Shown in pieces: positions 1 through 64,000 of a stretch of DNA of 64,000 bases. A program made the translations under genes and the position numbers. Position 1 is the first letter of the stretch; each line of letters starts with the position of its first letter. Location of the stretch: IMG/VR virus record IMGVR_UViG_3300037067_012889, positions 160,001 to 224,000 of that record; one strand, given 5' to 3'. The notes under the pieces were generated by a model. The model was not told the DNA's origin and ran no database searches. It worked only from the letters and a program-made list of their open reading frames with translations. The stretch comes from a virus. Lineage: Duplodnaviria > Caudoviricetes.

Positions 1-13
1 TTTAGTTAGACAT

Positions 14-262
14 ATGAGGCGATATATGATCCCACTAGATGAATTACAAAATCATCTAATCCTTCTATCACATCATATTGATGATGTTCGTGAAGCATTA
101 GAGGACGGAGATGACACCATTATCGAGGCCAGTCTTGATGATATGGAAGAAATAATTGGTGAATTGAAAGCTTATCTACCCGAAGGGCTAGCACGGGAAG
201 TAGAAGCAAAAGAGATGGGAATGGATTCAAACGTGGAAGAGATTGCGAAAGATGTTTGGTAG
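14..262 (+). CDS. hypothetical acidic protein (82 aa)
   Basis: ATG-started ORF, co-oriented with the next genes; no recognisable motif. Confidence 0.55.
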   Translation: MRRYMIPLDELQNHLILLSHHIDDVREALEDGDDTIIEASLDDMEEIIGELKAYLPEGLAREVEAKEMGMDSNVEEIAKDVW

Positions 263-329
263 GTATTTGACGTAGTAGATAATTTATCGTCGTGGATGCG
301 ATATTGCTTGTAGCAATGAAATCCATACA

Positions 330-356
330 GTAGTAGTCGTAGTAGTCGTAGTAGTA
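330..356 (+). repeat. (GTAGTAGTC)x2 + GTAGTAGTA short tandem repeat directly before an AAGGAGGT RBS
   Basis: Read directly from the sequence. Confidence 0.8.
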
Positions 357-368
357 AGGAGGTGTCTT

Positions 369-1238
369 ATGACACTGAATAGCAAGCTTGCCGGTGCACG
401 TGCCATTCTAGAAGCACACAATTCTAACAGCACCAAACCCGTGGATGTCGAAGCCTTCTTCGCCAATCTCACAAACATGGGTGGCTCATCTGAGGACACT
501 CTGTCTGCCGCAAGTTGGGAAGATCTTGAAGCATGCGGTGCCCCGCGTATCCTAGCAAGACGAATTGCAACTCTGTTTCGAGGCGAACAGCCAGCTTCAA
601 CAACGCAAAAAGTCATTATTGAAGATAATGATCCTGAAAAGCTAGCAAAAGCCATGACACCAGCTCAATTGCTCGATGTCTATAACCCAAAACAATTGAA
701 AACACCTATTGCCGAGCGATTAAAGTTCTATTCAGAAGGCAAAAAATTCATCGTATTTAACGATGACGGAACAATAGATAAAACAATCTCGTTAAAGCTT
801 CTAGATGAGCTTGATGATCATGGTGAGATATTCACATATATCGGAACCGATGGTGTCATTAGGTTGACATATGCTGTTGGCGAACGACCAGATCAAATAA
901 CGAATGAGCATCCTTTATTCCCAGGCACCGCTTTGCGAAATGGCGTTTCTGCTATTGGGTGCGATTGGAATAAAATCGATTGGAAATCGAAGAGAACTCT
1001 ATATCTCGCAGTCACCGAGACATCAGAAATCGACATGAGTAAGATGCACGAACTCGATGTCTACGATCTAGCAAAAGACGGCATGGTCGATAGACGTTGC
1101 ATCGAAGCAGCCAAACTGTACAAAGAACGTGAAGCTCTCGAAAACTTACCCAGCCTACGTATTCGACTCGGCAAAAAGGCAGAGAAAACGCAGAAGGGAA
1201 ACAATCCTTTCAATCTAGGTAAGAACCGTGTTGTTTGA
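369..1238 (+). CDS. hypothetical protein (289 aa)
   Basis: Long ORF with a strong RBS (AAGGAGGT). Confidence 0.8.
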   Translation: MTLNSKLAGARAILEAHNSNSTKPVDVEAFFANLTNMGGSSEDTLSAASWEDLEACGAPRILARRIATLFRGEQPASTTQKVIIEDNDPEKLAKAMTPAQLLDVYNPKQLKTPIAERLKFYSEGKKFIVFNDDGTIDKTISLKLLDELDDHGEIFTYIGTDGVIRLTYAVGERPDQITNEHPLFPGTALRNGVSAIGCDWNKIDWKSKRTLYLAVTETSEIDMSKMHELDVYDLAKDGMVDRRCIEAAKLYKEREALENLPSLRIRLGKKAEKTQKGNNPFNLGKNRVV

Positions 1239-1325
1239 TCTGGTATGTTCCCAAACGTCAGGATACTAATCACAAACCCGCATGATGTGCTTATAGCACA
1301 TCATGCGTTCTTCTTGGAGACAATA

Positions 1326-2414
1326 ATGATTTCACCGCACACGTACGCTAATGGTATGATGGAAGTTAACGGCCTAAAAGCCCAAGTCAATACACCCGAA
1401 GCCTTAAAAGGTGATTCGCTACATGCGTTGCCGCCACATTGTGTAGTTCCTGCATGTGTCGTCGACGAATACCCAGCATGCCCAGAAAATTGGATGCATG
1501 GCTCTAGTAAAGCGTCCAGTTATTTTATACCAGTACAGACCGGCAGGGGGCTCTGGTTTGACTTCACTATGAATGTCGGGCATACCCATGACATAGCTAT
1601 CGTTGTTAGCGTACAAGGCGTCAATCCGATAACTGGCAAAAAAGTAACTGAATTGAATCTAGAACAATATCGCGAAAAATGTCCTGTCCACAACACAACT
1701 TTTCGACAGGACAGATTTTGTGAAGAATGTGGATATAAGTGGCCTGCTCAGAATTATATCGCAACGACAACAAACCAACTACTATGGATTGATGGTTTTC
1801 GTAATGAAAACGGCGAAGTAAGACAATATATCATTACAGAAGACATTACACGTGGCATAGCTGCACAAGTCATAGGAAATGACCGTGTCTGGGCTATTGG
1901 TTTTGCTTTTTATCTTAGCAAAGAACCACGTCATAGAGAAGCATCAAGTCTACTATTATGCCCGAAAACGAATTACTTCCAACAATCAAGTCCTAGCATA
2001 TATGGCGTAGACCAACAATTAAGTCCTAACATGTATGGTGTGTCTAATGATGCCGGAGATATGTGCGATTGTGCATCAGATACGTCAAAAGGAATGACGA
2101 ACATATCATTAAATTGTTGCAACGCATCTCCGACTGCATCTACAAAAGGCTTATATAAAAGTAGATTAATACGTTCTTGTTCGGTTACACCACCCATAAC
2201 GCCGCAGAAGACGCTAGAAATCGGTGCTGGTGCCAGAATTAACCAGGAGATTGGTATCGACCCAAATGCAATTGATTTTTGGCAGACGGAACCAGCAGGT
2301 TTGATTTATGCAAACTACTGTAGCAAAGAAACCTTTGCAGAGATCGTCGCGGCCGGGCGTAGACAAGATAAGAAAGATGGCGCACTAAATACTCTGAAAG
2401 TTGGCAATGTGTGA
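1326..2414 (+). CDS. uncharacterised conserved protein (QNY...WIDGF...GEVRQ and GAGARINQEI..D motifs) with a CPxH..CxxC insert
   Basis: ORF 1245..2414; start moved to ATG 1326 after a GGAG RBS. The motif order resembles a widespread uncharacterised family recalled from memory. Confidence 0.65.
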   Translation: MISPHTYANGMMEVNGLKAQVNTPEALKGDSLHALPPHCVVPACVVDEYPACPENWMHGSSKASSYFIPVQTGRGLWFDFTMNVGHTHDIAIVVSVQGVNPITGKKVTELNLEQYREKCPVHNTTFRQDRFCEECGYKWPAQNYIATTTNQLLWIDGFRNENGEVRQYIITEDITRGIAAQVIGNDRVWAIGFAFYLSKEPRHREASSLLLCPKTNYFQQSSPSIYGVDQQLSPNMYGVSNDAGDMCDCASDTSKGMTNISLNCCNASPTASTKGLYKSRLIRSCSVTPPITPQKTLEIGAGARINQEIGIDPNAIDFWQTEPAGLIYANYCSKETFAEIVAAGRRQDKKDGALNTLKVGNV

Positions 2415-2444
2415 TTCCTTTATAGGAATCAAGGGACCACAGGA

Positions 2445-4802
2445 CTAGCCATAAATCAGTTTATTTGCACCGGGCACCACTTCTTCGACTACCATCTTAC
2501 ATAAGCATAAGTGAAATTCACTTATCATTTTGTATTCGATTGAATCGAATCCGCAGCTTTCGCCGATTTCTTGTTTGACGGCGTTTGCTGCCGACGTGAA
2601 CTTCAACATTGCTGCAGTCCGCAGTTTTGATATGTGGGCGTTAGAAACAGAGCAGATATGCTCACCCTTCTCATCCACTTTATCGAAAATGTCGGTCCAC
2701 ACATGTATCGGAGTCTTTCTACCAATTTCGACACCACCAACGGCTGGATAACCTGCTTCGGCCCATTGAGATTTTCCACCGCTCGCGGTGATTTCCGGAT
2801 CTTGTGGTGTATCGCGCTCAGGATAGTTATCAATGCCATATATTCTGAGCAACATCCGATATTGCTGAACTGATACTGTCTCTGGTGATGGCTTGAGTTT
2901 AATATCCTGCTTTGCTACCTTCAACAGATCGTTGATTTCGGTCCGAATCTCACTAAATCCGCCATGTATCTCTATCGTCCCGAAGATCGATTTAAGTAAT
3001 TCAGAAATTTCTTCTTTCCATTCGCCCAAATCTCCTACATCTTGGGCAATGTTTTTAAGATCACTGATTGCCTTTGTGGTGTCGAGATTTTCAGAGCGTG
3101 CCTCTAGATAACTATCGACAGCTTCTCGAATAGCCGTAAAAATCTCAGCGGCTTCTTCTGCTTGTTCTTTTCGTTTAACAGAATCATCCTGATATGGCGA
3201 AACTTTAGCAATCGTCATCGCCAACTTTTCACGAGTCTCCTCACTATGCAAATAGTCTACATTAGTGCCAGTACTAGCGAAATCTGTACGCTCAGTCTGC
3301 TCGTCATCATCGCCGCCGACATCCATAGAAGCAGCATGAATAGCTTGTAAGTTAACCTGTTCTCGCGTTCTGATCATTTCTTGCTGATGTTCGCTCATAC
3401 TGATGAATTCCTCTAGTTGCTCTCTATCATTCGATCTTAATGCTTCTTCTAATCTTGCCGTTATTGCTGCAAGTCCAATAGATCCCGGAGATTTATGTAA
3501 ATCTTTCTGATGTGGTTCATATCTAGAAACATACGCTGTTTTCCGCACAGTACCAGTTTTGCCATACTTGCTCTTACTTATGGGATACTTGAAATCGTGC
3601 CACAATTTTTTCGCAGCATCGACAAGTTGATCAGATGACTGCCCATTAGATAACAACTTATCAGCATGACGGGCCAATTCACGTTGCTTGTCTAGTAATT
3701 TGGCGGCTTTATTATATGCCACTAATGAACCATGCTCCCTCGGTTTTGTACCAACGGCACCGCTACGAGTGCTGCCGAGGGATTTATACTTACTTTCATT
3801 TTGTTCTATCTTGTCAAACACCTCATCCATGCTTTCAAGTTCTCGTTGAATCTCCTTAGCGCTTCCAGATGTTATAGCACGAAGAAGTTTGCTTCTTACC
3901 TCCAACAATTCATCAGCGAGAATACCATATGGATGTTTCGGGCCAGATTCTAATTCACCTCTACCACCGCACCTGACACAGCGCACTAATGCCCTGCGGC
4001 CTTCTTTATCTAGCATATTCTTACTTTGAATCTCTCCGGTGCCCTCGCAATCTGGGCAACGATTGAAGTTCGCAAAAATTTTGCGAACTTCCATAATATC
4101 ACCCTCTATTCGTTCTCCATTCCTGATATTGCGAATAGCCGATTTTGCGATAGATGTCAAATTTCTTCGTATTCCCCTAGCTTTGCGATATTCATCATGA
4201 TATCCGGGCGGAACACCCGAACGCATAGCTTGTTCTATAGCTATACCAATATAAGAGTCAAACCTTACACCTTCTTCGGCTCTATCACCGGGCAATACCT
4301 GTATAGCCGCTTCGGCACCACGCATCATTGCATCTCTTATATCGTTCTCATCATATGTGCCACCATGTGTTGCCGCTGCTGCCCCAGAAACCGAACCCTT
4401 TTTGGCGATTCTTCGTAGGACAGAATTGTCGTATTCGTCATATAGTTTACCTATTAGTGTCTCGATCACTTCACTAACAGACCATGGCCTAATTCCACCA
4501 TATTTATGGCTGTATGGATTTTCATCGAATTTTATATTGTGTGAGTCTCTTTCCGATAGACCGCGCTTACCGGTATCCTTAGGGCCGATAGGTTGTTTAG
4601 AACCTGCTGTGAATACTCTTGGCGGTATATAATCACGGCCAGCGACATAATCATCCCAGCCGACATTTGGACCTTTACAATTATGTAAGGCCATCTTCCT
4701 GGCCGCAGGATCGTTCATATCGACTACTATTTCCGGTGGATTTTCTGCCTCACTAATAATTCCGACATTGAACGCCGAATCTAGTCGCTGTATAATATTC
4801 AT
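2445..4802 (-). CDS. expanded sigma70-family-like factor with a DnaJ-type Zn-finger insertion (785 aa)
   Basis: Region 2-like DIRDAMMRGAEAAIQVLPGDRAEEGVRFDSYIGIAIEQAM, region 3.2-like ASMDVGGDDDEQTERTDF, region 4.1-like VSVQQYRMLLRIYGI and region 4.2-like SVSNAHISKLRTAAMLKF occur in canonical order; also CPDCEGTG..CVRCGGRG. Confidence 0.6.
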   Translation of the reverse strand: MNIIQRLDSAFNVGIISEAENPPEIVVDMNDPAARKMALHNCKGPNVGWDDYVAGRDYIPPRVFTAGSKQPIGPKDTGKRGLSERDSHNIKFDENPYSHKYGGIRPWSVSEVIETLIGKLYDEYDNSVLRRIAKKGSVSGAAAATHGGTYDENDIRDAMMRGAEAAIQVLPGDRAEEGVRFDSYIGIAIEQAMRSGVPPGYHDEYRKARGIRRNLTSIAKSAIRNIRNGERIEGDIMEVRKIFANFNRCPDCEGTGEIQSKNMLDKEGRRALVRCVRCGGRGELESGPKHPYGILADELLEVRSKLLRAITSGSAKEIQRELESMDEVFDKIEQNESKYKSLGSTRSGAVGTKPREHGSLVAYNKAAKLLDKQRELARHADKLLSNGQSSDQLVDAAKKLWHDFKYPISKSKYGKTGTVRKTAYVSRYEPHQKDLHKSPGSIGLAAITARLEEALRSNDREQLEEFISMSEHQQEMIRTREQVNLQAIHAASMDVGGDDDEQTERTDFASTGTNVDYLHSEETREKLAMTIAKVSPYQDDSVKRKEQAEEAAEIFTAIREAVDSYLEARSENLDTTKAISDLKNIAQDVGDLGEWKEEISELLKSIFGTIEIHGGFSEIRTEINDLLKVAKQDIKLKPSPETVSVQQYRMLLRIYGIDNYPERDTPQDPEITASGGKSQWAEAGYPAVGGVEIGRKTPIHVWTDIFDKVDEKGEHICSVSNAHISKLRTAAMLKFTSAANAVKQEIGESCGFDSIEYKMISEFHLCLCKMVVEEVVPGANKLIYG

Positions 4803-4908
4803 ATGTCACTCCACTGATTAATAATTACCTAAATATCTTTGGCTGCCGGTCGCGCGTGGTGGAATTGCTTGCAGTATCTTATATACAACAAACCAAAGAG
4901 ATATTAAG

Positions 4909-5847
4909 ATGCTCGTAGAAAGCCATCGACATTTAGCAGGTTCCATAACCCCAGAAACTATATGGGAAATAATTAGCGGACCTCCATACCCTCTGTACTG
5001 TTTTGGCACGAAATTGTCCGTCGTATCATCTCTAGAAGCCGTGCGCCAACAAGTATGTCTTATGCGTGACGACGCCGACTTCAATTATTTCTGTTCAAGA
5101 TTCAATATCTTAAATAAAATAGAATGGAATGATTGGGCATTATATAAAGTAGCAAGACAAGTATTATCTGATATAAAAACCGAAGGAATAGATTGGTGCA
5201 CTCTTACAGTATCATTGAACAAATTCACCGGATCAGACGATCTAGTTACCACTGGCTATCGAGTGTTTAGTATATTAGATGTAATCACAAAAGAGTTAGA
5301 TATTAATGTCAATTTTTTATTATCTATTAGTTATGATTGGCCTATAGAATTGCAACTTAAGATGCTTGGCCTTATCGAGCATCTAGGGATTTTCGTATCT
5401 GGTGTAGATTTTGTTGGTGATGAATCACTTGCTAAATGGCATGAATATACAGAGCCACTTAGCAAATGGAAAGCAGAAGACAAAACCATACGTGTCCATG
5501 TAGCAGAAAGGCCAGGAACTAGCAATAATCTCGGCCTGGCTATGACACATATAGACATTACCAGGATTGCCCATGGAATCTATGCCACAAAAGAGCAACA
5601 GATAGAAACCATACGTCGTGGAATTGTATTCGACATGGCAATACATAGTAATATTTATACGCATGCGATTGAACTGACAAAACACCCGATCAAACAAATG
5701 CAAGAGGCTGGATGTCTGATAACTGTCGGCACTGATGACCCCGTACAGTTCAACTGTACATTACAAAATGAATATGCACTGGCCGAAGCTATGGGTGTAA
5801 ATAAGGAATTACTGCGACAAACAGCAATCACATCAAGGATAATATGA
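4909..5847 (+). CDS. add: adenosine/adenine deaminase family metallohydrolase
   Basis: HRHLAGS, VHVAE, RIAHG, SN and TDDP motifs. Confidence 0.85.
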   Translation: MLVESHRHLAGSITPETIWEIISGPPYPLYCFGTKLSVVSSLEAVRQQVCLMRDDADFNYFCSRFNILNKIEWNDWALYKVARQVLSDIKTEGIDWCTLTVSLNKFTGSDDLVTTGYRVFSILDVITKELDINVNFLLSISYDWPIELQLKMLGLIEHLGIFVSGVDFVGDESLAKWHEYTEPLSKWKAEDKTIRVHVAERPGTSNNLGLAMTHIDITRIAHGIYATKEQQIETIRRGIVFDMAIHSNIYTHAIELTKHPIKQMQEAGCLITVGTDDPVQFNCTLQNEYALAEAMGVNKELLRQTAITSRII

Positions 5848-5849
5848 AG

Positions 5850-6263
5850 CTAGTGTTTGTGCTTCGCTTTTTCTATTAGGTCTAACACATTATTATATAG
5901 CTTTAGCGATTTCATCTCTTTGGTAGTAAAGAATCCAAGTGATGCAAATTCATGATTAGGTTTCAGCCTACTACAGTCTGTAGAGTCTGTTTTACACGGT
6001 ACAAACGCCACAAATCCTTTACGTTTATCCTTAATTGGACCTGAAATAGAACGGCATTTACAACCAGTTTCTTCTTGTGTCTCCCTGACAGCTGCTTTCT
6101 CTGGTGTTTCTCCGGATTTAATCCCACCCCCAGGAAAACACCAACGGCCCGAGCGATCGTCGTCCGACTTAGATAATCCCAATAGCCATTTATCTCGACA
6201 TTTAACAATACCGACAGCGGCAGTAAATTTATCTAACCCTTCAACCAGTAATCTTAATTGCAT
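5850..6263 (-). CDS. Nudix hydrolase
   Basis: Nudix box GGIKSGETPEKAAVRETQEETG. Confidence 0.92.
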   Translation of the reverse strand: MQLRLLVEGLDKFTAAVGIVKCRDKWLLGLSKSDDDRSGRWCFPGGGIKSGETPEKAAVRETQEETGCKCRSISGPIKDKRKGFVAFVPCKTDSTDCSRLKPNHEFASLGFFTTKEMKSLKLYNNVLDLIEKAKHKH

Positions 6264-6763
6264 TACGAGTTTCCCTTTTTAACTTCTTTAATTTCTTTGT
6301 CTACTAATTCCTTTAAATAGTCATTAAGCGATGCCCAGCATTTTCGCTCATCTGGCTCTATATCATCCAATCCACTATCGTTATTTGGAGAAGTCTGATT
6401 ACCTTTACTACCTAAAAGGTGGAGATTACCTTGTTCTTTATTTGGGATAAAACAGAAATATGGGTTGTGATATTGACTAAGTTCAAAAGCATATCCATCC
6501 CATAACTGGCATCGGAAATAAATCGATGGCCGTTCCCAATCGCCACCACCTTTTCTCATTTGACAATGGAATGTACACTTCGATGATTCCCATTGTTTTT
6601 GCGGTATAGTTATGACTCGCTCAACTATGGTGTCGTCATTTTCAAGACTAAAACTAACACCAAACTCTTTCTTGGCCTCCTTGAATTTTTCATCCCACAT
6701 TGGTTTGGATATAGCATCATATCCAAAAAACTCTTTATCTTCTGTCAACAATCTTAATTTCAT
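6263..6763 (-). CDS. hypothetical protein with MKLRLLTE N-terminus (putative head-packaged protein)
   Basis: Stop/start overlap with the Nudix gene; shared N-terminal motif. Confidence 0.7.
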   Translation of the reverse strand: MKLRLLTEDKEFFGYDAISKPMWDEKFKEAKKEFGVSFSLENDDTIVERVITIPQKQWESSKCTFHCQMRKGGGDWERPSIYFRCQLWDGYAFELSQYHNPYFCFIPNKEQGNLHLLGSKGNQTSPNNDSGLDDIEPDERKCWASLNDYLKELVDKEIKEVKKGNS

Positions 6764-6767
6764 TTTA

Positions 6768-7070
6768 CTACCTACTCAAAATTACAATATCGAATATATC
6801 CGATTGTGGACTTGGATATCCATCTACAACCATAAATTCATGAACAAGTGGTGCCGACATAGTAGTACCACATACTTCACGCAATTCTATTGTGATTGTC
6901 GTATTGTCTACTACCTGTAATTCTGAAATTTCTACAGATTCAATATCGCGATCATTGATCGTCTTATGTGGCATTCCGTCGATAAGAATCTGAACTTCTC
7001 GCGATGTAGCCTCTGATTTTTTGAGAACTTCGGGAATGGTTATTACCATATCAATAGTTCCGTTCATCAT
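6768..7070 (-). CDS. hypothetical beta-rich protein
   Basis: Tightly packed ORF; GGAG before ATG 7070. Confidence 0.55.
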   Translation of the reverse strand: MMNGTIDMVITIPEVLKKSEATSREVQILIDGMPHKTINDRDIESVEISELQVVDNTTITIELREVCGTTMSAPLVHEFMVVDGYPSPQSDIFDIVILSR

Positions 7071-7176
7071 AATCTCCGCAAGGTACGCAAGAATCACAGA
7101 CAAACACACTTATATTTGTTAGGTTATCATTATAAGTTTGATCAATAGTCAAAATTATATGTGGAGAAAATACCAT

Positions 7177-8145
7177 ATGTTGAGTCTCGTAAGAAAACCC
7201 GATGGTAAAAAATGCAAGAGTAAAAAAGAGACTACGTGGGAACCAGAATATCGCACACCAGAACGCGATCTCGACAAACTAATCGACGTAAACGAGCCTG
7301 GTCTACCAGCGATACATAGTGTCAATAAAACATCAACCTTACCCAAGGAATTATCCTGGGGCCACATGAGAGAGGGTAAAACTATGTTATCGTCGACTCT
7401 AGATAAGAAACTCAACAAAGCACTAGAGCCATTGATATCGAACACCAAATTCGATGATGATAATACCCAGCTTGCATTAGAAGAGATGATGCGCATTACC
7501 ACATCGCCACGAAGATTTGACAATCAGATCCAATTCTCGCAATATCTCACCGAGGGAATTATTCTAAATGTCAACAGATTGGTGTCACAAAGCATTGGGA
7601 TCCCACAAGGTGAATATGTTCTATATAACATCACACCAGAAAAGGCGATGTTAGTCCCAACAGACGAAATCACAGTTCAAGAAACCGACTTTAGCAAGTT
7701 ACCAAAAACTTTCGAAATCCACACAAGTAAACTTCTAGGATGTTGGAACAAAATCGAGGGCACCATAACAGAAGCAGATACTGCGAATGTATCTGGAAGA
7801 CCACCGAGACGATTTGGCCACAAAGAGATTGAACAAACATCGCAGTCGAAATACAAGAATGTTCCGGAAGTCGTATCAGCTCTTGAAAGAGCTGGGAAAA
7901 CACAAGAAGAAGTTGCAGACGAAATTGGCGTCCATCCATCTACCGTCAGCAGATACAAACATGCAACGAGTAAAAAAGGTGGTCGAGTCCCAAGTTTAGG
8001 TGCTGCATTGAAGTTGGCCGATGCTACTGGTGGAAATATTGAAGCTATGTTCGGAAATGTTGAGCCGCCGACCAAGCGCAAAGCTACGAGTGGTAGTGGA
8101 GGTGGTCGAAATCCGACATATAAGAGTGGCAACGCGGACAAATAG
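7177..8145 (+). CDS. protein with a C-terminal XRE/Cro-type HTH domain
   Basis: KTQEEVADEIGVHPSTVSRY...VPSLGAALKLADA; GGAG RBS before ATG 7177. Confidence 0.8.
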   Translation: MLSLVRKPDGKKCKSKKETTWEPEYRTPERDLDKLIDVNEPGLPAIHSVNKTSTLPKELSWGHMREGKTMLSSTLDKKLNKALEPLISNTKFDDDNTQLALEEMMRITTSPRRFDNQIQFSQYLTEGIILNVNRLVSQSIGIPQGEYVLYNITPEKAMLVPTDEITVQETDFSKLPKTFEIHTSKLLGCWNKIEGTITEADTANVSGRPPRRFGHKEIEQTSQSKYKNVPEVVSALERAGKTQEEVADEIGVHPSTVSRYKHATSKKGGRVPSLGAALKLADATGGNIEAMFGNVEPPTKRKATSGSGGGRNPTYKSGNADK

Positions 8146-8215
8146 ATATAAAAATTAAATATCGTTATATATTCTAGATAGTAAATAATATATTATCAAC
8201 ATCCAGGAGTATGTC

Positions 8216-8641
8216 ATGTATATTGAGCCAGTGCCTATAGGTGGAGCATATGATAAATCCTGCACTGTCTTTGAAATAAAGATATATGATCATCTCAACC
8301 ACATAGATCCCGGTGAGTTTGGACTAACCGGAGTACCAAAACTTGATCCGGAAATGTATTATGTCACTAGCGGTGACGCTATTTGCAAAACCAATCAGCT
8401 ACACAAAGATTTATGGTTATTAGTTGGTAAAATTCAAAAACTCGCTGGTAAGAATCCCACAAAACAGCTCACATTATATCTAAAAGCCTTGTATAGTTGT
8501 GCTGTTAAATCGAAAGTACTAATCGATAAGCTCAAAATAGCGAAAGGCGAAGCTATTTTTCTTGAAACAGAATGGCGAGACGGACGCGTGATATGTGTAG
8601 CTAAAAACCCGCGCCCAAAAATTAAGATTGCCGAAATCTAG
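8216..8641 (+). CDS. hypothetical protein (141 aa)
   Basis: AGGAG RBS and ATG start. Confidence 0.7.
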   Translation: MYIEPVPIGGAYDKSCTVFEIKIYDHLNHIDPGEFGLTGVPKLDPEMYYVTSGDAICKTNQLHKDLWLLVGKIQKLAGKNPTKQLTLYLKALYSCAVKSKVLIDKLKIAKGEAIFLETEWRDGRVICVAKNPRPKIKIAEI

Positions 8642-8661
8642 TCGTTATCAAAAACGATTTT

Positions 8662-9492
8662 TCACTCATATCTCCACGCAATCAACTCTTGTTCAACAAG
8701 ACCTGTAGTATATCTGGGTTGCACACTATGTTGTAAGTCTACGATTTTTGTCTTCGCATCAGTTCCACTGAATTGTTCGACAATAAATGGGTGTGCCTTG
8801 TTAGTATAAATGAATTGCTGACCACTCTTCAAAATACACCCAATTAGTGCTGTCTGGTCTTCTGCTGTGAATTCACCACTATAACCAGTGAATTTCTTCT
8901 TGTCATCATAGTATGGAGGGTCTAGGAAAACCACACATTTCTCACATAGTGACTGTATAGTAGTTATCGCATCGTTTTTACAGATTAAAGTTCCCTGCAA
9001 CGCCGCAGAATCACATCGTATCAATTCTTCATTGCAAATTTCTGGATTTTTGTAGCTTCCTGGCGGAACATTGAATCGGCCCTGTTTATTGATACGCATC
9101 AAACCATTGAAACACGTACGCAATAAAAACATGATTCTAGAAGCACGCATGATGGGATCGGTTGGACTAGATGCTCGTATTGCTCGATATGTCTCCAAAG
9201 ATTGGCCATCTGATTTATGGACATATTTATAATCCGGTTTTTTCAATTCTCTGATAAGATCTTCTGGCCGATCTCTAATTACAATATAAAGATTTATCAA
9301 CTCTGCGTTAGTGTCGGCTATAACTCGATGCTTGAACCTATTATGAACCGTCCAATATAAAGCTCCACCACCAATCATTGGCTCACAATACCCAAGCTCC
9401 ATATCACCGCTTAAGAAATTTAAAATTATATGTAATTCCGAAAGCAGATATGTCTTACCACCAGCCCATTTGATAAAAGGTTTCGGATCCAT
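8662..9492 (-). CDS. dam: Dam-type DNA adenine methyltransferase
   Basis: KPFIKWAGGK, EPMIGGGA, FNGLMRINKQGRFNVP and FLDPPY motifs. Confidence 0.93.
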   Translation of the reverse strand: MDPKPFIKWAGGKTYLLSELHIILNFLSGDMELGYCEPMIGGGALYWTVHNRFKHRVIADTNAELINLYIVIRDRPEDLIRELKKPDYKYVHKSDGQSLETYRAIRASSPTDPIMRASRIMFLLRTCFNGLMRINKQGRFNVPPGSYKNPEICNEELIRCDSAALQGTLICKNDAITTIQSLCEKCVVFLDPPYYDDKKKFTGYSGEFTAEDQTALIGCILKSGQQFIYTNKAHPFIVEQFSGTDAKTKIVDLQHSVQPRYTTGLVEQELIAWRYE

Positions 9493-9493
9493 A

Positions 9494-9522
9494 TTAACCC
9501 AATGTATCCTTCGTGCTATAAT
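9494..9522 (+). promoter_or_regulatory. sigma70-like promoter TTAACC-N17(..TCGTGC)-TATAAT
   Basis: Member of a recurring motif family; lies upstream of tmk. Confidence 0.7.
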
Positions 9523-9568
9523 GACGTATTTGATGAATGTTAAATACTACACATTAACAGAGGCAACC

Positions 9569-10279
9569 ATGCATCCAGGTTTATATGTTGTGTTCGAGGG
9601 ATCGGATTTCTCCGGTAAGAGTACATTGGCACACATGGTTATGGAGGAACTTCGAAATACCGATCTCAATTGTATTCTCACTCATCATCCCGGATCTACT
9701 CCTCTTGGAAAACATCTGCGTAAGCTCGTAAAAACCCCAGAAGAATTTGACGAGCCTGGCGCTGATCCGATAGTCATCGATAGTATGTCGGCGCAGATGT
9801 TGATGATGGTCGATCACAGCAATTTTATCAGCACCAAATTGATTCCATATCTTGATGAAGGTGGTGTTGTTTTAGCAGATAGATCTAATTACATCAGTTG
9901 CATTGTTTATGGTGTAGCAGAGGGTCTAAAATTAACATCGATCAACAAATTGCTGAGTTTAGTGCAATCGCCGATACCAGATAGAGTCTTCATCATCTCG
10001 AACAGATGGGAAACAATCCAAGAGCGCATGAAGAAGTCTGATCGCACTAAGTCAGACAGATTTGATAATAATGAAAACTTATTACGCCATGTTGGCGAAT
10101 TGTATGATAACCTTCTGCAATTAAGCCCAGAATCTTTAATGATGCTGTCGCGATATGTACCATTAGAGCATATTGTGTATCTCAATGGTGACACACCAGC
10201 CATAGAATTAGCAAAAACAGTATCGCAAAAAATAATACGAATGGCAAATGAGAAATCGGCGAATAATGTCGCCCAGTAA
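9569..10279 (+). CDS. tmk: thymidylate kinase
   Basis: P-loop VVFEGSDFSGKST, HPG and LADR motifs; start reset to ATG 9569. Confidence 0.9.
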   Translation: MHPGLYVVFEGSDFSGKSTLAHMVMEELRNTDLNCILTHHPGSTPLGKHLRKLVKTPEEFDEPGADPIVIDSMSAQMLMMVDHSNFISTKLIPYLDEGGVVLADRSNYISCIVYGVAEGLKLTSINKLLSLVQSPIPDRVFIISNRWETIQERMKKSDRTKSDRFDNNENLLRHVGELYDNLLQLSPESLMMLSRYVPLEHIVYLNGDTPAIELAKTVSQKIIRMANEKSANNVAQ

Positions 10280-10541
10280 GGCCCTGTAATCGCTCTTTCT
10301 TATATCTTTTGAATTGCTGTATTTTCTTTGCAGCAAGCATTTCCTCATTTGAGATTGGTTTTGCCTCTACGAAGCGTAGGCCCTTGCTACGCAATGCACG
10401 CCTTATCTTATTAAATTCTACGTAGACATTATCTGAACCAATCTCAGTTATAAAAATCTGTATTTTATCATTTGGGTCAACCGCAATGCATCTCCACCAT
10501 CGTAATTGAGACACATCAAAATTATCATTCATGCCATCCAT
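10182..10541 (-). CDS. hypothetical protein
   Basis: Fills the gap between tmk and dut but overlaps the tmk 3' end. Confidence 0.45.
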   Translation of the reverse strand: MDGMNDNFDVSQLRWWRCIAVDPNDKIQIFITEIGSDNVYVEFNKIRRALRSKGLRFVEAKPISNEEMLAAKKIQQFKRYKKERLQGLTGRHYSPISHLPFVLFFAILFLLILWLVCHH

Positions 10542-10556
10542 AGGAACTGAAATACA

Positions 10557-11063
10557 ATGAGCCCAGAAGGCAGTTTAAATCCAACACTGGTGTTTCCGGC
10601 ATCTGAGAGCGAAATACATGTATATCCGTCAGACTACGTACGATTAGAATTTAAGCGTGTTCATCGAGATGCACGAGTTCCATATCGCAAGCGTGAGACC
10701 GATGCCGGATACGATCTGTTCTCAATCGAAGAAGTCACGATCAAACCACATTCTACTGAAAACATCAGGACCGGTGTTATCGTAGTTTGCCCGAAAGGAT
10801 GGCAACTTCTCATTGAGGGGCGATCGAGTGTATGGATTAATGGCGTCGCGCCTTTTCATGCTGTTATAGACAGCACATATACTGGAGAAATGATGGTTCG
10901 GCTCATGAATGTCAGCGACACTCCGTATCATATCGAAAAACATGATAGGATAGCACAATTCGTTTTACATAAAGCATACAGTGCCGTATTTGTCGAAGTT
11001 GATGAATTCAGCCCTGACTATAATCAAAGAGGAGAAGCTGGTTTTGGATCATCAGGCCGATAG
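10557..11063 (+). CDS. dut: trimeric dUTPase
   Basis: AGYDL, GRSS, VIDSTYTGE, RIAQ and RGEAGFGSSG motifs. Confidence 0.95.
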   Translation: MSPEGSLNPTLVFPASESEIHVYPSDYVRLEFKRVHRDARVPYRKRETDAGYDLFSIEEVTIKPHSTENIRTGVIVVCPKGWQLLIEGRSSVWINGVAPFHAVIDSTYTGEMMVRLMNVSDTPYHIEKHDRIAQFVLHKAYSAVFVEVDEFSPDYNQRGEAGFGSSGR

Positions 11064-11095
11064 CATTCGAACTTACAACACATGAGCCGTAAAAA

Positions 11096-11392
11096 ATGCT
11101 TGTAGTAATTTATGGAAAAGCAATCGACGATAAAGAAATAGGGATATATATAGACGGTGTCTTCTTCGGTGGTATAGCTGAAAATCAAGAAGATGCTGAA
11201 CAACTAGCCAAAGAATGTGTAAATTATACCGTTGGTGGAGTTGCAATTCCCAAAATAATTCCAATCGGCCGTAAAAATTTACACGAAATATTCAAAGAGG
11301 CAAAAATTCGCTTCGACAAAATCGAGAGAGAAATGATTGAAGCTGAATCGATCATACAAGCTAATCAACAGAGATGTAAAAACAAAAAATAG
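11096..11392 (+). CDS. hypothetical protein (98 aa)
   Basis: ORF following dut. Confidence 0.6.
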   Translation: MLVVIYGKAIDDKEIGIYIDGVFFGGIAENQEDAEQLAKECVNYTVGGVAIPKIIPIGRKNLHEIFKEAKIRFDKIEREMIEAESIIQANQQRCKNKK

Positions 11393-11481
11393 CTCTCCGA
11401 CCTTTTCTCTTGTATCTTCTTTACGCATTCGCTACTTCGGCACATCGGAAGCCATAACGCAAAACAATCTAAAAAGAAACG

Positions 11482-11748
11482 TCACACGGGCTTCTTGTGA
11501 TATTTGTAATATATAATCATTATCAGCCATATAGTGTTCGCTACTGCCAAAACCGCCCCACCGACAAGAGAAACAAATTGTTCAAGGTGCGGATAATAAT
11601 ATAAATTCCAATATCCCCAAGTAACAAAGAATAATACAGCAGCCCAAGAAACACCTTTTACTTCTTTATCGCGATAAAGAGTTTTGATGTGCAACCATAT
11701 GAAGTATCCACCAAAAATCTCAAACAAACCATTGATAATGTCGGCCAT
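11482..11748 (-). CDS. small 3-TM membrane protein, PQ-loop/SemiSWEET-like
   Basis: Three hydrophobic helices and an LYRDKEVKGVS loop. Confidence 0.6.
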   Translation of the reverse strand: MADIINGLFEIFGGYFIWLHIKTLYRDKEVKGVSWAAVLFFVTWGYWNLYYYPHLEQFVSLVGGAVLAVANTIWLIMIIYYKYHKKPV

Positions 11749-11749
11749 G

Positions 11750-11935
11750 CTATATAAGGTTGGCGCGTTGTTTGAATTGCCGAGTTGCCCTAGCTAATGC
11801 GACATATTTACAACATCCAAAACCTTTGGCGTGTATGCATCTTTGGCCGTTCCAACCACCTTCTACACGGCATATCCAACGCGGCTTCTTACCATTATAA
11901 CAATAGAAGACTGCACTAATGTATGGTCGATCCAT
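11750..11935 (-). CDS. hypothetical protein (61 aa)
   Basis: Tightly packed with its neighbours. Confidence 0.45.
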   Translation of the reverse strand: MDRPYISAVFYCYNGKKPRWICRVEGGWNGQRCIHAKGFGCCKYVALARATRQFKQRANLI

Positions 11936-11940
11936 TATAT

Positions 11941-14370
11941 CTATGCCAATTCAAGCTGGCCGTGAGTGTACTCACTAAAAGCACGATCATATCCTCGCAA
12001 TACAATACGTCTTAACTTACAGCCTGGAAACATTCGCATCCCAAATTTTCCCATGGGACTTTCTCTTACGATTGGAAAATAAGGTGTCGAAATTGCTACT
12101 GGCGTTGGCAATATTCCACTTGCATCAGTACTTGGTGGTATAAGCAATCCATTCCACCATATCCATACCTGATTACCACGCTGCATGATCTCTAGCTCGT
12201 TCCAATATTCGACGCTACCTGTTGTTTCCGACGATATACCAAATCCACCATCATACACGACAAATCCCGGCTGATTCACTGCCGGAATATCTCCACTACC
12301 ATTATATGTGGCGTCTTGAATATAAGTGCCGCTGACAGCATATCCTGGCGTTAGGCCACGTACAAAGTCATCTGCTACGTCGATTGTATCGTCTTCGTAA
12401 TCAATACCGACGTCGAGAGTCCCAACCTTGAAATATAGTTCAACCTTGCCCGCAGACGTCAAATTGAAGTTAAGTCTGACACACGGTCCACTATATTCTT
12501 GATGCAGAATCTGTGCAATCTCGGAAATAAGACCAACAAATGGGCTTGAACCGATTAATGCCACAACGTCTTCGGCATGCAAGGAACACATCGCTTTATA
12601 TGTGTAACTCCATGTATGCCCAGCATTTAAGCCGGTCAACAGCCGCAATGTTCCAAACTGCGGCAATTCCTGGAAACTAGCACCACGAAGTAGTACGTAA
12701 TATCCTGTGCCACCGGTAAGCGCTCCGGTTTCAACGACATTCAAGAAATATTCTTCATTTCCGTCGATTGGTGCATTCAACAAGATGTCATATGGAGGAT
12801 AGACGCCAGTTTCTGACGGCCGCCCAATGGCTATATTAGCTAAGCACGAAGAACCAATATGTCTATTCCATAAGCAAACTGGACGTTGCCGATAAGTTTC
12901 TGTAGACGATTGCCGTTCTACACGCAGCCCAGGAAGTGATGTATCAATCGATGCAATATATTGATCATTTACATCGAATATCATAATTTCAGAACCGGAC
13001 GTGCCACCAGACGCTGATTCTGTCACTTCCGTCAATAAATATGGCGGATCAATACCCGTCATACCCCATACTTTGTGCTCGAAATTGCGAACGTCGGTGA
13101 CAAGCTCAAAATCGAAGGTAGCAGTTGGTGTCGATGGTTCCGTTCTGGCTGTCAGCTGCGTACCAAATTCAACACATCCAACCTCAGACCAAACACTACC
13201 GGCATCAAGGCTTGGTTTACGATTAAAAACGTATTGACGAATTGGTACATCGTTAACAGAGCCAACTTCGAAGAACCACATATCGATGACAGTACCGATT
13301 GGAAGAATTCCAATCGTCTTATCTAATACTAGTGCTTTGCTGTTGACTCCACCTTCTGGATAATCGTATTGCCAGACGTTTGTCGCTATAAATGAAGTAT
13401 TATCGGCGACAGTTGCACCATGGACGTCCCACCATTTACAGACATACTGGTTTGTTGCCAATACCTGCGTAGTGTAGTCTGTAATGACTGCTGCACGCTT
13501 TGTAAGTAGGTTACCATTATATAACAAACCACCAAGAATACCTGGTGTTGATACCATGTCCAAATCGAAACGAATTTGGTCACCGTTGGCATCACTTCCC
13601 ATGAACCACACGCATTCAGGCGTTGCACCGGCACCGGGAGTAAACGCCCAGCCAACATTAGTCGATGTGCTATTCGTCGCTGAACGTTTCAAAACCAATT
13701 CATATTCACCGACACCAGGAGCAACGGAATCATCATATCGTTTAAAAATCAGCGATGGATATGTAGTCTTCGTATTGAGCGACGCATCCGGGTTTGATGT
13801 GTTGACTATCAAACTCTCCGGCATGAGATAAACCTTCATCTCACCATACGTGCTAAGTCCAGGTAATTTACCAGCACATGACGGCGGACGTATAGTACTT
13901 GTTTCTGTAGAATCTTGCACCCAATAAATAGATGCACATGTTTCGACATTGCAACTCAACGGAATTGGAGAATCGACGGTCCATCGAATAACATTGCCAA
14001 ACCGCTCGATCGATATAAATTCACTTCCTGCGGCTAAGATTACGTCTCCCTGTAGCCAACCACCATCATCGGGGAAACCACCGCCTTGGAATCCAACGAT
14101 GCCAAGCCGCATCTGAGTCAATGCATCCAATTTGCATTTGTCGTCCGCAGCCATCAAACCCATTGTGTCACATGTAGCAGTTGGTATTGGGTCAGACGAG
14201 ATATGGCTTGTTCCATGTATTCCTATTTGGCTGATTTGACTATCTCGACCCCACAACGATCGAGTTTCAGCGTCATAAGCAAACCCACTAATTATATCGT
14301 CAGGACCGCTTACCTGAATCCATTGCTTATCAACTAATGAAGAATGGAGCGGTATTTTCGTTAGTGGCAT
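11941..14370 (-). CDS. putative tail fibre/baseplate-associated virion protein (809 aa)
   Basis: Fibre-type motif TATCDTMGLMAADDKCKLDAL; beta-rich; GGAG RBS. Confidence 0.6.
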   Translation of the reverse strand: MPLTKIPLHSSLVDKQWIQVSGPDDIISGFAYDAETRSLWGRDSQISQIGIHGTSHISSDPIPTATCDTMGLMAADDKCKLDALTQMRLGIVGFQGGGFPDDGGWLQGDVILAAGSEFISIERFGNVIRWTVDSPIPLSCNVETCASIYWVQDSTETSTIRPPSCAGKLPGLSTYGEMKVYLMPESLIVNTSNPDASLNTKTTYPSLIFKRYDDSVAPGVGEYELVLKRSATNSTSTNVGWAFTPGAGATPECVWFMGSDANGDQIRFDLDMVSTPGILGGLLYNGNLLTKRAAVITDYTTQVLATNQYVCKWWDVHGATVADNTSFIATNVWQYDYPEGGVNSKALVLDKTIGILPIGTVIDMWFFEVGSVNDVPIRQYVFNRKPSLDAGSVWSEVGCVEFGTQLTARTEPSTPTATFDFELVTDVRNFEHKVWGMTGIDPPYLLTEVTESASGGTSGSEIMIFDVNDQYIASIDTSLPGLRVERQSSTETYRQRPVCLWNRHIGSSCLANIAIGRPSETGVYPPYDILLNAPIDGNEEYFLNVVETGALTGGTGYYVLLRGASFQELPQFGTLRLLTGLNAGHTWSYTYKAMCSLHAEDVVALIGSSPFVGLISEIAQILHQEYSGPCVRLNFNLTSAGKVELYFKVGTLDVGIDYEDDTIDVADDFVRGLTPGYAVSGTYIQDATYNGSGDIPAVNQPGFVVYDGGFGISSETTGSVEYWNELEIMQRGNQVWIWWNGLLIPPSTDASGILPTPVAISTPYFPIVRESPMGKFGMRMFPGCKLRRIVLRGYDRAFSEYTHGQLELA

Positions 14371-14418
14371 ATGTGTTCTCCAAATGAAGTCATTTATATC
14401 TTTGGGCTGAAAATAATC

Positions 14419-16218
14419 CTAAAATTCGATTGCTGCGTGGCTGACTGATGGAGAAAATCTACTACCCTCAGATATTTTACCACGATTGTCTACAATAATA
14501 TCTAGATATCCTGGCTTAATGAGAACTGGTAGTAGCTTCCATTTACGCGAAATTATCGTAGCTGGCAACCGCCCAGCATGCGCGAATTCACCCTTAGGAA
14601 TTCTGTTATCTTCTGTGTAATCCTTTACCGCAGATCTTGGAATTTCTATAACTATCCCTGGTTTAGTTATTGTTGGTTTGAACGAATATGGTGCAAAACC
14701 ATTTGCATAATATTCAGCTGTTTCTACATCTCCATAGAATGTCAAATCGTCTTGGCCAATGTTGTGAGTTCCAGAAGAATATAACTGCTTAGATTTGACT
14801 GTCTTTATCCATTCATCCCAACTCATCCCTCTATAGACAAATCCTTCCCTGCCCATTATTTCTGTTTTTGCTGATGGCTCTTTATATTTATATTGTTCTT
14901 TATCGATGTCGATAGAATATATCGGCTCAGCCTTAGAGGGCTCGCCAACTTTCGGATATATCTCGAATCTATAAGTCTTCTCATTCCAATAATCATCAAT
15001 TTTTATGAGTCTATACGCCCAGCGGCTAGCATTGAATTTAGTTTCATCGCCCCATGGTTTAGAATGTAAAACAGTCAGTATTCTCTCGACTTCGTCTTTA
15101 TCGTAGTCTATTCCGGGTTTAGTTGTAATAGAGAAATGCTTTTTCTCATCCAAGAGATGGGATTCACATAGCACATTCTTAACGATATTGTTCTTGAAAT
15201 GCTCAACCGCTTCGGCAATAATGGCGTCTGCACAATCAGATTTAATAACCAACTCTTTACCAACGACTTCAAATAGTACTGTATGATCGTAATCCCATCC
15301 AGCATCAAACAATATTTCAGCATGGCTTATGACTGAATCGACAACAAATTGTTTCGATATTGTGTCGAATACAGCCAGTAGATTGCGACCTCTGGATTCT
15401 GAGAGTAATCTATGACCTGGTTTATGATTGTTAATGTATGATTTACTCTCATATCCCAAATCATCCAAATGATATTCCGGGCCATATCCTAAATCATCTG
15501 ACTCTTCTACGTCTTCTGGTTCCGGTAACTCTTCCGGCTCCTCCATTTTACGTAGTTCTTTTTGTAATGCTACTTGGCGTTCTAATTCTTTTAATTTCTT
15601 TCTGTCTCTGACATATCGTGTAGCTTTAGCCTTCTTTGCTACGTCGCTGCCAGCAATACCAATTCTCTCTGGTGATGTTCTGCGTCTTTGCTTCTCCGGT
15701 TCATATAAGCGACGCTTCAACCTCCAAGCTTCTCTATCTAATTCATCAGTATTCTTATCGATAGTTTTAGCCGGATCTGTTACATGACTCGCCTTGTCGG
15801 TATCAAGACTCGTCTTAATCTTTTCGTCTTTAGGACTTGATTTTGGTTTAACATATGTGTTTAATTCATTATGCTCTATTGATTTGATATATTTCGTATC
15901 ATAGGTCCTATAGTACATCGCAATATCTGGTAGTATAGATTTTAAATATCGATATCGAGATCGTAATGTGTCTCTTCTGAAAATCCTGTTTGCCGCCTTA
16001 CGCAGTCTATCAAGCTGGCCACTAGATAAATAATTAAGATTAATACCAGCAATCAACTGATTCTTTGTAGTCTGGTTTTTCCAATTGCCAAGAATCAGTA
16101 CGTCTGGTTTTGGGTCTGTGTTGTATGATAAATATTTAAAACTATCTCTTGGATAAGAACCACTCTTAAGGCGTCTGCCAGTACCTGTCTTACTCAGCTT
16201 GCGTTCAATTAGTTTCAT
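14419..16218 (-). CDS. T4 gp2 (DNA end protector)-like N-domain fused to a possible ADP-ribosyltransferase-fold C-domain
   Basis: DPKPDVLIL..GINLNYL..YRTY resembles the gp2 GLNLHYL motif; C-terminal VYRGMS..TFY..AEYYA..VIEI..GE. Confidence 0.5.
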   Translation of the reverse strand: MKLIERKLSKTGTGRRLKSGSYPRDSFKYLSYNTDPKPDVLILGNWKNQTTKNQLIAGINLNYLSSGQLDRLRKAANRIFRRDTLRSRYRYLKSILPDIAMYYRTYDTKYIKSIEHNELNTYVKPKSSPKDEKIKTSLDTDKASHVTDPAKTIDKNTDELDREAWRLKRRLYEPEKQRRRTSPERIGIAGSDVAKKAKATRYVRDRKKLKELERQVALQKELRKMEEPEELPEPEDVEESDDLGYGPEYHLDDLGYESKSYINNHKPGHRLLSESRGRNLLAVFDTISKQFVVDSVISHAEILFDAGWDYDHTVLFEVVGKELVIKSDCADAIIAEAVEHFKNNIVKNVLCESHLLDEKKHFSITTKPGIDYDKDEVERILTVLHSKPWGDETKFNASRWAYRLIKIDDYWNEKTYRFEIYPKVGEPSKAEPIYSIDIDKEQYKYKEPSAKTEIMGREGFVYRGMSWDEWIKTVKSKQLYSSGTHNIGQDDLTFYGDVETAEYYANGFAPYSFKPTITKPGIVIEIPRSAVKDYTEDNRIPKGEFAHAGRLPATIISRKWKLLPVLIKPGYLDIIVDNRGKISEGSRFSPSVSHAAIEF

Positions 16219-16505
16219 AGAACTGACGCGGCTAAAACTCTGTTTGGAATAAAATAAGTCTCTGCTCCAATAATTTTCACCTCGCCAAACCCACGCGATT
16301 CAAGTGCATATAACAGTTGTTCTATATTCGATGTATCTCCGAATTTGTTGAGATTTCTAATATCATCAATCGATATACTACCGGTTGGCTGCGACATTCT
16401 AGATATCACAACGAATAACTTCTTCGCGTCGTATGAAAGTTTATTAAAAAGCTTAGCTTGAGTACCTTGCTTGTTCTCGATAATTGGTATCCTAATAGTT
16501 CGCAT
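16215..16505 (-). CDS. small winged-helix-like protein
   Basis: LSYDAKKLF..IEQLLYALESRGFGEV; ATGA overlap with the next gene. Confidence 0.5.
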   Translation of the reverse strand: MRTIRIPIIENKQGTQAKLFNKLSYDAKKLFVVISRMSQPTGSISIDDIRNLNKFGDTSNIEQLLYALESRGFGEVKIIGAETYFIPNRVLAASVL

Positions 16506-16526
16506 AATTTATCTACCCATACAACA

Positions 16527-16563
16527 AAGGCGACAGGCGGCATTAATCCGCTCCTGTCGCCTT
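16527..16563 (-). terminator. intrinsic terminator-like hairpin
   Basis: AAGGCGACAGG/CCTGTCGCCTT stem just after the stop of the 852-aa gene. Confidence 0.65.
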
Positions 16564-16584
16564 CTTATCGGTCAAGGATTCCTA

Positions 16585-19143
16585 CTATCTGAATCGTCTG
16601 CGCGGACCTATGTTTCTGGCGTCGATGCCGCTTCCAAGTTCAAGATTTTCAAGATCTTGCAATTCCTCATCTGGTCTTGCACCGAAGTCAGCTTCCGGAG
16701 ACCCTCCCGATCGATCATTCCCACAACCATAGCACACACCATTCTCATCTGGCGATTCTGCAGAACCACAATGTGGGCACAGCTGGCCTTCTGGATCTAT
16801 AAAACCTGGAGCCTCGGTGTTGTATTCCGGCTCTTCCAAGTCGTCTTCCGGCCCATTAAAATCCTGTTCTTGTTCTTGCCCAAATCCGTGTTCTGGTTCA
16901 AGCTCGCCACCTAAATCTTCATCATATCCACGACCAAAAGCTTCTCGGTTTGGAGAACGGATCTGAGTACCCCAAGCCTCAGACAGCATCTGGAAAGCCT
17001 TCTGAGCTGTCGGCCAACCAAATTGACCAACAACGGCCGCACCCCAGTTATGATTCTTAACACGGCACGCGATACCTTCCGATACCACACAATCGGCAAA
17101 AGCGCTGGCTACTTTTCTTGTCTTGAACAGAATTTTACCTTCGCACGCTATAGGATCACGTCGCCTAGTTTGTACGGTTGGCAATTGGTGGCGATAAACG
17201 ATCGTCTTCTGATGCGGCATCGAGTACAAAGCCTCGAATACAACTTTTTTGCGATCGTACATTTGAAGTAGCTCTTCAACTACTGCCAGCGCTTCTGTAA
17301 GTGCTGAAAATGTTGCCGAAGCTCCTTCCGCTTTCACGCCAAAACGAACAGTATATTTCCCAGCTCGGCCGATCTTCCTGGCACCGTCAGTGATTGCTTC
17401 CTTCGCAACGCGCGATAGACGCAATATGTTCTCCTTCATGGTACCACTGCCACCCTTAAAAGCAGCTTGACCGCCAACGTTTTTCATTTTGGGTTTTAGT
17501 GGCGTCTGCATACCAGGAATCTCACTAGTGATACCATCACATGCGGCCCCTGATGTGCTGTTGCACGTTTCTTGCGGTGGGATCTTAGTGCCAAGTTCGC
17601 CCTGGCCACTCTTCGTTTTGTCGCTTGTATAGAAGCCATCCTTGTCCGCCTTGGCATCTTCGCCATTCATTCCACCAAGCTCATTACTCTCACGCAAGAA
17701 ATCGCAGAGCATACAGCCACTCTCATCTAAAACAGTTCCGCAATGAGCACACTTGCGAGACTCTGTTTTGACGACTTCCTTCGATGGATCGACGGCGTTT
17801 TTCTCATCGTCATCGCGACCCTTCATAGCAACTGCCGTCGCTTTGCCTTTGACAGCAGAGCCAATCTGGCCCATCATATTGCCACTCTCTGGCGACGATG
17901 TTTCGTCTCCAACATCGGCGTCTTCACATACTTCCTCTGTGCATTCCTCGGTTTCCTCGTCACCTTCTTCACTGGCCTCGTCGCCTTCTTCATCACCAGC
18001 TTCACCCTCTGGCATATCGCCTTCAAGTGCTTCATCCTCTGGCGTTTCAGACTCCTCGTCATGACCAGCGATCAGGTTAGCGGCCCTCTCGAAATCGTCG
18101 CCGATTTGCTGGAAGACATCGGCTAAATCGTCCGGGCCTTCTGCGTCAATTTCGATAACATCTTGCTCGATACCAACGGGCATGTCGGTATTGGCTACTT
18201 CCGGGACCTCGTTTGAAACCTCGCCCGGAATCTCGTCTGTTTCATCTGGAAATTCTTCTTCAACGGCCGGACCAGCGGCAACAGCACCAGATCCGACCAT
18301 TTCAGATAAAGGGCGTGGCTGCCAGAACCTCCCACTGGCATCATTCCCCTCATAAAACATGAATTTGCGGCTGGCTTCCATTAGTGATTGGAGATTCCGT
18401 TCCGACAAAATGGTCTTAACACCATGAGCATTGCACAACTGTTGGAAGTCTTCCAGGCAGACGTACGATGCTTGGCCGCTATATGTCTCGAACAAGCTCT
18501 GCAAATTGACCGAATCGCCTTCCATAATTCCGGCAATATTCGCAAGAGACCATTCCTCAGACATCTTATTGGTGCTGCCCTTAAATGGCTCGTGTTGGCC
18601 ACCCTTGTTCTTCTGCTTGGAATTTTGGCCAAGCTCGCCGCACATATTACCCATTTCGGATGTGATGCCGTCGTCGGCGGTGCCCTTAGAGATGTTGACT
18701 GTCTCAAAGCCACCACCAACATTTTTCTGCTTGGTCTTCAGGTTCATATCCTTCAGATGAGTTGTTATACAATCACAAGCTTCACCAGAAGTACTCTTCC
18801 CGAAAGCCTCCGTAGCACCGGTATTCTTCTGCTTACCACCGAGCTTATTGGTCCTGCCGTCCATACTGGTCATAAAGTCGCCCTTGACGCCTTTATAATC
18901 TTGGACTGCTTCCGAAATGCGAGATCGTGCCATTGCAAACTCCTGTAAACGTATTGGTGCCTCAATATTGTCTTGGCACTCAGGATCAAGCTCGTTTAGT
19001 ACCCTCTTAACTGGCTTACCGGGCTGTTTAACGGTTTTCTCCGGATGACCCATAATATTGGTCTTTTCCGTCTCATCTTTGCCCACATCTGCGGCGTTTT
19101 GGACATTTTTTGATTTAGCAGCCATATGATATTTTTGCGTCAT
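16585..19143 (-). CDS. large acidic protein with internal repeats and Zn ribbons; possible head core/scaffold protein (852 aa)
   Basis: E/D-rich tracts, repeated DGITSE..K(Q/M)KNxGG units, CxxC pairs and many (L/I/M)xE sites. Confidence 0.5.
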   Translation of the reverse strand: MTQKYHMAAKSKNVQNAADVGKDETEKTNIMGHPEKTVKQPGKPVKRVLNELDPECQDNIEAPIRLQEFAMARSRISEAVQDYKGVKGDFMTSMDGRTNKLGGKQKNTGATEAFGKSTSGEACDCITTHLKDMNLKTKQKNVGGGFETVNISKGTADDGITSEMGNMCGELGQNSKQKNKGGQHEPFKGSTNKMSEEWSLANIAGIMEGDSVNLQSLFETYSGQASYVCLEDFQQLCNAHGVKTILSERNLQSLMEASRKFMFYEGNDASGRFWQPRPLSEMVGSGAVAAGPAVEEEFPDETDEIPGEVSNEVPEVANTDMPVGIEQDVIEIDAEGPDDLADVFQQIGDDFERAANLIAGHDEESETPEDEALEGDMPEGEAGDEEGDEASEEGDEETEECTEEVCEDADVGDETSSPESGNMMGQIGSAVKGKATAVAMKGRDDDEKNAVDPSKEVVKTESRKCAHCGTVLDESGCMLCDFLRESNELGGMNGEDAKADKDGFYTSDKTKSGQGELGTKIPPQETCNSTSGAACDGITSEIPGMQTPLKPKMKNVGGQAAFKGGSGTMKENILRLSRVAKEAITDGARKIGRAGKYTVRFGVKAEGASATFSALTEALAVVEELLQMYDRKKVVFEALYSMPHQKTIVYRHQLPTVQTRRRDPIACEGKILFKTRKVASAFADCVVSEGIACRVKNHNWGAAVVGQFGWPTAQKAFQMLSEAWGTQIRSPNREAFGRGYDEDLGGELEPEHGFGQEQEQDFNGPEDDLEEPEYNTEAPGFIDPEGQLCPHCGSAESPDENGVCYGCGNDRSGGSPEADFGARPDEELQDLENLELGSGIDARNIGPRRRFR

Positions 19144-19685
19144 ATATTAGATTTCTTTTTATACGCCCTAATTTGCCAATTTTTCTCTGGTATGTTCGAC
19201 TTGTATGACGATATGTTATGCGGGATATATTCGACATATGCACGATCATCTATGACTAACCATTCACAATAAAATTGCTTAGCACAAAAATCGCGCACTT
19301 CCTTTTGCAAATCTCCACCGGAAAATATTATTCTTCTAGGAAGCGTAGCCAAAGAAGGATCGTAATAAGTAAAAATTTTATGCTTATTGTCGACTTCTTT
19401 TGAAACACCTCTTTTTGGAACAGTCTCGGCTGGTTTGGTGTCATCTATAATCATAGCCGGGAAATGCTTTGTTAGAAATGCTTCTAATGAGATTGCCCAT
19501 TGCCTCTTCTTAGTGATAGTCTGTAATATTTCATACATTTTATCCCTATTTTCTGAGCACCCATGTCCACCTTTCAGAAAATTTATTAAACTTGTATGGA
19601 TAGCAGAATCTAAATTCTTCAACCATACTAGAAATAATTCTGACTTGGCCAGATAACAAAATTCTTTTGAGTTTATCTTCTTCAT
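19140..19685 (-). CDS. hypothetical protein (181 aa)
   Basis: Operon-style overlap with its neighbours. Confidence 0.65.
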   Translation of the reverse strand: MKKINSKEFCYLAKSELFLVWLKNLDSAIHTSLINFLKGGHGCSENRDKMYEILQTITKKRQWAISLEAFLTKHFPAMIIDDTKPAETVPKRGVSKEVDNKHKIFTYYDPSLATLPRRIIFSGGDLQKEVRDFCAKQFYCEWLVIDDRAYVEYIPHNISSYKSNIPEKNWQIRAYKKKSNI

Positions 19686-19686
19686 T

Positions 19687-22600
19687 TTAAGCTATGATTG
19701 GAAATAATATTATCCCAATATCTACGTCTTCTATAGCAGATTTCACAACCGTCTCAAGTTGAGATATACGTTTAAAGAAAACGACGCCACTATCTGGCAC
19801 GCCGACAAAATGTAATCCGTCTAGTGTCGGCCAAGCAAAGCATGGGTCTTTATATTTATCTGTACAAGCTTGTATGCCATCTATATGTTGGTGTATTATG
19901 ATATAATCTTGCCCAGCTGCATCTATTACAACACCAATGTTTTGCGTCAGATGCAGATTCTCCATCAATTTAACCTGTGCGTAACTAATAGCACACGTAT
20001 CTTCAAAAGACAGTACATCTGACTCATCACGCACAAAAGATTCTTTTGTTGTAAATCTAACGCTTATTTTACCGGAGCCATCTAATAAAACAGGCGATAC
20101 GAGTCTTGCACCTACTTGACCACCTTGGTGGTTTATTTCTATCGTTAAACCGCGATAATTCGATCTCGCAACATCACTATCTGTAAAAGCACCTAGGTTT
20201 GGAAATCTCTTAGTCGTCTTACCATTAACATCCTGGTATTCTATTTCGACATGTCCTGTATATTGTTCACCAGATCTAAAGCAACAATCTGTTATATCGA
20301 CGACATATTCACCTTTAGATAGTTCTGACGTTGAGCCTTTGAAAAATCCTGCGTTATTTTCATCGACATCCAACGTCAATTCAACGCTATCGTCTTGTAA
20401 TAAGTTCTCAACAGCTCTGGCCTTAAATTTTACCTCAATACCAGCTATTACCCATATGCCATCTAAAGACCAGTTGTCACACTTCGCTGTCGCTATGACA
20501 GATCCGAAATTGGCTACATCACCGACACAATCACTAGAATTCCATCCTAAAATGGTACATCGATAACCATTGCCACCGATCGAGTCTGTAGATTGTCCTG
20601 GTTCTATGCTAACCGGTTCAAGCTGCTCTATAATTATCTGTGCACTATGGCCATTCTCAATATTAAAACCACCAGAATATGTATTATGTGCGACACGGCA
20701 CATAATTAGATCATCTATGGCGAAAGGACTATCAATTGTAATCTTGATAGCATCGGGAACAGTCCATGCATTACAACGGCTTGTGTACCATGTGGAAATT
20801 GATCCATCGCCAATTACAAAATCTCGTGAAAGTATACTACCTGTACCATTTGGTAGTTCGCGACAAAATCTTCTATCAGTTCTAGATGATCGTGGGCCAA
20901 CAGCACCGCAACTCGATGAGTATGGCTGTTGGAGCGATCGTGGGTGTTCTACACGTATCTGCAGCCACCATATTTCAGCCGGACCTTGTGCTGCGATTAT
21001 CTTATTATCTGATTGGATTAATGTATTAGACCAACCATCGCCAGCACCCTGTATAAATTTAACATTTTGCGTCGTTACTTCTATATCTAGACTCGACGAT
21101 ACGCCAGAATCATTTATTATACATATATTGTAAATGCCATTGAACAGCTTATCATAAAACTTGTTGCCGTCTGATTGTAAAGCACTAGCATAATCGCCAC
21201 CAAAACCGTCAGTATAACAGATTTTAAGTTTTGCGTCTGATTCAATCTTTATTACAACCGATTCTTTACTGCTAAATGCAGATAACGCCTCTGATAATGA
21301 TATTTGTGAATTTGGATCTGATACTATTTGCTGCTTCACAAGAGACTCAAATCTCGCATCTCCAGGTACTATGAGTTCAGCTGGTATACTTGATTCCAAA
21401 ACCCAACTAGATGAATTTGATGCAATCTTTAACTTATCGTAAACAACAAATGACATTCTAGCCAGATTTTGAGCACCATCGGTCCTGGCTATGAATTGAA
21501 CAGTTTTGCAACTTCGCAATTCTATCGCTTGTTGTGATATTGGATTTGCAACAGGACTACAAGGTTGATCAACTTCATAATAATATGGGTCGGTTTCTGT
21601 TGTATCGTCAGTACCAGCATAAACGATCCAAAGGCCATTCGGTATGCCAGTAAATACAATTTCACCTTGATTTGTTGTGGATGTACCAGCATAAGCACTA
21701 CACAACGTATATCCTGTTGAATAATAGCGAACAGAAATCCATGTAGCATTTATTGCTTCTGGACTACCAACAACAGTGACGACCAGCACATTTGTACCAG
21801 ATGAGCACGTCACTATTTGTTGTATCGGCGTCGTAGTCACACCAGTTGTAACTGTCGATTGGAGCTGTGCTATCTGTAACGTAGTGGGCTGAACTAGTGA
21901 AAAACTTTCAGGTGCAAATAAGCACCCACTCTTTTCTAGAAAGACATTATATTGTTCTAGACTTGACAGATTCTTAAAATAGATATCGCCATCGGCATTA
22001 GTTTGTCCATATGCAAGGGTTGTACCACTAGTCGACTTAACATATACAGTAACAGATTTACATAATGAAAGCGGCGTACCTGTTACAGTTACTCTTAATT
22101 CTGAACTCGTAGTTGGATTGTTCGATCGATATGCATTTACAGCCAATTTCCGTGCCAATGAAATTCCAGGCGGCAAATAGAGATTTACACCCGGTGTAGT
22201 CTTTCCATATATTGAACCTTGATAGATATTGGCCGATCCGCTACCAGTCTCTGGCACATCTAAAGCCACACTGTAATCGGCTGGTACTTCACGAGTTGGC
22301 ACTGCTGAGACAGATGCAGTAAGAACTGCGTCGCGTTTAACATATCTGGGGATAAAACCGGGCGGACATTCATCATACTTTAATGCAGTTCCATCTGATG
22401 ATAGAACGATACCTGGGATACAAGCACTTCCACCTACCGGATCTTGATTGTTTGGAAGATTATGTATATTACTTGCGCCAAAACCAGTCCCACAAGCGGA
22501 ACCCATTACTGTCGTATTGACAACAGATTTACCACTTTGCCGTGGGTTGCCATCAATAACTATACTTTGTGCTGTAGTATTAATTGCTTCATTGGTTACT

Positions 22601-23721
22601 GTTGTAAGATTGCCCGTTGTAGGATCTGTAAACTGATATGATGTCGAAGAACCACCTTTTACAGTAACAGCTTGCGCAGCTTGTATACGCTGTTGTTCTA
22701 TGTATTGTCTCGTTTCTGCGTTTCGAGTTTGAGACTCACAATATTCGAGTGCACAACATAGAGCTGCTTTCTGTTCATCAAACAAACCAGCCATTATCGA
22801 CAGCCAAAATTGAACAATATTCTCACAATCGCTCTTAATAGCGGCCACTTCACGATTAAATTCGGTTTCTATAGCGCTTAGTATTCCAGATATGTCAATA
22901 TAATAAACTTGCTGCGAATTACTATAGCATATATCTGGAAGCCACGTTATAATAGCGTTCGACGCGGTGATTGGCAACGCAATGAGCCAGTTGCTATTTA
23001 TAGTCGATGTCAACCTCAACTGCGTCGGACAGGCATCTGGGTTACCAATTATTGATCTTGTTACTACTAGATAATTTTCGGTTTCACTAATTTCTTCTGT
23101 TGTTATCGATGTAACAGCACGAGTTTCACTAGAGCTAATTCTTTCTAGCGATGCCGATTCTGGTTGTATCGTCAAGTCAAATGATGCATTGGCACCTGCG
23201 TCACCAGCTGGACCATCGGGGCCAAATGCCAAATTATCTTGTCCAGCTGGACCAGTTTCACCTTTATCACCTTGAGCGCCCTGTGCTGAACGTACAACGA
23301 ATTTGCCACTATCAATCATGTACTGAAAGAAAGCACTCGTGTCGATAGTGAAATCAAAGGAATAAGTATTTTGATGGACTTGCCTGGAAATGTTTAATGC
23401 TGTGCTAAGCTGTGCATGCGTATCTATCTGTACATATTCATCACCCGCTATTAAGGCTATAGTACCGCCAGTAAAAGAATATGCATAATCGGCCACGCTA
23501 ATCGTAGCTTGCGGTGGCGGAACAATAAGGCCATTTAATTTGTTAAAATCGTCAGACGACATCAATCCTGGTGATGATATCGTCGCCAATGATACTGTGC
23601 CACCTTCCTGCTTATGCCAGACATTCAAAGTGCCATCGTAGACATAGCTTAAACCATCTTCGACTACAACTGTGTCGCCCGTCTTCGGATTTTTCGGAAA
23701 AGACATATTATTGTGGCTCAC
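19687..23721 (-). CDS. large fibre-like virion protein with collagen-like and Ig-like segments (1344 aa)
   Basis: FPKNPKTGD N-terminal motif, GLMSSDDFNKLNGL, Gly-X-Y run, T/S-rich beta repeats. Confidence 0.7.
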   Translation of the reverse strand: MSHNNMSFPKNPKTGDTVVVEDGLSYVYDGTLNVWHKQEGGTVSLATISSPGLMSSDDFNKLNGLIVPPPQATISVADYAYSFTGGTIALIAGDEYVQIDTHAQLSTALNISRQVHQNTYSFDFTIDTSAFFQYMIDSGKFVVRSAQGAQGDKGETGPAGQDNLAFGPDGPAGDAGANASFDLTIQPESASLERISSSETRAVTSITTEEISETENYLVVTRSIIGNPDACPTQLRLTSTINSNWLIALPITASNAIITWLPDICYSNSQQVYYIDISGILSAIETEFNREVAAIKSDCENIVQFWLSIMAGLFDEQKAALCCALEYCESQTRNAETRQYIEQQRIQAAQAVTVKGGSSTSYQFTDPTTGNLTTVTNEAINTTAQSIVIDGNPRQSGKSVVNTTVMGSACGTGFGASNIHNLPNNQDPVGGSACIPGIVLSSDGTALKYDECPPGFIPRYVKRDAVLTASVSAVPTREVPADYSVALDVPETGSGSANIYQGSIYGKTTPGVNLYLPPGISLARKLAVNAYRSNNPTTSSELRVTVTGTPLSLCKSVTVYVKSTSGTTLAYGQTNADGDIYFKNLSSLEQYNVFLEKSGCLFAPESFSLVQPTTLQIAQLQSTVTTGVTTTPIQQIVTCSSGTNVLVVTVVGSPEAINATWISVRYYSTGYTLCSAYAGTSTTNQGEIVFTGIPNGLWIVYAGTDDTTETDPYYYEVDQPCSPVANPISQQAIELRSCKTVQFIARTDGAQNLARMSFVVYDKLKIASNSSSWVLESSIPAELIVPGDARFESLVKQQIVSDPNSQISLSEALSAFSSKESVVIKIESDAKLKICYTDGFGGDYASALQSDGNKFYDKLFNGIYNICIINDSGVSSSLDIEVTTQNVKFIQGAGDGWSNTLIQSDNKIIAAQGPAEIWWLQIRVEHPRSLQQPYSSSCGAVGPRSSRTDRRFCRELPNGTGSILSRDFVIGDGSISTWYTSRCNAWTVPDAIKITIDSPFAIDDLIMCRVAHNTYSGGFNIENGHSAQIIIEQLEPVSIEPGQSTDSIGGNGYRCTILGWNSSDCVGDVANFGSVIATAKCDNWSLDGIWVIAGIEVKFKARAVENLLQDDSVELTLDVDENNAGFFKGSTSELSKGEYVVDITDCCFRSGEQYTGHVEIEYQDVNGKTTKRFPNLGAFTDSDVARSNYRGLTIEINHQGGQVGARLVSPVLLDGSGKISVRFTTKESFVRDESDVLSFEDTCAISYAQVKLMENLHLTQNIGVVIDAAGQDYIIIHQHIDGIQACTDKYKDPCFAWPTLDGLHFVGVPDSGVVFFKRISQLETVVKSAIEDVDIGIILFPIIA

Positions 23722-24232
23722 TTTGACCGAGAAGTACTGGCGGTATATGTCTCCAAATTCTCACACGGACGCTACCGACTGAATTACAAGGCGATGTCAA
23801 TCTTAATCTGTGTGGGACAGTAAATTCCATATAAAAACAATGCTTTAGATTGGCCATGTCAATAAATTTAAATGCTTCTGCATTCGAAGCCTCAATTTCT
23901 ATTGGATAACTGACAACAGTCCACTGGTGGCCAACATTGCTCTTCCATTCAATTTTCATCCCGCGTTTACCGCCGACAACAAAAACAGCGGGGTCTCCGT
24001 TCAACAACAAAAAGGCACCACTTATATATTTAACTATATATCCGCCTGGCGGCAATAATAGCGATGTCAAACCAGATATATTCCTATTATATATATCAAC
24101 AGACTTTGGGGTATTAGATGGATTGCAGGGTATGTCTATTGCACCAAAATCAATTGAAGAAGAATCAATATACTCCGGCCCAAACATACTAACCGCTATA
24201 GACATTGATTCACCGATTAAGGACTGCCGCAA
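23708..24232 (-). CDS. hypothetical virion-associated protein
   Basis: Lies between two fibre genes; LPPGGYIVK..IEW resembles the C-terminal LSKGEYVV..IEY segment of the 1344-aa protein. Confidence 0.55.
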   Translation of the reverse strand: MRQSLIGESMSIAVSMFGPEYIDSSSIDFGAIDIPCNPSNTPKSVDIYNRNISGLTSLLLPPGGYIVKYISGAFLLLNGDPAVFVVGGKRGMKIEWKSNVGHQWTVVSYPIEIEASNAEAFKFIDMANLKHCFYMEFTVPHRLRLTSPCNSVGSVRVRIWRHIPPVLLGQSEPQ

Positions 24233-27200
24233 TCAGAACATGGGATTGTGGTGCTAGCTACTGTTTCGCACATCGTACTTCTATAACTACTCCACCAAGT
24301 CTCATCTCCGACATGGAATGTAGTATCGTTATCCTTATTTAAGAAATATGTCGTTACTGTGTTCATGGCCTGTAGCCATCTACCATTATACCCCATCTCG
24401 ACAACCAATGGGTGTTTATACCCATATGCTGTGAAACCCGATGGAGGGACTACACATTGCAAAGCAAGAACGGCACTATTAACTTCATCGGACATCAAAA
24501 ATCCAACATCAGTCTCTGCTGTATCGACCGAGTCGGCAACTCTTGGGCCTATCCATCTGCCTAGTGTTGTATCGTAATATGAGAGAGACGACGTCTGATC
24601 CACCTCTACACCATGAGTAGTATTGTTATGCTCAGCGACTGCTTTATTTATCCAATATGTCAGAGATGGTTTCATAGATTGAGTAGTATCAAGCAGAACA
24701 GCTACCAAATCAGGGCACAGTGCTCCATTGTTAGTCATTTCATTATAAAAGTCCATTATATCTGTCGCAGTCACTCTCTTAACACCAAAACCATTCCAAG
24801 GTAATACTTTATGAGTTATAGTACCTCTGCTGTCTTTTGGGAAGCTACCATCTTCAACAGATGTATCGATATTAGTTCCCCACGACGTATCTGGTAGTAT
24901 GTCTCTCTCGTCCTGTTTAAATTCGTGTGTCTTATCAATAATCCAACCATTAGTCTTCGAACCATCTGCTAGCGTATACTGATCTGGTCCACGATCAGTT
25001 TGCTCTGGATAGCTTGGCGATCCAGGATTCGCTAATTGCAATATCCCCACAGTGACATATTGGCTGTTACATAATGAGCTAATCCAAGTATTCCATTGTA
25101 TCTTATCATATGTATAATTCGCGTACCCAGTATTATAGCCAGAGCCTTCATAACTTACATAGCCATCATTTGTTGTTATACTTGGATCGCAGTTAGATTC
25201 ATCTGTTATTACTAGAATCATCATTTGATATGCTGCGGTCGGAATATATGTTGGTTTTGGCATCCAGTAGTACAATAATTGCTCAACAACGCCAACCGCG
25301 CGTCCAAGCCATCTTTCAGCGGCATCGATTGTCGATCTAACATATAGAGTTGGGAACAATATTGATTGCTTAGCTGGCGATACGTACTGCCAACCCCATA
25401 AATAAATATTGCTTGCAACTTGCGTGATATATCCACTTATCGGAGGTGGTACAGCAAGTTCACCAGCCTTATTAGAACCAACATCCACTACATCAGTTCG
25501 AATGATCAGGCTAGTGTAAGTTTTTTGTAACAATGACACGCCAGCTGAAATAATACCATCAACCTTATCTGGGTCGCCAAGCGATCCCGAAGTGTCGACG
25601 ACTATATAAAGTATTGTTGCGGCATAATCGTTATCATTTGTTATGGCCTTAAATGCCGCCATCATATCATCGGCTGTAAACGACGGCGTATTAGTTTGAA
25701 CGATGGTGATTCTATTTCTGTCTGTATCTCCTGGCCATGCCGAAGTACTTGGTTTTAAAGATCCTCCTAACGGCGACGCACCAGCATAGCCCTGTGGTTG
25801 TAATATGCCTAAACGAACCTTATTGTCGCTACCATTGAGTGCAGCAAGAGAATCCTTCCATTTTGCTAAATCAAAATCCCAAGCTGTCATTCCGGAAGGA
25901 ATACCAATTGGTCCACTGACACCATCGGGGCCTTTATATCCATCATAACTATAAATCGGGCTCGCCTCGTCAGTTATACACATGATAACTACGTGGTCAG
26001 TACCTGGGACAGTCGTCGTAGGACACTGATAACATAGATATCTGCTAGCCGTAGTCGTAGAATCTCTCAACCATCGATCGTCTTGGTCATGGTCAGGCGA
26101 TGATGAACTAATAGTTGAAACAAAGCATACATCTGGGTATGCTATTTGAAGCTCAGCAACAGCATCATTTAATGCACTCTGCTCCGACAATATGTCAGAC
26201 GAGTCGATGCTCATCGCTTTCGATTTGAATAATATGTTGATTTGGTTCGGGATAAACTCTCCACCACACAGCCTTATTGGATCAGAATCGTTGTCATATG
26301 TCACATTTGATAGCATCTTCTCAACAAATGTGACAATATCGGCAGATGTTATTTTAGGGCTTTGTTCTGGTAACAGATGATAAAATGTTTCCGTCCTCAT
26401 AGAATCATACGGTAACGTACAATCCGCACATTTCATATCGCGTTCGTCACCATAATATGCATCGCCGATTTTAGGTATCTGTAACAAGCCGAGGGCAACG
26501 ATCTGGTTCGCAGTCAAATTACCAATAAATTTTTCCCACTCAGCTTTATCGTTATTATAATAGTTAACAATAGTCAAATCGACATCTGGAATGCCAGTCA
26601 CATACACCGGATTGGCTTCATCTGTAATAATGACCAACATCATTCGATATGGCAGCAAGCATTTTGCTGGATTTGTCGGATCGAACGACGCAAGAGATGA
26701 ATATTTCGACCGAGAAAGCATAGTAGTGTCAGACGAAATATCAGTAGATGTTGTCGATGTTGCAGTAGTCGTCACACCAGTTGCACCCACTGGTGCTGGT
26801 GTTGGTGTCGAACCTGAATCTACTATCGGAATATTCACCTCTATTTTTAAGACTACCGCTGTATCTGCAGTATGCGTCGTTGGAGACGTATAATCTACGC
26901 CTCTTGTCACAGTCCAAACTGTGGTACCATAACCGGCTGTCACGAGCATATGTTCGGTACCAACAATAATAGTATATGGGCCTGTCGTTGGAAAATTGGT
27001 TGCTGAATCGATTGTTATTGTTGTATTTGCTATTGTTATATCGGCCGATAAAAGAGTATTGGCCACACCTTGCGAACAATCAGATGGCGCAATCCCTAAA
27101 CAGAACTCTATTGGCCTTTTGAATTCACATTGGGCAACCTGCTGAGCAATCGATGATAATACCTCACGTGCAGCTGCATCTTTCGTTTCGATGAATGACT

Positions 27201-28374
27201 TCATCTGAGCAAGCCACGTATCTTGGAAAGAGACAAGTTTTGACTTATAAGCATTAACAACAACTGTAATAAAATCAGACAGTTTTGTCAATTCTATTGA
27301 TGTAGTATCGCCCACTTCTAAATCTGCTGGCATCTTTACCAATAATATGTCTGCTGTATCCGCATTTGATAATGGATCTCCACTAGGAATCGACAGGCTC
27401 CAATCATCGAGTGTAACATAATCATTACCATTCTCGGCGACCGTAGGATATATAAGTGCTCGCTGTGTTGGTTGTGCATATATCTGATCTGCAGGAGCAG
27501 TATTAGATGGGACATTCATCTTCGCAGTAGTATAAGACATCTGTCCAGCAGAGCCATTCATCTGCAAAGAAACAACTGCGGTATCAACAATATTAGTCGA
27601 GTCAACTACCTTGATACCACTGAAAGTATAGGCTGTAGTGGCGTCGGCTCCAGTATCACCTTTTTCGCCAGCCGGACCGTCATTAAAACCATCTGTACCG
27701 GCCGGACCAGTAGCACCAGTCTCGCCCTTCTTACCTGTAGGCCCAACAACTTCCAGACACAGCGCATCGATAAAATTCGTGCTAAGAGAAAACTTTATGC
27801 CAGCCAAATTCACGCCAGTGGGATCATCTGGTAGAGGCTGGCCAAGATAAGGATATCCATTACTATCAATGCATTCGATCAGCAAACTATCACTGTGTAA
27901 CTTGATATCGCCGCTGACTAGACCAACACGATTGCTTTGCGATCTAATTATTGCATTTTGATCAGTGACGATTCCAAACGCACCAGCTACAATAGGGATA
28001 GAATCTAAAAATCGCTTATTTTGCGAACTCAGTAAGCCTGTCGTATTGACATCGGCTATAGGATAACTTGTGGAGGTACCAATACTAACCCAAACACTCA
28101 GATCGGACGACCAGCGCCATCTAACTAAATTACTATCTGTCCATATTTGGCCGTCTGCCGGATACTGCGGAAGTTGCACAGGAGTGGCATTGTTCTGTAA
28201 TGTGTTGGTATTTATCGTCCCAACATCATTCCATTTTGGTCCGGTGGCACCGGTAGCACCGGTGGCACCAGTAGACCATTGCCAGCTGACGAGATTTCCA
28301 TCGACCCAAACCTGGCCAAGAGTTGGGCTAGATGGTGCTGGATTTTTTGCTACTGGATTTGTGTGTGTAGACAT
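24217..28374 (-). CDS. large fibre-like protein with collagen segments and three vWA-like repeats (1385 aa)
   Basis: TGATGATGATG, GLLSSQNKRFLDSI, Gly-X-Y run, three ITDE motifs, VVDTSGS and LLDTTQS. Confidence 0.7.
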   Translation of the reverse strand: MSTHTNPVAKNPAPSSPTLGQVWVDGNLVSWQWSTGATGATGATGPKWNDVGTINTNTLQNNATPVQLPQYPADGQIWTDSNLVRWRWSSDLSVWVSIGTSTSYPIADVNTTGLLSSQNKRFLDSIPIVAGAFGIVTDQNAIIRSQSNRVGLVSGDIKLHSDSLLIECIDSNGYPYLGQPLPDDPTGVNLAGIKFSLSTNFIDALCLEVVGPTGKKGETGATGPAGTDGFNDGPAGEKGDTGADATTAYTFSGIKVVDSTNIVDTAVVSLQMNGSAGQMSYTTAKMNVPSNTAPADQIYAQPTQRALIYPTVAENGNDYVTLDDWSLSIPSGDPLSNADTADILLVKMPADLEVGDTTSIELTKLSDFITVVVNAYKSKLVSFQDTWLAQMKSFIETKDAAAREVLSSIAQQVAQCEFKRPIEFCLGIAPSDCSQGVANTLLSADITIANTTITIDSATNFPTTGPYTIIVGTEHMLVTAGYGTTVWTVTRGVDYTSPTTHTADTAVVLKIEVNIPIVDSGSTPTPAPVGATGVTTTATSTTSTDISSDTTMLSRSKYSSLASFDPTNPAKCLLPYRMMLVIITDEANPVYVTGIPDVDLTIVNYYNNDKAEWEKFIGNLTANQIVALGLLQIPKIGDAYYGDERDMKCADCTLPYDSMRTETFYHLLPEQSPKITSADIVTFVEKMLSNVTYDNDSDPIRLCGGEFIPNQINILFKSKAMSIDSSDILSEQSALNDAVAELQIAYPDVCFVSTISSSSPDHDQDDRWLRDSTTTASRYLCYQCPTTTVPGTDHVVIMCITDEASPIYSYDGYKGPDGVSGPIGIPSGMTAWDFDLAKWKDSLAALNGSDNKVRLGILQPQGYAGASPLGGSLKPSTSAWPGDTDRNRITIVQTNTPSFTADDMMAAFKAITNDNDYAATILYIVVDTSGSLGDPDKVDGIISAGVSLLQKTYTSLIIRTDVVDVGSNKAGELAVPPPISGYITQVASNIYLWGWQYVSPAKQSILFPTLYVRSTIDAAERWLGRAVGVVEQLLYYWMPKPTYIPTAAYQMMILVITDESNCDPSITTNDGYVSYEGSGYNTGYANYTYDKIQWNTWISSLCNSQYVTVGILQLANPGSPSYPEQTDRGPDQYTLADGSKTNGWIIDKTHEFKQDERDILPDTSWGTNIDTSVEDGSFPKDSRGTITHKVLPWNGFGVKRVTATDIMDFYNEMTNNGALCPDLVAVLLDTTQSMKPSLTYWINKAVAEHNNTTHGVEVDQTSSLSYYDTTLGRWIGPRVADSVDTAETDVGFLMSDEVNSAVLALQCVVPPSGFTAYGYKHPLVVEMGYNGRWLQAMNTVTTYFLNKDNDTTFHVGDETWWSSYRSTMCETVASTTIPCSDCGSP

Positions 28375-28424
28375 AGGGTGACCTTTTCCTTATATTTCAC
28401 CCAATATCTACAGTATCGTGATAA

Positions 28425-28589
28425 TCACAACTGCCGACGCACAAATCCTATACACACCAGCCAAATTATGGCTGCTATGATGATGGATTGTATATTATTA
28501 AAGCGATATCTTATCAGCTCAGCAATACCAATATACGCAAAGACCAGTAGCAATGCTGAAGCAATCATGGTCGCCCTGGTATACCGCAT
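28425..28589 (-). CDS. small 2-TM membrane protein (54 aa)
   Basis: Hand-translated as MRYTRATMIASALLLVFAYIGIAELIRYRFNNIQSIIIAAIIWLVCIGFVRRQL; starts 1 nt after the upstream stop. Confidence 0.45.
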   Translation of the reverse strand: MRYTRATMIASALLLVFAYIGIAELIRYRFNNIQSIIIAAIIWLVCIGFVRRQL

Positions 28590-28590
28590 A

Positions 28591-29034
28591 TCATTCGGCA
28601 TCGAGCTTATTCAGTTGATGTGCAAATGCCATGATGGCACTGTTCGGACTGCCATGCTCTAAGATATGATCGCCAAGAGCAATGCAAAAATCAACATCGA
28701 GCAATATTGGTACATAATCGGCCATCACCAAAAATGCGCCGAACTGAAATGGATTCTTAGATGGCTTTGATGATCCATTCGAATGAGTATGATCTTGAGT
28801 AGCTTCCATTTTAGAGGGGGCTCTGCTTGTTCGCATTGAAGCTTGTTCCGAAGATGTCTTACCATATGGAATTGCTGTGCTCATATCCAATTCCTCTATT
28901 ACCTCTTGGTTCTCGGAGCAGGTCTTTTCATCTAATTCCTCTGCTCCTTGGTTTTTAGAACAGGTCTTTTCATGATTGGTAAGTCCTGATCTACTTTTAG
29001 CCGTCTTACCACAAAACTTGCAAACTAATTCCAT
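28591..29034 (-). CDS. protein with an N-terminal C2H2-like Zn finger and a short tandem duplication
   Basis: CKFCGK..GLTNHEKTC; EKTCS(K/E)NQ..EELD occurs twice. Confidence 0.7.
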   Translation of the reverse strand: MELVCKFCGKTAKSRSGLTNHEKTCSKNQGAEELDEKTCSENQEVIEELDMSTAIPYGKTSSEQASMRTSRAPSKMEATQDHTHSNGSSKPSKNPFQFGAFLVMADYVPILLDVDFCIALGDHILEHGSPNSAIMAFAHQLNKLDAE

Positions 29035-29106
29035 TATCGACTTTCTAAAATAAGGTGATACCTACAATAATAACTCACATAGAGTTAAGCGTGCAAAAAT
29101 ATCTAT

Positions 29107-29361
29107 ATGGAATCATTCTTCGAAGAATTAGAAGTTGTAAAAGCCGGTAATACACTATACCAAAACTGGTTGGATTATGCTTTATCATTTACGAAAGAAG
29201 ACATACGAGAAATTATTGAAAATGGTTTAACATACCAAGCAGACAGCTTACGATCTATGATACGTGAATTAATCGCTGGACAACCTGTACCGAAGACATT
29301 GCATCGTAAGTTAGACATAATTCTAGTCGCATCTAGGCGACAAGCAAATCAGTTAAGATAA
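29107..29361 (+). CDS. hypothetical protein (84 aa)
   Basis: ATG-started ORF. Confidence 0.55.
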   Translation: MESFFEELEVVKAGNTLYQNWLDYALSFTKEDIREIIENGLTYQADSLRSMIRELIAGQPVPKTLHRKLDIILVASRRQANQLR

Positions 29362-29423
29362 CGGTTAAATACGTACTACATTTGACTGTCTTGACAATTT
29401 GCAAATTTAGCATCACGTTGATT

Positions 29424-30119
29424 TCATCGGTTTATGGCATTTCGTACAAAATACATCAGATGAGCATACTGCTGTGGTATCTTCTTGCGTTCTCTTGCCT
29501 TCCATTCTAATGCAGATGCTTTTTTATGTGCATCATTATAATTGTGACCATTATCTAATATTTCAGCTCGTTCGAAAAATTCATGCAAAGCTACGAATGG
29601 TAGTTCGCTCTTATGTATCGCAATATCTAACCAGATCTCATCAGTAGGAACCCAATCGTATGCGCCATGATTTCCGCCCAAACAGAAATCTACCTTATAT
29701 TGATCCCTGACTGCTTCGGCATTTATTAAATAGAAACGTACACCAGATATTATTCCAAGATCGAGCTGATAAATTTCTTGATCTGGCTTACCATATGGGC
29801 CGTGCTTCGACGGTAGTGCCTTTGATCGTTCTGCTTTTTCTGCCCGTATACCAGTTTTATAATCATCGTGAAGCATCCCAACAACCAAACCATAAATAAC
29901 ATATGGTAGTTCGTCACGAGATATGCTATCTTCTATCCATCCTTCATTTTCTGGTATTTGGCTTATAAGCTGGTGACTAGCCGATTCGTTAAATTCTTCA
30001 AAATCTGGGCTTATTGAGCGTATTTGTTCGCCGTTCACAAGATAGATAGAAATATTACCAAAACGTTTAAGCGGTTGCTTTGTAATTCTAGTGTCTTCTG
30101 ATAACAATCTTAATTTCAT
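29424..30119 (-). CDS. two-domain metallopeptidase-like protein with MKLRLLSE N-terminus
   Basis: Internal duplication; the second copy has LHEFFER..AH..E. Confidence 0.55.
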   Translation of the reverse strand: MKLRLLSEDTRITKQPLKRFGNISIYLVNGEQIRSISPDFEEFNESASHQLISQIPENEGWIEDSISRDELPYVIYGLVVGMLHDDYKTGIRAEKAERSKALPSKHGPYGKPDQEIYQLDLGIISGVRFYLINAEAVRDQYKVDFCLGGNHGAYDWVPTDEIWLDIAIHKSELPFVALHEFFERAEILDNGHNYNDAHKKASALEWKARERKKIPQQYAHLMYFVRNAINR

Positions 30120-30128
30120 AATATATAT

Positions 30129-30428
30129 TTATATCAAGAACATGCTGTAATCGTTATAATCATCATATGTATCAGCTACAGCATCCATATTACGTAATCT
30201 GTTCCTTTGCACTTCTGCTATTCTATCTGCGATTTCTTCAGGTGTAGGATTTACAGCAACATTACCATGTAGACATTTACGAAGTTCTATTCCTTGCGAC
30301 ACTATTATTTTCTTAATCACATTTCGAGAGCAATCAAATCTACGCCCTATTTCGCTCAATGTAAGACCATTTTGATATGCTTCCGCAATAATAGGCCATA
30401 CTTCTTCTGGTATTTTGTTCGAGACCAT
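30129..30428 (-). CDS. HTH DNA-binding protein
   Basis: YQNGLTLSEIGRRFDCSRNVIKK. Confidence 0.7.
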   Translation of the reverse strand: MVSNKIPEEVWPIIAEAYQNGLTLSEIGRRFDCSRNVIKKIIVSQGIELRKCLHGNVAVNPTPEEIADRIAEVQRNRLRNMDAVADTYDDYNDYSMFLI

Positions 30429-30434
30429 GATTAA

Positions 30435-30647
30435 CTAGGAAACTAATCCGTTTGGATGATAAACTTCCGCCACCCTTGCTATACCATCTGGATATATCAT
30501 TTCTGCAATTGCTTCAGCAATTTCATAACGCATTTGCTTGTCCTCAGCTTGATTCATAGCTTCGAACAATTCTACAAGAGTATGAATTTTCTTGCGTTTA
30601 CGTAAAACATTGCGTGTTATTTTTTTGCGTATTCTATCTGAAGTCAT
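30435..30647 (-). CDS. hypothetical protein (70 aa)
   Basis: GAGG RBS; tightly packed. Confidence 0.55.
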   Translation of the reverse strand: MTSDRIRKKITRNVLRKRKKIHTLVELFEAMNQAEDKQMRYEIAEAIAEMIYPDGIARVAEVYHPNGLVS

Positions 30648-30712
30648 GTTGATTCCTCAATTAAATACCAATGTAGATTTTGTATTTAATGATTAACGAA
30701 AAGGAGCCTATT

Positions 30713-31267
30713 ATGGCGTTAGTTTGGACTGCACCTCTAGAAATCATCGAAAAATTACAAGAAATCAAGGACAAATCACATCCGGAGTTAGAAAGCGTCT
30801 CCATAGTCGTCGAATTATCTGATGCCAAGCCATTCAAAAACAATAGATTGAATCTTGGCAATGTGCGTAAATTCTCGGCAGCTAATAAGATCTGGCAAAA
30901 AGGCGATTTCGATTTTTGCATCACATTAGTTGGAGAAGTGTGGCAGGACATCCTAAAAGGTCAACAACGTGATGCTCTACTAGACTTACATCTGACAAGA
31001 ATCGAGCCCGTCTGCGAGCCGCAGGTAGTCATTGAGAACAAGAAACGAATCCCATGTAAAGATGAATTCGGTAGAATTATTCTCACCGAAGAACAAAAAC
31101 TTGATAAGAATGGCAATCCACGATGGAGAATTGTGCCAATAGATCTTGGCGTTCTATCTAGGAATGTCAGAAGATACGGATTCTGGTTTGACGATCTTAT
31201 TGAATTTCAGAATGCTCTAGCAGACGCAGCAGAGAGCCAAGAATCGGATGAGGAGTTAGCGAGTTAA
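30713..31267 (+). CDS. phage metallopeptidase-like protein with a degenerate metal motif
   Basis: LGNVRK..DFCIT..W..QRDALLDLHL..WRIVP.D..NVRRYG.W pattern, but HExxH is replaced; AAGGAG RBS. Confidence 0.55.
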   Translation: MALVWTAPLEIIEKLQEIKDKSHPELESVSIVVELSDAKPFKNNRLNLGNVRKFSAANKIWQKGDFDFCITLVGEVWQDILKGQQRDALLDLHLTRIEPVCEPQVVIENKKRIPCKDEFGRIILTEEQKLDKNGNPRWRIVPIDLGVLSRNVRRYGFWFDDLIEFQNALADAAESQESDEELAS

Positions 31268-32226
31268 TGAGTTTGCAATCACGCATTGATGCGTTAAAAT
31301 ATTCAATCGAGTCAGATTTTCAGAAAGAAATAGGTAAGCTGCTTGGTCTCCAGCGCGAAATGAATGCTGGAAACTTAATAGAATGCCTAGATGATGGATT
31401 CGTTCGCTTAGTCGATCACATGGGCGATGATTCCGCTATCGTACAAGCAGCGAGAGTTAGCTATGGTGCTGGTACGAGATCTATCAATGACGACAATGGT
31501 CTCATACGCTATCTAATGCGCCATAGACACACATCTCCATTCGAGATGGTCGAATTCAAATTCCATGTTCGCGTTCCAATGGATTGTTGGCGACAGTGGA
31601 TCCGGCACAGAACGGCATCTGTGAATGAAACGTCTACAAGATATAGCGAAGCCATCGATAGTCGAAGCATTACGAGTTGCGATTCTTGGAGACTGCAATC
31701 TAGTGATAGAAAACAAGGGTCTTCTGGTTTTGCACCGGCACATCTACAGTCTCCATCCGATCCAGCAGCTTATTATGAACTTACTGGTGAATATCTGACA
31801 AAACGAGAAGCAGATCTACACGAATTAGCACAGAACGTCTATCTTGAAAGACTCGAAGCTGGTATAGCTAGAGAGCAAGCACGTAAAGATTTACCACTAA
31901 GCACATATACTGAAGCTTATTGGAAAATAGATGGGCATAATCTGTTGCATTTTCTTGGATTGCGTATGGAAGCTCACGCGCAACTAGAGATTCGGACGTA
32001 CGCAAACGCAATAGCTAAACTAATTAAGCCGATTATCCCTCTGACGTGGGATGCTTTTGAGAACTACTGCTTAAATAGTATAACCCTGAGTTATCAAGAG
32101 CAACAAGAAATACAAAAGTATATCCAGTGGCGATGCACCAGCCCAGAATTAAATATCTCTAGCCTTATGGGCAAGAGCGAGCAGAAAGAATTCAACGAAA
32201 AGCTAAAACGCCTAGGTATTAGTTAA
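31267..32226 (+). CDS. thyX: FAD-dependent thymidylate synthase
   Basis: AARVSY, HTSPFE, RQWIRHRTASVNETSTRY and AREQAR motifs. Confidence 0.96.
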   Translation: MSLQSRIDALKYSIESDFQKEIGKLLGLQREMNAGNLIECLDDGFVRLVDHMGDDSAIVQAARVSYGAGTRSINDDNGLIRYLMRHRHTSPFEMVEFKFHVRVPMDCWRQWIRHRTASVNETSTRYSEAIDSRSITSCDSWRLQSSDRKQGSSGFAPAHLQSPSDPAAYYELTGEYLTKREADLHELAQNVYLERLEAGIAREQARKDLPLSTYTEAYWKIDGHNLLHFLGLRMEAHAQLEIRTYANAIAKLIKPIIPLTWDAFENYCLNSITLSYQEQQEIQKYIQWRCTSPELNISSLMGKSEQKEFNEKLKRLGIS

Positions 32227-32251
32227 TTGTTATTTCTACTCGTGCCATAAC
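32223..32251 (+). promoter_or_regulatory. promoter TTAATT-N17(..TCGTGC)-CATAAC, probably driving a leaderless transcript
   Basis: Member of the recurring motif family; ATG lies 5 nt after the -10 box. Confidence 0.55.
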
Positions 32252-32256
32252 AATAT

Positions 32257-32445
32257 ATGGCATTCACAGATGATATGTTCCTGCAGTTATTGCGATCAGG
32301 TCCTGTCAGTCGCCATCAAATACCTGTTAACGGCGGCGAGCTATATCGTATGATCCAGCGTCTATCAGAACGCGGATTCAAGGTTTATCGTATCGATACC
32401 GGTGGCAATCCAACCTGGAAATTGGGAGAAGAACATGCTGACTGA
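32257..32445 (+). CDS. small wHTH-like protein
   Basis: LYRMIQRLSERGFKV; follows the promoter. Confidence 0.55.
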   Translation: MAFTDDMFLQLLRSGPVSRHQIPVNGGELYRMIQRLSERGFKVYRIDTGGNPTWKLGEEHAD

Positions 32446-32764
32446 AGTAGAAGCACGTCGTGCAGGCGAAGAACTCTTACGCAGACTCAATGGATCTGGA
32501 TGGGAACTGTGCGTTCATGAAAATTGCGGTTGGCATTACTATTGTCACAATGGTCTTCTGTCGGTATACGAAAACGGTGTCGGCAAGTATTTCACACTCC
32601 TCAGTGCCGACCCAAACCTTAAAGCATGCGGCGAGATTTATTGGACAGAAGAAGAAAGGTTTGACGATCCCAATAAAGCCGTTGAACACCAAATGATGCT
32701 CGCCAGAAATTTTCTCAACAAGATACGACGTGTGGTCGATGGCGTTGAGAAGAGGCTTCTGTAA
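32435..32764 (+). CDS. hypothetical protein
   Basis: GGAG RBS before ATG (MLTEVEA). Confidence 0.6.
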   Translation: MLTEVEARRAGEELLRRLNGSGWELCVHENCGWHYYCHNGLLSVYENGVGKYFTLLSADPNLKACGEIYWTEEERFDDPNKAVEHQMMLARNFLNKIRRVVDGVEKRLL

Positions 32765-32765
32765 T

Positions 32766-33206
32766 CTAGCGATGCGGTGTGGGGCCTAGACGAAAAGGAT
32801 AGGCTGGATACCCATAACTGACTGGGTATCCGTAATTCGGACGATAAGCAGGTCGATATATCGGATACGTATAATTATCGTGATAGTGATAACGATAATT
32901 ATAGTATTGGTGCCACTGTTGACTCTTAAGTTGTTCTTTCGCCAACCTTAAGGCTTGGGCCTTCTCTTCTTGTTGCCGTTTCTTCTCTTGCGATAGCATG
33001 TAGGCTTTCACGACTACAGCAACGCGTGTTGGCGTCATATTGTTGAGCTTTTCTTCCCATACCGCGATTTTATCCTCGTCGAATCGCAAATCGACTGTCA
33101 GATAGGCAAGTAGCCATTCCTTTTGTTGTTCTGTGGTCATAGCGTCGATATTAGTTGTATACGGCGTCTGTGCCATCATAACCATTACAAGGATTAGCGT
33201 GTTCAT
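32766..33206 (-). CDS. secreted-type protein with a Y/P-rich tail
   Basis: Hydrophobic N-terminus; low-complexity YRP tail. Confidence 0.6.
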   Translation of the reverse strand: MNTLILVMVMMAQTPYTTNIDAMTTEQQKEWLLAYLTVDLRFDEDKIAVWEEKLNNMTPTRVAVVVKAYMLSQEKKRQQEEKAQALRLAKEQLKSQQWHQYYNYRYHYHDNYTYPIYRPAYRPNYGYPVSYGYPAYPFRLGPTPHR

Positions 33207-33472
33207 TAGTCTATCTCCACTTCCATAAATTGTTTATGCAACTCTAATAGCTTATCGTAGAATATTCTGATACCTTCATCATCGTGAAGAGCTTTTGCGT
33301 CTGCGATATTTCGAAGCTCTTGAGCCATATATCCATACAGCTTCTCCATTTTTCGCGTGTTTTCTAATGCCTTTTGTAGCTGCACAGATTGCTTATGATT
33401 TTTGACGATATAAAAAATCGAGATAGCACTACAGCCCATTACGATCATATTAAGAAACAAAGTCACTATCAT
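33206..33472 (-). CDS. membrane-anchored coiled-coil protein
   Basis: N-terminal TM helix; stop/start overlaps. Confidence 0.6.
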   Translation of the reverse strand: MIVTLFLNMIVMGCSAISIFYIVKNHKQSVQLQKALENTRKMEKLYGYMAQELRNIADAKALHDDEGIRIFYDKLLELHKQFMEVEID

Positions 33473-33630
33473 TTTCTACCTAAATGGCGTTTTCTTGTCG
33501 CCCAAATTGTCCAAACATGCAAGCAGTTAAAACACCTATACTCTTGTCGTCGTGGCGACTGTTTTACTAGATAACAAGCACACTTACCACAAACTGGACA
33601 ACGTTCAAGTGTTGGTCTAGGCTTACTCAT
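33469..33630 (-). CDS. small Zn-ribbon protein (53 aa)
   Basis: Hand-translated CPVCG...YRCFNCLHVW; ATGA overlap with the next gene. Confidence 0.55.
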   Translation of the reverse strand: MSKPRPTLERCPVCGKCACYLVKQSPRRQEYRCFNCLHVWTIWATRKRHLGRK

Positions 33631-33710
33631 TACCTATATTTACGAACTATTTCCTACATAATTATATCGCCAAACGTTGTTTGTTTTAATTGAATGTTCA
33701 AATATATCAT

Positions 33711-33926
33711 ATGAAACTCAGGCAATTATCAGAAGACGGCGTCACTAAAGAACGTAAGCAAACGTCTGCGCCAAAGACTAGGGTTTGGCAAACTGACTCT
33801 CACCAGGGAAAGAAATGTAATGCGGCCAAGTCTGTTGGCCCAGAAGCTAAACCATACCGATGGGGTACTGGTAAACCAATGTCCGGAGATGGTTATAAAG
33901 AACACATTCTCCCTGTTGGACATTAA
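33711..33926 (+). CDS. small basic protein with MKLRQLSE N-terminus
   Basis: Shared N-terminal motif. Confidence 0.6.
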   Translation: MKLRQLSEDGVTKERKQTSAPKTRVWQTDSHQGKKCNAAKSVGPEAKPYRWGTGKPMSGDGYKEHILPVGH

Positions 33927-34156
33927 TCCATCGTATCTGACATATTCTTTTCAAACCAGCCGTTCCATCTTTGGAGTTCTTTTTGCCAATGTTCAGGCAT
34001 ATCTTCTTGGAGCATAATCTCGTCAATGTTTGAGTTACTTCGCATAACAGACCATTGCCCCGGTGGTAGTTCCTTATCATTAGAATAAATCGTAGCAGCG
34101 GCTTCAACTTTGCTACCATCGATGCTATGGAATTGAATAAAGCATACGCTAGCCAT
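33923..34156 (-). CDS. hypothetical protein (77 aa)
   Basis: GGAG RBS; overlap with the upstream gene. Confidence 0.5.
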   Translation of the reverse strand: MASVCFIQFHSIDGSKVEAAATIYSNDKELPPGQWSVMRSNSNIDEIMLQEDMPEHWQKELQRWNGWFEKNMSDTMD

Positions 34157-34748
34157 TGCTATCTCCGAGCATGTCTAAGCATTCCGGTACTCGAAGATTA
34201 TAACGCTCACGTTGCATTTCAAGCACTTCAGACGCAATTGTGCTAAGCGTACATTGCAAGATAGCACGTCGGCCCGCCTTGCTGTCTAATAGATATGTCA
34301 GTGGAGGTGCAATAAAATCGTTATTATGTATGAGCTTCGTCTTAATCCATTTGTGGCATCTCGACGGTTTTGGTTCTCCGTTAGCCTCAATTGGCGAATC
34401 TCTATATATAACAAGGAATTCTTTATATAACTTCCAGTCACAGATTATTAAGGCATCAGGCCGCGTTCGTTCAGCATTAATATATCCGACGACCAAATGA
34501 TCAATCCGTGCGTCTGTGAAATCGCGTACGCCACATAGAACGGTTAAGAATCCAAGATAAGACGCATTACATGTTTTTTCTTGGATTCTGATATTGCCAT
34601 TAACAATCAGATCGATTTTTTGAGTTCTATCATCGTCTGTATTGACTCTATCATCAATATCACATCCAGCACCATAGAAGCCTTCATAATAAGGAACGAG
34701 CAGTTTGTGATTTTCTTGTGATATCATGAGTCGTTCCTCAAATGTCAT
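34149..34748 (-). CDS. hypothetical protein, possibly PD-(D/E)xK-like
   Basis: KIDLIV..IRIQEK; ATGA overlap at 34745-34748. Confidence 0.5.
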   Translation of the reverse strand: MTFEERLMISQENHKLLVPYYEGFYGAGCDIDDRVNTDDDRTQKIDLIVNGNIRIQEKTCNASYLGFLTVLCGVRDFTDARIDHLVVGYINAERTRPDALIICDWKLYKEFLVIYRDSPIEANGEPKPSRCHKWIKTKLIHNNDFIAPPLTYLLDSKAGRRAILQCTLSTIASEVLEMQRERYNLRVPECLDMLGDSNG

Positions 34749-35473
34749 GGTGCTGGCAAGTATATGACTGGTGCTGTTAATAATGGAACGTTTGATTTTT
34801 CTCCGCGATCGTTCCAATACCAAAACATGAAATACCCCATACGACCTAAGATGATCTGATCTAGTGTCGCACTCTTGTTCATTCGATCTTGCAATTTTGC
34901 TGCTTCAGAGATGCTATCGACACCAAGATAATCGTATGCTGGCTGTCTGAATTCTTTTGGTAGCCTGTCTTCCTTCTTGGGTGGATGGTATTCGTGCGTA
35001 GTGCTATGCATCGTAACCATTACACCATTTTCACACGACGTAGCTAATGCTATCCGTATGACCGCTAACCGTTTAGATGTCTCGTCTACGGCTTTCTCAA
35101 AATCATTTTGATATTTCCTTAGATCGACTTGTCGCAAGAATTTACAAAAGAATTCATCAGTTTGAGATTCATTCAATACTTGCACACCATGGTGATAATA
35201 ACAATGATAAATACCTAAGATCTCTCTAGAAAACAGAGTACCACAAAATGAGCTTTCTGGCATATCGGCTAAGAGATTATAGACACGTCTAACTTTAGCT
35301 TCCCACGCCGGGCTAGTAGATGGCCAATCGATGGTGACTATATTACATGCAAGCTGCCATCGATCGTCTGTAGGAGTAGATGCCTCATGAACTACGATTT
35401 CGTTCTTTGGCTCTTCCGGCCCCTGGTACTTCTGAAGCTGATACAGAATAGATTTCATATTGTTCAAATACAC
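34745..35473 (-). CDS. hypothetical protein
   Basis: Long ORF within a co-oriented run. Confidence 0.65.
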   Translation of the reverse strand: MYLNNMKSILYQLQKYQGPEEPKNEIVVHEASTPTDDRWQLACNIVTIDWPSTSPAWEAKVRRVYNLLADMPESSFCGTLFSREILGIYHCYYHHGVQVLNESQTDEFFCKFLRQVDLRKYQNDFEKAVDETSKRLAVIRIALATSCENGVMVTMHSTTHEYHPPKKEDRLPKEFRQPAYDYLGVDSISEAAKLQDRMNKSATLDQIILGRMGYFMFWYWNDRGEKSNVPLLTAPVIYLPAP

Positions 35474-35486
35474 AATATGATTCTAT

Positions 35487-36224
35487 TTATGCCGCAGATT
35501 TCAGAGAATTGAAAATCTGTAAGAGCGGCCTTGTGTCGATATTCTGTTGCTGCGCGATTCTTGGTGTTGCTCGCCAAACGTTCGCCAACCCTCTGAAATG
35601 CAGCTCATCATGTAAAATCATCACATAACGAGTGATTAGACTGTCTGTCGGCGTGAAGTCTCCTCGCAATACAACACATAACTTTTCGACTGGTATTCCT
35701 TGATCGTATACGATTGTCATACCATGACCAGGATAAATCTGGTACATTTTTCCAGATTTACCACAAACGCTCACAAAGCCATTTCGAAGAAACCGACGAA
35801 ATTTGTCATCGCCAAGAAGCCTATGAAGCGTCTCACGAGCGCGCAACTCTCTGACATCAGAGGCAATTTTGGCCGGTGTGCGCGAAGATATGATAGCGGG
35901 ACCTTGTCGTCGTTGCAAAATCTGACGAAAACGATCGCTAACAGACAAAGGAGGTTCAAAAGAATGTTGCCAATTGTAAGTGTAATTATCGCCCCATTTG
36001 TTATGTGTGGCCCAATCGTTATAAAATCCGCGTGTGGAAGTGCCATCCGTTGCGAAATTAATGCAATAACTGTCGTGTAATATGTTCTTATTGTACTTAT
36101 CAAACGTTTTGATAATTGGAGCCGAAGTTGAAGTCGAAATACCACTCTCATACCAATCATACACAGCGGCAGTAGTGCATAATGGCATCGTGTAGTATCC
36201 AGATGTTAATTTATAATTAACCAC
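35487..36224 (-). CDS. uncharacterised protein (GKSGKMYQI..LC..P.D..DE..F...AN domain)
   Basis: Starts 1 nt after the GG-ending gene. Confidence 0.7.
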   Translation of the reverse strand: MVNYKLTSGYYTMPLCTTAAVYDWYESGISTSTSAPIIKTFDKYNKNILHDSYCINFATDGTSTRGFYNDWATHNKWGDNYTYNWQHSFEPPLSVSDRFRQILQRRQGPAIISSRTPAKIASDVRELRARETLHRLLGDDKFRRFLRNGFVSVCGKSGKMYQIYPGHGMTIVYDQGIPVEKLCVVLRGDFTPTDSLITRYVMILHDELHFRGLANVWRATPRIAQQQNIDTRPLLQIFNSLKSAA

Positions 36225-36225
36225 G

Positions 36226-36567
36226 TCAGCCTCCCATAGCCATTTTAATCGGCAAGAATATGACTTGTTCGGCCATCGGGTCGAACTCTTTCATCTCATC
36301 TGACGAAGCTTTTCCACCAACGCCGACTTTATATGGTTTCAATCCTTGCTTTGTCAAGTCGTCAAACATCTCCTTCGCGGCCCTGATTTCCGCCAAGCTA
36401 TCAGAATCCCAAACGACACGTTTGTCGCCATCTTTCCAATTCACGATATGAAATATGCCATGCTTGGGGGGCGGAACAACGTCGTCAACGACGCGCAGCA
36501 ACTCTGGGATATTGATCTTTACCATTGCATTGCAACTGTCGATGACCGGTACTTCTATGAAACTCAT
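36226..36567 (-). CDS. small protein ending in Gly-Gly (GDKRVVWD..FDP.AE..MAMGG)
   Basis: ORF translation. Confidence 0.75.
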   Translation of the reverse strand: MSFIEVPVIDSCNAMVKINIPELLRVVDDVVPPPKHGIFHIVNWKDGDKRVVWDSDSLAEIRAAKEMFDDLTKQGLKPYKVGVGGKASSDEMKEFDPMAEQVIFLPIKMAMGG

Positions 36568-36569
36568 AA

Positions 36570-36992
36570 TTATCGCCCTGCTAATCTTCCTAAAAATCGA
36601 TCAGTCCAAGATTCTCGTATAAGTAGCTCTGCCGTATCGTATGGTGGTCTGATCAAATCTTTACCGTTTTTGATAACGACGCCATCTCGCTCTTTTTTGT
36701 AGTTGTGATTCTCAATTACCTCTCTCATACACACTGTTCTTGGTTCTTCTGACCAAGCAGCGATAGTAGGACACAATTCTTCTTCTGACGTACCATTGAA
36801 TCTACCAGATTCAACGATTTGCCCATCTTTGACAACACGCAAGTGCTCGTGCTTGCATTTCGGGCAAACAAGAGTAATTCGCCGATTGATAGATACGTCT
36901 AATTTGACAAGAATAAATCCACCGCAACCGCCGCCGCTAATAGTGCAGTGAATTTCCTGCCAGATTTTTGGACTTCTCTGCGACATCATCAC
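36570..36992 (-). CDS. Zn-ribbon protein
   Basis: HC..GCGG and CPKCKHEH motifs. Confidence 0.65.
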   Translation of the reverse strand: MMMSQRSPKIWQEIHCTISGGGCGGFILVKLDVSINRRITLVCPKCKHEHLRVVKDGQIVESGRFNGTSEEELCPTIAAWSEEPRTVCMREVIENHNYKKERDGVVIKNGKDLIRPPYDTAELLIRESWTDRFLGRLAGR

Positions 36993-37330
36993 TTCCCTGT
37001 GGTGAATTCTTGCAACGCCTTGAATGTTTCGCCAATCTCGATCTTGTTGACAGAAATTTCAGCATCGATCTTGGCATCATCGACAACGGCATTTACTTGG
37101 ATGATAGTGCCACGCTTCGAATCGATATAGTTGAAAATGCCACCTTGGTTCATCAGTCGCGTCCAAGCTTGGAACCAGACACCACAAGGAACAGCCACTT
37201 TAAGGCCGGATGAATCGGCATGGAAATGAATTTCGCCTTTGGCTTCGTGGATGCGAATGTCGCCAAGAACGGTCGTATCCTTGTTAGTAGCCTTAGAAGC
37301 ACACACCGTAGTTTCGCGCTCTCCTCCCAT
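36989..37330 (-). CDS. hypothetical protein
   Basis: AAGGAG RBS before ATG 37330. Confidence 0.65.
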   Translation of the reverse strand: MGGERETTVCASKATNKDTTVLGDIRIHEAKGEIHFHADSSGLKVAVPCGVWFQAWTRLMNQGGIFNYIDSKRGTIIQVNAVVDDAKIDAEISVNKIEIGETFKALQEFTTGK

Positions 37331-37398
37331 AGCATTCTCCTTATCAAGATAATAACTAGAATCGCCAATGAAGGCGGATATCACTAAAATACATCTCT

Positions 37399-37427
37399 AT
37401 TTTAGCATATCAAATAACGTCGGTCAA
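37399..37427 (-). promoter_or_regulatory. sigma70-like promoter TTGACC-N17-TAAAAT with TG extension
   Basis: Near-consensus boxes with 17-nt spacing. Confidence 0.55.
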
Positions 37428-37465
37428 GTCCTGCAGTCGTATGAGATTCCCAAATTTCAAATATA

Positions 37466-37810
37466 CTACCAATCACCACCAGCACCACCGCCGCCGAAAT
37501 CTCCACCGCCGCCACCGAAAATACTGCTGCCACCACCGAGTATATCGAGATTCAATGAACTATCGTCCGAAGGCTCATCGACTGTCGATTTCGGCATATA
37601 TGATTCTTGTACTGCAGTGCTGTGATGCCCTGCCAGCATCGTTCTGACTTGTTGCTCAGTGTCGAAGTAAAATCGCCCACGACTCCAACTACCATCTCGT
37701 TGGAGATACAGAGCCTCACTACCAGATTTGTTTAAGCAATACCATTTGTTCCAATATTGCTCATCAACATCGGGTCCGGGCGTAGCTTGCTTGATTTGTA
37801 CTTGATCCAT
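37466..37810 (-). CDS. hypothetical protein with a GGGGDFGGGGAGGDW tail
   Basis: The tail duplicates that of the adjacent TPM protein. Confidence 0.65.
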   Translation of the reverse strand: MDQVQIKQATPGPDVDEQYWNKWYCLNKSGSEALYLQRDGSWSRGRFYFDTEQQVRTMLAGHHSTAVQESYMPKSTVDEPSDDSSLNLDILGGGSSIFGGGGGDFGGGGAGGDW

Positions 37811-37831
37811 CCTGTAGTCCTGTAGTCACCT
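37811..37831 (-). repeat. orphan CRISPR-repeat core (AGGTGACTACAGG + ACTACAGG)
   Basis: Exact 13-nt match to the 3' end of the array repeat plus an 8-nt tandem copy. Confidence 0.65.
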
Positions 37832-37858
37832 ATATAGGATTATCAAATTTCGAATACG

Positions 37859-38647
37859 TTACCAACCTCCACCGGCTCCACCGCCGCCAAAATCGCCACC
37901 ACCGCCTGAATAACTGTCGCTTCCTCCGCCACTACTGCCGCTGCTGCTGCTTCCACTACCAATGAAACTGCTACCGAAAGAATCGGAACTAATCGCAATT
38001 ATGACAATAACAATCACTATAATCACAACGATCACGATTATAGTGATGCCAAACCAAGTAGACCAAAAACTAGCAACTGCGGCACCGGCAACGACAGCTG
38101 TGCCAGCGCCGACAGCCCCTGGTACTACACGACCATGTATATTGGCGTCGATAGCTTCGATCGCTACTTTAATACCGGCATGAAAATCGCCAGCCTTGAA
38201 TTGTGGCTTCACCTGATCGGCAAGGATATGGCGGCACACAACATCGGTAAGCGTCCCTTCTAACCCACGCCCAACAGTTATCCAAGTCTTATGTTCTTTA
38301 ATAGCGGCGACAAACAACACCCCATTGTCTTTGTCTTTCTGTCCCAACTTCCATCTTTTGGCCGTCTCGATTGCGAATTGACTAATATCCTGTCCACCTA
38401 AAGTTGGTATAGTCAGGACAACAATTTGGTTGCCAGTTTCTTTCTCCTGCCTAAGAAGTTCATTGCTTAGGCTCTCAACTTGGCTCACCGACAACACTTT
38501 GGCATCGTCATTTATTGGACCACGTAATGTCGGCGTTGCAGCCGCACGTGCAGATTGCATCACCGGCATTAACAACATCGCAAGCATGCCGACAATTGCG
38601 ATTACGACGAGCAATTCAACTAATGTAAAACCGTTCGTGCGTTTCAT
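37859..38647 (-). CDS. TPM-domain membrane protein with a prepilin-type N-terminal methylation leader
   Basis: MKRTNGFTLVELLVVIAIVGML..QSARAAA; TPM motifs WKLGQKDKDNGVL and VGRGLEG; TM helix; Gly-rich tail. Confidence 0.88.
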   Translation of the reverse strand: MKRTNGFTLVELLVVIAIVGMLAMLLMPVMQSARAAATPTLRGPINDDAKVLSVSQVESLSNELLRQEKETGNQIVVLTIPTLGGQDISQFAIETAKRWKLGQKDKDNGVLFVAAIKEHKTWITVGRGLEGTLTDVVCRHILADQVKPQFKAGDFHAGIKVAIEAIDANIHGRVVPGAVGAGTAVVAGAAVASFWSTWFGITIIVIVVIIVIVIVIIAISSDSFGSSFIGSGSSSSGSSGGGSDSYSGGGGDFGGGGAGGGW

Positions 38648-38657
38648 TTAGTATCTC

Positions 38658-39263
38658 TCAGAATTCGACTTTTGGTGCAGTCTTCGCAGCTTCTGTTACT
38701 TCAAAAAGTTCTGCTCGTTTGAATCCGTGCACGTTAGCGACCATTTGACTGAACAGACCACCAACAGTAATGTTATATTCCTTCACAGCTTTATTATATC
38801 GGTGGCGAGCTTCATTAATACGATTTTCTGTACCTTCCAGCTGCGATTGAAGATCTAAGAAGTTCGTATTAGCTTTCAATTCAGGATATTGCTCCTGAAC
38901 TAGAAGTAGCCGTGACAGGGCCGATGACATACCGCCCTGCGCCTCTGCAAACTTTTTCATCTGTTCTGGGTCGGTCGTTGCGGCGTTAATATTTACCTGC
39001 CCGACCTTCGCACGTGCTTCGGTAACATCATTGAATACGTCATGCTCGTGTGTAGCATATCCCTTAACAGTGCTGACGAGGTTCGGTATCAGATCATACC
39101 TACGTTGAAGAGTAGATCCAATATCGGCCACCTTTTCCTGAACAGTATTGAATCCGGTATTGAGGCTACTATAAGTGCCCCACCACGACAACCCAATAAT
39201 AATGATGATGAGTAGTACGACGCCAACAAGACCCAATGCAACGTATAAACAACCCTTCATCAT
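38658..39263 (-). CDS. lemA: LemA family protein
   Basis: LQRRYDLIPNLVSTVKGYATHE; EQYPELKANTNFLDLQSQLEGTENRI. Confidence 0.95.
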   Translation of the reverse strand: MMKGCLYVALGLVGVVLLIIIIIGLSWWGTYSSLNTGFNTVQEKVADIGSTLQRRYDLIPNLVSTVKGYATHEHDVFNDVTEARAKVGQVNINAATTDPEQMKKFAEAQGGMSSALSRLLLVQEQYPELKANTNFLDLQSQLEGTENRINEARHRYNKAVKEYNITVGGLFSQMVANVHGFKRAELFEVTEAAKTAPKVEF

Positions 39264-39312
39264 ATATCTCCTAGACCAATTTAATAGTAAAATACATTAT
39301 ACAAGCTGGAAT

Positions 39313-39538
39313 CATGCAATATCTAGGAGCGAGCGATACTCTCTATTCCTGTTTTTGTTTACAGAAATATTCCTGTAGTCACCTGGGAACGAGCGGTACT
39401 CTCCATTGCAGAAAGGCGGATGGTCAAGATCGGGCTTCCTGTAGTCACCTGGGAACGAGCGGTACTCTCCATTGGAATGAGCTGTGCGAGCAATGGGCCA
39501 ACTCCTGTAGTCACCTGGGAACGAGCGGTACTCTCCAT
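39313..39538 (-). CRISPR. CRISPR array 1: 3 perfect 35-nt repeats, 1 degenerate terminal repeat, 3 spacers
   Basis: CCTGTAGTCACCTGGGAACGAGCGGTACTCTCCAT at 39372, 39438 and 39504 (period 66); degenerate copy 39313-39346; leader TACGCCAACGGGT on the right. Confidence 0.95.
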
Positions 39539-39583
39539 TACGCCAACGGGTTGACGGTCATAATAATACCACTAGTAAATCTG

Positions 39584-39922
39584 TCAGCTACATCGCACTC
39601 TACAATATGCCATGACTCTGTCATATATATAACATACGTCTGGTAAAAGCCAGATTGAATCGTCCCAAAATATCTGACCTTCTAGACCTTTCACGGTCTC
39701 TTCGACACATGAACAGGATACATATGTTACCTTCGATTCGCCAATAGTCAATGTGTTTCTATTCGAACGAATCGTAGGAATACCCATTTGGTCGAAAGAT
39801 CGCATATGCTGACTTAGCAGATCTTCGGCATATCGCTGGAAACAGGCGACCACTACGACATTCCGCTCTCCACGACGAACGGAGTCTATCACATCCTGGA
39901 TCAATTGTCGGCTGAGACCCAT
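39584..39922 (-). CDS. hypothetical protein within the CRISPR locus (112 aa)
   Basis: ATG-started ORF between arrays 2 and 1. Confidence 0.6.
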   Translation of the reverse strand: MGLSRQLIQDVIDSVRRGERNVVVVACFQRYAEDLLSQHMRSFDQMGIPTIRSNRNTLTIGESKVTYVSCSCVEETVKGLEGQIFWDDSIWLLPDVCYIYDRVMAYCRVRCS

Positions 39923-39939
39923 CAGTTCTCGGTTACGTT

Positions 39940-40473
39940 TCAGGCCGGTTGTGTTTCGGTCTCCAACAACGCTTCCAATTCGGCAATTTTCACGTTCAAC
40001 GCTTCGTTTTCTTCTTCGAGTTGTTTAATACGCGCCATCAGTTGGTCGATGATCGCCCTTTGGCGCACCTTCTCACGACGAGCTTGCGTAAGCTGGTCCT
40101 CGATTTGCCGTTGCTTCGGGCTACGTTTGGCCGATGGTGCGAGCCTGTTGCCCGAGATCATCTTCTGCCTCATCTTCCAAATCTTGCCATCAGCCCATTG
40201 CTCCTTACGTGGATAATATTCAAGGAGCTTTTCAAGTTCAAGGAAACTCAAACAGAGATCATCAACGTAGTCGTCCAGCAGGTCTGCTAACTTAAGGTCG
40301 TCAAGAACGTCGTTGTCGGCACGAAACTCCTCGTCGTGATAGACCCTGCTGAGCAGGACGATACGCTTATAAGCGTTAGCGCCGCTCCTCTCCCTCAATT
40401 TCCTCGCTTCCAGCAAGTTTGTCTTGTAGAGCTTGCTTGAGTTTTGTGGGGTCTGATCTGTCGAGTTCATCAA
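39940..40473 (-). CDS. helical protein with a C-terminal coiled coil, within the CRISPR locus
   Basis: GAGGAG RBS; heptad pattern LMARIKQLEEENEALNVKIAELE. Confidence 0.75.
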   Translation of the reverse strand: MMNSTDQTPQNSSKLYKTNLLEARKLRERSGANAYKRIVLLSRVYHDEEFRADNDVLDDLKLADLLDDYVDDLCLSFLELEKLLEYYPRKEQWADGKIWKMRQKMISGNRLAPSAKRSPKQRQIEDQLTQARREKVRQRAIIDQLMARIKQLEEENEALNVKIAELEALLETETQPA

Positions 40474-40609
40474 TAGTTCTCCTCATTCGTTTGTGGAAGT
40501 GTGCCAATGAAGCACAGTCCTTATTGCAATACTTACGACCCTCTTGCAATGGCATCTTGCAGATTGGACAGAAGAAACGAACAATATCAGCCTGTTTCGT
40601 AATTTCCAT
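40376..40609 (-). CDS. possible small Zn-finger protein (CPIC..KYCNKDC)
   Basis: Cys motif present, but it overlaps the next ORF by about 100 nt. Confidence 0.35.
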   Translation of the reverse strand: MEITKQADIVRFFCPICKMPLQEGRKYCNKDCASLAHFHKRMRRTIDELDRSDPTKLKQALQDKLAGSEEIEGEERR

Positions 40610-40619
40610 CCTATCCTGC

Positions 40620-40859
40620 CCTGCAGCCACCTAGAAACGATCACACTCTCTAAATACTGAGTTATCCAGAGAGCAGCAACCTGTAGTCACCTGGGAACGA
40701 GCGGTACTCTCCATCAACTTCGCACGCGGCTAGCACGCGTCCAGCCTGTAGTCACCTGGGAACGAGCGGTACTCTCCATCTGTCCCAACGCATCAGACAC
40801 CAACGCATCAGACAGACAACGCCGCCTGTAGTCACCTGGGAACGAGCGGTACTCTCCAT
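40620..40859 (-). CRISPR. CRISPR array 2: 3 perfect repeats, 1 degenerate repeat, 3 spacers
   Basis: Repeats at 40680, 40745 and 40825; degenerate copy 40620-40653; same leader as array 1. Confidence 0.95.
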
Positions 40860-40893
40860 TACGCCAACGGGTATTAAAGCATGCCACTAGTAA

Positions 40894-40972
40894 AAAGGTG
40901 ACTCTGGCGAGGGCTAACACGGTACGTATTGCCCGCAGCTATTCTCGCCTTCGAGACGTACAGGACGCCTCT
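40894..40972 (-). ncRNA. tracrRNA-like element, copy 1
   Basis: 79-nt element identical in 4 copies; bipartite complementarity to the repeat 3' end. Confidence 0.85.
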
Positions 40973-40985
40973 AAATTGATTCAGT

Positions 40986-41276
40986 CTATTTCGACTGGTC
41001 CTCTTCAATCAGGTTCTCACGGATTTTCACGGCTTCGGCAGTGATATTCCGCAGCAGCATGTCCGCAATCGGGTCCGTAGTCCTGGTACACGCCAGGTGG
41101 CTTGTAATTTCATCCATGAAAATTACCATCGTCATTGCTTCCGGGGTGACGAGACAGTTCCCACCAATTTCCAATTCAAAATTATCGAGATGTGCATGAC
41201 TTGCGGCGTCCAGGTGAACACCACCACGGCAACCATCTGATGCTTTGCCACGCTTATGCAGATAATAGTTACGCAT
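40986..41276 (-). CDS. hypothetical protein (96 aa) directly downstream of the second dCas12f
   Basis: GGAG RBS before ATG 41276. Confidence 0.6.
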   Translation of the reverse strand: MRNYYLHKRGKASDGCRGGVHLDAASHAHLDNFELEIGGNCLVTPEAMTMVIFMDEITSHLACTRTTDPIADMLLRNITAEAVKIRENLIEEDQSK

Positions 41277-41307
41277 TAGTAAATCTCCGGGCGTCAATAT
41301 AGTACAA

Positions 41308-42513
41308 TTATCCCGCTTTTTTCTTGAACTTACGTGCGCCAATCACGTGGATTATGACGTCGATATCGGCTTTATTGCAAGCCTTCTGAATCAACGAACC
41401 CATCTGCTGCCAATCCCAATGAGTCGATTCAATATTGCATCCCTGGACACGACCGACCTTCTCCATATGTCGATTGTTACATAGATCGCCAACTGGTTGA
41501 AATACCACAAGCCGACCCGCACCAGCCATACTCAAACGCCTGACCATCTCTTCGGCGAGCCTGTGATTCCATGTTTTGACGAAATCACGCCATCGACGCG
41601 TCAACTTCTCACGACGAGTAATTGCGATGTTCCGCTTTTTCTTAGATCCTTTATAAAGACGTTGGATTGTCAAGGATCGGCGGGTGTGCTTGATGTCGTT
41701 ACCAAATCGCAATCTGGTGCTTGTCCTACCATTGATGCGGAACAGGATTGGGCGTGAAAATCCACCAGACAAGAAAGCCGTCTTGTTCTTGTCGATGGGC
41801 AATTTCACCTTTGGAATGGAATGACAGATCTTGGCATACCATTTACCATCGCGTTCGAATAAATCGACACCCTTGATACTCCATTCGCCGTCCGCAATCC
41901 TCCAAAACATGTTGCGAATAGAATGGAGCTTGTATGACTTAGTCTTGATCTTGAAGATCATGACGGTGTCATCGTCGAATCGCACTTGCAACTTCCAATC
42001 ATCATCGTCAGTTGCCGGAACGACGATATGACAATCGCTAGTGCAGAACGGGATTTTGCCGCGCTTAGCAGATTGCGGCAATTCGCCAAGACCAGCCAGA
42101 GCGATCATCCAGCGAGGATAGGCTGACTTGATGCCGGACTTCTTAATGAGATCCTTCATCGCTTTTTTGACAGCCAGCTGAATCTGCTTCATACCAAACT
42201 CAGCATGTGTCTCGGCGATAATGGCCCGCAGCCGTTCATCCATCTCAGGGCTGCAAGGATCAACAGAACATCGAATGCGGGGACTAACACGCTTATCAGG
42301 ATGATACAACCATTTCTTGTCGTTCTCCATCCATTCTCGAACGATAAGATGATTACCAGCTTCGTAGTGTAGCCGCAACCAAGCCGCTGCAAAATCATTA
42401 GTAACCTGCTGGATTTTGTCGGCGATGGTAGAGAGACGCTTTTTCTCTACTGCGAAATCTCCATCACTTCCAACTAGATCAACCCTCTTGTTCTTGATAA
42501 CTCTGTACTGCAC
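41308..42513 (-). CDS. Cas12f1-like protein B, RuvC-inactivated and C-terminally truncated (401 aa)
   Basis: GKWYAKIC; RuvC-I site TAFLSGG (no Asp); RuvC-II site LVVFQP (no Glu); WDWQQMGSLIQKACNKADIDV; no Zn finger or RuvC-III; GAGGAG RBS. Confidence 0.85.
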   Translation of the reverse strand: MQYRVIKNKRVDLVGSDGDFAVEKKRLSTIADKIQQVTNDFAAAWLRLHYEAGNHLIVREWMENDKKWLYHPDKRVSPRIRCSVDPCSPEMDERLRAIIAETHAEFGMKQIQLAVKKAMKDLIKKSGIKSAYPRWMIALAGLGELPQSAKRGKIPFCTSDCHIVVPATDDDDWKLQVRFDDDTVMIFKIKTKSYKLHSIRNMFWRIADGEWSIKGVDLFERDGKWYAKICHSIPKVKLPIDKNKTAFLSGGFSRPILFRINGRTSTRLRFGNDIKHTRRSLTIQRLYKGSKKKRNIAITRREKLTRRWRDFVKTWNHRLAEEMVRRLSMAGAGRLVVFQPVGDLCNNRHMEKVGRVQGCNIESTHWDWQQMGSLIQKACNKADIDVIIHVIGARKFKKKAG

Positions 42514-42530
42514 GATTTCTCCTCAAAGGA

Positions 42531-42609
42531 AAAGGTGACTCTGGCGAGGGCTAACACGGTACGTATTGCCCGCAGCTATTCTCGCCTTCGAGACGTACAG
42601 GACGCCTCT
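42531..42609 (-). ncRNA. tracrRNA-like element, copy 2 (between the two effector genes)
   Basis: Identical 79-nt element. Confidence 0.85.
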
Positions 42610-42620
42610 GGATTGATTCA

Positions 42621-43925
42621 TCATGCTGCTTTCTTCTTACGCAATTTGCTCTTGCGTGATTCACCAATCTTCCTAACAGTGACCTTGATGCCGACGACCT
42701 TGCAAGCGTGCTGCAATAACAACTGCATTTGGTACCAATCCCAACCGGTCGATTCGGTGAACCCCTTCATCTTCCCGATATTAGTCAGGTATCTTGATTC
42801 TCGCCATTTGCCAGCTGGCTGATATACTACAACGTGGCCGATTTTGGATTTGACACATCGCTTAACGACGTCTGCGGCCCAACAGCTATTGGTCGTCTTG
42901 ACCATATCACGCCACGTGTCCCTGATCTTGTCGCGCCACTGGATTGGCTTCCTGCCATGTCCTTTCCTGGCACTGGAAGCATATTTGTATGATTCGTTTT
43001 TACCGAATCGTTGTTGCGTCAGCGATTTGCGCACACGTTCGATATGCCTACTGTCCATCAAACCCGTCAAAGTCCTACCATTGATTCGCATCATCATCGA
43101 ATTATGGTAGCCAGCGGTAACGAAAGCCGTCTTCGTGGCGTCCAATTGTGACTTCTCGATATTCGTAATCTTGTAACAGATATGCGCGTACCAACGGCCA
43201 TCACGAAGAACTAACGAAGAAGTGTTGAAGATGAATTCACCAGATGCAATCTTCAATAGAGCTTCACGAATGGTGGCCAAATTACGGCCACCGGTTCGCA
43301 TTTTAAAGACCATTGGACGCAGACGAGTACCGAGTCCTCTTTCAAAGCGTACTTCCAGTTTCCACGGGTCTTTAATCGTTTTCGGAACGATGATGCTGCT
43401 GTTCGAAGTGTAAAACGGAATGGGTGCAGGTTTATGTGCTTGTGGGAATTCGCCCAAGCCGGAAAGAATCGTCATCCATCTCTTATAGGCCGACTTCGAC
43501 GACGGCATTGAAGAGATCGTCTTACCAACGTTTTGCAAAATGATGCCGATTGGTTTCGTTCCAAGATTAGCATGCTCTCTTGTGAGAAGTCTGTAGAGCT
43601 GCCTACTCATCGCTGGATCGCATGAATTAACAGGGCACTTAATGCGTGGCGGTGCATCCTTTTTACCCTTATAGGCTTTCGCCCACTCTTTATCCTTCTC
43701 GATCCAATTGCGAATCACCAGATGATGCCCGGCTTGCTGATGCAAACATAGCCAGTGGTTGCAGTAGTCGTTCGCCATCTGCTGCATTTGGACGGCCAGC
43801 GACAAGAGGCGTTTTTTCTCGTCTACGAAATCACCATCACTGCCAGTCAGTTCGATCCTGATGATTTTCGTGATACCATCAGGCTTCTTCTTACGTGGCT
43901 TCTTCTCTACTTTTTCTTCGCTCAT
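42621..43925 (-). CDS. Cas12f1-like protein A, RuvC-inactivated and C-terminally truncated (434 aa)
   Basis: GRWYAHICY; TAFVTAG; Cas12f1-type RKGHGRK; IGHVVVYQP; WDWYQMQLLLQHACKVVGIKV; ends without Zn finger or RuvC-III. Confidence 0.88.
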   Translation of the reverse strand: MSEEKVEKKPRKKKPDGITKIIRIELTGSDGDFVDEKKRLLSLAVQMQQMANDYCNHWLCLHQQAGHHLVIRNWIEKDKEWAKAYKGKKDAPPRIKCPVNSCDPAMSRQLYRLLTREHANLGTKPIGIILQNVGKTISSMPSSKSAYKRWMTILSGLGEFPQAHKPAPIPFYTSNSSIIVPKTIKDPWKLEVRFERGLGTRLRPMVFKMRTGGRNLATIREALLKIASGEFIFNTSSLVLRDGRWYAHICYKITNIEKSQLDATKTAFVTAGYHNSMMMRINGRTLTGLMDSRHIERVRKSLTQQRFGKNESYKYASSARKGHGRKPIQWRDKIRDTWRDMVKTTNSCWAADVVKRCVKSKIGHVVVYQPAGKWRESRYLTNIGKMKGFTESTGWDWYQMQLLLQHACKVVGIKVTVRKIGESRKSKLRKKKAA

Positions 43926-43998
43926 TTGATCCTCTTAATGATTAGAGGGCCTACATGGATTCACGCCTGTAATCATTGGAAGTTAACAATTCCAAAAT

Positions 43999-44077
43999 AA
44001 AGGTGACTCTGGCGAGGGCTAACACGGTACGTATTGCCCGCAGCTATTCTCGCCTTCGAGACGTACAGGACGCCTCT
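43999..44077 (-). ncRNA. tracrRNA-like element, copy 3
   Basis: Identical 79-nt element; has its own promoter upstream. Confidence 0.85.
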
Positions 44078-44104
44078 GGATTGAGTCTAATTGTTCCATA
44101 AAAG

Positions 44105-44133
44105 GTTGTAGCATGAAGAATAGAAATCATTAA
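44105..44133 (-). promoter_or_regulatory. promoter TTAATG-N17(..TCATGC)-TACAAC for tracr copy 3 and the dCas12f genes
   Basis: Member of the recurring motif family; 17-nt spacing. Confidence 0.55.
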
Positions 44134-44562
44134 CCTAGGAACGGCACCCTCCATTCTCTTGGTTCGATGTGTGGCTCGATTGGTTCCTATAGTCACCTTG
44201 GAACAAACGGTACTCTCCATTACACCTGGGAACGAGCGGTACTCTCCATTCACACACCACTTTACCGTTGAGTGGTGTCCTGCAGTCACCTGGGAACGAG
44301 TGGTACTCTCCATTATGGGAAATCCCACTTTACGGTTTACCTGTAGTCACCTGGGAACGAGCGGTACTCTCATTGGTTTTGCGGCAAACCTCTCTTCCCT
44401 TCTCCTGTAGTCACCTGGGAACGAGTGGTACTCTCCATCGATGGATGAAGAATTCCAGCAACCTGTAGTCACCTGGGAACGAACGGTAAACCCCATTCCA
44501 AAAGCCTGTATCGAGCAAACGGTCGCTCCTGTAGTCACCTGGGAACGAACGGTAAACCCCAT
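44132..44562 (-). CRISPR. CRISPR array 3: 8 polymorphic or partial repeats, 6 spacers of 23-31 nt
   Basis: Repeats at about 44132 (degenerate), 44186, 44223 (partial), 44279, 44340, 44404, 44462 and 44528; same leader. Confidence 0.95.
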
Positions 44563-44595
44563 TACGCCAACGGGTATTAAAGGATATCACTAATA

Positions 44596-44674
44596 AAAGG
44601 TGACTCTGGCGAGGGCTAACACGGTACGTATTGCCCGCAGCTATTCTCGCCTTCGAGACGTACAGGACGCCTCT
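44596..44674 (-). ncRNA. tracrRNA-like element, copy 4
   Basis: Identical 79-nt element upstream of the array 3 leader. Confidence 0.85.
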
Positions 44675-44688
44675 GGATTGAGTCTAAT

Positions 44689-45684
44689 TCACTTTGCACG
44701 TGGCCGCTTCACGCAGCTATTGGGCGAAAGTTGTTTGATACCTTCATTGGAACGCCATTTATTCCAAGCCATGACGCATCCGCGATACATCTCTTCTTGT
44801 GACACCGGCTTCCTATCACTCGACTTCTTGCCGTCGATGGTGCTCCTCTCCAAATAGTTCTTCAAAACCAAACGAGGGTCGCTCTTGTCGAAAAAGCCGA
44901 CGCCGGTCGTAACGGAAATCCAAAATTCACGTGCAGCCGATTGGCATTTTGTAAACGTCTCAAACATAGCGGCGACGACAGGGGCTCGCCAAATATGCTT
45001 TGTGATTTTGCTCTTGTTGGTCTTCAAGAACGTCAAGATCTGCTTCGCCACAATGTGGTATTCGGCATCCATGATATGGCACCGAGAATCAATGTCGAGT
45101 AAATAATGCCTATTCTGCACTTCCCACTTCCAAAGCGAGAATCCGTTGACGGCCACGTTTAACATGCCGCGATCGAACTCCTCATATCCTTCACGCCCGA
45201 GTAAAATAGAGTTGACGACCGTCGTGTTGGAACGCGAATAGTTGCGATCAAACGTGCCGTACAAAATACGGACATCGTCAATTGTCTTACAAGTGTAACG
45301 ATACATCCGAACCTTGTAAATCTGCTGGATGTCGTCCGGAAGAGTAATAAACGCCCATGCCGTGTGCTGCCCGTTGATACGATACTTCGCTTTGTCCTCC
45401 TGGCAATGCGCCGTAGCCAAGATGACTTGTTCTGGGCGAAACAACCCACGTACCATACAACGCTGTAAGTATGCGACGTGGGCATCACGAATCGACCGTT
45501 CGGCGACAAATTCCTTCATCTCCAAGAGTTCAGTACAAAGCTCCTTCGTCAATGTGACGATCTCTTCCTTACCGAGCCTGATTGATTCACCCATTTCTTG
45601 AACATCGGGGCCAGCAGCCTGCCCAGGCTGCATAAGGTGATCAAGATCGACGTTGGACGTTGTGAAGCTAGACTGATCGGACAT
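44689..45684 (-). CDS. ParB/Srx-like (DGQHR-type) domain protein
   Basis: RINGQHT variant of DGQHR; C-terminal DPRLVL..AWNKW; AGGAG RBS. Confidence 0.6.
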   Translation of the reverse strand: MSDQSSFTTSNVDLDHLMQPGQAAGPDVQEMGESIRLGKEEIVTLTKELCTELLEMKEFVAERSIRDAHVAYLQRCMVRGLFRPEQVILATAHCQEDKAKYRINGQHTAWAFITLPDDIQQIYKVRMYRYTCKTIDDVRILYGTFDRNYSRSNTTVVNSILLGREGYEEFDRGMLNVAVNGFSLWKWEVQNRHYLLDIDSRCHIMDAEYHIVAKQILTFLKTNKSKITKHIWRAPVVAAMFETFTKCQSAAREFWISVTTGVGFFDKSDPRLVLKNYLERSTIDGKKSSDRKPVSQEEMYRGCVMAWNKWRSNEGIKQLSPNSCVKRPRAK

Positions 45685-45727
45685 AGCGAAACTCCTATCT
45701 GTGCAAGACAATAAGTCGGAATATCAC

Positions 45728-45756
45728 GTTATAGCACGATGCCAAATAATTATTAA
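45728..45756 (-). promoter_or_regulatory. promoter TTAATA-N17(..TCGTGC)-TATAAC at the head of the CRISPR locus
   Basis: Member of the recurring motif family. Confidence 0.7.
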
Positions 45757-45763
45757 CTATTCG

Positions 45764-46402
45764 TCAAACCTTGCCCCAACTGCCCCATCGCTGCAAAATG
45801 CGTCGGTCATATCGTTCTAATCTGTTACTAATAACGGACGAATGTGCAGTGCGCTTAATTTCGAATCCGCGTGATTTCGTGGTATAAGGCATCAGATGGA
45901 TCGATTCAACACCACGATACCACAGGTAATCAGATATCATCGATCTGTGACAACGCCACCATTGGCACTCACAACAGATGATAGCTAAATCCTCCGTCTT
46001 ACCGCGCTGTATAATATTATCAGCAGCAATTAGGAAGTCCGAAATCGTCATGAACCAAGCGTATTCATATAGACCGCGATTTGTCCAGCTGACGTAATTA
46101 ACATCTGGCATAGCTGCCGCAATCTGGCCCTTTGGAAACTTCTTTTGGCAATAAGCCAAAACATTCACGCCATATTTTACGAACTCGTCAGCATACGACA
46201 TATAGACATCTCGCCATCCTCCTAGACGTGGCTCCCATTCATAGTGCTTCTTCCCACTAAGCCATGATTCCATCTCCTCCTTGTTGAACTGTGGGTGCAC
46301 CGAGCCGGGGTGCGACCGAACATCGACAATGGTTTGCACCGGTTCAGCCAATGCCAAAAAATCATCAGTAGCCAGAGTGCTATGTCCTAGTGTGTAAATC
46401 AT
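45764..46402 (-). CDS. DUF488 family protein
   Basis: IYTLGHS, DVRSHP..PQFN, LGG and CCE..WWRCHRSMISD motifs. Confidence 0.85.
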   Translation of the reverse strand: MIYTLGHSTLATDDFLALAEPVQTIVDVRSHPGSVHPQFNKEEMESWLSGKKHYEWEPRLGGWRDVYMSYADEFVKYGVNVLAYCQKKFPKGQIAAAMPDVNYVSWTNRGLYEYAWFMTISDFLIAADNIIQRGKTEDLAIICCECQWWRCHRSMISDYLWYRGVESIHLMPYTTKSRGFEIKRTAHSSVISNRLERYDRRILQRWGSWGKV

Positions 46403-46410
46403 ATAACCAG

Positions 46411-46740
46411 TTATCGATGTATTGATGCTATTTGTACATCATAAACATACGTACCACTACGATCGCCTAGTAGCCAAAACTGTCCGTTATCGTCGACAGG
46501 AGTATATCGATAATCGAGCGTGAAATCAGCAGGATCTAATGCCATTCTTAGCAAGTAGTCAATAGCCTGTGCCTTAAGTTTCGCTAAGAGATCTTGCTCA
46601 TGCACCCCTATTACAGCTTTCCAATGCGCACTTGGCGAGTCAGGTACAACGGTACAAGATTTCGCACGTTCAGCATATCCAACAGTATGTTGGTCTTGTT
46701 TAAGGACGAAATTAATCTTATTCAGGATACCAACAATCAC
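46411..46740 (-). CDS. hypothetical protein (109 aa)
   Basis: ORF downstream of a promoter. Confidence 0.55.
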   Translation of the reverse strand: MIVGILNKINFVLKQDQHTVGYAERAKSCTVVPDSPSAHWKAVIGVHEQDLLAKLKAQAIDYLLRMALDPADFTLDYRYTPVDDNGQFWLLGDRSGTYVYDVQIASIHR

Positions 46741-46774
46741 GATATGCCCTTATATTGCTAGAACGGGATACCAA

Positions 46775-46803
46775 ATTATAGCACGAAAGACATTAATATT
46801 TAA
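46775..46803 (-). promoter_or_regulatory. promoter TTAAAT-N17(..TCGTGC)-TATAAT
   Basis: Member of the recurring motif family. Confidence 0.7.
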
Positions 46804-46810
46804 TCAGAGT

Positions 46811-47149
46811 CTATTCATCATCATCGTCATAATCTAAACCATTATCATCCTTGAACTCATCGACGGCGCAATTTTGACAAAGACGCGCTACAAGACCTCC
46901 CTCTGCCCCATGACGCGTAAAATAAAAATTACTCGTACGTAATGAATGGCCACATCGCCCGCAGTCGCCATCGGCGGTATGGCTAGGCCGTCTTCGATAT
47001 TCAAGATTCCGCATATATCTTAAGAATCTGCCATACCACGGCTCATCCCCGTAATTATCTTCCTGTGTATCATATGCGGTACGAACTACATCCCTATAAT
47101 TCCTTCGTCTAGGAAAGAATGCTTCGTCTAAACGCTTTATGAAGTTCAT
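46811..47149 (-). CDS. small Zn-ribbon protein with MNFIKRLDE N-terminus
   Basis: CGRCG..LCQNC motifs. Confidence 0.6.
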   Translation of the reverse strand: MNFIKRLDEAFFPRRRNYRDVVRTAYDTQEDNYGDEPWYGRFLRYMRNLEYRRRPSHTADGDCGRCGHSLRTSNFYFTRHGAEGGLVARLCQNCAVDEFKDDNGLDYDDDDE

Positions 47150-47516
47150 AACATCCCCGCAGTCAAAGAATATTCCAAATATATCTTTGCTATTCCGGTT
47201 CTGTTGGTGCGGAACGACCATACCAAGCTTCTAATTCCGTCCGCTCTTCGGGAGTAAGAACATGTAGTGGCTTTTTTGATATTCTCTTTATTACGCCATC
47301 AATAGACAATCTATTCACATTGCTTTACACGGCATTGAATCAAAAGACCTGATGGCGTTGCACAAGAAATGTCCCAGACGGTGCAGCAATCTTAACCATT
47401 TCTCCCCGTTGTTGCACAAGGTGCTCTACGAGCTTTTCCACATCTTTATTTATATAATGCAAAGGACTGCCACAAGCACAAAAACCGGGTTTAATTTCCA
47501 TATGACTGGCTCCAAT

Positions 47517-50500
47517 TTAAGCAGTCTTTTGTGTCGCTTGTACTAGAGATAATTTACAGCATCCGGCGAGCATTGGTGTTTGTGATGTTGGGCGTTTGGT
47601 AATCTGACCCTCTTGGAAGAAGTCGATCCGCAATCCTTCCGATTCAGCGAATCCTTTCAACGATTGCAGCCATTTCTTATATACACCCTTTTCAATCGGC
47701 TGCCAAGAAGTATGTGTGTAGCCCTCCATAAAATTCCACGAGAATAATACGTATCCTGATTTCTTGGCAGCAGCGATGGCAAGATAACAAAGTTCCTGCC
47801 AATATTCTGTTCTCGATTCAACCATACCCATGGTTGCATCATAGCTAATGACACGTGGATTCTTCCATCGATTCCACAGCTTGTGAATGGTCAAGAATTC
47901 ACGATCAGAATGGGCACAAGCTCCTTTTGGTGCTTTATCGATTGCATCTTTATCAACATTGTGGTAAGTGTTTGGACCGAGTTCAACACCGGCGTCGACA
48001 AGATGCTTATGCTCATACCATTCTTTACCGCCAAGAGTCCAAAATTCACAATCAGAAAAAGAGGTAAGGCCGTAATATCTCAGAGCCTTGACTAGGAACT
48101 CACGATACTCATTACGGCCAGCATATTTACCGCGTTTAGCTTTCTTATATGATCCATGGATAAACCAATCAGGCCGTAGTGAACGAATCTGCTTATCAAA
48201 TTCAGGATCGTAACACCTACTATTCTTATTAGTGTAATCACTAAGCCTGCTTGCGTAACGCGCTTCGTCAGCGTCATCGCAATGCTGCTTAGGTTTGCAT
48301 TCATCTTTACCCGCCAACCGCAGCAATATGCTCTTCATAACCATTGCTGTGTCCTCGAACCAATCGGGACGTAGTGAGCGAATCTGCTTATCAAATTCAG
48401 GATCGTAACAACAACTATTCTTATTAGTATATCTAAATATTGCCCTGCCAAATTTATTACTTGGTTTTGGCTCCCATCTATTAGCTAGTCTCAACAATTC
48501 AGCCTTCCTAATCCTTGCTGTGTTCTCAAACCAGTCAGGACGTAGAGAACGAATCTGCTTATCAAATTCAGGATCATAAGATCCGCTGTTCTTGTTGATA
48601 TAGGCACTCAATTTGCCAGCAAGCAATCTTTCCTCACGATTTATTGAACTGCCCTTTGGTCTCCGTTCTTCTTTTCTCCTTGCCAATCCTAACAGTTTGA
48701 TTTTAGTGGCTGCTGCTGTATCCTCAAACCAATCTGGACGCAAGGCACGAATTTGCCTGTCGAATTTATAATCATAACTCGTAGACTTATTAGTATAGCT
48801 ATACAAAACCCGGCCTAATTGTATTTCGTCGGCATCATCGCTTGTGGTTCGTGGCCTGGTAGCCCCTTTTTCAGCCAGCATAACAAGATGTTTTTTCTTT
48901 TCAACAGAAGTTCTTTCAAACCAATCTGGCCGCAACTGTCGAATCTTACCATCGAAGACCGAATCATAATTACAAACATTTGCTTTACAGGTGTAACCTT
49001 GTAACGCAGAAGAAAGCTTAGAATCGGTAGTACGTGTTGGTCTTGGTGCCCCGCTAGCAGCAAGAGATAATAACACTTCCTTCTTTTCGGCTACCACATT
49101 AAACCAGTCTGGCCGCAGTTGGTGGATTTCAATATCAAAAGCATGATCATAAGTTCCGCGATTTTTATTCAAGTAGCAGTTTAATGCTGCTGATAACTGT
49201 CTCTCTCGTAAATTTTTAGAGTTACCACGCGGCCTTCTTTGGCCATGTTTTGCAAGCGCCAACAATTCTGATTTCTTTTGGGCTGTTTTTTCAAACCAAT
49301 CTGGTCGCAGAGTTCTGATAGATCGATCAAAAGCAGAATCATAGCATGAACTCCTCTTGCTTGTATAGCTTGATAATGATCGACCCAAGCGCCTATTATT
49401 TTCATCTTTAGTGTGCATCGTCGGTCGTTTTGAGTTTGGTACTCTCGCTAACGCTATTAAATCGTCTTTGTTCTTTTGAACCGAGTCTTCAAACCAATCT
49501 GATCTAAGTCTTCGTATTTCAGTATCGAAAATCACATCATAATTCTTTTTCTTATTAGTGTATTCGCCGAGCCTACCAGCAAGTCGTTTCTCTTCATGGT
49601 CTACAGCATCTCTATTTGGTCTTTTTCCTCCGCTCTTCGCTAGTTCTATCAACTTCCTTTTGTTCTCTCTCGCCGAATTCGCATTAAAGCGAATCAAGAT
49701 CCTTTCAATCTCGTCAAAATCATCTAGCCCGTTGATGATTCCAAAGTAATCGGTGATGCCGATTACTTTCAGTTTACTGATAGCTTCTTTGACCTCTGGA
49801 TCATTCATGAACTCTTTGAACGATAGCTTGCTAAGCCGTTGGTCGCGTTTGCGGATGATTTCTTCTAACGCTACACGATCGTTTTTGTCGATGACGTCAT
49901 ATTGCATCAACAAGCTTATAGCTAAAATTGGAGTTATGGCAACGCCGTGCTTGGCACATTGCTTACAGAGCATTTCAATCAACTCATTAGCAGACGCACC
50001 GGCGGCGGACTCTTGCAGAATTCGCTGTAAAATTTCGTTGTTCTGCAGCGAATTAATTTGCAACCTGAATTCGTCTCTTTCCTTATTTATTGCAACTCGA
50101 CGACGCTGCGGCAAAGTCAACATAAATGTATCGGTGAAGTCAAGGCCGCTACAGATCGCCTTAATCCTGATTGCGATTTGCAGGTTGGCATTCTTGACCA
50201 CATCCTGGTCTTCATCATCGAGGCTTACCTCAAAGATAACGACTCTTGAAAGATTTGGCGACAGATGCTTCGGGTTCTTCTTGTGGCGTAACGCACGCCC
50301 AACACACCGTTGGATAAATCGTTGCAGAGAACTGGTGAGACGCGGATTAAATGTTTGAGCACATTCAACCCAGTCCATACCTTCGTCAAATAACTTGATA
50401 GCTATGACAACATCATAATCTCTCGGAGAATCTATAATAGCATCAAGCTTAGCTTTGCGCAGATGCTTGTGGTTTGAAATAAGTGTCTTACCGTCATCAG

Positions 50501-51461
50501 ACCCAAAGTTGAGAATCCGAACACCTTTACATTTACTGAGCAGGAGCTTCTGCAAGTCGAGTGCTTGCTTGGCACCATCAACGTACATGATAGTCGGCAA
50601 AGGATGTTTTTTGTATTCATCGATATATGCCTTCAATAATTCGGGATAATCCATGGCCCCCATGAGGCTCGGTTTATTTGATATATCTTCAGTCTCAGCG
50701 AGACGGTCGAAGTCAGATTGATTAACAGCACGATAGAATCGAAGGAATACTCCGAAGTCGGGGCAACATCCATCATGATAATGCTCCTTCAAAAGCCGTC
50801 GAAATCGGCTAAACTCCTCAGATGTTGGCTGGCCACCATCGCTACGAAAGTCTGTGGCTGTGAATGCGTGAACTTCGGAGCATCTATCAATACATTTCCT
50901 CAGGATTGAACCTAATAGATTCTCGTCCTTCATATCGCTGTGATGAACTTCGTCGACGAGCAAAACCACATCTGACATATCGATGGTTTCATCATCCAAA
51001 GCCAAATCAAATGCCTTATAACTAGAAACGCGAACCGTGCCACCTGGACCATTCAGAAATCGTTTCATCGACGCAGATTTCTGTATCTGGCTCTCTTTAA
51101 CACTTTCATACGACAAGGTATATGTATTTATTATCTTATTCTTGTCTTTTTCAACAGCACACCAATCGCCATCCTTGGTATATTTAGTGAAATTGTGATT
51201 GATTCCCAGTTGCGGTGTGATGACGATAACTTTCTTATGCCGTCTGACAAAAGCAGCATAAGCAAGCATCACGTTGGTTTTGCCGCTGCCGGTTGGAGAT
51301 TCAACCAGCGTAAGACGATTCTGCTTCATATGGCCGATCATGCCACATTGATATCGCCGCAGAATTATAGGTGATTGTCCCATCTTCTCAGCGAGAACGA
51401 TGGATTTGGGTGCTACTTTACCAGCAAGGACGCCGTTTCGAATAGTAATAGTTGAATTCAT
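47517..51461 (-). CDS. SF2 helicase with 8 LRPDWF (helicase-associated-like) repeats and an unassigned C-terminal domain (1314 aa)
   Basis: SPTGSGKT, LVDEVHH, TAT, LFDEGMD and QRCVGRALR motifs; 8 repeats of about 60-65 aa. Confidence 0.88.
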   Translation of the reverse strand: MNSTITIRNGVLAGKVAPKSIVLAEKMGQSPIILRRYQCGMIGHMKQNRLTLVESPTGSGKTNVMLAYAAFVRRHKKVIVITPQLGINHNFTKYTKDGDWCAVEKDKNKIINTYTLSYESVKESQIQKSASMKRFLNGPGGTVRVSSYKAFDLALDDETIDMSDVVLLVDEVHHSDMKDENLLGSILRKCIDRCSEVHAFTATDFRSDGGQPTSEEFSRFRRLLKEHYHDGCCPDFGVFLRFYRAVNQSDFDRLAETEDISNKPSLMGAMDYPELLKAYIDEYKKHPLPTIMYVDGAKQALDLQKLLLSKCKGVRILNFGSDDGKTLISNHKHLRKAKLDAIIDSPRDYDVVIAIKLFDEGMDWVECAQTFNPRLTSSLQRFIQRCVGRALRHKKNPKHLSPNLSRVVIFEVSLDDEDQDVVKNANLQIAIRIKAICSGLDFTDTFMLTLPQRRRVAINKERDEFRLQINSLQNNEILQRILQESAAGASANELIEMLCKQCAKHGVAITPILAISLLMQYDVIDKNDRVALEEIIRKRDQRLSKLSFKEFMNDPEVKEAISKLKVIGITDYFGIINGLDDFDEIERILIRFNANSARENKRKLIELAKSGGKRPNRDAVDHEEKRLAGRLGEYTNKKKNYDVIFDTEIRRLRSDWFEDSVQKNKDDLIALARVPNSKRPTMHTKDENNRRLGRSLSSYTSKRSSCYDSAFDRSIRTLRPDWFEKTAQKKSELLALAKHGQRRPRGNSKNLRERQLSAALNCYLNKNRGTYDHAFDIEIHQLRPDWFNVVAEKKEVLLSLAASGAPRPTRTTDSKLSSALQGYTCKANVCNYDSVFDGKIRQLRPDWFERTSVEKKKHLVMLAEKGATRPRTTSDDADEIQLGRVLYSYTNKSTSYDYKFDRQIRALRPDWFEDTAAATKIKLLGLARRKEERRPKGSSINREERLLAGKLSAYINKNSGSYDPEFDKQIRSLRPDWFENTARIRKAELLRLANRWEPKPSNKFGRAIFRYTNKNSCCYDPEFDKQIRSLRPDWFEDTAMVMKSILLRLAGKDECKPKQHCDDADEARYASRLSDYTNKNSRCYDPEFDKQIRSLRPDWFIHGSYKKAKRGKYAGRNEYREFLVKALRYYGLTSFSDCEFWTLGGKEWYEHKHLVDAGVELGPNTYHNVDKDAIDKAPKGACAHSDREFLTIHKLWNRWKNPRVISYDATMGMVESRTEYWQELCYLAIAAAKKSGYVLFSWNFMEGYTHTSWQPIEKGVYKKWLQSLKGFAESEGLRIDFFQEGQITKRPTSQTPMLAGCCKLSLVQATQKTA

Positions 51462-51466
51462 AGTTT

Positions 51467-51495
51467 GTTATAGCACGAAAACAGGGAATTATTAA
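51467..51495 (-). promoter_or_regulatory. promoter TTAATA-N17(..TCGTGC)-TATAAC, leaderless (ATG 5 nt downstream)
   Basis: Member of the recurring motif family. Confidence 0.7.
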
Positions 51496-51510
51496 CTCAG
51501 ATATTCTAGT

Positions 51511-53001
51511 TCAGTCATTCTTAAACCAATCTGGACGCAGAGCACGAATCTTCGCATCAAAATCTGCGTCGTACGTTTTGCAGCTTTTGTTTGTGTATCT
51601 GCGCAACGTATAATATAAAGCATGCATTGCGGTCGGTTTCGCTTCTCCGTTTTTAGCTATCTCTAGAAGACTTTGTTTCTTTATAATTGTATTATCAAAC
51701 CAATCAGGCCGCAGCTTAGATATCTCCGCATGAAATTCCGGGTCATAACAATTACGGCCTGATTTCTTGCAAGTGTATCTAGTAAGTGCTGCACCCAATT
51801 TATCAGTCGGTCTTATGGCTCCGCTTTTGGCTAATTTTGTCAGCTTTCGTTTGGTTTGGCGTATCGTCCCACATGCTACCCTAAACCAATCGGGGCGAAG
51901 GTTATATATTTCTGCAACAAACTCAGAGTCACTGTGGGTTTTTAAATCTTCAGCTAAACGCCCAGCCAAACTCCGCATATGTGGGTCTTTTGACCTGACA
52001 TGTGGCCTGTCTTTCCCATTTTTAGCCATTTCTAGCAATTCTGATCTTCTAACTTCAGGCAGCAGGCTTTTTGGAAACCAATCTGGACGTAGCTCTTTTA
52101 TTGCTGCAGAAAATTCTGGGTCAAAATAATAGCCTTTGTGGATGAAGTTGTTTAACCATCTTGAAAGTGAAAATTCGCCTTCAAATCTTTCACTCCTGTT
52201 CTTACATAGCTCACGCGGCCTATCGGCACCATCAGTAGCAAGCTTTAGTAATTGCTGCTTGTAAATGTTGATACGATCAAACCACCCTGGACGCATTTCG
52301 CGAATCTTAGCGTTGAATTCTGGATCGAAAACGCCGCTATTTTCATTAGTATATCTCTGCAATGCCGCCCCCAATGCAATCTTGCAGTTCGGCTTCTCTT
52401 CTTGCTCTAGTTGTGCTAATTCAAACAACAATCGCTTATTTCTGTCTGATCGATGCTCCAGCCAATCGGGATGTAAAGCACGCATTTGGGCATCAAACTC
52501 AGCATCATAATCATTACTATTTTTATTAGTATAGTTATATAGAGCGGATGCCAATCTCAATTCATCGGACGCATTTTTGCTGGATGAAGGACGTCTCGAC
52601 ATCGATAACAACGTGCTTTTGATTTCCTCTCCCGAAGTTTTAGGTTTGGTAGGAAACCAGTCTGGTCTCAAAGCACGAATTTCATCATCGAATTCAAGTT
52701 GGCAATATCTGCTGCTGCGGTTTGAAGTATATCTTCCCAACGCCTGGCCAAGTCTTGTCTTCTTTGTTGGTTTAGGTGCTCCACTTTTAGCTATTTGTAT
52801 CAACAATCTAGTATTTTCCGCGACAGAATCATAGAACCAGTCGGGTTGCAATCTACGAATCTCTGCGTCAAATTCAGCATCATAAGACAAACCAGGAGTA
52901 GTATATCTTCGCAATGCCGCCGCAAGCTCATACTCCTCAGATCCTCTTCTTGAGAGAGTAAGACGAGGCTTTCTGACCGGCAGATATTCAGATTCAGCCA
53001 T
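51511..53001 (-). CDS. all-repeat protein with 8 LRPDWF repeats (496 aa)
   Basis: Eight YD.EFD..IR.LRPDWF-type units. Confidence 0.85.
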   Translation of the reverse strand: MAESEYLPVRKPRLTLSRRGSEEYELAAALRRYTTPGLSYDAEFDAEIRRLQPDWFYDSVAENTRLLIQIAKSGAPKPTKKTRLGQALGRYTSNRSSRYCQLEFDDEIRALRPDWFPTKPKTSGEEIKSTLLSMSRRPSSSKNASDELRLASALYNYTNKNSNDYDAEFDAQMRALHPDWLEHRSDRNKRLLFELAQLEQEEKPNCKIALGAALQRYTNENSGVFDPEFNAKIREMRPGWFDRINIYKQQLLKLATDGADRPRELCKNRSERFEGEFSLSRWLNNFIHKGYYFDPEFSAAIKELRPDWFPKSLLPEVRRSELLEMAKNGKDRPHVRSKDPHMRSLAGRLAEDLKTHSDSEFVAEIYNLRPDWFRVACGTIRQTKRKLTKLAKSGAIRPTDKLGAALTRYTCKKSGRNCYDPEFHAEISKLRPDWFDNTIIKKQSLLEIAKNGEAKPTAMHALYYTLRRYTNKSCKTYDADFDAKIRALRPDWFKND

Positions 53002-53654
53002 TAGTTAAACCAATCTGGGCGTAGTGCACGAATCTTCGCATCGAAATCTGCGTCATATGTCTTGCGTGATTTGTTCGTATAATTGATCAAAGCACGACCA
53101 AGACGCTGCTCTTCCATCGCAGCACCATAAATCTCCTCAGCATTAATTGCTTCTTCGAGACCATTTGTCCGTATTGGATTCTTTTGATACTTAAGCCACG
53201 CATTGCTATTTGGACGTGGCGCACCGCTTTCAGCCAACTTTAACAACTCTTCTTTGGTCATTGCGGTGCTTGGTAAAACTGCGGGCAATAACGCACCATC
53301 GGCATCAAACCAATCTGGACGAAGAGTACGAAGTTCTTTGTGAAAATCGGCATCGTAACTATTGGTACAACAATAGCGTTTCAATGCCAGCCCTATGCCT
53401 TCTTTCTTACTTGGCCTCTCAGCACCGCTTTCAGCCAGCTCTAGTAGCCGCCGCTTCTTTTGATCCGGTGTCTCTGGTCTTTCTGCCCCACTTTCGGCCA
53501 ATTCTAACAACCGCCGTTTGTTCTCGATATCGGGTTTGCTGGTTTCGATTGGCTCGACCGTGACCTTTAAGCCACTCTTTTCAAGCTTCCTGAGCAAATC
53601 CTTCTGATAGCTAAATAATTCGAACTTTTTCTCGGCCACGTTGATATCTCCCAT
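53001..53654 (-). CDS. protein with 2 LRPDWF repeats and a duplicated KRRLLELAESGAERP
   Basis: Same repeat family; stop/start overlap with the next gene; may start at GTG 53639. Confidence 0.8.
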   Translation of the reverse strand: MGDINVAEKKFELFSYQKDLLRKLEKSGLKVTVEPIETSKPDIENKRRLLELAESGAERPETPDQKKRRLLELAESGAERPSKKEGIGLALKRYCCTNSYDADFHKELRTLRPDWFDADGALLPAVLPSTAMTKEELLKLAESGAPRPNSNAWLKYQKNPIRTNGLEEAINAEEIYGAAMEEQRLGRALINYTNKSRKTYDADFDAKIRALRPDWFN

Positions 53655-53695
53655 ATAATAAATGCACCTGGAACGTTCCAGGTGCATTTATTATA
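53654..53695. repeat. perfect 42-bp palindrome
   Basis: TATAATAAATGCACCTGGAAC|GTTCCAGGTGCATTTATTATA. Confidence 0.92.
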
Positions 53696-53718
53696 GCACA
53701 ACGCCATAAGTTTGTCAA
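53690..53718 (-). promoter_or_regulatory. consensus sigma70 promoter TTGACA-N17-TATAAT with TG extension
   Basis: Perfect boxes with 17-nt spacing. Confidence 0.85.
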
Positions 53719-53730
53719 TTGGTATCCAAT

Positions 53731-54111
53731 CTAATCCTTGTAGACCGCTGGCTTAACCATGCGATCATCCTTGACTACGGGCAGCTCGTTGGGGATGATA
53801 AAAATCCCCCTCGTACCATCCGGACGGCGTAGCTGCATGCCATGCCTACCGAGTAGGTCACCAACAGACCTAGTGAGGCCATGCGGGTCTCCTGGTGTGC
53901 TAGTTAGTCGCCATTTGGTATCAAGGCCAGAATCCTTTAACACCCTGGCAATCGTACAACTCTCAAATCTGTCTCCGGGCTTCCAGTTGAGTTCCTTAAT
54001 AGCTGCCGCCAAGCATTCAAGAACAATTCCCATGTTCTTTCTGCCGCCCTTTGCTACCGGTTGTTGAGCATGTCGAACGCCATCGAACTTAAAAGAAGTA
54101 CTCATCTTCAC
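53731..54111 (-). CDS. hypothetical protein (126 aa)
   Basis: GAGG RBS. Confidence 0.6.
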   Translation of the reverse strand: MKMSTSFKFDGVRHAQQPVAKGGRKNMGIVLECLAAAIKELNWKPGDRFESCTIARVLKDSGLDTKWRLTSTPGDPHGLTRSVGDLLGRHGMQLRRPDGTRGIFIIPNELPVVKDDRMVKPAVYKD

Positions 54112-54228
54112 ACCTCTTGTGATTAATTGCAGTGGGGAATCCCATTGCCTTCACAATTCAAATACATTCAGATATTCTATCACCTGCAAAGGGCCGCAAT
54201 CGCTATGCAAAAGATTGCAGTTGGTATT

Positions 54229-55029
54229 TCAATCGAGATTAATAACTCTCAATTCTTCAAACTGCATATCTGGATTAGCTTGCTTATGTAGATTAGTTCT
54301 ATATATCGTCAGCTTCTGGTTAGGATATACTACATCTTGACCAGGAAACTTTTCTATCCATTTAGCAGCCCATGATGTAGAGATATTCATCATTTTGTTT
54401 TGTGGTATTCTACCGATATATAACCAATAATTGGATGGTATAAACCAAGCTGCAGTATAATCGTATGACACTCCCTTATAATATTCTTCATTTGGTCCTA
54501 TTTCACCGAAATGAACGTATCCTCTTCCAGCCTGTTTTATGACTTTTTTCCCGTCAATTATCAAATCTGAACTTGCGACTGAGAGAATAAAGGTATCACC
54601 AAGTTGATCGATATAAGTCGTGAGACCACACCTAAAGAATTCTTCGCCTGGGCGTCCTTCTGATCCACATGCTAAACGTAAATTGTCTATTACCCACTGA
54701 GGATTGGCGATTCCTCTTTTAGCCATATGATCAAGTACCACAAACTGATAACCGCAATATTTTATACGACCAGCAATCTTACCAGTTGTGTCACAGAAAT
54801 CGAGTGGTGAGTGTTTACGTCCAGGCATATGTAATTGGACTATTTTAAGAAACGATTTAGATAATTGCGAGTTAAAATATGCTTGCAATATTTCACGTCC
54901 ATATTGTCTAGCCAACACCGTATCCATCTTGTTATATTTAAACATACCAGCATGCGATGGGCGTGCTTCCTCATTTGGACCAAATTTGCGATTAAATGAT
55001 CTAGTGTAATTATTGATTTGTATGTCCAC
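54229..55029 (-). CDS. hypothetical protein (266 aa)
   Basis: Long ORF. Confidence 0.65.
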   Translation of the reverse strand: MDIQINNYTRSFNRKFGPNEEARPSHAGMFKYNKMDTVLARQYGREILQAYFNSQLSKSFLKIVQLHMPGRKHSPLDFCDTTGKIAGRIKYCGYQFVVLDHMAKRGIANPQWVIDNLRLACGSEGRPGEEFFRCGLTTYIDQLGDTFILSVASSDLIIDGKKVIKQAGRGYVHFGEIGPNEEYYKGVSYDYTAAWFIPSNYWLYIGRIPQNKMMNISTSWAAKWIEKFPGQDVVYPNQKLTIYRTNLHKQANPDMQFEELRVINLD

Positions 55030-55099
55030 TCACATAACCGCCTTAGGCAAAATGTTATATTGAAGTTGCTATTGAAATACCTAAAGGCACATATACAAC

Positions 55100-55123
55100 A
55101 TGAGCCGGGATTTCCCGGCTCAT
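55100..55123 (-). terminator. terminator-like hairpin after the Ro60 gene
   Basis: ATGAGCCGGGA/TCCCGGCTCAT stem. Confidence 0.65.
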
Positions 55124-55143
55124 ATGTTTAGTACCGACGACTA

Positions 55144-56535
55144 TTACTGGTTGCTCGATTCCATCGTCGCAACAAACTTCAAGAAGTGTTCAGACCAACC
55201 AGAGATTTCAGCAGTCCAAATACCCTTGTAATTGACACCGTGCGACTCCGAAGAGACATCGATGACATAGTTTCTCTTACCATGCGGCTTCGGTTGTCCT
55301 GAATTAGGATGATCGCAATCTTGCGAATCACTGAAAATCATCAATCGGTCCGGAGCTTCTTCCTCACCTCTGATGAAATTACAGACCTGTCTAGTAAAGA
55401 TGCCGCCACTACCAAGTTCGCTACTTGCATATAGGATCTTATCAGCTAACGCAAAACCACGAAGAGCTTCGATTTTCTTTGTTGCGTGTATGCGTCTGGT
55501 ATCGTCACCAGATGTAGCATAAATGGAAACATGATCGCAACACTCCGCCGCCAAAACTGCCATCGAAGCAGCCGCATCCATCCGAGTGAATTCAGATTTG
55601 CCTGATAACTTACTGGCCATAGAACCAGAAACGTCGATAACCAGAGTTGAAAAGCCATTCAATCGTGGCCACGTCTTCGCACACCGATACATCAGATCTT
55701 CGATTTCTCTGGTCCAATTAGACGCATACTTGCGAGCCTTTAGAAAATCGATCGGTAGCAGCATATCCACTTTACAGTTTGCGAAAGCTTGGGCCATCGC
55801 ATCGCGAGACACTCCCGCTTCCTGCATATTTCGTAGATTCTTTAGGAATGCATAGGCCGGAAGCTTTTTGCTCTCGATCAACCGTTCCCAAACCGCTCGC
55901 TTTTCATCGACGTCCTTTGCCGCCGACATACCGACTTCCCACGTGTCGGGAGTCTTAAGCTCATTGGCGATAAGCCGCTTATACAAATCGTGTCGATCAC
56001 CAGTCGGCTTCGCGTGACACAGGAATAAGACATCTCGCAACTTCACTTCCTTGTCCAGCTGGTTATACTTGGCCAGCTGATATTCGTCGAACTTATCAAA
56101 AGCCTTTGCCAAGCCTCTTTTCACAGCGGCCGGAAGTGATTTTTTGTCGTTGTTGTCGGCCCAGTACATAGCGACAAATTCTGCCATCTCGTCAGGACGA
56201 TTACATATCTTCGCTAATGTCTCGGCCACATCTGGCATGTGATTACGAACCATTTCGCGGACAATCATGAACGGCACATGCCGCAACTTTTGTTCGTATC
56301 GTGCTTCCACAGCCAGACTACCAGCATTTTGTACCTGTGGCACCAGTGCTTTGATTTGGTTTACGACCTCTTGACCGTCACAATAGGCATTCTTCTCCCA
56401 TAATAGACACGTCATCACAAGACGGCGTAAAGTCGCTTCTACATCCTGCTTTGCCGCATGCGGACCATAACCGCCAGCCAGTCTATTGTCATCGTAGACA
56501 TGCGACTTCTTCGTTTTCTTATTGGTGGTCGCCAT
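55144..56535 (-). CDS. rsr: Ro60/TROVE-domain RNA-binding protein with a vWA domain
   Basis: RPDE, FDEYQLAKY, KLRDVLFLCHAKP, TPDTWE, LKNLRN and MIDAS IDVSGSM; adjacent Y RNAs. Confidence 0.92.
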   Translation of the reverse strand: MATTNKKTKKSHVYDDNRLAGGYGPHAAKQDVEATLRRLVMTCLLWEKNAYCDGQEVVNQIKALVPQVQNAGSLAVEARYEQKLRHVPFMIVREMVRNHMPDVAETLAKICNRPDEMAEFVAMYWADNNDKKSLPAAVKRGLAKAFDKFDEYQLAKYNQLDKEVKLRDVLFLCHAKPTGDRHDLYKRLIANELKTPDTWEVGMSAAKDVDEKRAVWERLIESKKLPAYAFLKNLRNMQEAGVSRDAMAQAFANCKVDMLLPIDFLKARKYASNWTREIEDLMYRCAKTWPRLNGFSTLVIDVSGSMASKLSGKSEFTRMDAAASMAVLAAECCDHVSIYATSGDDTRRIHATKKIEALRGFALADKILYASSELGSGGIFTRQVCNFIRGEEEAPDRLMIFSDSQDCDHPNSGQPKPHGKRNYVIDVSSESHGVNYKGIWTAEISGWSEHFLKFVATMESSNQ

Positions 56536-56554
56536 AGTAGCTCCTATTTTCTTA

Positions 56555-56755
56555 TCAAACCATCGGGACTATTGGCGATGGATCTGGCCAAAATGTCCCA
56601 TCTTCTAATTTGAACGCGACCCAAACAAAATGTTTGCAGTCACTGGTGTCATGATTCGATTTCAGACGACCACATATACAAAGCTCATCGACAGTCTTAC
56701 GATCGTCTTTGATACATTTGGCGCTTGGTGCCATGTTGCGCATATCTATCTCCAA
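56555..56755 (-). CDS. small Cys/His-rich protein
   Basis: CICG..H..C motif; lies between a Y RNA and the Ro60 gene. Confidence 0.4.
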   Translation of the reverse strand: MEIDMRNMAPSAKCIKDDRKTVDELCICGRLKSNHDTSDCKHFVWVAFKLEDGTFWPDPSPIVPMV

Positions 56756-56765
56756 CCATTAGAAG

Positions 56766-56902
56766 TTGCTGCGGGAACAAGCGAAGCAGGCTATAAAGCG
56801 CTCTACCAACTGAGCTACACCCGATTTCTCGGATAGTTGGATTCGAACCAACGACCTCTTCGATTTCAAGTCGAAGTAACCCACCTCTACGCCACGCAGC
56901 AA
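56766..56902 (-). ncRNA. Y RNA (YrlA-like, with a permuted tRNA-like module)
   Basis: Terminal stem TTGCTGCG/CGCAGCAA; T arm GTTGGTTCGAATCCAAC, then a loop-closed acceptor stem, then D arm TAGCTCAGTTGGTAGAGC. Confidence 0.85.
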
Positions 56903-57055
56903 TTTGTGAACCGAACTCGACAGCATCCGTCACAGGAGACACTCTAGCATTATTAACTGGGGTCTCTGGTCGAAGTATCTGCACGAGATCGGTCCATTCG
57001 CATCAATCTTCAATTCTCGCAGTCTATCGGGAACTGCAATTAACATGTTTCAAAA

Positions 57056-57143
57056 TTGCCGCAGGAACAAGCGAAATGAGTTATGCCCTTTCGGGCGGTT
57101 CCGATTATAGTCGAAGTAACCCATCTCTTCCGCCATGCGGCAA
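57056..57143 (-). ncRNA. Y RNA lacking the tRNA module
   Basis: Same stem strands (TGGCG.AGAGATGGGTTACTTCG / TTTCGCTTGTTCC); tRNA module replaced by GCCC-GAAA-GGGC. Confidence 0.78.
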
Positions 57144-57209
57144 ATCGTAAGGGTATAATCCATCACAGTCGCAATGCCGTGAGTTCGTATACCCCTTTAT
57201 TATCAAAAA

Positions 57210-57345
57210 TGCTGCGGGAACAAGCGAAATAGGCTATTGTAAGCGCTCTACCAACTGAGCTACACCCGATTGCTCGGATGATTGGACTCGAACCAATGGC
57301 CTCTCGCTCCGATTGCGAAGTAACCCATCTCTACGCCACGCAGCA
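57210..57345 (-). ncRNA. Y RNA (YrlA-like), second copy
   Basis: Paralogue of 56766-56902 with compensatory T-stem changes (ATTGG/CCAAT). Confidence 0.85.
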
Positions 57346-57350
57346 GCTTC

Positions 57351-57379
57351 TTAATAGCACGAAAATGACCAATGATTAA
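57351..57379 (-). promoter_or_regulatory. promoter TTAATC-N17(..TCGTGC)-TATTAA for the Y RNA-Ro60 unit
   Basis: Member of the recurring motif family; ends 5 nt before the first Y RNA. Confidence 0.65.
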
Positions 57380-57547
57380 TTAAATACGTCCATCTCCTCT
57401 ATGTCAAGGACACATATAACAAATCAGAGGTTCATTTCTTGTGTCGATCTTTCCAATGCGGATCGTTTTCCGGATTCGCCGGAGAATAATTACCGTCCTC
57501 TAGAATGAAAGCGACCCACCTGAACTGCTTAGCTATTCTCCTAATAT

Positions 57548-57964
57548 TTAGTGCAAATCACTGCGTATCTTCATGAGTATCTTGCCCAACATGTTCTGCC
57601 CCTCTCCCTCACACATTCCCCAATAATGATCGCACCAGTTGTTGCCCTCTATTAGTTCAGAATCGCCAGTTGCTAAAAGCTTGTCTCTCAGATCTGGTAT
57701 GTTGAACTTCTGGCGGATTAGATCTTCCATTATCACAAGTTTTATTGATTCCCAATCAGGCCGCAGTGATACACAACTCCCTGTCCTCTTCGCCTGTCCG
57801 GGTGTCATTCGTGCTATCTCTTCCCTTTCAGACACGTTCATCGTCTTCGCGGCCTGATATGCATTCTCAACGGAGAGATATACTATTCCCTCCATCTCTA
57901 CCCTGCAGGGATAAAAATTCGATAGGAACCGATTCTCTTCAGAAAAACTCGTTATGGCTTTCAT
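57548..57964 (-). CDS. NADAR (YbiA-like) family hydrolase
   Basis: FLSNFY, SVENAYQAAK, RPDWE, LLATGDSELIE, YWG and GQNMLGKILM motifs. Confidence 0.93.
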   Translation of the reverse strand: MKAITSFSEENRFLSNFYPCRVEMEGIVYLSVENAYQAAKTMNVSEREEIARMTPGQAKRTGSCVSLRPDWESIKLVIMEDLIRQKFNIPDLRDKLLATGDSELIEGNNWCDHYWGMCEGEGQNMLGKILMKIRSDLH

Positions 57965-58017
57965 TGAGATTGTCCTGAGTATTCTAAAAATGTCAAATCT
58001 CACTAAAGGATGATCAT

Positions 58018-58260
58018 ATGCCCATTAAACCAGGACGCTATCGACATTACAAGGGTAAAGAATACATCGTAATAGGTGAAGCTACCCACACCGAAACCAA
58101 AGAGCAAATGGTCATTTATCAGCAGGATTATGATGATTTCAAGTCCTGGGTTCGTCCAAAAGAGCTATTTGAAGGTACGGTCGAAATAGGTGGTGAAGTC
58201 GTTAACAGATTCACATATGTCGGACCTTGGTGCTGCTGCCATTGTGTTGACCCATGTTAA
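58018..58260 (+). CDS. DUF1653 family protein
   Basis: GRYRHYKGKEY..ATHTET.E.MVIYQ..WVRP..F. Confidence 0.9.
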   Translation: MPIKPGRYRHYKGKEYIVIGEATHTETKEQMVIYQQDYDDFKSWVRPKELFEGTVEIGGEVVNRFTYVGPWCCCHCVDPC

Positions 58261-58278
58261 TTCATTCGTGCATCACTA

Positions 58279-58479
58279 TCACCTCTCGGCGACTTTAGCC
58301 CAGAATTCCGTCATATCACCAAGACCTTCATCGAGATGAATGGCTAGATGCTCTCTGAGCAAGTTGTCATCGATATCATATGCTGGCTCGGTGTGCATTT
58401 TGATGCCTAATTCTGCCGCTACTTCGAGCATCAACGGAACACGGTCTTTGGTACAGTTAGTAAGGAAATGGTCGTCCAT
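58279..58479 (-). CDS. hypothetical protein (66 aa)
   Basis: Stop/start overlap. Confidence 0.55.
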   Translation of the reverse strand: MDDHFLTNCTKDRVPLMLEVAAELGIKMHTEPAYDIDDNLLREHLAIHLDEGLGDMTEFWAKVAER

Positions 58480-58991
58480 TAGTCGTCGTCCATATCTAAA
58501 TTAAGTTCGCAACAGCCGCCTAGAACCTGTGCAGACCGAGATTTCCGCCCTGCATGTTCTGTGAATTTTGACGACAAAGTTCGTATATCGGACGTCACTT
58601 CACGAGCTACGACATTGCGACAATTCTCACAACGTCCGTCTTTCGTCACTGGTGGCCTCTGCCAGCAGAACCGGCACACCATTTCTTCTTCTTTCTTGAT
58701 GTCCTTCTTATTTGCAGTGTTATGCAGGCTTTTATATCGTTGGTCGCTAAAACCATACTTCCTGTTTACCTCGTAAACATCACAGAATTCGTCTGACGTT
58801 ATGAGATTTCTAAATAAATAGCAATACTCAACCGGAACAGAAAGCGTATATTGTTCCCTGTAGATGGTCAGCACGACATGTCTACCCAATGGTATGTCGC
58901 CTTCTTCATGCAGCCATTTCAAATTATGCTCAACGCTTTGGGCTATCTCACTAGCACGTTCTTTCGATATTGTCAACTGTGAACAAATCAT
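58479..58991 (-). CDS. hypothetical protein with a C-terminal CxxC..CxxC
   Basis: ATGA overlap. Confidence 0.6.
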   Translation of the reverse strand: MICSQLTISKERASEIAQSVEHNLKWLHEEGDIPLGRHVVLTIYREQYTLSVPVEYCYLFRNLITSDEFCDVYEVNRKYGFSDQRYKSLHNTANKKDIKKEEEMVCRFCWQRPPVTKDGRCENCRNVVAREVTSDIRTLSSKFTEHAGRKSRSAQVLGGCCELNLDMDDD

Positions 58992-60187
58992 GATTCTGGC
59001 TGATCTACGAGATTTAAACCAAGACCAAGGTATCGACGCATCGCATCAGCTATTTGGATCGGCTTTGTTGAATAAATCACATTTTTCTTAAGTTTAAAAA
59101 CATCGCCACATCCACACTTGCGCATCAACTCAACCAATTCACTATCGTGCATGAGATCTGAATTGAGGAACGCATCTAGTGTATCTAACCCAAGATATTC
59201 TCTGTCCGGTCGCCGCAGCCGCAAGTTTCTTTGCAGTTTACGTCCTTCTGGTGTACCGTCCATCGTCAGGAATAGAAACGTCGTAATCAAAACAGCACCG
59301 GGCACCACCATACATGTAAAATATCCGATTTTCTGATTACCAAAGATGCATTCAAGAAGAAACGTATCTTTATTGTATGATCTGATCGTAGCTCCTCGCT
59401 TCACAGACTGCCAAACAGATATGAACGCTTCTGTCTGTCCTCTCTCACCCATCTCTTGCATGCCGATGCGTTCAATGAGCCTATCAATCGCATGTAATTG
59501 GGCATAAACTGGCAGTTCCATATCAGGTCCTATCAGTTTTATGTTAAGCTTCTCCCATTTCGGATATGAATTTGTGGGGTCCGTTATAGCATATGCAACC
59601 CTATCACCGACCGGCAAATGAAACGTCTTCGACTTACTTATTCTCGACATGTCGAGCGATGAACGACTACGTTGATTGTATCCTTTGAAGAAGTAGACGC
59701 TGTCGATAGTGTCTATTGAAATAACGTACTCAAAAAGGTCTCGTATTGTTTTGTCGAAGATGTTTTGCAATTCGCCACGAACACATGATTGTAGGTCGAA
59801 TAGCTGCTCAAAGTCTACTTTCTCGCGACTCGATAGTATTCCGCTTGCCCGCTTGATGCCCTTACATACCTCCCACAGCACGGGATAAATAATGGACCAA
59901 AAAAGCTGTGCGGGACGTTCATAATCCTCAATTTTAATGACGGTCGCGTCAAGTACCCTCTGTGCTTGACGCAGTATCTTCTGGTCAACGTCGCCACCAG
60001 TGTTTGTTATGTTCATTGGCCTTGATTGGGCCATATCGAGCACTCGTTTGTTCCGATCAAGAAAAGACCGTATAGTAGGATTCATAGCACCAAAATGCGT
60101 AAGGAATCCGTCCATAACAGATCTTACGTTATGCGCTGCTTTTCTATCGTATCGTCTTGGCTTCTGCTTCGGAGTCATAATGACCAT
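58988..60187 (-). CDS. hypothetical protein (HAIDRLIER..TFLFLTMDGTPEG)
   Basis: Long ORF. Confidence 0.75.
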   Translation of the reverse strand: MVIMTPKQKPRRYDRKAAHNVRSVMDGFLTHFGAMNPTIRSFLDRNKRVLDMAQSRPMNITNTGGDVDQKILRQAQRVLDATVIKIEDYERPAQLFWSIIYPVLWEVCKGIKRASGILSSREKVDFEQLFDLQSCVRGELQNIFDKTIRDLFEYVISIDTIDSVYFFKGYNQRSRSSLDMSRISKSKTFHLPVGDRVAYAITDPTNSYPKWEKLNIKLIGPDMELPVYAQLHAIDRLIERIGMQEMGERGQTEAFISVWQSVKRGATIRSYNKDTFLLECIFGNQKIGYFTCMVVPGAVLITTFLFLTMDGTPEGRKLQRNLRLRRPDREYLGLDTLDAFLNSDLMHDSELVELMRKCGCGDVFKLKKNVIYSTKPIQIADAMRRYLGLGLNLVDQPES

Positions 60188-60193
60188 AGTAAA

Positions 60194-60826
60194 TCAGATG
60201 ATTGTTGGTCTTTCGCATATGTGATCCGGATTGAAATAGAGATAGTCAGGATATGACGGAATTGGTTTGAACCCGATTCTGGTCCAATACGCCGCAATTT
60301 TCTTTTGTGCGGCATCTAACTCGTCATCAGACACAGATCCAATTTTAGGTAGATTGTATTTGTCATCGAATCCCGGTTCGCTCAAAATGAGACGTGGTTT
60401 CATCACGACAGCGGCGTAGCCGTCAGCTATGATGTCGAGTAGATGCCAGATTGCAGCCAATCCTATCTGATGGCCGCGATATTCCGGCACTATCTTGATT
60501 TGATCGAGACAAAAGATGTTGCCCGGTTCGAGATCGAGTTCCTCGGCAAAGCCAAATTTATCGCCGACAACTTTACTAATCATCTCCTCATATTCAGCGC
60601 CGTAATCACCAGCAACGTTCAACATATCAACAATATTACCAGCATAATAACATGGCACAATCGCACCATCAACCTCGCCGATCACCTTATGTTTTTCATT
60701 ACCTAATTCGGCATGGACCTCTCGAATGACGTCTTGGGAGTCATTCCTGTCGAAGTTGATACAGAATGGGCCGATAGAAAAAGAGATCAAAATGGCTTCT
60801 TCACTAATGTTCGTATTCTCGGACAT
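60194..60826 (-). CDS. GNAT-like acetyltransferase-fold protein
   Basis: IKIVPEYRGHQIG and YWTRIGF motifs. Confidence 0.6.
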   Translation of the reverse strand: MSENTNISEEAILISFSIGPFCINFDRNDSQDVIREVHAELGNEKHKVIGEVDGAIVPCYYAGNIVDMLNVAGDYGAEYEEMISKVVGDKFGFAEELDLEPGNIFCLDQIKIVPEYRGHQIGLAAIWHLLDIIADGYAAVVMKPRLILSEPGFDDKYNLPKIGSVSDDELDAAQKKIAAYWTRIGFKPIPSYPDYLYFNPDHICERPTII

Positions 60827-61010
60827 GTCTAGCTCCTCTAATTTAGTTCATGATCTTGTGTATAGAAAGCAGGCTTCGGAAATGTCGGACTGGCCATTGC
60901 CAAAATGGCTTCCTCTCTCGTATAGCCCTGATCCAAAAAGAATTTGATAATATCCTCTTCAGACATATACTTGGGCTTATTATCGCTTGTATCGCTCACG
61001 ATTTGTCTCC

Positions 61011-61565
61011 TTAACTGTCGCTACCATTGTCAACCTCGAAATCCATTTCTTGTAGTTTCGGCGGTTCTGGTTCCGGATCACCAGGGAAACGTGAAGGCAT
61101 CGACCTGCGATAACGGCGATCATCTCTCGCCCTGCACTTCGGGCAAAGAGGGTCTTCACCGCCACCATGCTTCACATCCCTGTCTGTCTCGCCGTCGTCG
61201 AACATCTCGTCGCATTCTTCGCAGCAATGTTCGTGTCTAGGTCGAAGAATACAAGCGTCGATCTGGTACTTGTAATGAGCTTCACCGAGATTACGAAGCG
61301 CTTCACACATATCGTTATGAAATTTCTTAGCTGGTCCTGTGACCTGCTTGCCATCAAGATGCTCCATCATTGCTTTATAGACCGACTTGTCGAAAGCCTC
61401 ATATTCTTCCATGAAACGCTCCGCTGCGGCATATTTCATCCGCAACTTCTTGCACTCTTCATAGAGAAAACGAACACGATCTCGCGCATCGGAACTTATA
61501 GAGCGAAATTCCTTTGCCATCCGTTCAATCTCTTCTTCTGTAGTAACTGTCCAATCAGACATCAT
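61011..61565 (-). CDS. coiled-coil plus Zn-ribbon protein
   Basis: CEEC..LCPKC; AAGGAG RBS. Confidence 0.7.
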   Translation of the reverse strand: MMSDWTVTTEEEIERMAKEFRSISSDARDRVRFLYEECKKLRMKYAAAERFMEEYEAFDKSVYKAMMEHLDGKQVTGPAKKFHNDMCEALRNLGEAHYKYQIDACILRPRHEHCCEECDEMFDDGETDRDVKHGGGEDPLCPKCRARDDRRYRRSMPSRFPGDPEPEPPKLQEMDFEVDNGSDS

Positions 61566-61571
61566 AGCTCC

Positions 61572-62810
61572 TTAAATAACGGGTTTCAACGGTAATGCCA
61601 TAGCTTCATCGAGAAGAGGAAAGAAGTCCTCTCCCCATGGAATAAAACGCCAGAAGTCGATATCTTGATAAACACCGTCGCGGAAATAACGCCAGATCTC
61701 AACACCATTCTTCTTGTAGCAGACATGGACAAGATCATATTGCTCTTCTGGAGCACTCTCTGGCAATTCTTTCTTCATCCTGTCGCTTTCGCGAAACAAC
61801 TCTCGCCAGTTCGCATTCGGCTCATTGAATTTCTGCATCATAGCATCAGAAATTTCTTGCTTCTTGTCTTCAAGCTCAATCTCGTAAGGCTCTTTCCATT
61901 CAAGAGCCGGATCGGTGAGTTGAGTAACAATCGTTTCCTGATAATCCTCACCAGTTGTATCTGTGAAAGGCTGTACAAACACCGGACGATTACTGAACTT
62001 CTGCAGATAGATGTGGATGTGGCGATGTTCGCGAGGAAGCTCTAAAGCTGATTGCATAATTTCGTCCCACTTTGTTTGGAGATACTGTTTGAGAGAATGT
62101 TTAAAGACATCAAGAGGGTAATGACGCTTGGCAAAATTCGTCCATTGGCAGATAAGATGAATGTTTCCTTTGATGTGACCTCGCTCCGGATCAATACGAT
62201 CGATACTCATCGCATTCATATCATTGAACGCATGAGTCATCTTGACACCGGTAATAGCACACTTACCTTGTTGAGCTTCATATAGAGAAACGACATAATC
62301 GAGATCAATATCAAAATCCCTTTTAGGTCCTGATTTCGGATCATGAGGGCCTGGCTTAAGCGCTATCGCCCTACCGATACTAAGCAAATGAGACAACCAA
62401 GTTCGCGGAGTCTTGCAGACTCTAGCACGATGCATCGCCTTACCTTCTGGCGTATGATATAGCTTACGATTTGTATCTCGCAACTGTTCTCTGTTCGTAT
62501 CCTTCCAATATTGAACCTGTTTACGCAATTTGTCTCGATTTTTCTTGCGATATTCAGCAAGATAGACCTTGAAACAAGGAACACAAACATTGGCTTTCGG
62601 CCTGAATTCGACCTCAGTTTCAGGTTTACCGCATTCACGGCAAATCCGTACTTCTGGCTTAACTTGCGGATGGAGAATGCCTTTGCGAAGATCTCGCTTA
62701 TAGGCGGCTTGACAGGTCTTGCAAGTAGCACGACCTTTAGAAAAATGATCTAGTGGTCTTGGTTGACCACATTTTCGGCAGATTCGAGTCTCAGGTGTTG
62801 TTTCATCCAT
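61572..62810 (-). CDS. HNH-type endonuclease with N-terminal Zn ribbons and an extra C-terminal domain
   Basis: CRKC/CKTC/CREC/CVPC; GKCAITG..SIDRIDPERGHIKGNIHLIC..N..K. Confidence 0.75.
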   Translation of the reverse strand: MDETTPETRICRKCGQPRPLDHFSKGRATCKTCQAAYKRDLRKGILHPQVKPEVRICRECGKPETEVEFRPKANVCVPCFKVYLAEYRKKNRDKLRKQVQYWKDTNREQLRDTNRKLYHTPEGKAMHRARVCKTPRTWLSHLLSIGRAIALKPGPHDPKSGPKRDFDIDLDYVVSLYEAQQGKCAITGVKMTHAFNDMNAMSIDRIDPERGHIKGNIHLICQWTNFAKRHYPLDVFKHSLKQYLQTKWDEIMQSALELPREHRHIHIYLQKFSNRPVFVQPFTDTTGEDYQETIVTQLTDPALEWKEPYEIELEDKKQEISDAMMQKFNEPNANWRELFRESDRMKKELPESAPEEQYDLVHVCYKKNGVEIWRYFRDGVYQDIDFWRFIPWGEDFFPLLDEAMALPLKPVI

Positions 62811-62850
62811 ACCTCTATTAAAATACAGATGAAGCAAGCTGTCAAGTATA

Positions 62851-63177
62851 TCAATGTTCCAGATCTTCTACTGCACCAACTATATCTTTTGCGGCCTTGG
62901 TCACTGTTGTGACCAATTTGTCTTCGAAATCCTTTATAGTCGCTTCAACTTCATCTAACTTATCTTGGATCTCTGGCAGCTGCAGGTCCTCTAATTTTAC
63001 CACCAATGGAGCGATTTGCTCTTCCAGCTTATTGCAGATTGATATACCACACTCTGCTACGGCGGACATCAGCGAATCGCACCCCCAAATTATTGTGGCG
63101 GCTAGATCGCCACCAGCTACCTTTGATAAAAGCTCATCCTTCGACCATCCACGAAGCTGCGAATAATCTTCTAACAT
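62851..63177 (-). CDS. hypothetical coiled-coil protein
   Basis: GAGGT RBS. Confidence 0.6.
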   Translation of the reverse strand: MLEDYSQLRGWSKDELLSKVAGGDLAATIIWGCDSLMSAVAECGISICNKLEEQIAPLVVKLEDLQLPEIQDKLDEVEATIKDFEDKLVTTVTKAAKDIVGAVEDLEH

Positions 63178-63256
63178 TTTGATACCTCATTTGTGTTATG
63201 CCCCGTATATTTACACAATCGTGATATATGCATTTGCCTATTTAGTACGACACCTA

Positions 63257-63292
63257 TGAAAAGAGCCGGGTCGAATTTCTCCGACCCGGCTC
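63257..63292 (-). terminator. intrinsic terminator after the major capsid gene
   Basis: GAGCCGGGTCG/CGACCCGGCTC stem followed by TTTT on the minus strand. Confidence 0.85.
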
Positions 63293-63334
63293 CATGTTTT
63301 CAGCAGGATACCCACACTAGGTAGGTGCCGAATC

Positions 63335-64000
63335 CTACAGATTGGTTACATTGATCGTGCCATAGTACAGGCCACCATCTTCAATGAGCTTCTTGCCATA
63401 ACGTGTCATTATCCCCTTGGTGGGGGTATGGCTGTTCGGGTCGAGTACTGTCGGGGTGCTCAACAGAGGAATGTATGGAGCGTAGAAATATCCCGCATCC
63501 AGTACACTGGCACCCTTGAAGCCCAAGAGGATCTTGCAGTTCGGGAAGAGCGGATCCTTGTACAACCGCAGCTTGCCCTGGATCGTTCCGGCATTCATGA
63601 TACCGATATCCACGCCCTCTTGAACGAACGCGTCTGACGACCGGAAGTCGTTCAACTGTTCGAACTTGGAGCTGATATCGGCGGAGGTCACCATCCAATT
63701 CGCCGGGCCACGCAATGTGGTCCTGTGGATGATGTTCGCAACTTCGAGCACCTTGTAGAGCAAGGCGATGTTGCGATCTGTAAAGTTAACAGATGCCCCA
63801 GCTGCCGTGGCGAAGTTGTGAGTAGCACGAATGGCGGCTGCTATGATCAGATCGTTGATGATTTCACGGTCGATCTCGGCAACCATCTCGTCGGCCATAA
63901 GGTCTGTCAAGGTGCTCTCGGCGTCGATGTTGTGCACCGACTTGAGATCCTGGGCAGCTTCCAGCGACCAGCTCGTCTTGAGCTTACGGGTGACAGCCGC
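63335..64000 (-). CDS. T4 gp23-type major capsid protein (5' part outside the window)
   Basis: TRKLKTSWSLEAAQDLKSVHNIDAE..EIDREII..GYFYAPYIPL..GIMTRYG. Confidence 0.95.
   Translation of the reverse strand, partial: AAVTRKLKTSWSLEAAQDLKSVHNIDAESTLTDLMADEMVAEIDREIINDLIIAAAIRATHNFATAAGASVNFTDRNIALLYKVLEVANIIHRTTLRGPANWMVTSADISSKFEQLNDFRSSDAFVQEGVDIGIMNAGTIQGKLRLYKDPLFPNCKILLGFKGASVLDAGYFYAPYIPLLSTPTVLDPNSHTPTKGIMTRYGKKLIEDGGLYYGTINVTNL

Follow-up and report, generated by a model that had tools for sequence, protein, structure and literature searches.

Organization of the locus

The DNA analysed in this study (the window, 64,000 nt, positions 160,001 to 224,000 of the IMG/VR record IMGVR_UViG_3300037067_012889) belongs to a complete jumbo-phage genome of 364 kb in which a terminase is present (CheckV 100%). 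An earlier note on the window had described a locus with two nuclease-dead Cas12f paralogues, three arrays and four tracrRNAs, and re-derivation from the sequence returned the same elements in the same order. The features, all on the minus strand, are as follows:

45730-45756, minus: phage promoter motif (putative), TTAA-N14-extended -10, heading the transcript into tracrRNA copy 1 and array 3
44596-44674, minus: tracrRNA copy 1, 79-nt core
44134-44575, minus: array 3; 13-nt leader, 7 repeats (5' part variable, one truncated), 6 spacers, degenerate terminal repeat
44107-44133, minus: second copy of the promoter motif, upstream of tracrRNA copy 2 and effector A
43999-44077, minus: tracrRNA copy 2, 79-nt core
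43966-43975, minus: 10-nt repeat handle within the leader of dCas12f-A
42621-43925, minus: dCas12f-A, 434 aa; T270 at the D225-equivalent and Q369 at the E324-equivalent position; zinc finger and RuvC-III deleted
42531-42609, minus: tracrRNA copy 3, 79-nt core
41308-42513, minus: dCas12f-B, 401 aa; equally dead, with neither the 10-residue tip of the hairpin nor a WED hairpin
40894-40972, minus: tracrRNA copy 4, 79-nt core
40620-40872, minus: array 2; leader and three repeats with three spacers; its degenerate terminal repeat adjoins the zinc-finger ORF
40376-40630, minus: accessory gene 1, small C4 zinc-finger protein, overlapping accessory gene 2; conserved in 13 loci
39940-40470, minus: accessory gene 2, 176 aa, helical N-domain and 55-residue coiled coil; conserved in 16 loci
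39323-39551, minus: array 1; leader and three repeats with three spacers, plus a degenerate 5' half repeat
37811-37830, minus: orphan 12-nt repeat handle with an 8-nt end duplication, start codon directly after

The TTAA-N14-extended -10 motif occurs in 20 copies genome-wide, all with the 14-nt spacing (other spacings, 0-1 copies), and the second copy at the locus has an equivalent in L001, L003 and L004; it is therefore read as a putative phage promoter. The absence of cas1 and cas4, claimed before for the window, was extended to the whole phage genome, as neither gene was found in the complete 364 kb. Moreover, no conserved transposase was found among the neighbour genes of the related loci, and TniQ, known from the Cas12k CAST (V-K), gave no match in a search whose positive control also gave none. 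B as a specialised paralogue and the two ORFs after array 2 as conserved components had been overlooked in the earlier note.

Two nuclease-dead Cas12f paralogues

The proposed identity of the effectors as nuclease-dead Cas12f was borne out. A fold check found the WED/REC/RuvC architecture in an AsCas12f1-like form, AsCas12f1 was the nearest protein in both fold and sequence (E 5e-30; E 4e-20), and both effectors lacked all three residues of the RuvC triad and the zinc finger. They share with AsCas12f1 (type V-F; PDB 7WJU, 8J12) the fold, a length of about 420 aa, the CRISPR array, the GHGR hairpin (in A) and a separate tracrRNA with two repeat:anti-repeat segments, and both fall within the 400-700 aa architecture of Cas12f1. 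In contrast to AsCas12f1, however, they have no equivalents of D225, E324 and D401, the zinc finger is deleted, the tracr core is only about 80 nt, and the system comprises two paralogues and dedicated accessory genes and is carried by a phage. The dead Cas12f clade that contains A and B is large and linked to Planctomycetota; among the 170 clade sequences examined, the RuvC-I Asp and the C-terminal CxxC were both absent (0/170 each), and the RuvC-II position was Gln in 138.

A and B are 41% identical and derive from a single duplication that is preserved in at least 8 phage contigs. All eight B proteins form one clade, sister to A, and all lack the hairpin tip, a motif that is kept in about 95% of the dead clade and is retained in A as GHGR. 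The start of the REC helix is also altered in B, which nevertheless has its own tracr copy and a remaining RuvC lobe under strong selection. The dN/dS values were 0.07-0.12 for A and 0.06-0.17 for B, that is about 0.1 for both genes and not near 1, which upheld the view that the locus is not decaying.

Arrays and tracrRNAs

The three arrays hold 13 recognisable 35-nt repeats (7+3+3), plus degenerate terminal copies, and 12 spacers of 23-45 nt, in agreement with the roughly twelve guides claimed before. The single shared 35-nt repeat stood overall, but 1-4 bases vary within the 5' part of the array-3 repeats, of which one is shortened to 27 nt; likewise, the 13-nt leader is common to the three arrays and stands ahead of their first repeats on the minus strand, but had been quoted from the plus strand. 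Because array 3 is irregular, with a truncated repeat and spacers of 23-45 nt, some guides may be non-functional. The "mini-repeat" reported before dCas12f-A is repeat-derived, but it amounts merely to the 10-nt handle at 43966-43975, which is probably the remnant of an array, since L001 and L004 have arrays at that position. Every viral locus in the surveyed set of relatives has arrays, and the 8-nt end duplication of the orphan handle (37811-37830) also occurs in the arrays of relatives.

Exactly four tracr copies were found in the whole phage genome. Their claimed identity held for the 79-nt core in all four, but an identity of 94 nt in only two. An Rfam search gave no match, and the tracrRNA role was supported by covariation and by the energies of the cognate duplexes. 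The last 12-13 nt of each repeat pair with the tracrRNA in two places, and across relatives this split anti-repeat covaries with the repeat, with compensatory changes in 10 of 19 pairs. Furthermore, the anti-repeat duplexes had -13.0 kcal/mol for cognate and -5.7 kcal/mol for non-cognate combinations (0/20000 permutations, in a statistic that ignores relatedness).

Accessory and passenger genes

The two ORFs after array 2, encoding the C4 zinc-finger protein and the 176-aa protein, are conserved parts of the system as judged from the related loci. Among 401 Planctomycetota genomes, the pair was found in one, namely the one with the effector. The 176-aa protein gave only weak leads to DUF3102, Plasmid_parti_N, RegA and HTH, and no fold match outside the coiled coil in a search that barely covered the N-domain. 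A frameshift fusion of the two ORFs was ruled out because the downstream ORF has its own Shine-Dalgarno sequence and start. Both proteins are most simply read as co-expressed partners, with a DNA-binding co-repressor or regulator as the simplest role. Pfam, NCBIfam, PHROGs names and PDB all failed to support the label "ParB-like" that a 340-aa ORF had been given before. This ORF and those of 96 aa and 112 aa had no homologue in any related locus retrieved and were thus treated as passengers.

Targets of the spacers

The search proposed for the phage's 12 spacers yielded no significant target, so that a PAM could not be derived from them. Comparisons with GenBank phages and with 401 + 201 Planctomycetota genomes, and exact scans of viral contigs, returned chance-level, non-extending matches only; the array spacers of L004 had no significant target, and self-targeting in G000, G003, G004 and G005 equalled that of shuffles. 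The spacer of 67% GC (40715-40744) that had been cited for a host target is real, but the argument is weak, since 1.2% of the phage genome's own 30-mers are equally GC-rich (a chance of about 0.13 for one of 12).

The claim of host or competitor targeting was therefore sustained only through a relative, L010 (29% identity). The first 29 nt of one L010 spacer match exactly an AAA_25 helicase gene (E 9e-8, 1/401 genomes), of which homologues occur in two further genomes, and for a second spacer two genomes have a match in a cytochrome b gene (30/36 and 29/36, with mismatches mostly at third positions). The matched genomes are Planctomycetia. Both matches lie mid-gene, one antisense and one sense, and these opposite strands indicate that the target is DNA. 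A spacer of L005 had a tentative match to a polymerase-X-like gene at 24/32. In addition, array-less copies in three Planctomycetota genomes each have a single guide, which matches the intergenic DNA upstream of the copy itself (16/17, 14/17 and 14/17); the guide bases covary with the site, and the sites have a flank in common. In a test for a 5' T- or C-rich PAM, the flanks of the relatives' targets disagreed with one another; these flanks belong to diverged effectors. A host respiratory gene, a mobile-element helicase and an own promoter region, all in relatives, would be the first concrete targets for the dead-Cas12f family.

Relationship to known systems

Cas12m is about 600 aa and tracr-independent, and TldR is TnpB-derived with one omegaRNA. 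The phage effectors are smaller than Cas12m, use a tracrRNA and have a far weaker fold match to it than to Cas12f; unlike TldR, with its single omegaRNA and no array, the phage system has a separate tracr and arrays. Both Cas12m (V-M) and TldR occur naturally as RNA-guided DNA-binding proteins and cause silencing without DNA cleavage (cf. PMC12669027, PMC11656645).

A CRISPR-array-associated dCas12f cluster, overlooked in the earlier note, was already mentioned by Hoffmann et al. (PMC13472631, Extended Data Fig. 1a,b), with an uncharacterised example from a Chitinophagaceae genome whose guides are directed to efflux promoters and for which repression was proposed. Compared by description, this cluster resembles the phage system in having a dead, C-terminally truncated Cas12f beside arrays and no sigmaE; the phage clade, Planctomycetes (0 occurrences), the paralogue pair and these accessory genes are not mentioned in that paper. 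The sigmaE-linked dCas12f (PMC13472631; PDB 9N9C) is likewise dead and truncated, with self-targeting guides, and an ECF sigma stands beside some relatives of the phage locus. However, it has a fused single gRNA and an obligatory rpoE, whereas the phage has tracr and arrays and no sigma in its genome, and the phage proteins match it at E 1e-10 as against E 5e-30 for AsCas12f1. The search of the phage genome (G000) for rpoE or another sigma gene detected its positive control, and such a gene was present in 4 relatives. Altae-Tran et al. (PMC10691335) listed V-U24, V-U43 and V-U44 as inactivated Cas12 branches, never characterised, with V-U24 accompanied by an HTH protein of unknown function and V-U40-43 placed within the Cas12f1 clade; by description, the present dead clade may already bear one of the labels V-U24, V-U43 or V-U44. 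Similar clusters are thus mentioned only in passing in papers, and what is new here is the A/B duplication with tip loss, the accessory pair and the targets of relatives.

Proposed function and alternatives

The twin dCas12f of the phage is probably an RNA-guided DNA-binding repressor, comparable to a multiplexed CRISPRi, whose output would be silencing rather than another one. The phage promoter class would drive transcripts that yield tracrRNA and pre-crRNA, and a Cas12f-type dimer would take up the crRNA/tracrRNA duplex. From Cas12f biology, the loaded dimer would be expected to open PAM-flanked DNA and to stay bound without cutting because the active site is absent, and the bound complexes may block promoters, elongating polymerase or replication on host genes or co-resident mobile elements. 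As cas1 and cas4 are lacking, spacers would not be acquired by the phage itself. Such a system points to a large and uncharacterised family of natural CRISPRi-like effectors in phages that have a tracrRNA of 80 nt, and it would also offer a compact programmable DNA binder.

In an unlikely alternative, convergent with sigmaE-dCas12f, the dead Cas12f serves as a targeting module, and the output, such as activation by RNA guidance or the recruiting of a host machine, comes from the accessory proteins, together with an ECF sigma in those loci that have one. In 13-16 loci the two accessory genes come after the array, and of the 401 genomes only the effector-bearing one has them; the C-terminal truncation is the same as in sigmaE-linked dCas12f (PMC13472631), and an ECF sigma lies upstream in L007, L014, L015 and L043, so that activation is possible in part of the family. 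However, no sigma-70 region 2 gene was found in the complete phage genome, although the positive control was detected, the L010 targets are mid-gene on both strands, and the geometry of the self-targeting loci suggests that transcription starting 46 bp downstream of the flank would head outward from the operon, in antisense orientation to the sigma gene. More improbable still is an RNA-level or decoy role, in which DNA targeting is of secondary importance and the protein-tracr complex binds repeat handles within the leaders of phage mRNAs, or titrates away crRNAs of the host. Handles are dispersed above chance and immediately precede start codons (at 37811-37830, ahead of the zinc-finger ORF, and several times in G003, G004 and G005), yet many dispersed handles have no downstream ORF, and the long diverse arrays and the sense-strand spacer match favour DNA guides. 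A decaying CRISPR locus, which the irregular arrays, the lack of adaptation genes and the absence of targets found for the phage's spacers might suggest, is hardly credible and largely refuted by the dN/dS of about 0.1 in both genes; moreover, the frames are intact in 8 pairs, the same inactivation extends across 170 proteins, and the RNA covaries.

Within the preferred reading as a repressor, the composition of the dimer is a separate question. In AsCas12f1, the hairpin tip contains R280; it enters guide stem 2 in protomer A alone, the C-lobe of protomer B being disordered (10.1101/2023.07.03.547593). The constant lack in B of a RuvC hairpin tip that only protomer A of AsCas12f1 uses fits a heterodimer. 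After the duplication in the phage lineage, A would have retained the protomer-1 features that engage the target, and B would not; A-B is thus a plausible working dimer, a proposal from comparative analysis that we hold with slightly less than even confidence. Somewhat less probable is that A and B are independent homodimeric repressors with different PAMs, or that B is a dominant-negative tuner of A. In favour of these readings, the REC helix near the PAM-reading region is changed in B, whose RuvC lobe is conserved and which is accompanied by a tracr copy of its own, and single-copy relatives evidently work without B; against them, every long contig with B also carried A (8 pairs), and B lacks a motif that about 95% of the clade retains. 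The A-B dimer may, more tentatively, be the first natural heterodimeric Cas12 effector, with A reading the PAM and holding the R-loop, B as a structural second protomer and a dedicated zinc-finger/coiled-coil pair, reprogramming host and rival transcription from a phage; a literature search found no paper on heterodimers of Cas12f paralogues. If true, such a natural split would directly reveal which surfaces are required of either protomer in the asymmetric Cas12f dimer; so far, structures and engineering have been the only approaches to this question. Simple roadblocking does not account for the role of the accessory proteins, which speaks against the repressor reading.

Results

The effectors dCas12f-A (A, 434 aa) and dCas12f-B (B, 401 aa) of the phage locus share 41% identity. 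AsCas12f1 was the best match to the profile of A's relatives (E 5e-30), with sigmaE-linked dCas12f far weaker (1e-10), and the predicted structure of A (pLDDT 85.5) also matched AsCas12f1 (E 4e-20); both searches thus agreed with the earlier note, which had called the effectors Cas12f. Their description as nuclease-dead was borne out as well: Thr or Ser occupies the D225 position, Gln within a QP motif occupies the E324 position, and both C-termini stop ahead of the zinc finger and D401. Loss of the RuvC triad and the zinc finger was common to all 170 proteins examined, 138 of which carried Gln at the E324 position; 236 clusters (50% identity) scored below 1e-30, and ordinary Cas12f may be among them. 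At 0.07-0.12 in A and 0.06-0.17 in B, the dN/dS ratios were not near 1, the mark of decay named previously; synonymous sites of the distant pairs were almost saturated. By this sequence measure the locus is not decaying.

Where enough flanking sequence was available, a 79-nt tracrRNA core almost always lay immediately upstream of the effector; it folded into two stems (compensatory pairs, 10/19). Pairing with the repeat occurs in two segments, as in Cas12f: the final 5-6 nt of the repeat pair with the stem-1 loop, and the 7-13 nt preceding them pair with the 3' tail. Both tracrRNA segments covary with the repeat (15 loci). This pairing assigned the arrays to the minus strand. The layout of effectors, tracrRNA copies and arrays at window 37811-45756 was as first described, with 13 repeats and 12 spacers across three arrays; tracr 1 and tracr 2 are each preceded by a putative phage promoter motif (20 copies in the genome). 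Repeat conservation across relatives was limited to the last 12-13 nt, and the 5' parts differed even inside one phage. Within one spacer a 15-nt stretch is duplicated (window 40780-40824) and two adjacent spacers have a 9-nt word in common (window 44250-44339), which suggests, from the sequence, slippage or recombination in the arrays.

In the effector tree (FastTree, midpoint root), A and B grouped together as a clade (support 0.965) that was sister to single-copy genes, and each of the two was monophyletic (1.0 for both). A-B pairs were placed on at least 8 contigs, five seen in tandem and the remaining pairings inferred from contigs of identical length. All eight B proteins were without the GHGR-containing tip and without a WED hairpin, and the start of a REC helix differed. 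In protomer A of AsCas12f1, R280 of the tip contacts the target strand and the hairpin reaches into stem 2 of the guide; the PAM is read by protomer A alone, and the C-lobe of protomer B is disordered (10.1101/2023.07.03.547593). The losses of B therefore map to protomer-A jobs, and A and B may form a working heterodimer.

The virus record is 363,885 bp long and 100% complete (CheckV), with a terminase present. Gene searches of the whole genome, in which positive controls were detected, found no cas1, cas4 or sigma-70 region 2 gene, which extends the absence of cas1 and cas4 noticed in the window. DNA near-identical to the phage occurs in a groundwater metagenome, possibly the sample of origin, and wastewater runs gave partial matches. 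The host is likely a member of the Planctomycetota, because among cellular genomes the effector or its tracrRNA was detected only in Thermoguttaceae, Planctomycetaceae and genomes taken from that order or family.

The earlier note had proposed that host or competitor genes are targeted. No targets were found for the 12 spacers of the phage itself; the proposal found matches in a related locus, L010, whose effector is 29% identical to A, with the same QP and GHGR motifs, tracrRNA and accessory genes. The first spacer of its downstream array matched an AAA_25 helicase gene, exactly over 29 nt in one genome, two further genomes matched with mainly synonymous changes, and another spacer matched the cytochrome b gene of two genomes. 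Of these two spacers, one is antisense and the other sense; therefore, DNA is the target. These are the first targets for the phage dead-Cas12f family. AAA_25-type helicases are typical of integrated elements, and the gene was absent from the L010 contig, which is about half complete. G stands at the first position in 13 of 15 L010 spacers. The loci concerned are as follows.

Guides in related loci
L010:9377-9411, 9810-9845: spacers with matches in Planctomycetia genes for AAA_25 helicase and cytochrome b
L014:7543-7559, 9336-9370; L015:892-908; L043:9868-9884: array-less bacterial loci with ECF sigma, tracrRNA, dCas12f, and half-repeat plus guide
L078:13357-13700 (G566): second half-repeat and guide together with both accessory genes, 22 kb from the main locus; no effector or tracrRNA
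L068:1481-1768 (G752, another Thermoguttaceae-family genome): family tracrRNA and array adjoining an integrase-like gene; effector beyond the contig end

Each of the three array-less loci retains one half-repeat, with a guide matching a reverse-strand site 200-300 nt upstream of the tracrRNA in the same locus. Guide and site covary, guide position 11 is mismatched in all three, and the site spans a TA-NNN-T hexamer, a putative promoter. A guide covering its own upstream hexamer suggests autorepression. The ECF sigmas of these loci have a common ANAV/NAV tail; an ECF sigma gene lies upstream in four related loci and is absent from the phage.

In an all-against-all comparison of 25 loci, only two neighbours were conserved, namely a C4 zinc-finger ORF (13 loci) and a 176-aa helical coiled-coil ORF (16 loci), which overlap and sit directly after the last repeat. 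Of 401 Planctomycetota genomes, the single one carrying the effector was also the only one with the 176-aa gene. The 340-aa, 96-aa and 112-aa ORFs of the phage locus showed no conservation among related loci.

Other neighbours in the window
44689-45711, minus: 340-aa ORF, phrog_5931 (unknown) its sole match; not conserved at the locus
37859-39263, minus: LemA and TPM-domain genes, flanked by a degenerate 5' half repeat on one side and a 3' handle on the other
47517-53001, minus: 1314-aa helicase-like ORF and 496-aa ORF, with a copy of the putative phage promoter motif ahead of them

The NGQH motif of the 340-aa ORF may resemble ParB/DGQHR-type domains. The TPM-domain product has a pilin-type N-methyl leader, and the LemA and TPM-domain genes lie far from the effector in the related genomes G003 and G004. 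The 496-aa ORF holds many copies of a repeat of about 60 residues ending RPDWF.

Discussion

A dead Cas12f fold under selection, tracr-repeat pairing, conserved partners and, in relatives, DNA-type targets are in hand. Beyond these, effector and tracrRNA/crRNA would assemble into an RNP that binds DNA in a PAM-dependent manner and represses the targeted genes, with spacers supplied by host machinery. The simplest reading, that the system is a binding-only repressor, is probably correct. Its main rival, in which the conserved accessory pair drives the output of dead Cas12f, for example activation, we consider rather unlikely.

Built from Cas12f1, the system would, as a binding-only repressor, work like Cas12m and TldR. 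It belongs to neither V-M (Cas12m) nor TldR; the effectors, having no RuvC triad, fall outside V-F1, and the system, with no rpoE and no fused guide, falls outside sigmaE-dCas12f. Natural dead-Cas12f systems as a kind are already known. An array-linked dCas12f cluster was mentioned by Hoffmann et al. (PMC13472631), and inactive V-U24, V-U43 and V-U44 were listed by Altae-Tran et al. (PMC10691335), all compared here by published description. What is particular to the phage system is the conserved A/B split, and the dispersed guide handles, short stand-alone copies of the repeat's 3' end, are a side feature.

Dispersed handles and distant arrays
Phage genome (G000:C1) 137404-137482, minus: orphan mini-array with a single spacer, at a distance of 62 kb from the dCas12f locus
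Phage genome (G000:C1) 9930-9943 and 273653-273666, plus; 107110-107123, minus: handles
Window 37811-37830 and 37430-37438, minus: handles
Related phage (G004:C1) 182, 3405, 14304 and 48782, plus; 12808, minus: five handles with identical 16-nt upstream context
Related phage (G004:C1) 123600-124030, minus: fourth, distant array, adjoining a tRNA

Orphan handles within one mismatch numbered 3 in the phage genome against 0.6 expected, and the dispersed copies there have a common upstream hairpin ending GGATCC; they are possibly stand-alone guides or mRNA-leader handles.

What the first reader, a model, noticed from the sequence alone, without database searches (positions are those of the whole stretch)
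40894..44674. Four identical 79-nt tracrRNAs with a loop-presented, bipartite anti-repeat
Minus strand: AGAGGCGT-CCTGT-ACGTCTC-GAA-GGCGAG...CTCGCC-AG-AGTCACCTTT. Stem 1 (GAGGCGT/ACGTCTC, one G-U pair) displays the loop CCUGU, complementary to the repeat's last 5 nt ACAGG. The tail AGUCACCU is complementary to the preceding AGGUGACU, so all 13 terminal nt are covered. Known: Cas12f/Cas12k guides use two repeat:anti-repeat duplexes with a short pseudoknot, but their natural tracrRNAs are longer and normally single-copy. Inference: a naturally minimised scaffold, amplified for dosage and easy to fuse into a compact sgRNA.
Basis: partly seen in the sequence, partly recalled or inferred. Interest (0 to 1): 0.85.

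Follow-up and report, generated by a model that had tools for sequence, protein, structure and literature searches.

The report
Half-size tracrRNA of phage dead Cas12f
A giant phage carries four identical copies of a very short helper RNA gene. The RNA docks onto its CRISPR guides at two places and serves two small Cas proteins that have lost the ability to cut DNA. It is about half the length of the helper RNA in cutting relatives, and in some related phages it is already fused to a guide.

Summary
Confirmed. Four identical 79-nt elements lie on the minus strand of a 364-kb phage, beside two nuclease-dead Cas12f paralogues and three arrays. Across 15 related loci, both the stem-1 loop and the 3' tail change in step with the cognate repeat end (8 lineages: p = 3e-4 and 2.5e-5), and a held-out locus was predicted correctly. 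So the element is the system's tracrRNA with a split anti-repeat. It keeps the Cas12f1 core (stem 1, pseudoknot, stem 2) but lacks stems 3-4 and most of the long duplex. A nuclease-intact relative has the same core in about 155 nt. Related phages already carry tracr-half-repeat-guide fusions. Corrections: the conserved loop is 6-7 nt, not 5; 79 nt is the shared core, not a mapped transcript; 'dosage' is unproven. Two copies trace to a duplicated tracr-gene unit and two head arrays; gene conversion probably keeps them identical. An intact Cas12f locus also has two copies. No RNA data and no spacer targets were found, so repression by DNA binding is inferred. The scan reported a similar two-copy system before, in a 208-kb phage.

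The parts
44596..44674 (-). tracrRNA copy 4, 14 nt after the stop of a 340-aa ORF, ahead of the leader of array C
43999..44077 (-). tracrRNA copy 3, ahead of dCas12f-A
42531..42609 (-). tracrRNA copy 2, between the two genes, 17 nt before the start codon of dCas12f-B; this position is kept in all four two-gene phages
40894..40972 (-). tracrRNA copy 1, 13 nt after the stop of a 118-aa ORF, ahead of the leader of array B
42621..43925 (-). dCas12f-A, 434 aa, Cas12f fold, RuvC-I Asp replaced by Thr, RuvC-II region has Gln, no zinc finger or RuvC-III
41308..42513 (-). dCas12f-B, 401 aa, 40% identical to A, also dead; lacks the 10-residue tip of the RuvC helix hairpin
44186..44562 (-). CRISPR array C, 7 repeats of 35 nt (one truncated), decaying towards the low-coordinate (trailer) end
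40680..40859 (-). CRISPR array B, 3 repeats
39372..39538 (-). CRISPR array A, 3 repeats plus a decayed one near 39323-39346; no tracr copy, own promoter-like site at 39587-39560
44563..44575 (-). 13-nt leader motif directly before the first repeat; same motif at 40860-40872 and 39539-39551 and nowhere else in the genome
44105..44133 (-). weak promoter-like site (extended -10) upstream of copy 3; the matching site in L001 is a better consensus match
   Evidence: not listed by the scan; lead from e1-5658678
43946..43975 (-). decayed repeat 3' half (10 nt, 9/10) plus candidate guide, in cis behind copy 3: possible single-guide form
   Evidence: cleaner versions in L040 and L001; no target found
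37811..37831 (-). solitary 13-nt half repeat (exactly the tracr-binding part) plus an 8-nt duplication, directly before the start codon of ORF 37466-37810

Best explanation
The element is the tracrRNA of a phage-encoded, nuclease-dead Cas12f CRISPR system. It is read from the minus strand, in the same direction as the genes and arrays. Stem 1 (6 bp) presents a loop that pairs with the last 5 nt of the repeat (short repeat:anti-repeat pseudoknot). Stem 2, with its conserved internal loop, binds the protein. The 3' tail pairs with the preceding 8 nt of the repeat. These pairings are shown by covariation. Inferred from Cas12f1 structures: a protein dimer holds one tracr:crRNA pair and uses the spacer to bind DNA without cutting, most likely blocking transcription of host or rival-phage genes (about 60%; targets not found). 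The four copies come from one duplication of the tracr-gene unit (copies 2 and 3) and from tracr-leader-array units (copies 1 and 4), kept identical by recent copying or gene conversion (inferred, about 65%).
For: Intramolecular structure: 97% of cells paired, 12 of 20 pairs with two-sided changes, 0/500 shuffles as high, slid controls 32-45% (on the MAFFT alignment, which was not fitted to the structure, 92% and 11 pairs). Intermolecular: five different loop sequences each match their own repeat end; cognate versus non-cognate mean helix score 4.9 vs 3.5 (loop) and 9.3 vs 5.6 (tail) over 15 loci; exact permutation over 8 lineages 12/40320 and 1/40320 (L023 scored 4 only because its loop window was offset by one base). 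Held-out locus L051: model hit E 8e-17, repeat end and a 9-bp tail duplex as predicted. Strand: every full-length hit in related loci is on the gene's strand; recurrent G-U pairs would be A-C on the other strand; arrays decay at the trailer end. Homology: the model hits the tracr of a catalytically intact Cas12f (L055, E 6e-5 and 5e-4) with the same stem 1, linker, stem 2 and apical motif, which then runs on through two more stems to about 155 nt. The invariant internal-loop purines and a variable unpaired base fit the triples and flipped base described for AsCas12f1 stem 2 (10.1101/2023.07.03.547593; mapping is my inference). Protein: nearest solved relatives are AsCas12f1 (profile E 2e-29; Foldseek E 1e-19); catalytic residues are lost across 169 family proteins. 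Copies: A and B are sister clades (99/96); copies differ by 0 within the window and 1 within L004 but by 2-9 between genomes, mostly in the apical loop.
Against: No transcript, processing site or protein binding is shown. No spacer target was found. The isolated 79-mer prefers a different fold. The 8-bp duplex (-13.0 kcal/mol) is probably too short for RNase III (own knowledge), so maturation is unexplained. Array A and the mini-array at genome 137.4 kb have no tracr copy. L001 holds two tracr variants 6 changes apart, so homogenisation is not universal. The lineages for the permutation test were chosen by me and are related.
Confidence: 0.87

Rival explanations
1. Same tracrRNA role, but the four copies were selected to raise tracrRNA dosage to match many crRNAs and two effectors.
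For: Copy number rises with gene and array number: 4 here, 3 in G001, 2 in G002 and L038, 1 in most single-gene loci. All four copies are intact.
Against: The same pattern follows from duplicating modules. L002 (13 repeats) and L009 (17 repeats) manage with one copy. Only copy 3 has a promoter-like site of its own; the others lie just behind stop codons. No expression data.
Confidence: 0.25
2. The copies act mainly in cis, as leaders of the cas mRNAs or arrays: effector or crRNA binding to the scaffold next to the ribosome-binding site controls translation or read-through (autoregulation).
For: In most family loci the element lies directly upstream of the cas start codon, often with only 8-16 nt beyond its U-rich end; copy 2 here ends 17 nt before the start of gene B.
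Against: Covariation with the repeat demands a pairing role. In L050 and L051 the element is away from the start codon. As a side function it is not excluded (about 0.25); as the sole function it is unlikely.
Confidence: 0.06
3. The elements are DNA-level sites (ends of a mobile cassette or recombination sites) and not RNAs.
For: Exact multi-copy identity; strain contigs show rearranged joins between tracr or array modules (table 5).
Against: G-U-tolerant compensatory changes in three helices and with the repeat are RNA signatures; no transposase or Cas1 is near; the core is shared with the tracr of an intact Cas12f.
Confidence: 0.03
4. The complex is a decoy or anti-CRISPR device (it soaks up host crRNAs or host Cas factors) and does not bind DNA targets for repression.
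For: Precedent: a phage Cas9 with dead RuvC and its own tracrRNA is proposed to sequester host crRNA (PMC11656645). No spacer target found.
Against: The anti-repeats match the phage's own repeats, which come with many distinct full-length spacers; the DNA-recognition lobes are complete in the model.
Confidence: 0.08

Closest known systems
Type V-F Cas12f1 tracrRNA (AsCas12f1, SpCas12f1, OsCas12f, Al3Cas12f; Brevibacillus plasmid locus L055)
   Same: Stem 1 with a loop pseudoknot to the repeat end, stem 2 with a conserved internal loop, second repeat:anti-repeat duplex (PMC11246509, PMC12255294, 10.1101/2023.07.03.547593). The model hits the L055 tracr. Effector has the same fold.
   Different: About 79 nt against 156 nt (Sp) and about 155 nt (L055); fused guides of known orthologues are 129-191 nt. 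Stems 3-4 are missing and the long duplex is 7-11 bp. The effector is dead and lacks the zinc finger.
Engineered AsCas12f sgRNA deltaS3-5_v7 (Hino et al. 2023, seen through PMC11641405, PMC11423357 and PDB titles)
   Same: By its name and my own knowledge, it removes stems 3-5 and keeps the same core.
   Different: Here the truncation is natural and is conserved across a large family. I could not read the original paper.
dCas12f-sigmaE systems and the CRISPR-linked dCas12f cluster (PMC13472631)
   Same: Dead, C-terminally truncated Cas12f with a minimised RNA; top VIA match 9n9c Z 24.5, tied with AsCas12f 24.3.
   Different: Those use single guides with no tracrRNA found and recruit sigmaE in Bacteroidota. 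By sequence this family is far closer to AsCas12f1 (E 2e-29) than to 9n9c (2e-10). Whether their CRISPR-linked cluster overlaps this family could not be checked.
Cas12m (V-M) and TldR
   Same: Dead RuvC, mobile-element borne, repress by binding DNA: the likely way this system works.
   Different: Cas12m is larger and needs no tracrRNA; TldR uses a single omega-like RNA and no array (own knowledge).
Unclassified dead type V clades (V-U43/V-U44 in PMC10691335; landfill viral clade C of 19 proteins without RuvC motifs in PMC12607003)
   Same: CRISPR-adjacent, dead, similar size; clade C is viral and from landfills, and a landfill run is among the weak holders of this stretch.
   Different: Neither passage describes a tracrRNA for these clades (the landfill paper has no mention of tracr). 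Identity with this family was not testable.

Membership tests
Type V-F (Cas12f1) tracrRNA | Encoded beside a Cas12f-fold effector and a CRISPR array | tested here: met
Type V-F (Cas12f1) tracrRNA | Short (5-7 bp) repeat:anti-repeat pseudoknot from the stem-1 loop to the repeat 3' end | tested here: met
   covariation; definition in PMC11246509
Type V-F (Cas12f1) tracrRNA | Second repeat:anti-repeat duplex at the tracr 3' end | tested here: met
   present but short: 8 bp here, 7-11 bp in relatives
Type V-F (Cas12f1) tracrRNA | Stem 2 core homologous to that of active Cas12f1 | tested here: met
   model hit on L055, E 6e-5, same apical motif; only weak hits on L048, L049, L053, L056
Type V-F (Cas12f1) tracrRNA | Peripheral stems 3 and 4 (variable among orthologues; Al3Cas12f lacks stem 4) | tested here: not met
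   the tail follows stem 2 directly in all 32 distinct rows; compare
Type V-F (Cas12f1) tracrRNA | Transcribed, and loaded with crRNA on the effector | not testable with these tools
   no RNA run is listed
Canonical V-F nuclease system | RuvC D-E-D triad and zinc finger | tested here: not met
   Asp site is Thr or Ser here and mostly Arg, Ser, Val or His in 169 proteins; Gln in 137; CxxC near the C terminus in 3 of 169
V-K (Cas12k, CAST) | Triple-helix repeat contact and Tn7-like tnsB/tnsC/tniQ genes | tested here: not met
   pairing is a 5-bp loop duplex; the neighbouring ORFs scanned give no transposon family
dCas12f-sigmaE | Adjacent rpoE gene and a single chimeric guide without tracrRNA | tested here: not met
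   no sigma factor among the neighbours scanned; separate tracr and arrays; a sigma-70 r4 gene is near only in L043
Rfam families | Match to a curated covariance model | tested here: not met
   no relevant match up to E 5

The most novel reading that the evidence does not exclude
This phage family is a snapshot of a dual-RNA CRISPR system collapsing back to single guides. Because only the last 13 nt of the repeat are read, tracr copies fuse in cis to half-repeats and give working sgRNAs with an 86-nt scaffold (L001/L013, L040, decayed behind copy 3 here), while solitary half-repeats in mRNA leaders (window 37819-37831) turn phage transcripts into guides or regulated substrates. The result would be a programmable, non-cutting phage transcription regulator, possibly an A/B heterodimer.
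Probability: 0.25. Interest if true: 0.8.

Novelty: new variant of a known kind. Interest (0 to 1): 0.58.

Why it matters
It gives a natural, covariation-supported minimal Cas12f scaffold, about half the length of those in cutting relatives, together with natural single-guide fusions. This serves a large and mostly viral family of 400-470-aa non-cutting effectors (235 clusters at E below 1e-30) for which I found no described RNA. It supplies ready guide designs for a very compact CRISPRi or base-editing platform. It makes the proposed route 'half repeat plus tracrRNA fuse into an omega-like RNA' (PMC10691335) testable on existing intermediates. The split anti-repeat itself is textbook for Cas12f1, and the biological targets remain unknown.

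Tried and rejected
Spacer targets: none in the own genome or the fetched loci, related phage records, INPHARED phages, plasmids, three 20-mers in IMG/VR or 401 genomes of the class of G006. The hits were to the repeat or across a spacer-repeat junction and are near chance after correction. The host is unknown, so host targeting was not properly tested. Expression: no RNA holder listed; this is no evidence either way. Rfam: nothing. Cas1: none in the genome. Intrinsic terminator at the tracr end: not found by the scan; the U-run lies 9 nt behind stem 2. A 5' extension can pair with the tail in copy 4, but it is not conserved, so it was not adopted. The model gave only weak hits near the active relatives L048 and L049. 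L050 has the RNA but no array within reach. The join in X3 that skips both genes can be a path through the identical repeat or a leader variant, so it is not taken as a deletion. No complex prediction was run for A/B: a pass by likeness to Cas12f homodimers would not separate hetero- from homodimer. The 364-kb landfill phage with 55 spacers in PMC12607003 is probably not this genome, which has about 14 spacers.
Full report
Observation. The window is part of a 363,885-nt phage record. Four elements at 40894-40972, 42531-42609, 43999-44077 and 44596-44674 are identical over exactly 79 nt, and there are no others in the genome. Their flanks differ, and unitigs of run X1 connect neighbouring copies through the unique DNA, so they are real copies. 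On the minus strand the stem-1 loop is complementary to the last 5 nt of the 35-nt repeat and the tail to the 8 nt before them. On that strand this ordered pair of motifs occurs only in the four copies. Rfam has no match.

Surroundings. On the minus strand the order is: copy 4, leader, array C, copy 3, gene A (434 aa), copy 2, gene B (401 aa), a small ORF, copy 1, leader, array B, small ORFs, leader, array A. A and B are 40% identical. The model of A (pLDDT 85) matches Cas12f structures best (Foldseek E 1e-19 to AsCas12f; VIA Z 24.5 to dCas12f 9n9c and 24.3 to AsCas12f). A family profile is closest to AsCas12f1 (E 2e-29). The RuvC-I Asp is replaced, the RuvC-II region carries Gln in 137 of 169 proteins, and the zinc finger and RuvC-III are missing. 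The family is large (1156 clusters at E 1e-3, 235 at 1e-30) and its nearest Atlas cluster is mostly viral. The genome has no Cas1. A pilin-like leader in a neighbouring gene and a hit in a Lentisphaerales bin hint at a PVC host; this is inference.

The RNA in relatives. Homologues lie next to the gene in nearly every locus with enough flank, always on the gene's strand. The structure is stem 1 (6 bp, 6-7-nt loop), a 2-3-nt linker, stem 2 with an internal loop, a bulge and an apical pair closing 5 nt, then the tail. Pair counts give 92% paired cells and 11 pairs with two-sided changes on the MAFFT alignment, and 97% and 12 of 20 on the model-fitted one, with 0/500 shuffles as high and slid controls at 32-45% (the fitted alignment leans towards the structure).

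The key test is between molecules. In 15 loci with both RNA and array, the loop comes in five versions (CCUGU, CCUGC, CCUGA, UUGGA, UUGAA) and each matches its own repeat end; the tail pairs 7-11 bp with its own repeat. Cognate scores beat non-cognate ones (4.9 vs 3.5; 9.3 vs 5.6), and exact permutation over eight lineages gives 12/40320 and 1/40320. The lineages are related and chosen by me, so these are guides rather than strict probabilities. L051 was not used in the model: it is hit at E 8e-17, and its repeat ends as predicted with a 9-bp tail duplex. G-U pairs within and between the RNAs, gene orientation and trailer-end decay all favour the minus strand. No RNA run was available.

Is it minimised? 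Yes. The model finds the tracrRNA of a catalytically intact Cas12f on a Brevibacillus plasmid (L055; E 6e-5 and 5e-4). It has the same stem 1, linker, stem 2 and apical motif, followed by two more stems and a long anti-repeat ending near nt 155. Published sizes are 156 nt for the SpCas12f1 tracrRNA (PMC12255294), 191 nt for AsCas12f1 sgRNA_V1 (10.1101/2023.07.03.547593) and 129-156 nt for MG119 guides (PMC13186708). The conserved core of Cas12f1 guides is stem 1, pseudoknot and stem 2, which is what remains here. The 79 nt is the shared core, not a mapped transcript: promoter-like sites suggest 5' extensions of about 8-20 nt.

Natural fusions. In L001 and L013 one copy runs straight into a half repeat through a 4-bp hairpin, giving an 86-nt scaffold plus spacer; the same junction letters appear in a contig of run X1 (table 5c). 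L040 has tail, U-rich loop and a 13-nt half repeat in cis. Behind copy 3 in the window a decayed version remains (43975-43966; lead from e1-5658678). No target was found for these guides. This matches the route from half repeat plus tracrRNA to an omega-like RNA proposed in PMC10691335. Whether the fusions work is untested.

Why four? A and B are sister clades (99/96), and in all four two-gene phages a copy sits between them, so the tracr-gene unit was duplicated once. The other copies head arrays. Single-gene loci mostly have one copy, even with 13-17 repeats. Copies differ by 0 within the window and 1 within L004, but by 2-9 between genomes, mainly in the free apical loop. This points to recent copying or gene conversion, although L001 keeps two variants. 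The intact L055 locus also has two copies, one before each array, so multiple copies are not unique to this system. Dosage may be a consequence but is not shown.

Mechanism. Shown by sequence and covariation: the fold and the two duplexes. Inferred from Cas12f1 structures: a dimer binds one tracr:crRNA pair, the RuvC helix hairpin of one subunit enters the stem-2 groove, and the spacer guides PAM-dependent DNA binding. Inferred from Cas12m, TldR and related dead effectors: repression without cleavage. All target searches failed and the host is unknown, so the biological role is the weakest step. How the crRNA matures with only an 8-bp duplex, and how spacers are gained without Cas1, is unexplained.

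Comparison and verdict. The RNA works like, and is homologous to, a type V-F tracrRNA, but lacks the peripheral stems and serves a dead effector, so the system is not a canonical V-F nuclease, nor V-K, nor dCas12f-sigmaE. Dead CRISPR-linked Cas12f-like clades are mentioned in PMC10691335, PMC13472631 and PMC12607003; I could not tell whether they include this family and found no description of this RNA. The scan has reported a similar two-copy RNA in another phage (e1-5403748, e1-5403738; not checked here). Verdict: real, a new variant of a known kind, interest 0.58.

Noticed in passing
window:41308-42513 and orthologues in L001, L004, L038: Paralogue B has lost the 10-residue tip of the RuvC helix hairpin that A, most of the family and AsCas12f1 keep; this fits, but does not show, B acting as the second subunit of an A/B heterodimer.
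   Followed up: partly
window:37811-37831: A solitary 13-nt half repeat plus an 8-nt duplication sits directly before the start codon of ORF 37466-37810; the same 8-nt duplication recurs in arrays of L001 and L004.
   Followed up: partly
genome C1:137404-137482 (outside the window): Orphan mini-array (one near-full repeat, one half repeat) with part of the leader motif, about 60 kb from the cas genes; G002 also has a distant array near 123.7 kb.
   Followed up: partly
window:39539-39551, 40860-40872, 44563-44575: A 13-nt leader motif precedes every array; its last 5 nt are kept in L001, L004 and L038. Possible integration or processing signal although no Cas1 is encoded.
   Followed up: partly
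L019:2109-2157 / L020:3823-3871: A second, partial tracr copy (stem 2 and tail only) lies in tandem between the full copy and the gene.
   Followed up: no
L055 (Brevibacillus halotolerans plasmid CP139434.1), 1066-1225 and 2888-3050: A Cas12f1 with an intact catalytic triad and zinc finger, annotated as transposase, has two diverged tracrRNA copies and arrays on both sides.
   Followed up: partly
window:47517-53687: Three minus-strand ORFs (1314, 496, 228 aa) built of about 60-aa repeats ending in an RPDWF-like motif; the largest has an N-terminal helicase-like domain.
   Followed up: no
window:37859-39263: LemA gene and a TPM-domain gene with a PVC-type pilin leader, just downstream of array A.
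   Followed up: no
window:55144-56535: 463-aa ORF that looks by eye like a TROVE/Ro60-type RNA-binding protein with a vWA domain; not scanned.
   Followed up: no
window:40780-40824: The 45-nt spacer of array B holds an internal 15-nt duplication, and strain contigs show different spacers and shuffled array modules.
   Followed up: no

Follow-up and report, generated by a model that had tools for sequence, protein, structure and literature searches.

Cas12f effectors of the described kind work as asymmetric dimers, and in the solved structures the two subunits do different things. Subunit 1 recognises the PAM, and its RuvC hairpin enters the RNA core, whereas subunit 2 binds from the outside and caps the PAM-distal duplex, with the tip of its hairpin unresolved (PMC12255294; PMC8053092; bioRxiv 2023.07.03.547593). 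In SpCas12f1, the hairpin tip of subunit 1 lies in the core of the complex, whereas that of subunit 2 is unresolved and points away (PMC12255294). The PAM residues of the second subunit face solvent or the RNA backbone (bioRxiv 2023.07.03.547593; PMC8053092), and in AsCas12f1 the residues N151-K154 make PAM-backbone contacts in subunit A only (bioRxiv 2023.07.03.547593). The Cas12f structures in these papers are all homodimers from one gene; because both subunits are products of that gene, mutations hit both at once. Dead Cas12f proteins have already been published, and what appears to be new in the phage locus described here is a Cas12f of two genes. An incomplete search of the literature found no report of such a heterodimeric Cas12f.

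The phage locus and its guide RNAs

The window, i.e., the whole stretch of 64,000 nucleotides that was analysed (positions 160,001 to 224,000 of IMG/VR record IMGVR_UViG_3300037067_012889), is part of a 363,885-bp virus record, the 364-kb contig of a jumbo phage. Gene A (42621..43925, minus strand) encodes a dead Cas12f of 434 aa that is the predicted primary protomer, and gene B (41308..42513, minus strand) encodes a dead Cas12f of 401 aa that is the predicted secondary protomer. Both reading frames are intact, as an earlier note on this DNA had recorded, and gene B has a GTG start with the ribosome-binding site GAGGAG. The span set out in that note, 41308-43925, does contain A and B but leaves outside it the tracrRNAs, arrays and two conserved accessory genes of the system. 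No third Cas12f copy was found in the 363,885-bp record. Contigs from an independent assembly (run X1, possibly the source sample) cover both genes at even depth, which makes an assembly artefact unlikely.

Copies of the tracrRNA are found on the minus strand upstream of A (44001..44076), between A and B, beginning right after the stop codon of A (42533..42608), upstream of array 1 (44598..44673) and upstream of array 2 (40896..40971). The copy before A is followed by a decayed 36-nt repeat that abuts it (43966-44001). Array 1 (44186..44563, minus strand) holds seven 36-nt repeats, several of them degenerate, with spacers of 22-30 nt; array 2 (40620..40860, minus strand) holds three repeats and a degenerate terminal repeat; and array 3 (39372..39539, minus strand), also of three repeats, has the same leader end as arrays 1 and 2 and is without a tracrRNA copy. 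The tracrRNA core measures about 76 nt, and because the cores before A and before B are identical, the two proteins face one scaffold. Across related loci, 7 of the 19 base pairs in the tracrRNA stems show two-sided changes (0 of 500 shuffles). The tracrRNA carries two anti-repeats, a loop hexamer and a 3ʹ octamer, that base-pair with the final 13 nt of the repeat; in L008, L009, L006 and L012, the 3ʹ anti-repeat co-varies with the repeat. This pairing matches the pseudoknot and the repeat:anti-repeat stems described for Cas12f1 guides. An Rfam search gave no match, a scan for promoters and terminators stayed at chance level, and cas1 was not found in the phage.

Several observations concern rearranged guide elements. 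Remote mini-arrays with a leader and without an effector occur in this phage outside the window (G000, 137404-137483), where the leader end is that of arrays 1 to 3, and in a relative (G003, near 123950-124050). Sporadic natural fusions of tracrRNA and repeat (L001:9498-9625 and L005:1-75) run from the anti-repeat through a short loop into half a repeat and a spacer-like stretch; these would yield a single guide and parallel a step proposed for sigmaE-linked dCas12f. The L001 spacer was also found joined to a tracrRNA in run X1. In L006 (9400-10850) and in the arrays of L001 and L003, two repeat variants are mixed, with many shortened spacers and partial repeats. In run X3, one contig joins window position 40892 to 44595 across tracrRNA copies, and this join may mark a variant in which A, B and array 1 are missing, or no more than a leader that looks similar.

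Two conserved ORFs on the minus strand are taken as putative accessory genes of the dead Cas12f family. One (40376..40630) encodes 77-84 aa with a four-cysteine zinc-finger-like motif and overlaps the next gene, and the other (39940..40470) encodes 176 aa with a helical N-terminal domain and a C-terminal coiled coil. Both also stand directly after the array, in constant relative frame, in L001, L002, L006, L008, L009, L011, L012 and L014. The zinc-finger ORF has a possible GTG start inside the degenerate terminal repeat, in the window as in L002. In 9 of 9 loci, the stretch for its C-terminal half also covers the ribosome-binding site and the beginning of the coiled-coil gene, with the same frame offset. 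For the 176-aa protein, family and fold searches gave the coiled coil only, and Atlas leads such as DUF3102 scored below 0.9.

The CRISPR parts are interspersed with three ORFs of no known family (44689-45684, 40986-41342 and 39584-39922), which had no match in the related contigs examined. Two of the three end where a tracrRNA copy starts, which suggests insertion by recombination at repeated elements. An intergenic motif that reads TCGTGCTATAA on the minus strand is repeated at 45717-45756, 46764-46803 and 51456-51495; it resembles an extended -10 promoter, and motifs like it are found ahead of tracrRNA copies in L001, L003 and L008. A 1314-aa protein (47517-51461) combines helicase-like motifs with roughly eight internal repeats, each 57-66 residues long, and the adjoining region (about 51500-53540) encodes the same repeats. 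LemA and a TPM-domain protein with a prepilin-type N-methylation motif are encoded at 37859-39263; they are also present in two related jumbo-phage contigs, distant from the CRISPR loci there. The methylation motif of the TPM protein hints at a host that is presumably Planctomycetota-like.

Two diverged paralogues in a nuclease-dead family

A and B align end to end, with 167/406 identities in BLASTP (41%; E 4e-103), and the shared motifs singled out in the earlier note all fall inside this alignment. The KGHGR motif, part of a longer motif that had been assigned to A only, is indeed present in A and absent from B. Both proteins match AsCas12f1 and SpCas12f1 in sequence searches, and the family profile matches AsCas12f1 at E 1e-40. 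Moreover, the AlphaFold model of B (pLDDT 90) has full-length AsCas12f1 as its best Foldseek match (E 4e-17). Pfam gave no match above the cut-off for A or B. An assignment to the TnpB of IS605/IS607 was rejected: NF040570 scored 23.6 bits against a cut-off of 100, and the locus has arrays and a tracrRNA, not an omega-RNA at the 3ʹ end of a gene.

The two proteins also share their losses, as had been noticed before, in that the same RuvC positions are replaced and both C-termini end early. In the alignment, the RuvC-I Asp (D225 of AsCas12f1) is replaced by T270 in A and by Ser in B, the RuvC-II Glu (E324 of AsCas12f1) by Y368 in A and by Phe in B, and both proteins end upstream of the zinc finger and RuvC-III. 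The effector formed by A and B is probably an RNA-guided DNA binder that does not cut. A profile search returned 235 clusters at E 1e-30 or better. The retrieved loci are mostly viral contigs, and most of them have one effector gene together with a tracrRNA-like element and an array. Among 170 aligned relatives, the Glu at the second position is found in nine and the RuvC-I Asp is kept in none; because no member has this first Asp, the inactivation of RuvC is old. The proposal that inactivation came before the duplication is thus borne out and extended to a wider family, whose single-copy members are all dead. No close relatives were found in isolate phages or plasmids, and the family may equal an unnamed or V-U branch. 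Its size, 235 clusters, suggests that regulation by dead CRISPR effectors is found in many phages.

A and B lie side by side in the window, in L001, in L003/L004 and in L008/L016, and the orthologues are 50-79% (A) and 52-74% (B) identical to the proteins of the window. All eight contigs of at least 15 kb that have A or B have both, although in four of the eight the pairing is indirect, with A-clade and B-clade proteins matched only by the equal size of their contigs (41105, 15910, 68068 and 167790). The A protein P0008, from an 8-kb contig, has no matched B, although the sequencing run that gave it also contains a B-clade protein. Few habitats are represented among the pairs, some of which share samples. 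In the tree, the A and B clades (100/100 each) are sisters (99/98) with long stems, nested among single-effector relatives; an alternative that places B beside a single-copy clade was not rejected (p-AU 0.07). Pairwise identities within A and within B correlate (Mantel rho 0.81, p 0.001). An exception is the 68-kb contig, where a divergent A is paired with a B that closely resembles that of L003, so the pairing is not strictly co-evolved. Both genes are under purifying selection (dN/dS 0.08-0.09). A pseudogene was ruled out by the dN/dS of 0.09, and a recent duplication by the 41% identity and the deep clades.

Complementary losses and a probable division of subunit roles

The two genes have kept different elements of the protomer. 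A keeps Y111, the G122-G127 helix start, the WED loop and the tip of the RuvC hairpin (S312-R325), whereas B keeps R269, D273, F311 and W315, has a shortened hairpin tip and WED loop and has lost a conserved Tyr. The hairpin segment measures 16-26 residues in all complete B orthologues compared with 33-34 in A and the single-copy proteins. All complete B proteins have lost 7-17 residues of the tip, including the KGHG motif, and among 170 family members such a gap is found only in B and one other protein. Similarly, the WED segment measures 18-20 residues in all B compared with 24-28, a loss of 4-7 residues, and the shortened loop aligns with N151-K154 of AsCas12f1; the alignment is good around both mappings. 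Among nine A proteins, Y111, T123 and G127 do not change, whereas the matching positions vary in B. At position 111, Tyr is also found in the nearest single-copy proteins, and R, H, D, T or N in B. This Tyr, matched by eye to the PAM tyrosine Y76, is probably a PAM-reading residue. The register of the PAM helix was set by eye and agrees with the boundary of the SpCas12f1 match, whereas HMMER places this part about nine residues differently on AsCas12f1, with low confidence, so the evidence from Y111 is weaker than that from the two shortened segments. H248 and Y398 correspond to N204 and Y343, which contact the seed and the target strand; most A proteins retain these two residues, and nearly all B proteins have lost them. 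As judged from these losses, it is very likely that B is unable to serve as a primary subunit.

These observations bear on the earlier suggestion that the paralogues read different PAMs. If so, A and B would be independent homodimers that use the same guides and together reach a wider range of targets, and each gene does have a tracrRNA copy of its own. B has the full Cas12f fold in its predicted model and is kept by purifying selection, and 7 of 9 B orthologues carry Gln at the position of G127. A new PAM should, however, give conserved readers, and four of the five presumed PAM positions vary, being conserved in at most four of nine B orthologues. Furthermore, B has neither the hairpin tip nor the whole of the PAM-backbone loop, and it is never found without A on a long contig. 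The two-PAM explanation is therefore disfavoured and, in our view, quite improbable.

Losses are also reciprocal. Thirty-one ancestral sites are kept only in A and 19 only in B, and the two kinds of sites are clustered in blocks (runs test, p 0.006). A has relaxed a block of sites other than those lost in B, and the A clade is variable at the B-only sites (entropy 1.34 compared with a baseline of 0.89). Of the 19 B-only sites, 12 fall either on the RuvC loop that follows the capping residues or on the second helix of the hairpin, and one block lies next to the loop with which subunit 2 caps the PAM-distal duplex. The sites relaxed in A may matter for subunit 2, but perhaps not for it alone: eight of them are on the second helix of the hairpin, and in AsCas12f1 this helix touches DNA in subunit 1. 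The blocks could also stem from old recombination.

A self-sufficient A homodimer would have no need for such a relaxed ancestral block, or for the long stem branch of A. This counts against an explanation in which A works alone and B is a regulator that tunes the system during infection, acting as a dominant-negative subunit or as a sink for RNA and so titrating out either the tracrRNA or A. B does fit that part in being without the primary-subunit elements and yet keeping the dimer Trp and the scaffold-facing surfaces, and in relatives it has a separate promoter-like motif and tracrRNA copy. In the window, however, the tracrRNA and B directly follow the stop codon of A, which suggests co-expression, and a purely regulatory B is unlikely. 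B might instead have left the effector complex for a new role, for instance in chaperoning RNA or in providing the accessory proteins with a platform, and co-occur with A by linkage only. Its stem branch is the longest (0.52), and several of its residues are newly fixed, but it retains ancestral residues that A has lost, and its REC dimer region is nearer to the single-copy proteins than is that of A (0.59 vs 0.51). Such a departure is very improbable.

The probable arrangement is an A-B heterodimer in which A would read the PAM and B would be the secondary subunit. The earlier idea that the protomer roles are split between the genes has comparative support in the complementary losses, whereas its 'obligate' part is weaker and a prediction from sequence. 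Whether the heterodimer is strictly obligate, with A alone inactive, is close to an even call that leans slightly against. In one structure of AsCas12f1, the C-terminal half of subunit B is disordered, and A may thus be able to fill the second position as well. More tentatively, and somewhat doubtfully, neither A nor B would be active alone within a large, apparently uncharacterised family of phage dead Cas12f, and the zinc-finger and coiled-coil proteins would give an output beyond simple roadblocking.

The A-B heterodimer would have arisen from a single dead Cas12f gene that gave both subunits of an asymmetric dimer on one tracrRNA:crRNA. In this jumbo-phage lineage, the unit of tracrRNA and gene was duplicated in tandem, and the duplicates would then have divided the two subunit roles, a subfunctionalisation of the homodimer. 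The result would be a type V-F-like system, encoded by a phage and lacking cas1, with an effector that binds DNA but does not cleave it. As the primary subunit, A would read the PAM, hold the seed duplex and insert its RuvC hairpin in the RNA core; as the secondary subunit, B would dimerise via REC and bind the scaffold and the PAM-distal duplex. Because there is no nuclease, a block of transcription or replication is the likely output, and the complex would most likely impose it at sites in the host or in rival elements named by the spacers. The zinc-finger and coiled-coil proteins would perhaps help A and B in this block and may alter the output. Such a block has been proposed for array-linked dCas12f (PMC13472631), and silencing of transcription has been shown for some Cas12m. 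Spacer targets were not found in the phage's own contig or related contigs, nor, with five spacer seeds, in viral or metagenome contigs, and 401 genomes from the phylum of G006 gave matches at chance level only.

A natural split, if true, marks the surfaces that each subunit needs and would permit separate engineering of the two. It would also equip a compact CRISPRi scaffold, whose tracrRNA core is about 76 nt long, with an AND gate made of two genes. Additionally, it would be a clean transition from homomer to heteromer, with living single-gene relatives (L002 and L009) as controls.

Comparison with known systems

The dCas12f-sigmaE activators of Bacteroidetes (PMC13472631; structure in PMC12259091) are likewise nuclease-dead and C-terminally truncated, and they form an asymmetric dimer on one guide, as is presumed here. 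The match to the dCas12f-sigmaE structure 9n9c is weaker (E 2e-17). As described in PMC13472631, these systems use a single guide without a tracrRNA, are mostly without arrays, lie beside rpoE and are homodimers. The phage locus, unlike these, has arrays and a separate tracrRNA, and no rpoE-type sigma70 region 2 (PF04542) was matched in the 364-kb contig or in three related phage contigs, whereas the control matched in 10 of 14 genomes. A further likeness is to an rpoE-less, CRISPR-associated dCas12f cluster, in which a dead Cas12f lies beside arrays and is a proposed repressor (PMC13472631, Extended Data Fig. 1a,b). The comparison is by description only; the example given is a Chitinophagaceae genome, and the passages on it mention neither a phage nor a pair of paralogues nor accessory genes.

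The inactive branches V-U24, V-U43 and V-U44, which are CRISPR-linked Cas12 proteins whose active sites are altered, are also alike by description only (PMC10691335). In that paper, V-U40-43 are near Cas12f1 and V-U24 has an HTH partner, and its text makes no mention of 'heterodimer' or 'paralog'. Cas12m and TldR resemble the phage system in RNA-guided binding without cleavage that silences transcription, which here is predicted, and in the fold search Cas12f1 comes out ahead of both. Cas12m is a monomer of larger size that lacks a tracrRNA, and TldR is derived from TnpB and uses an omega-RNA.

The closest likeness is to AsCas12f1 and SpCas12f1 (type V-F1), which give the best match in sequence and fold and agree in size and, for A, in the KGHGR hairpin motif. 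They share a tracrRNA with two anti-repeats that pair with the 3ʹ end of the repeat, and the architecture of an asymmetric dimer is presumed for the phage system. Unlike AsCas12f1 and SpCas12f1, the phage proteins are without the catalytic residues, zinc finger and RuvC-III, and their system is phage-borne, without cas1, with a short tracrRNA core and two conserved accessory genes. It also has two genes in place of one, and the sequence evidence points to these two genes sharing what the asymmetric homodimer of a single gene does in Cas12f1.
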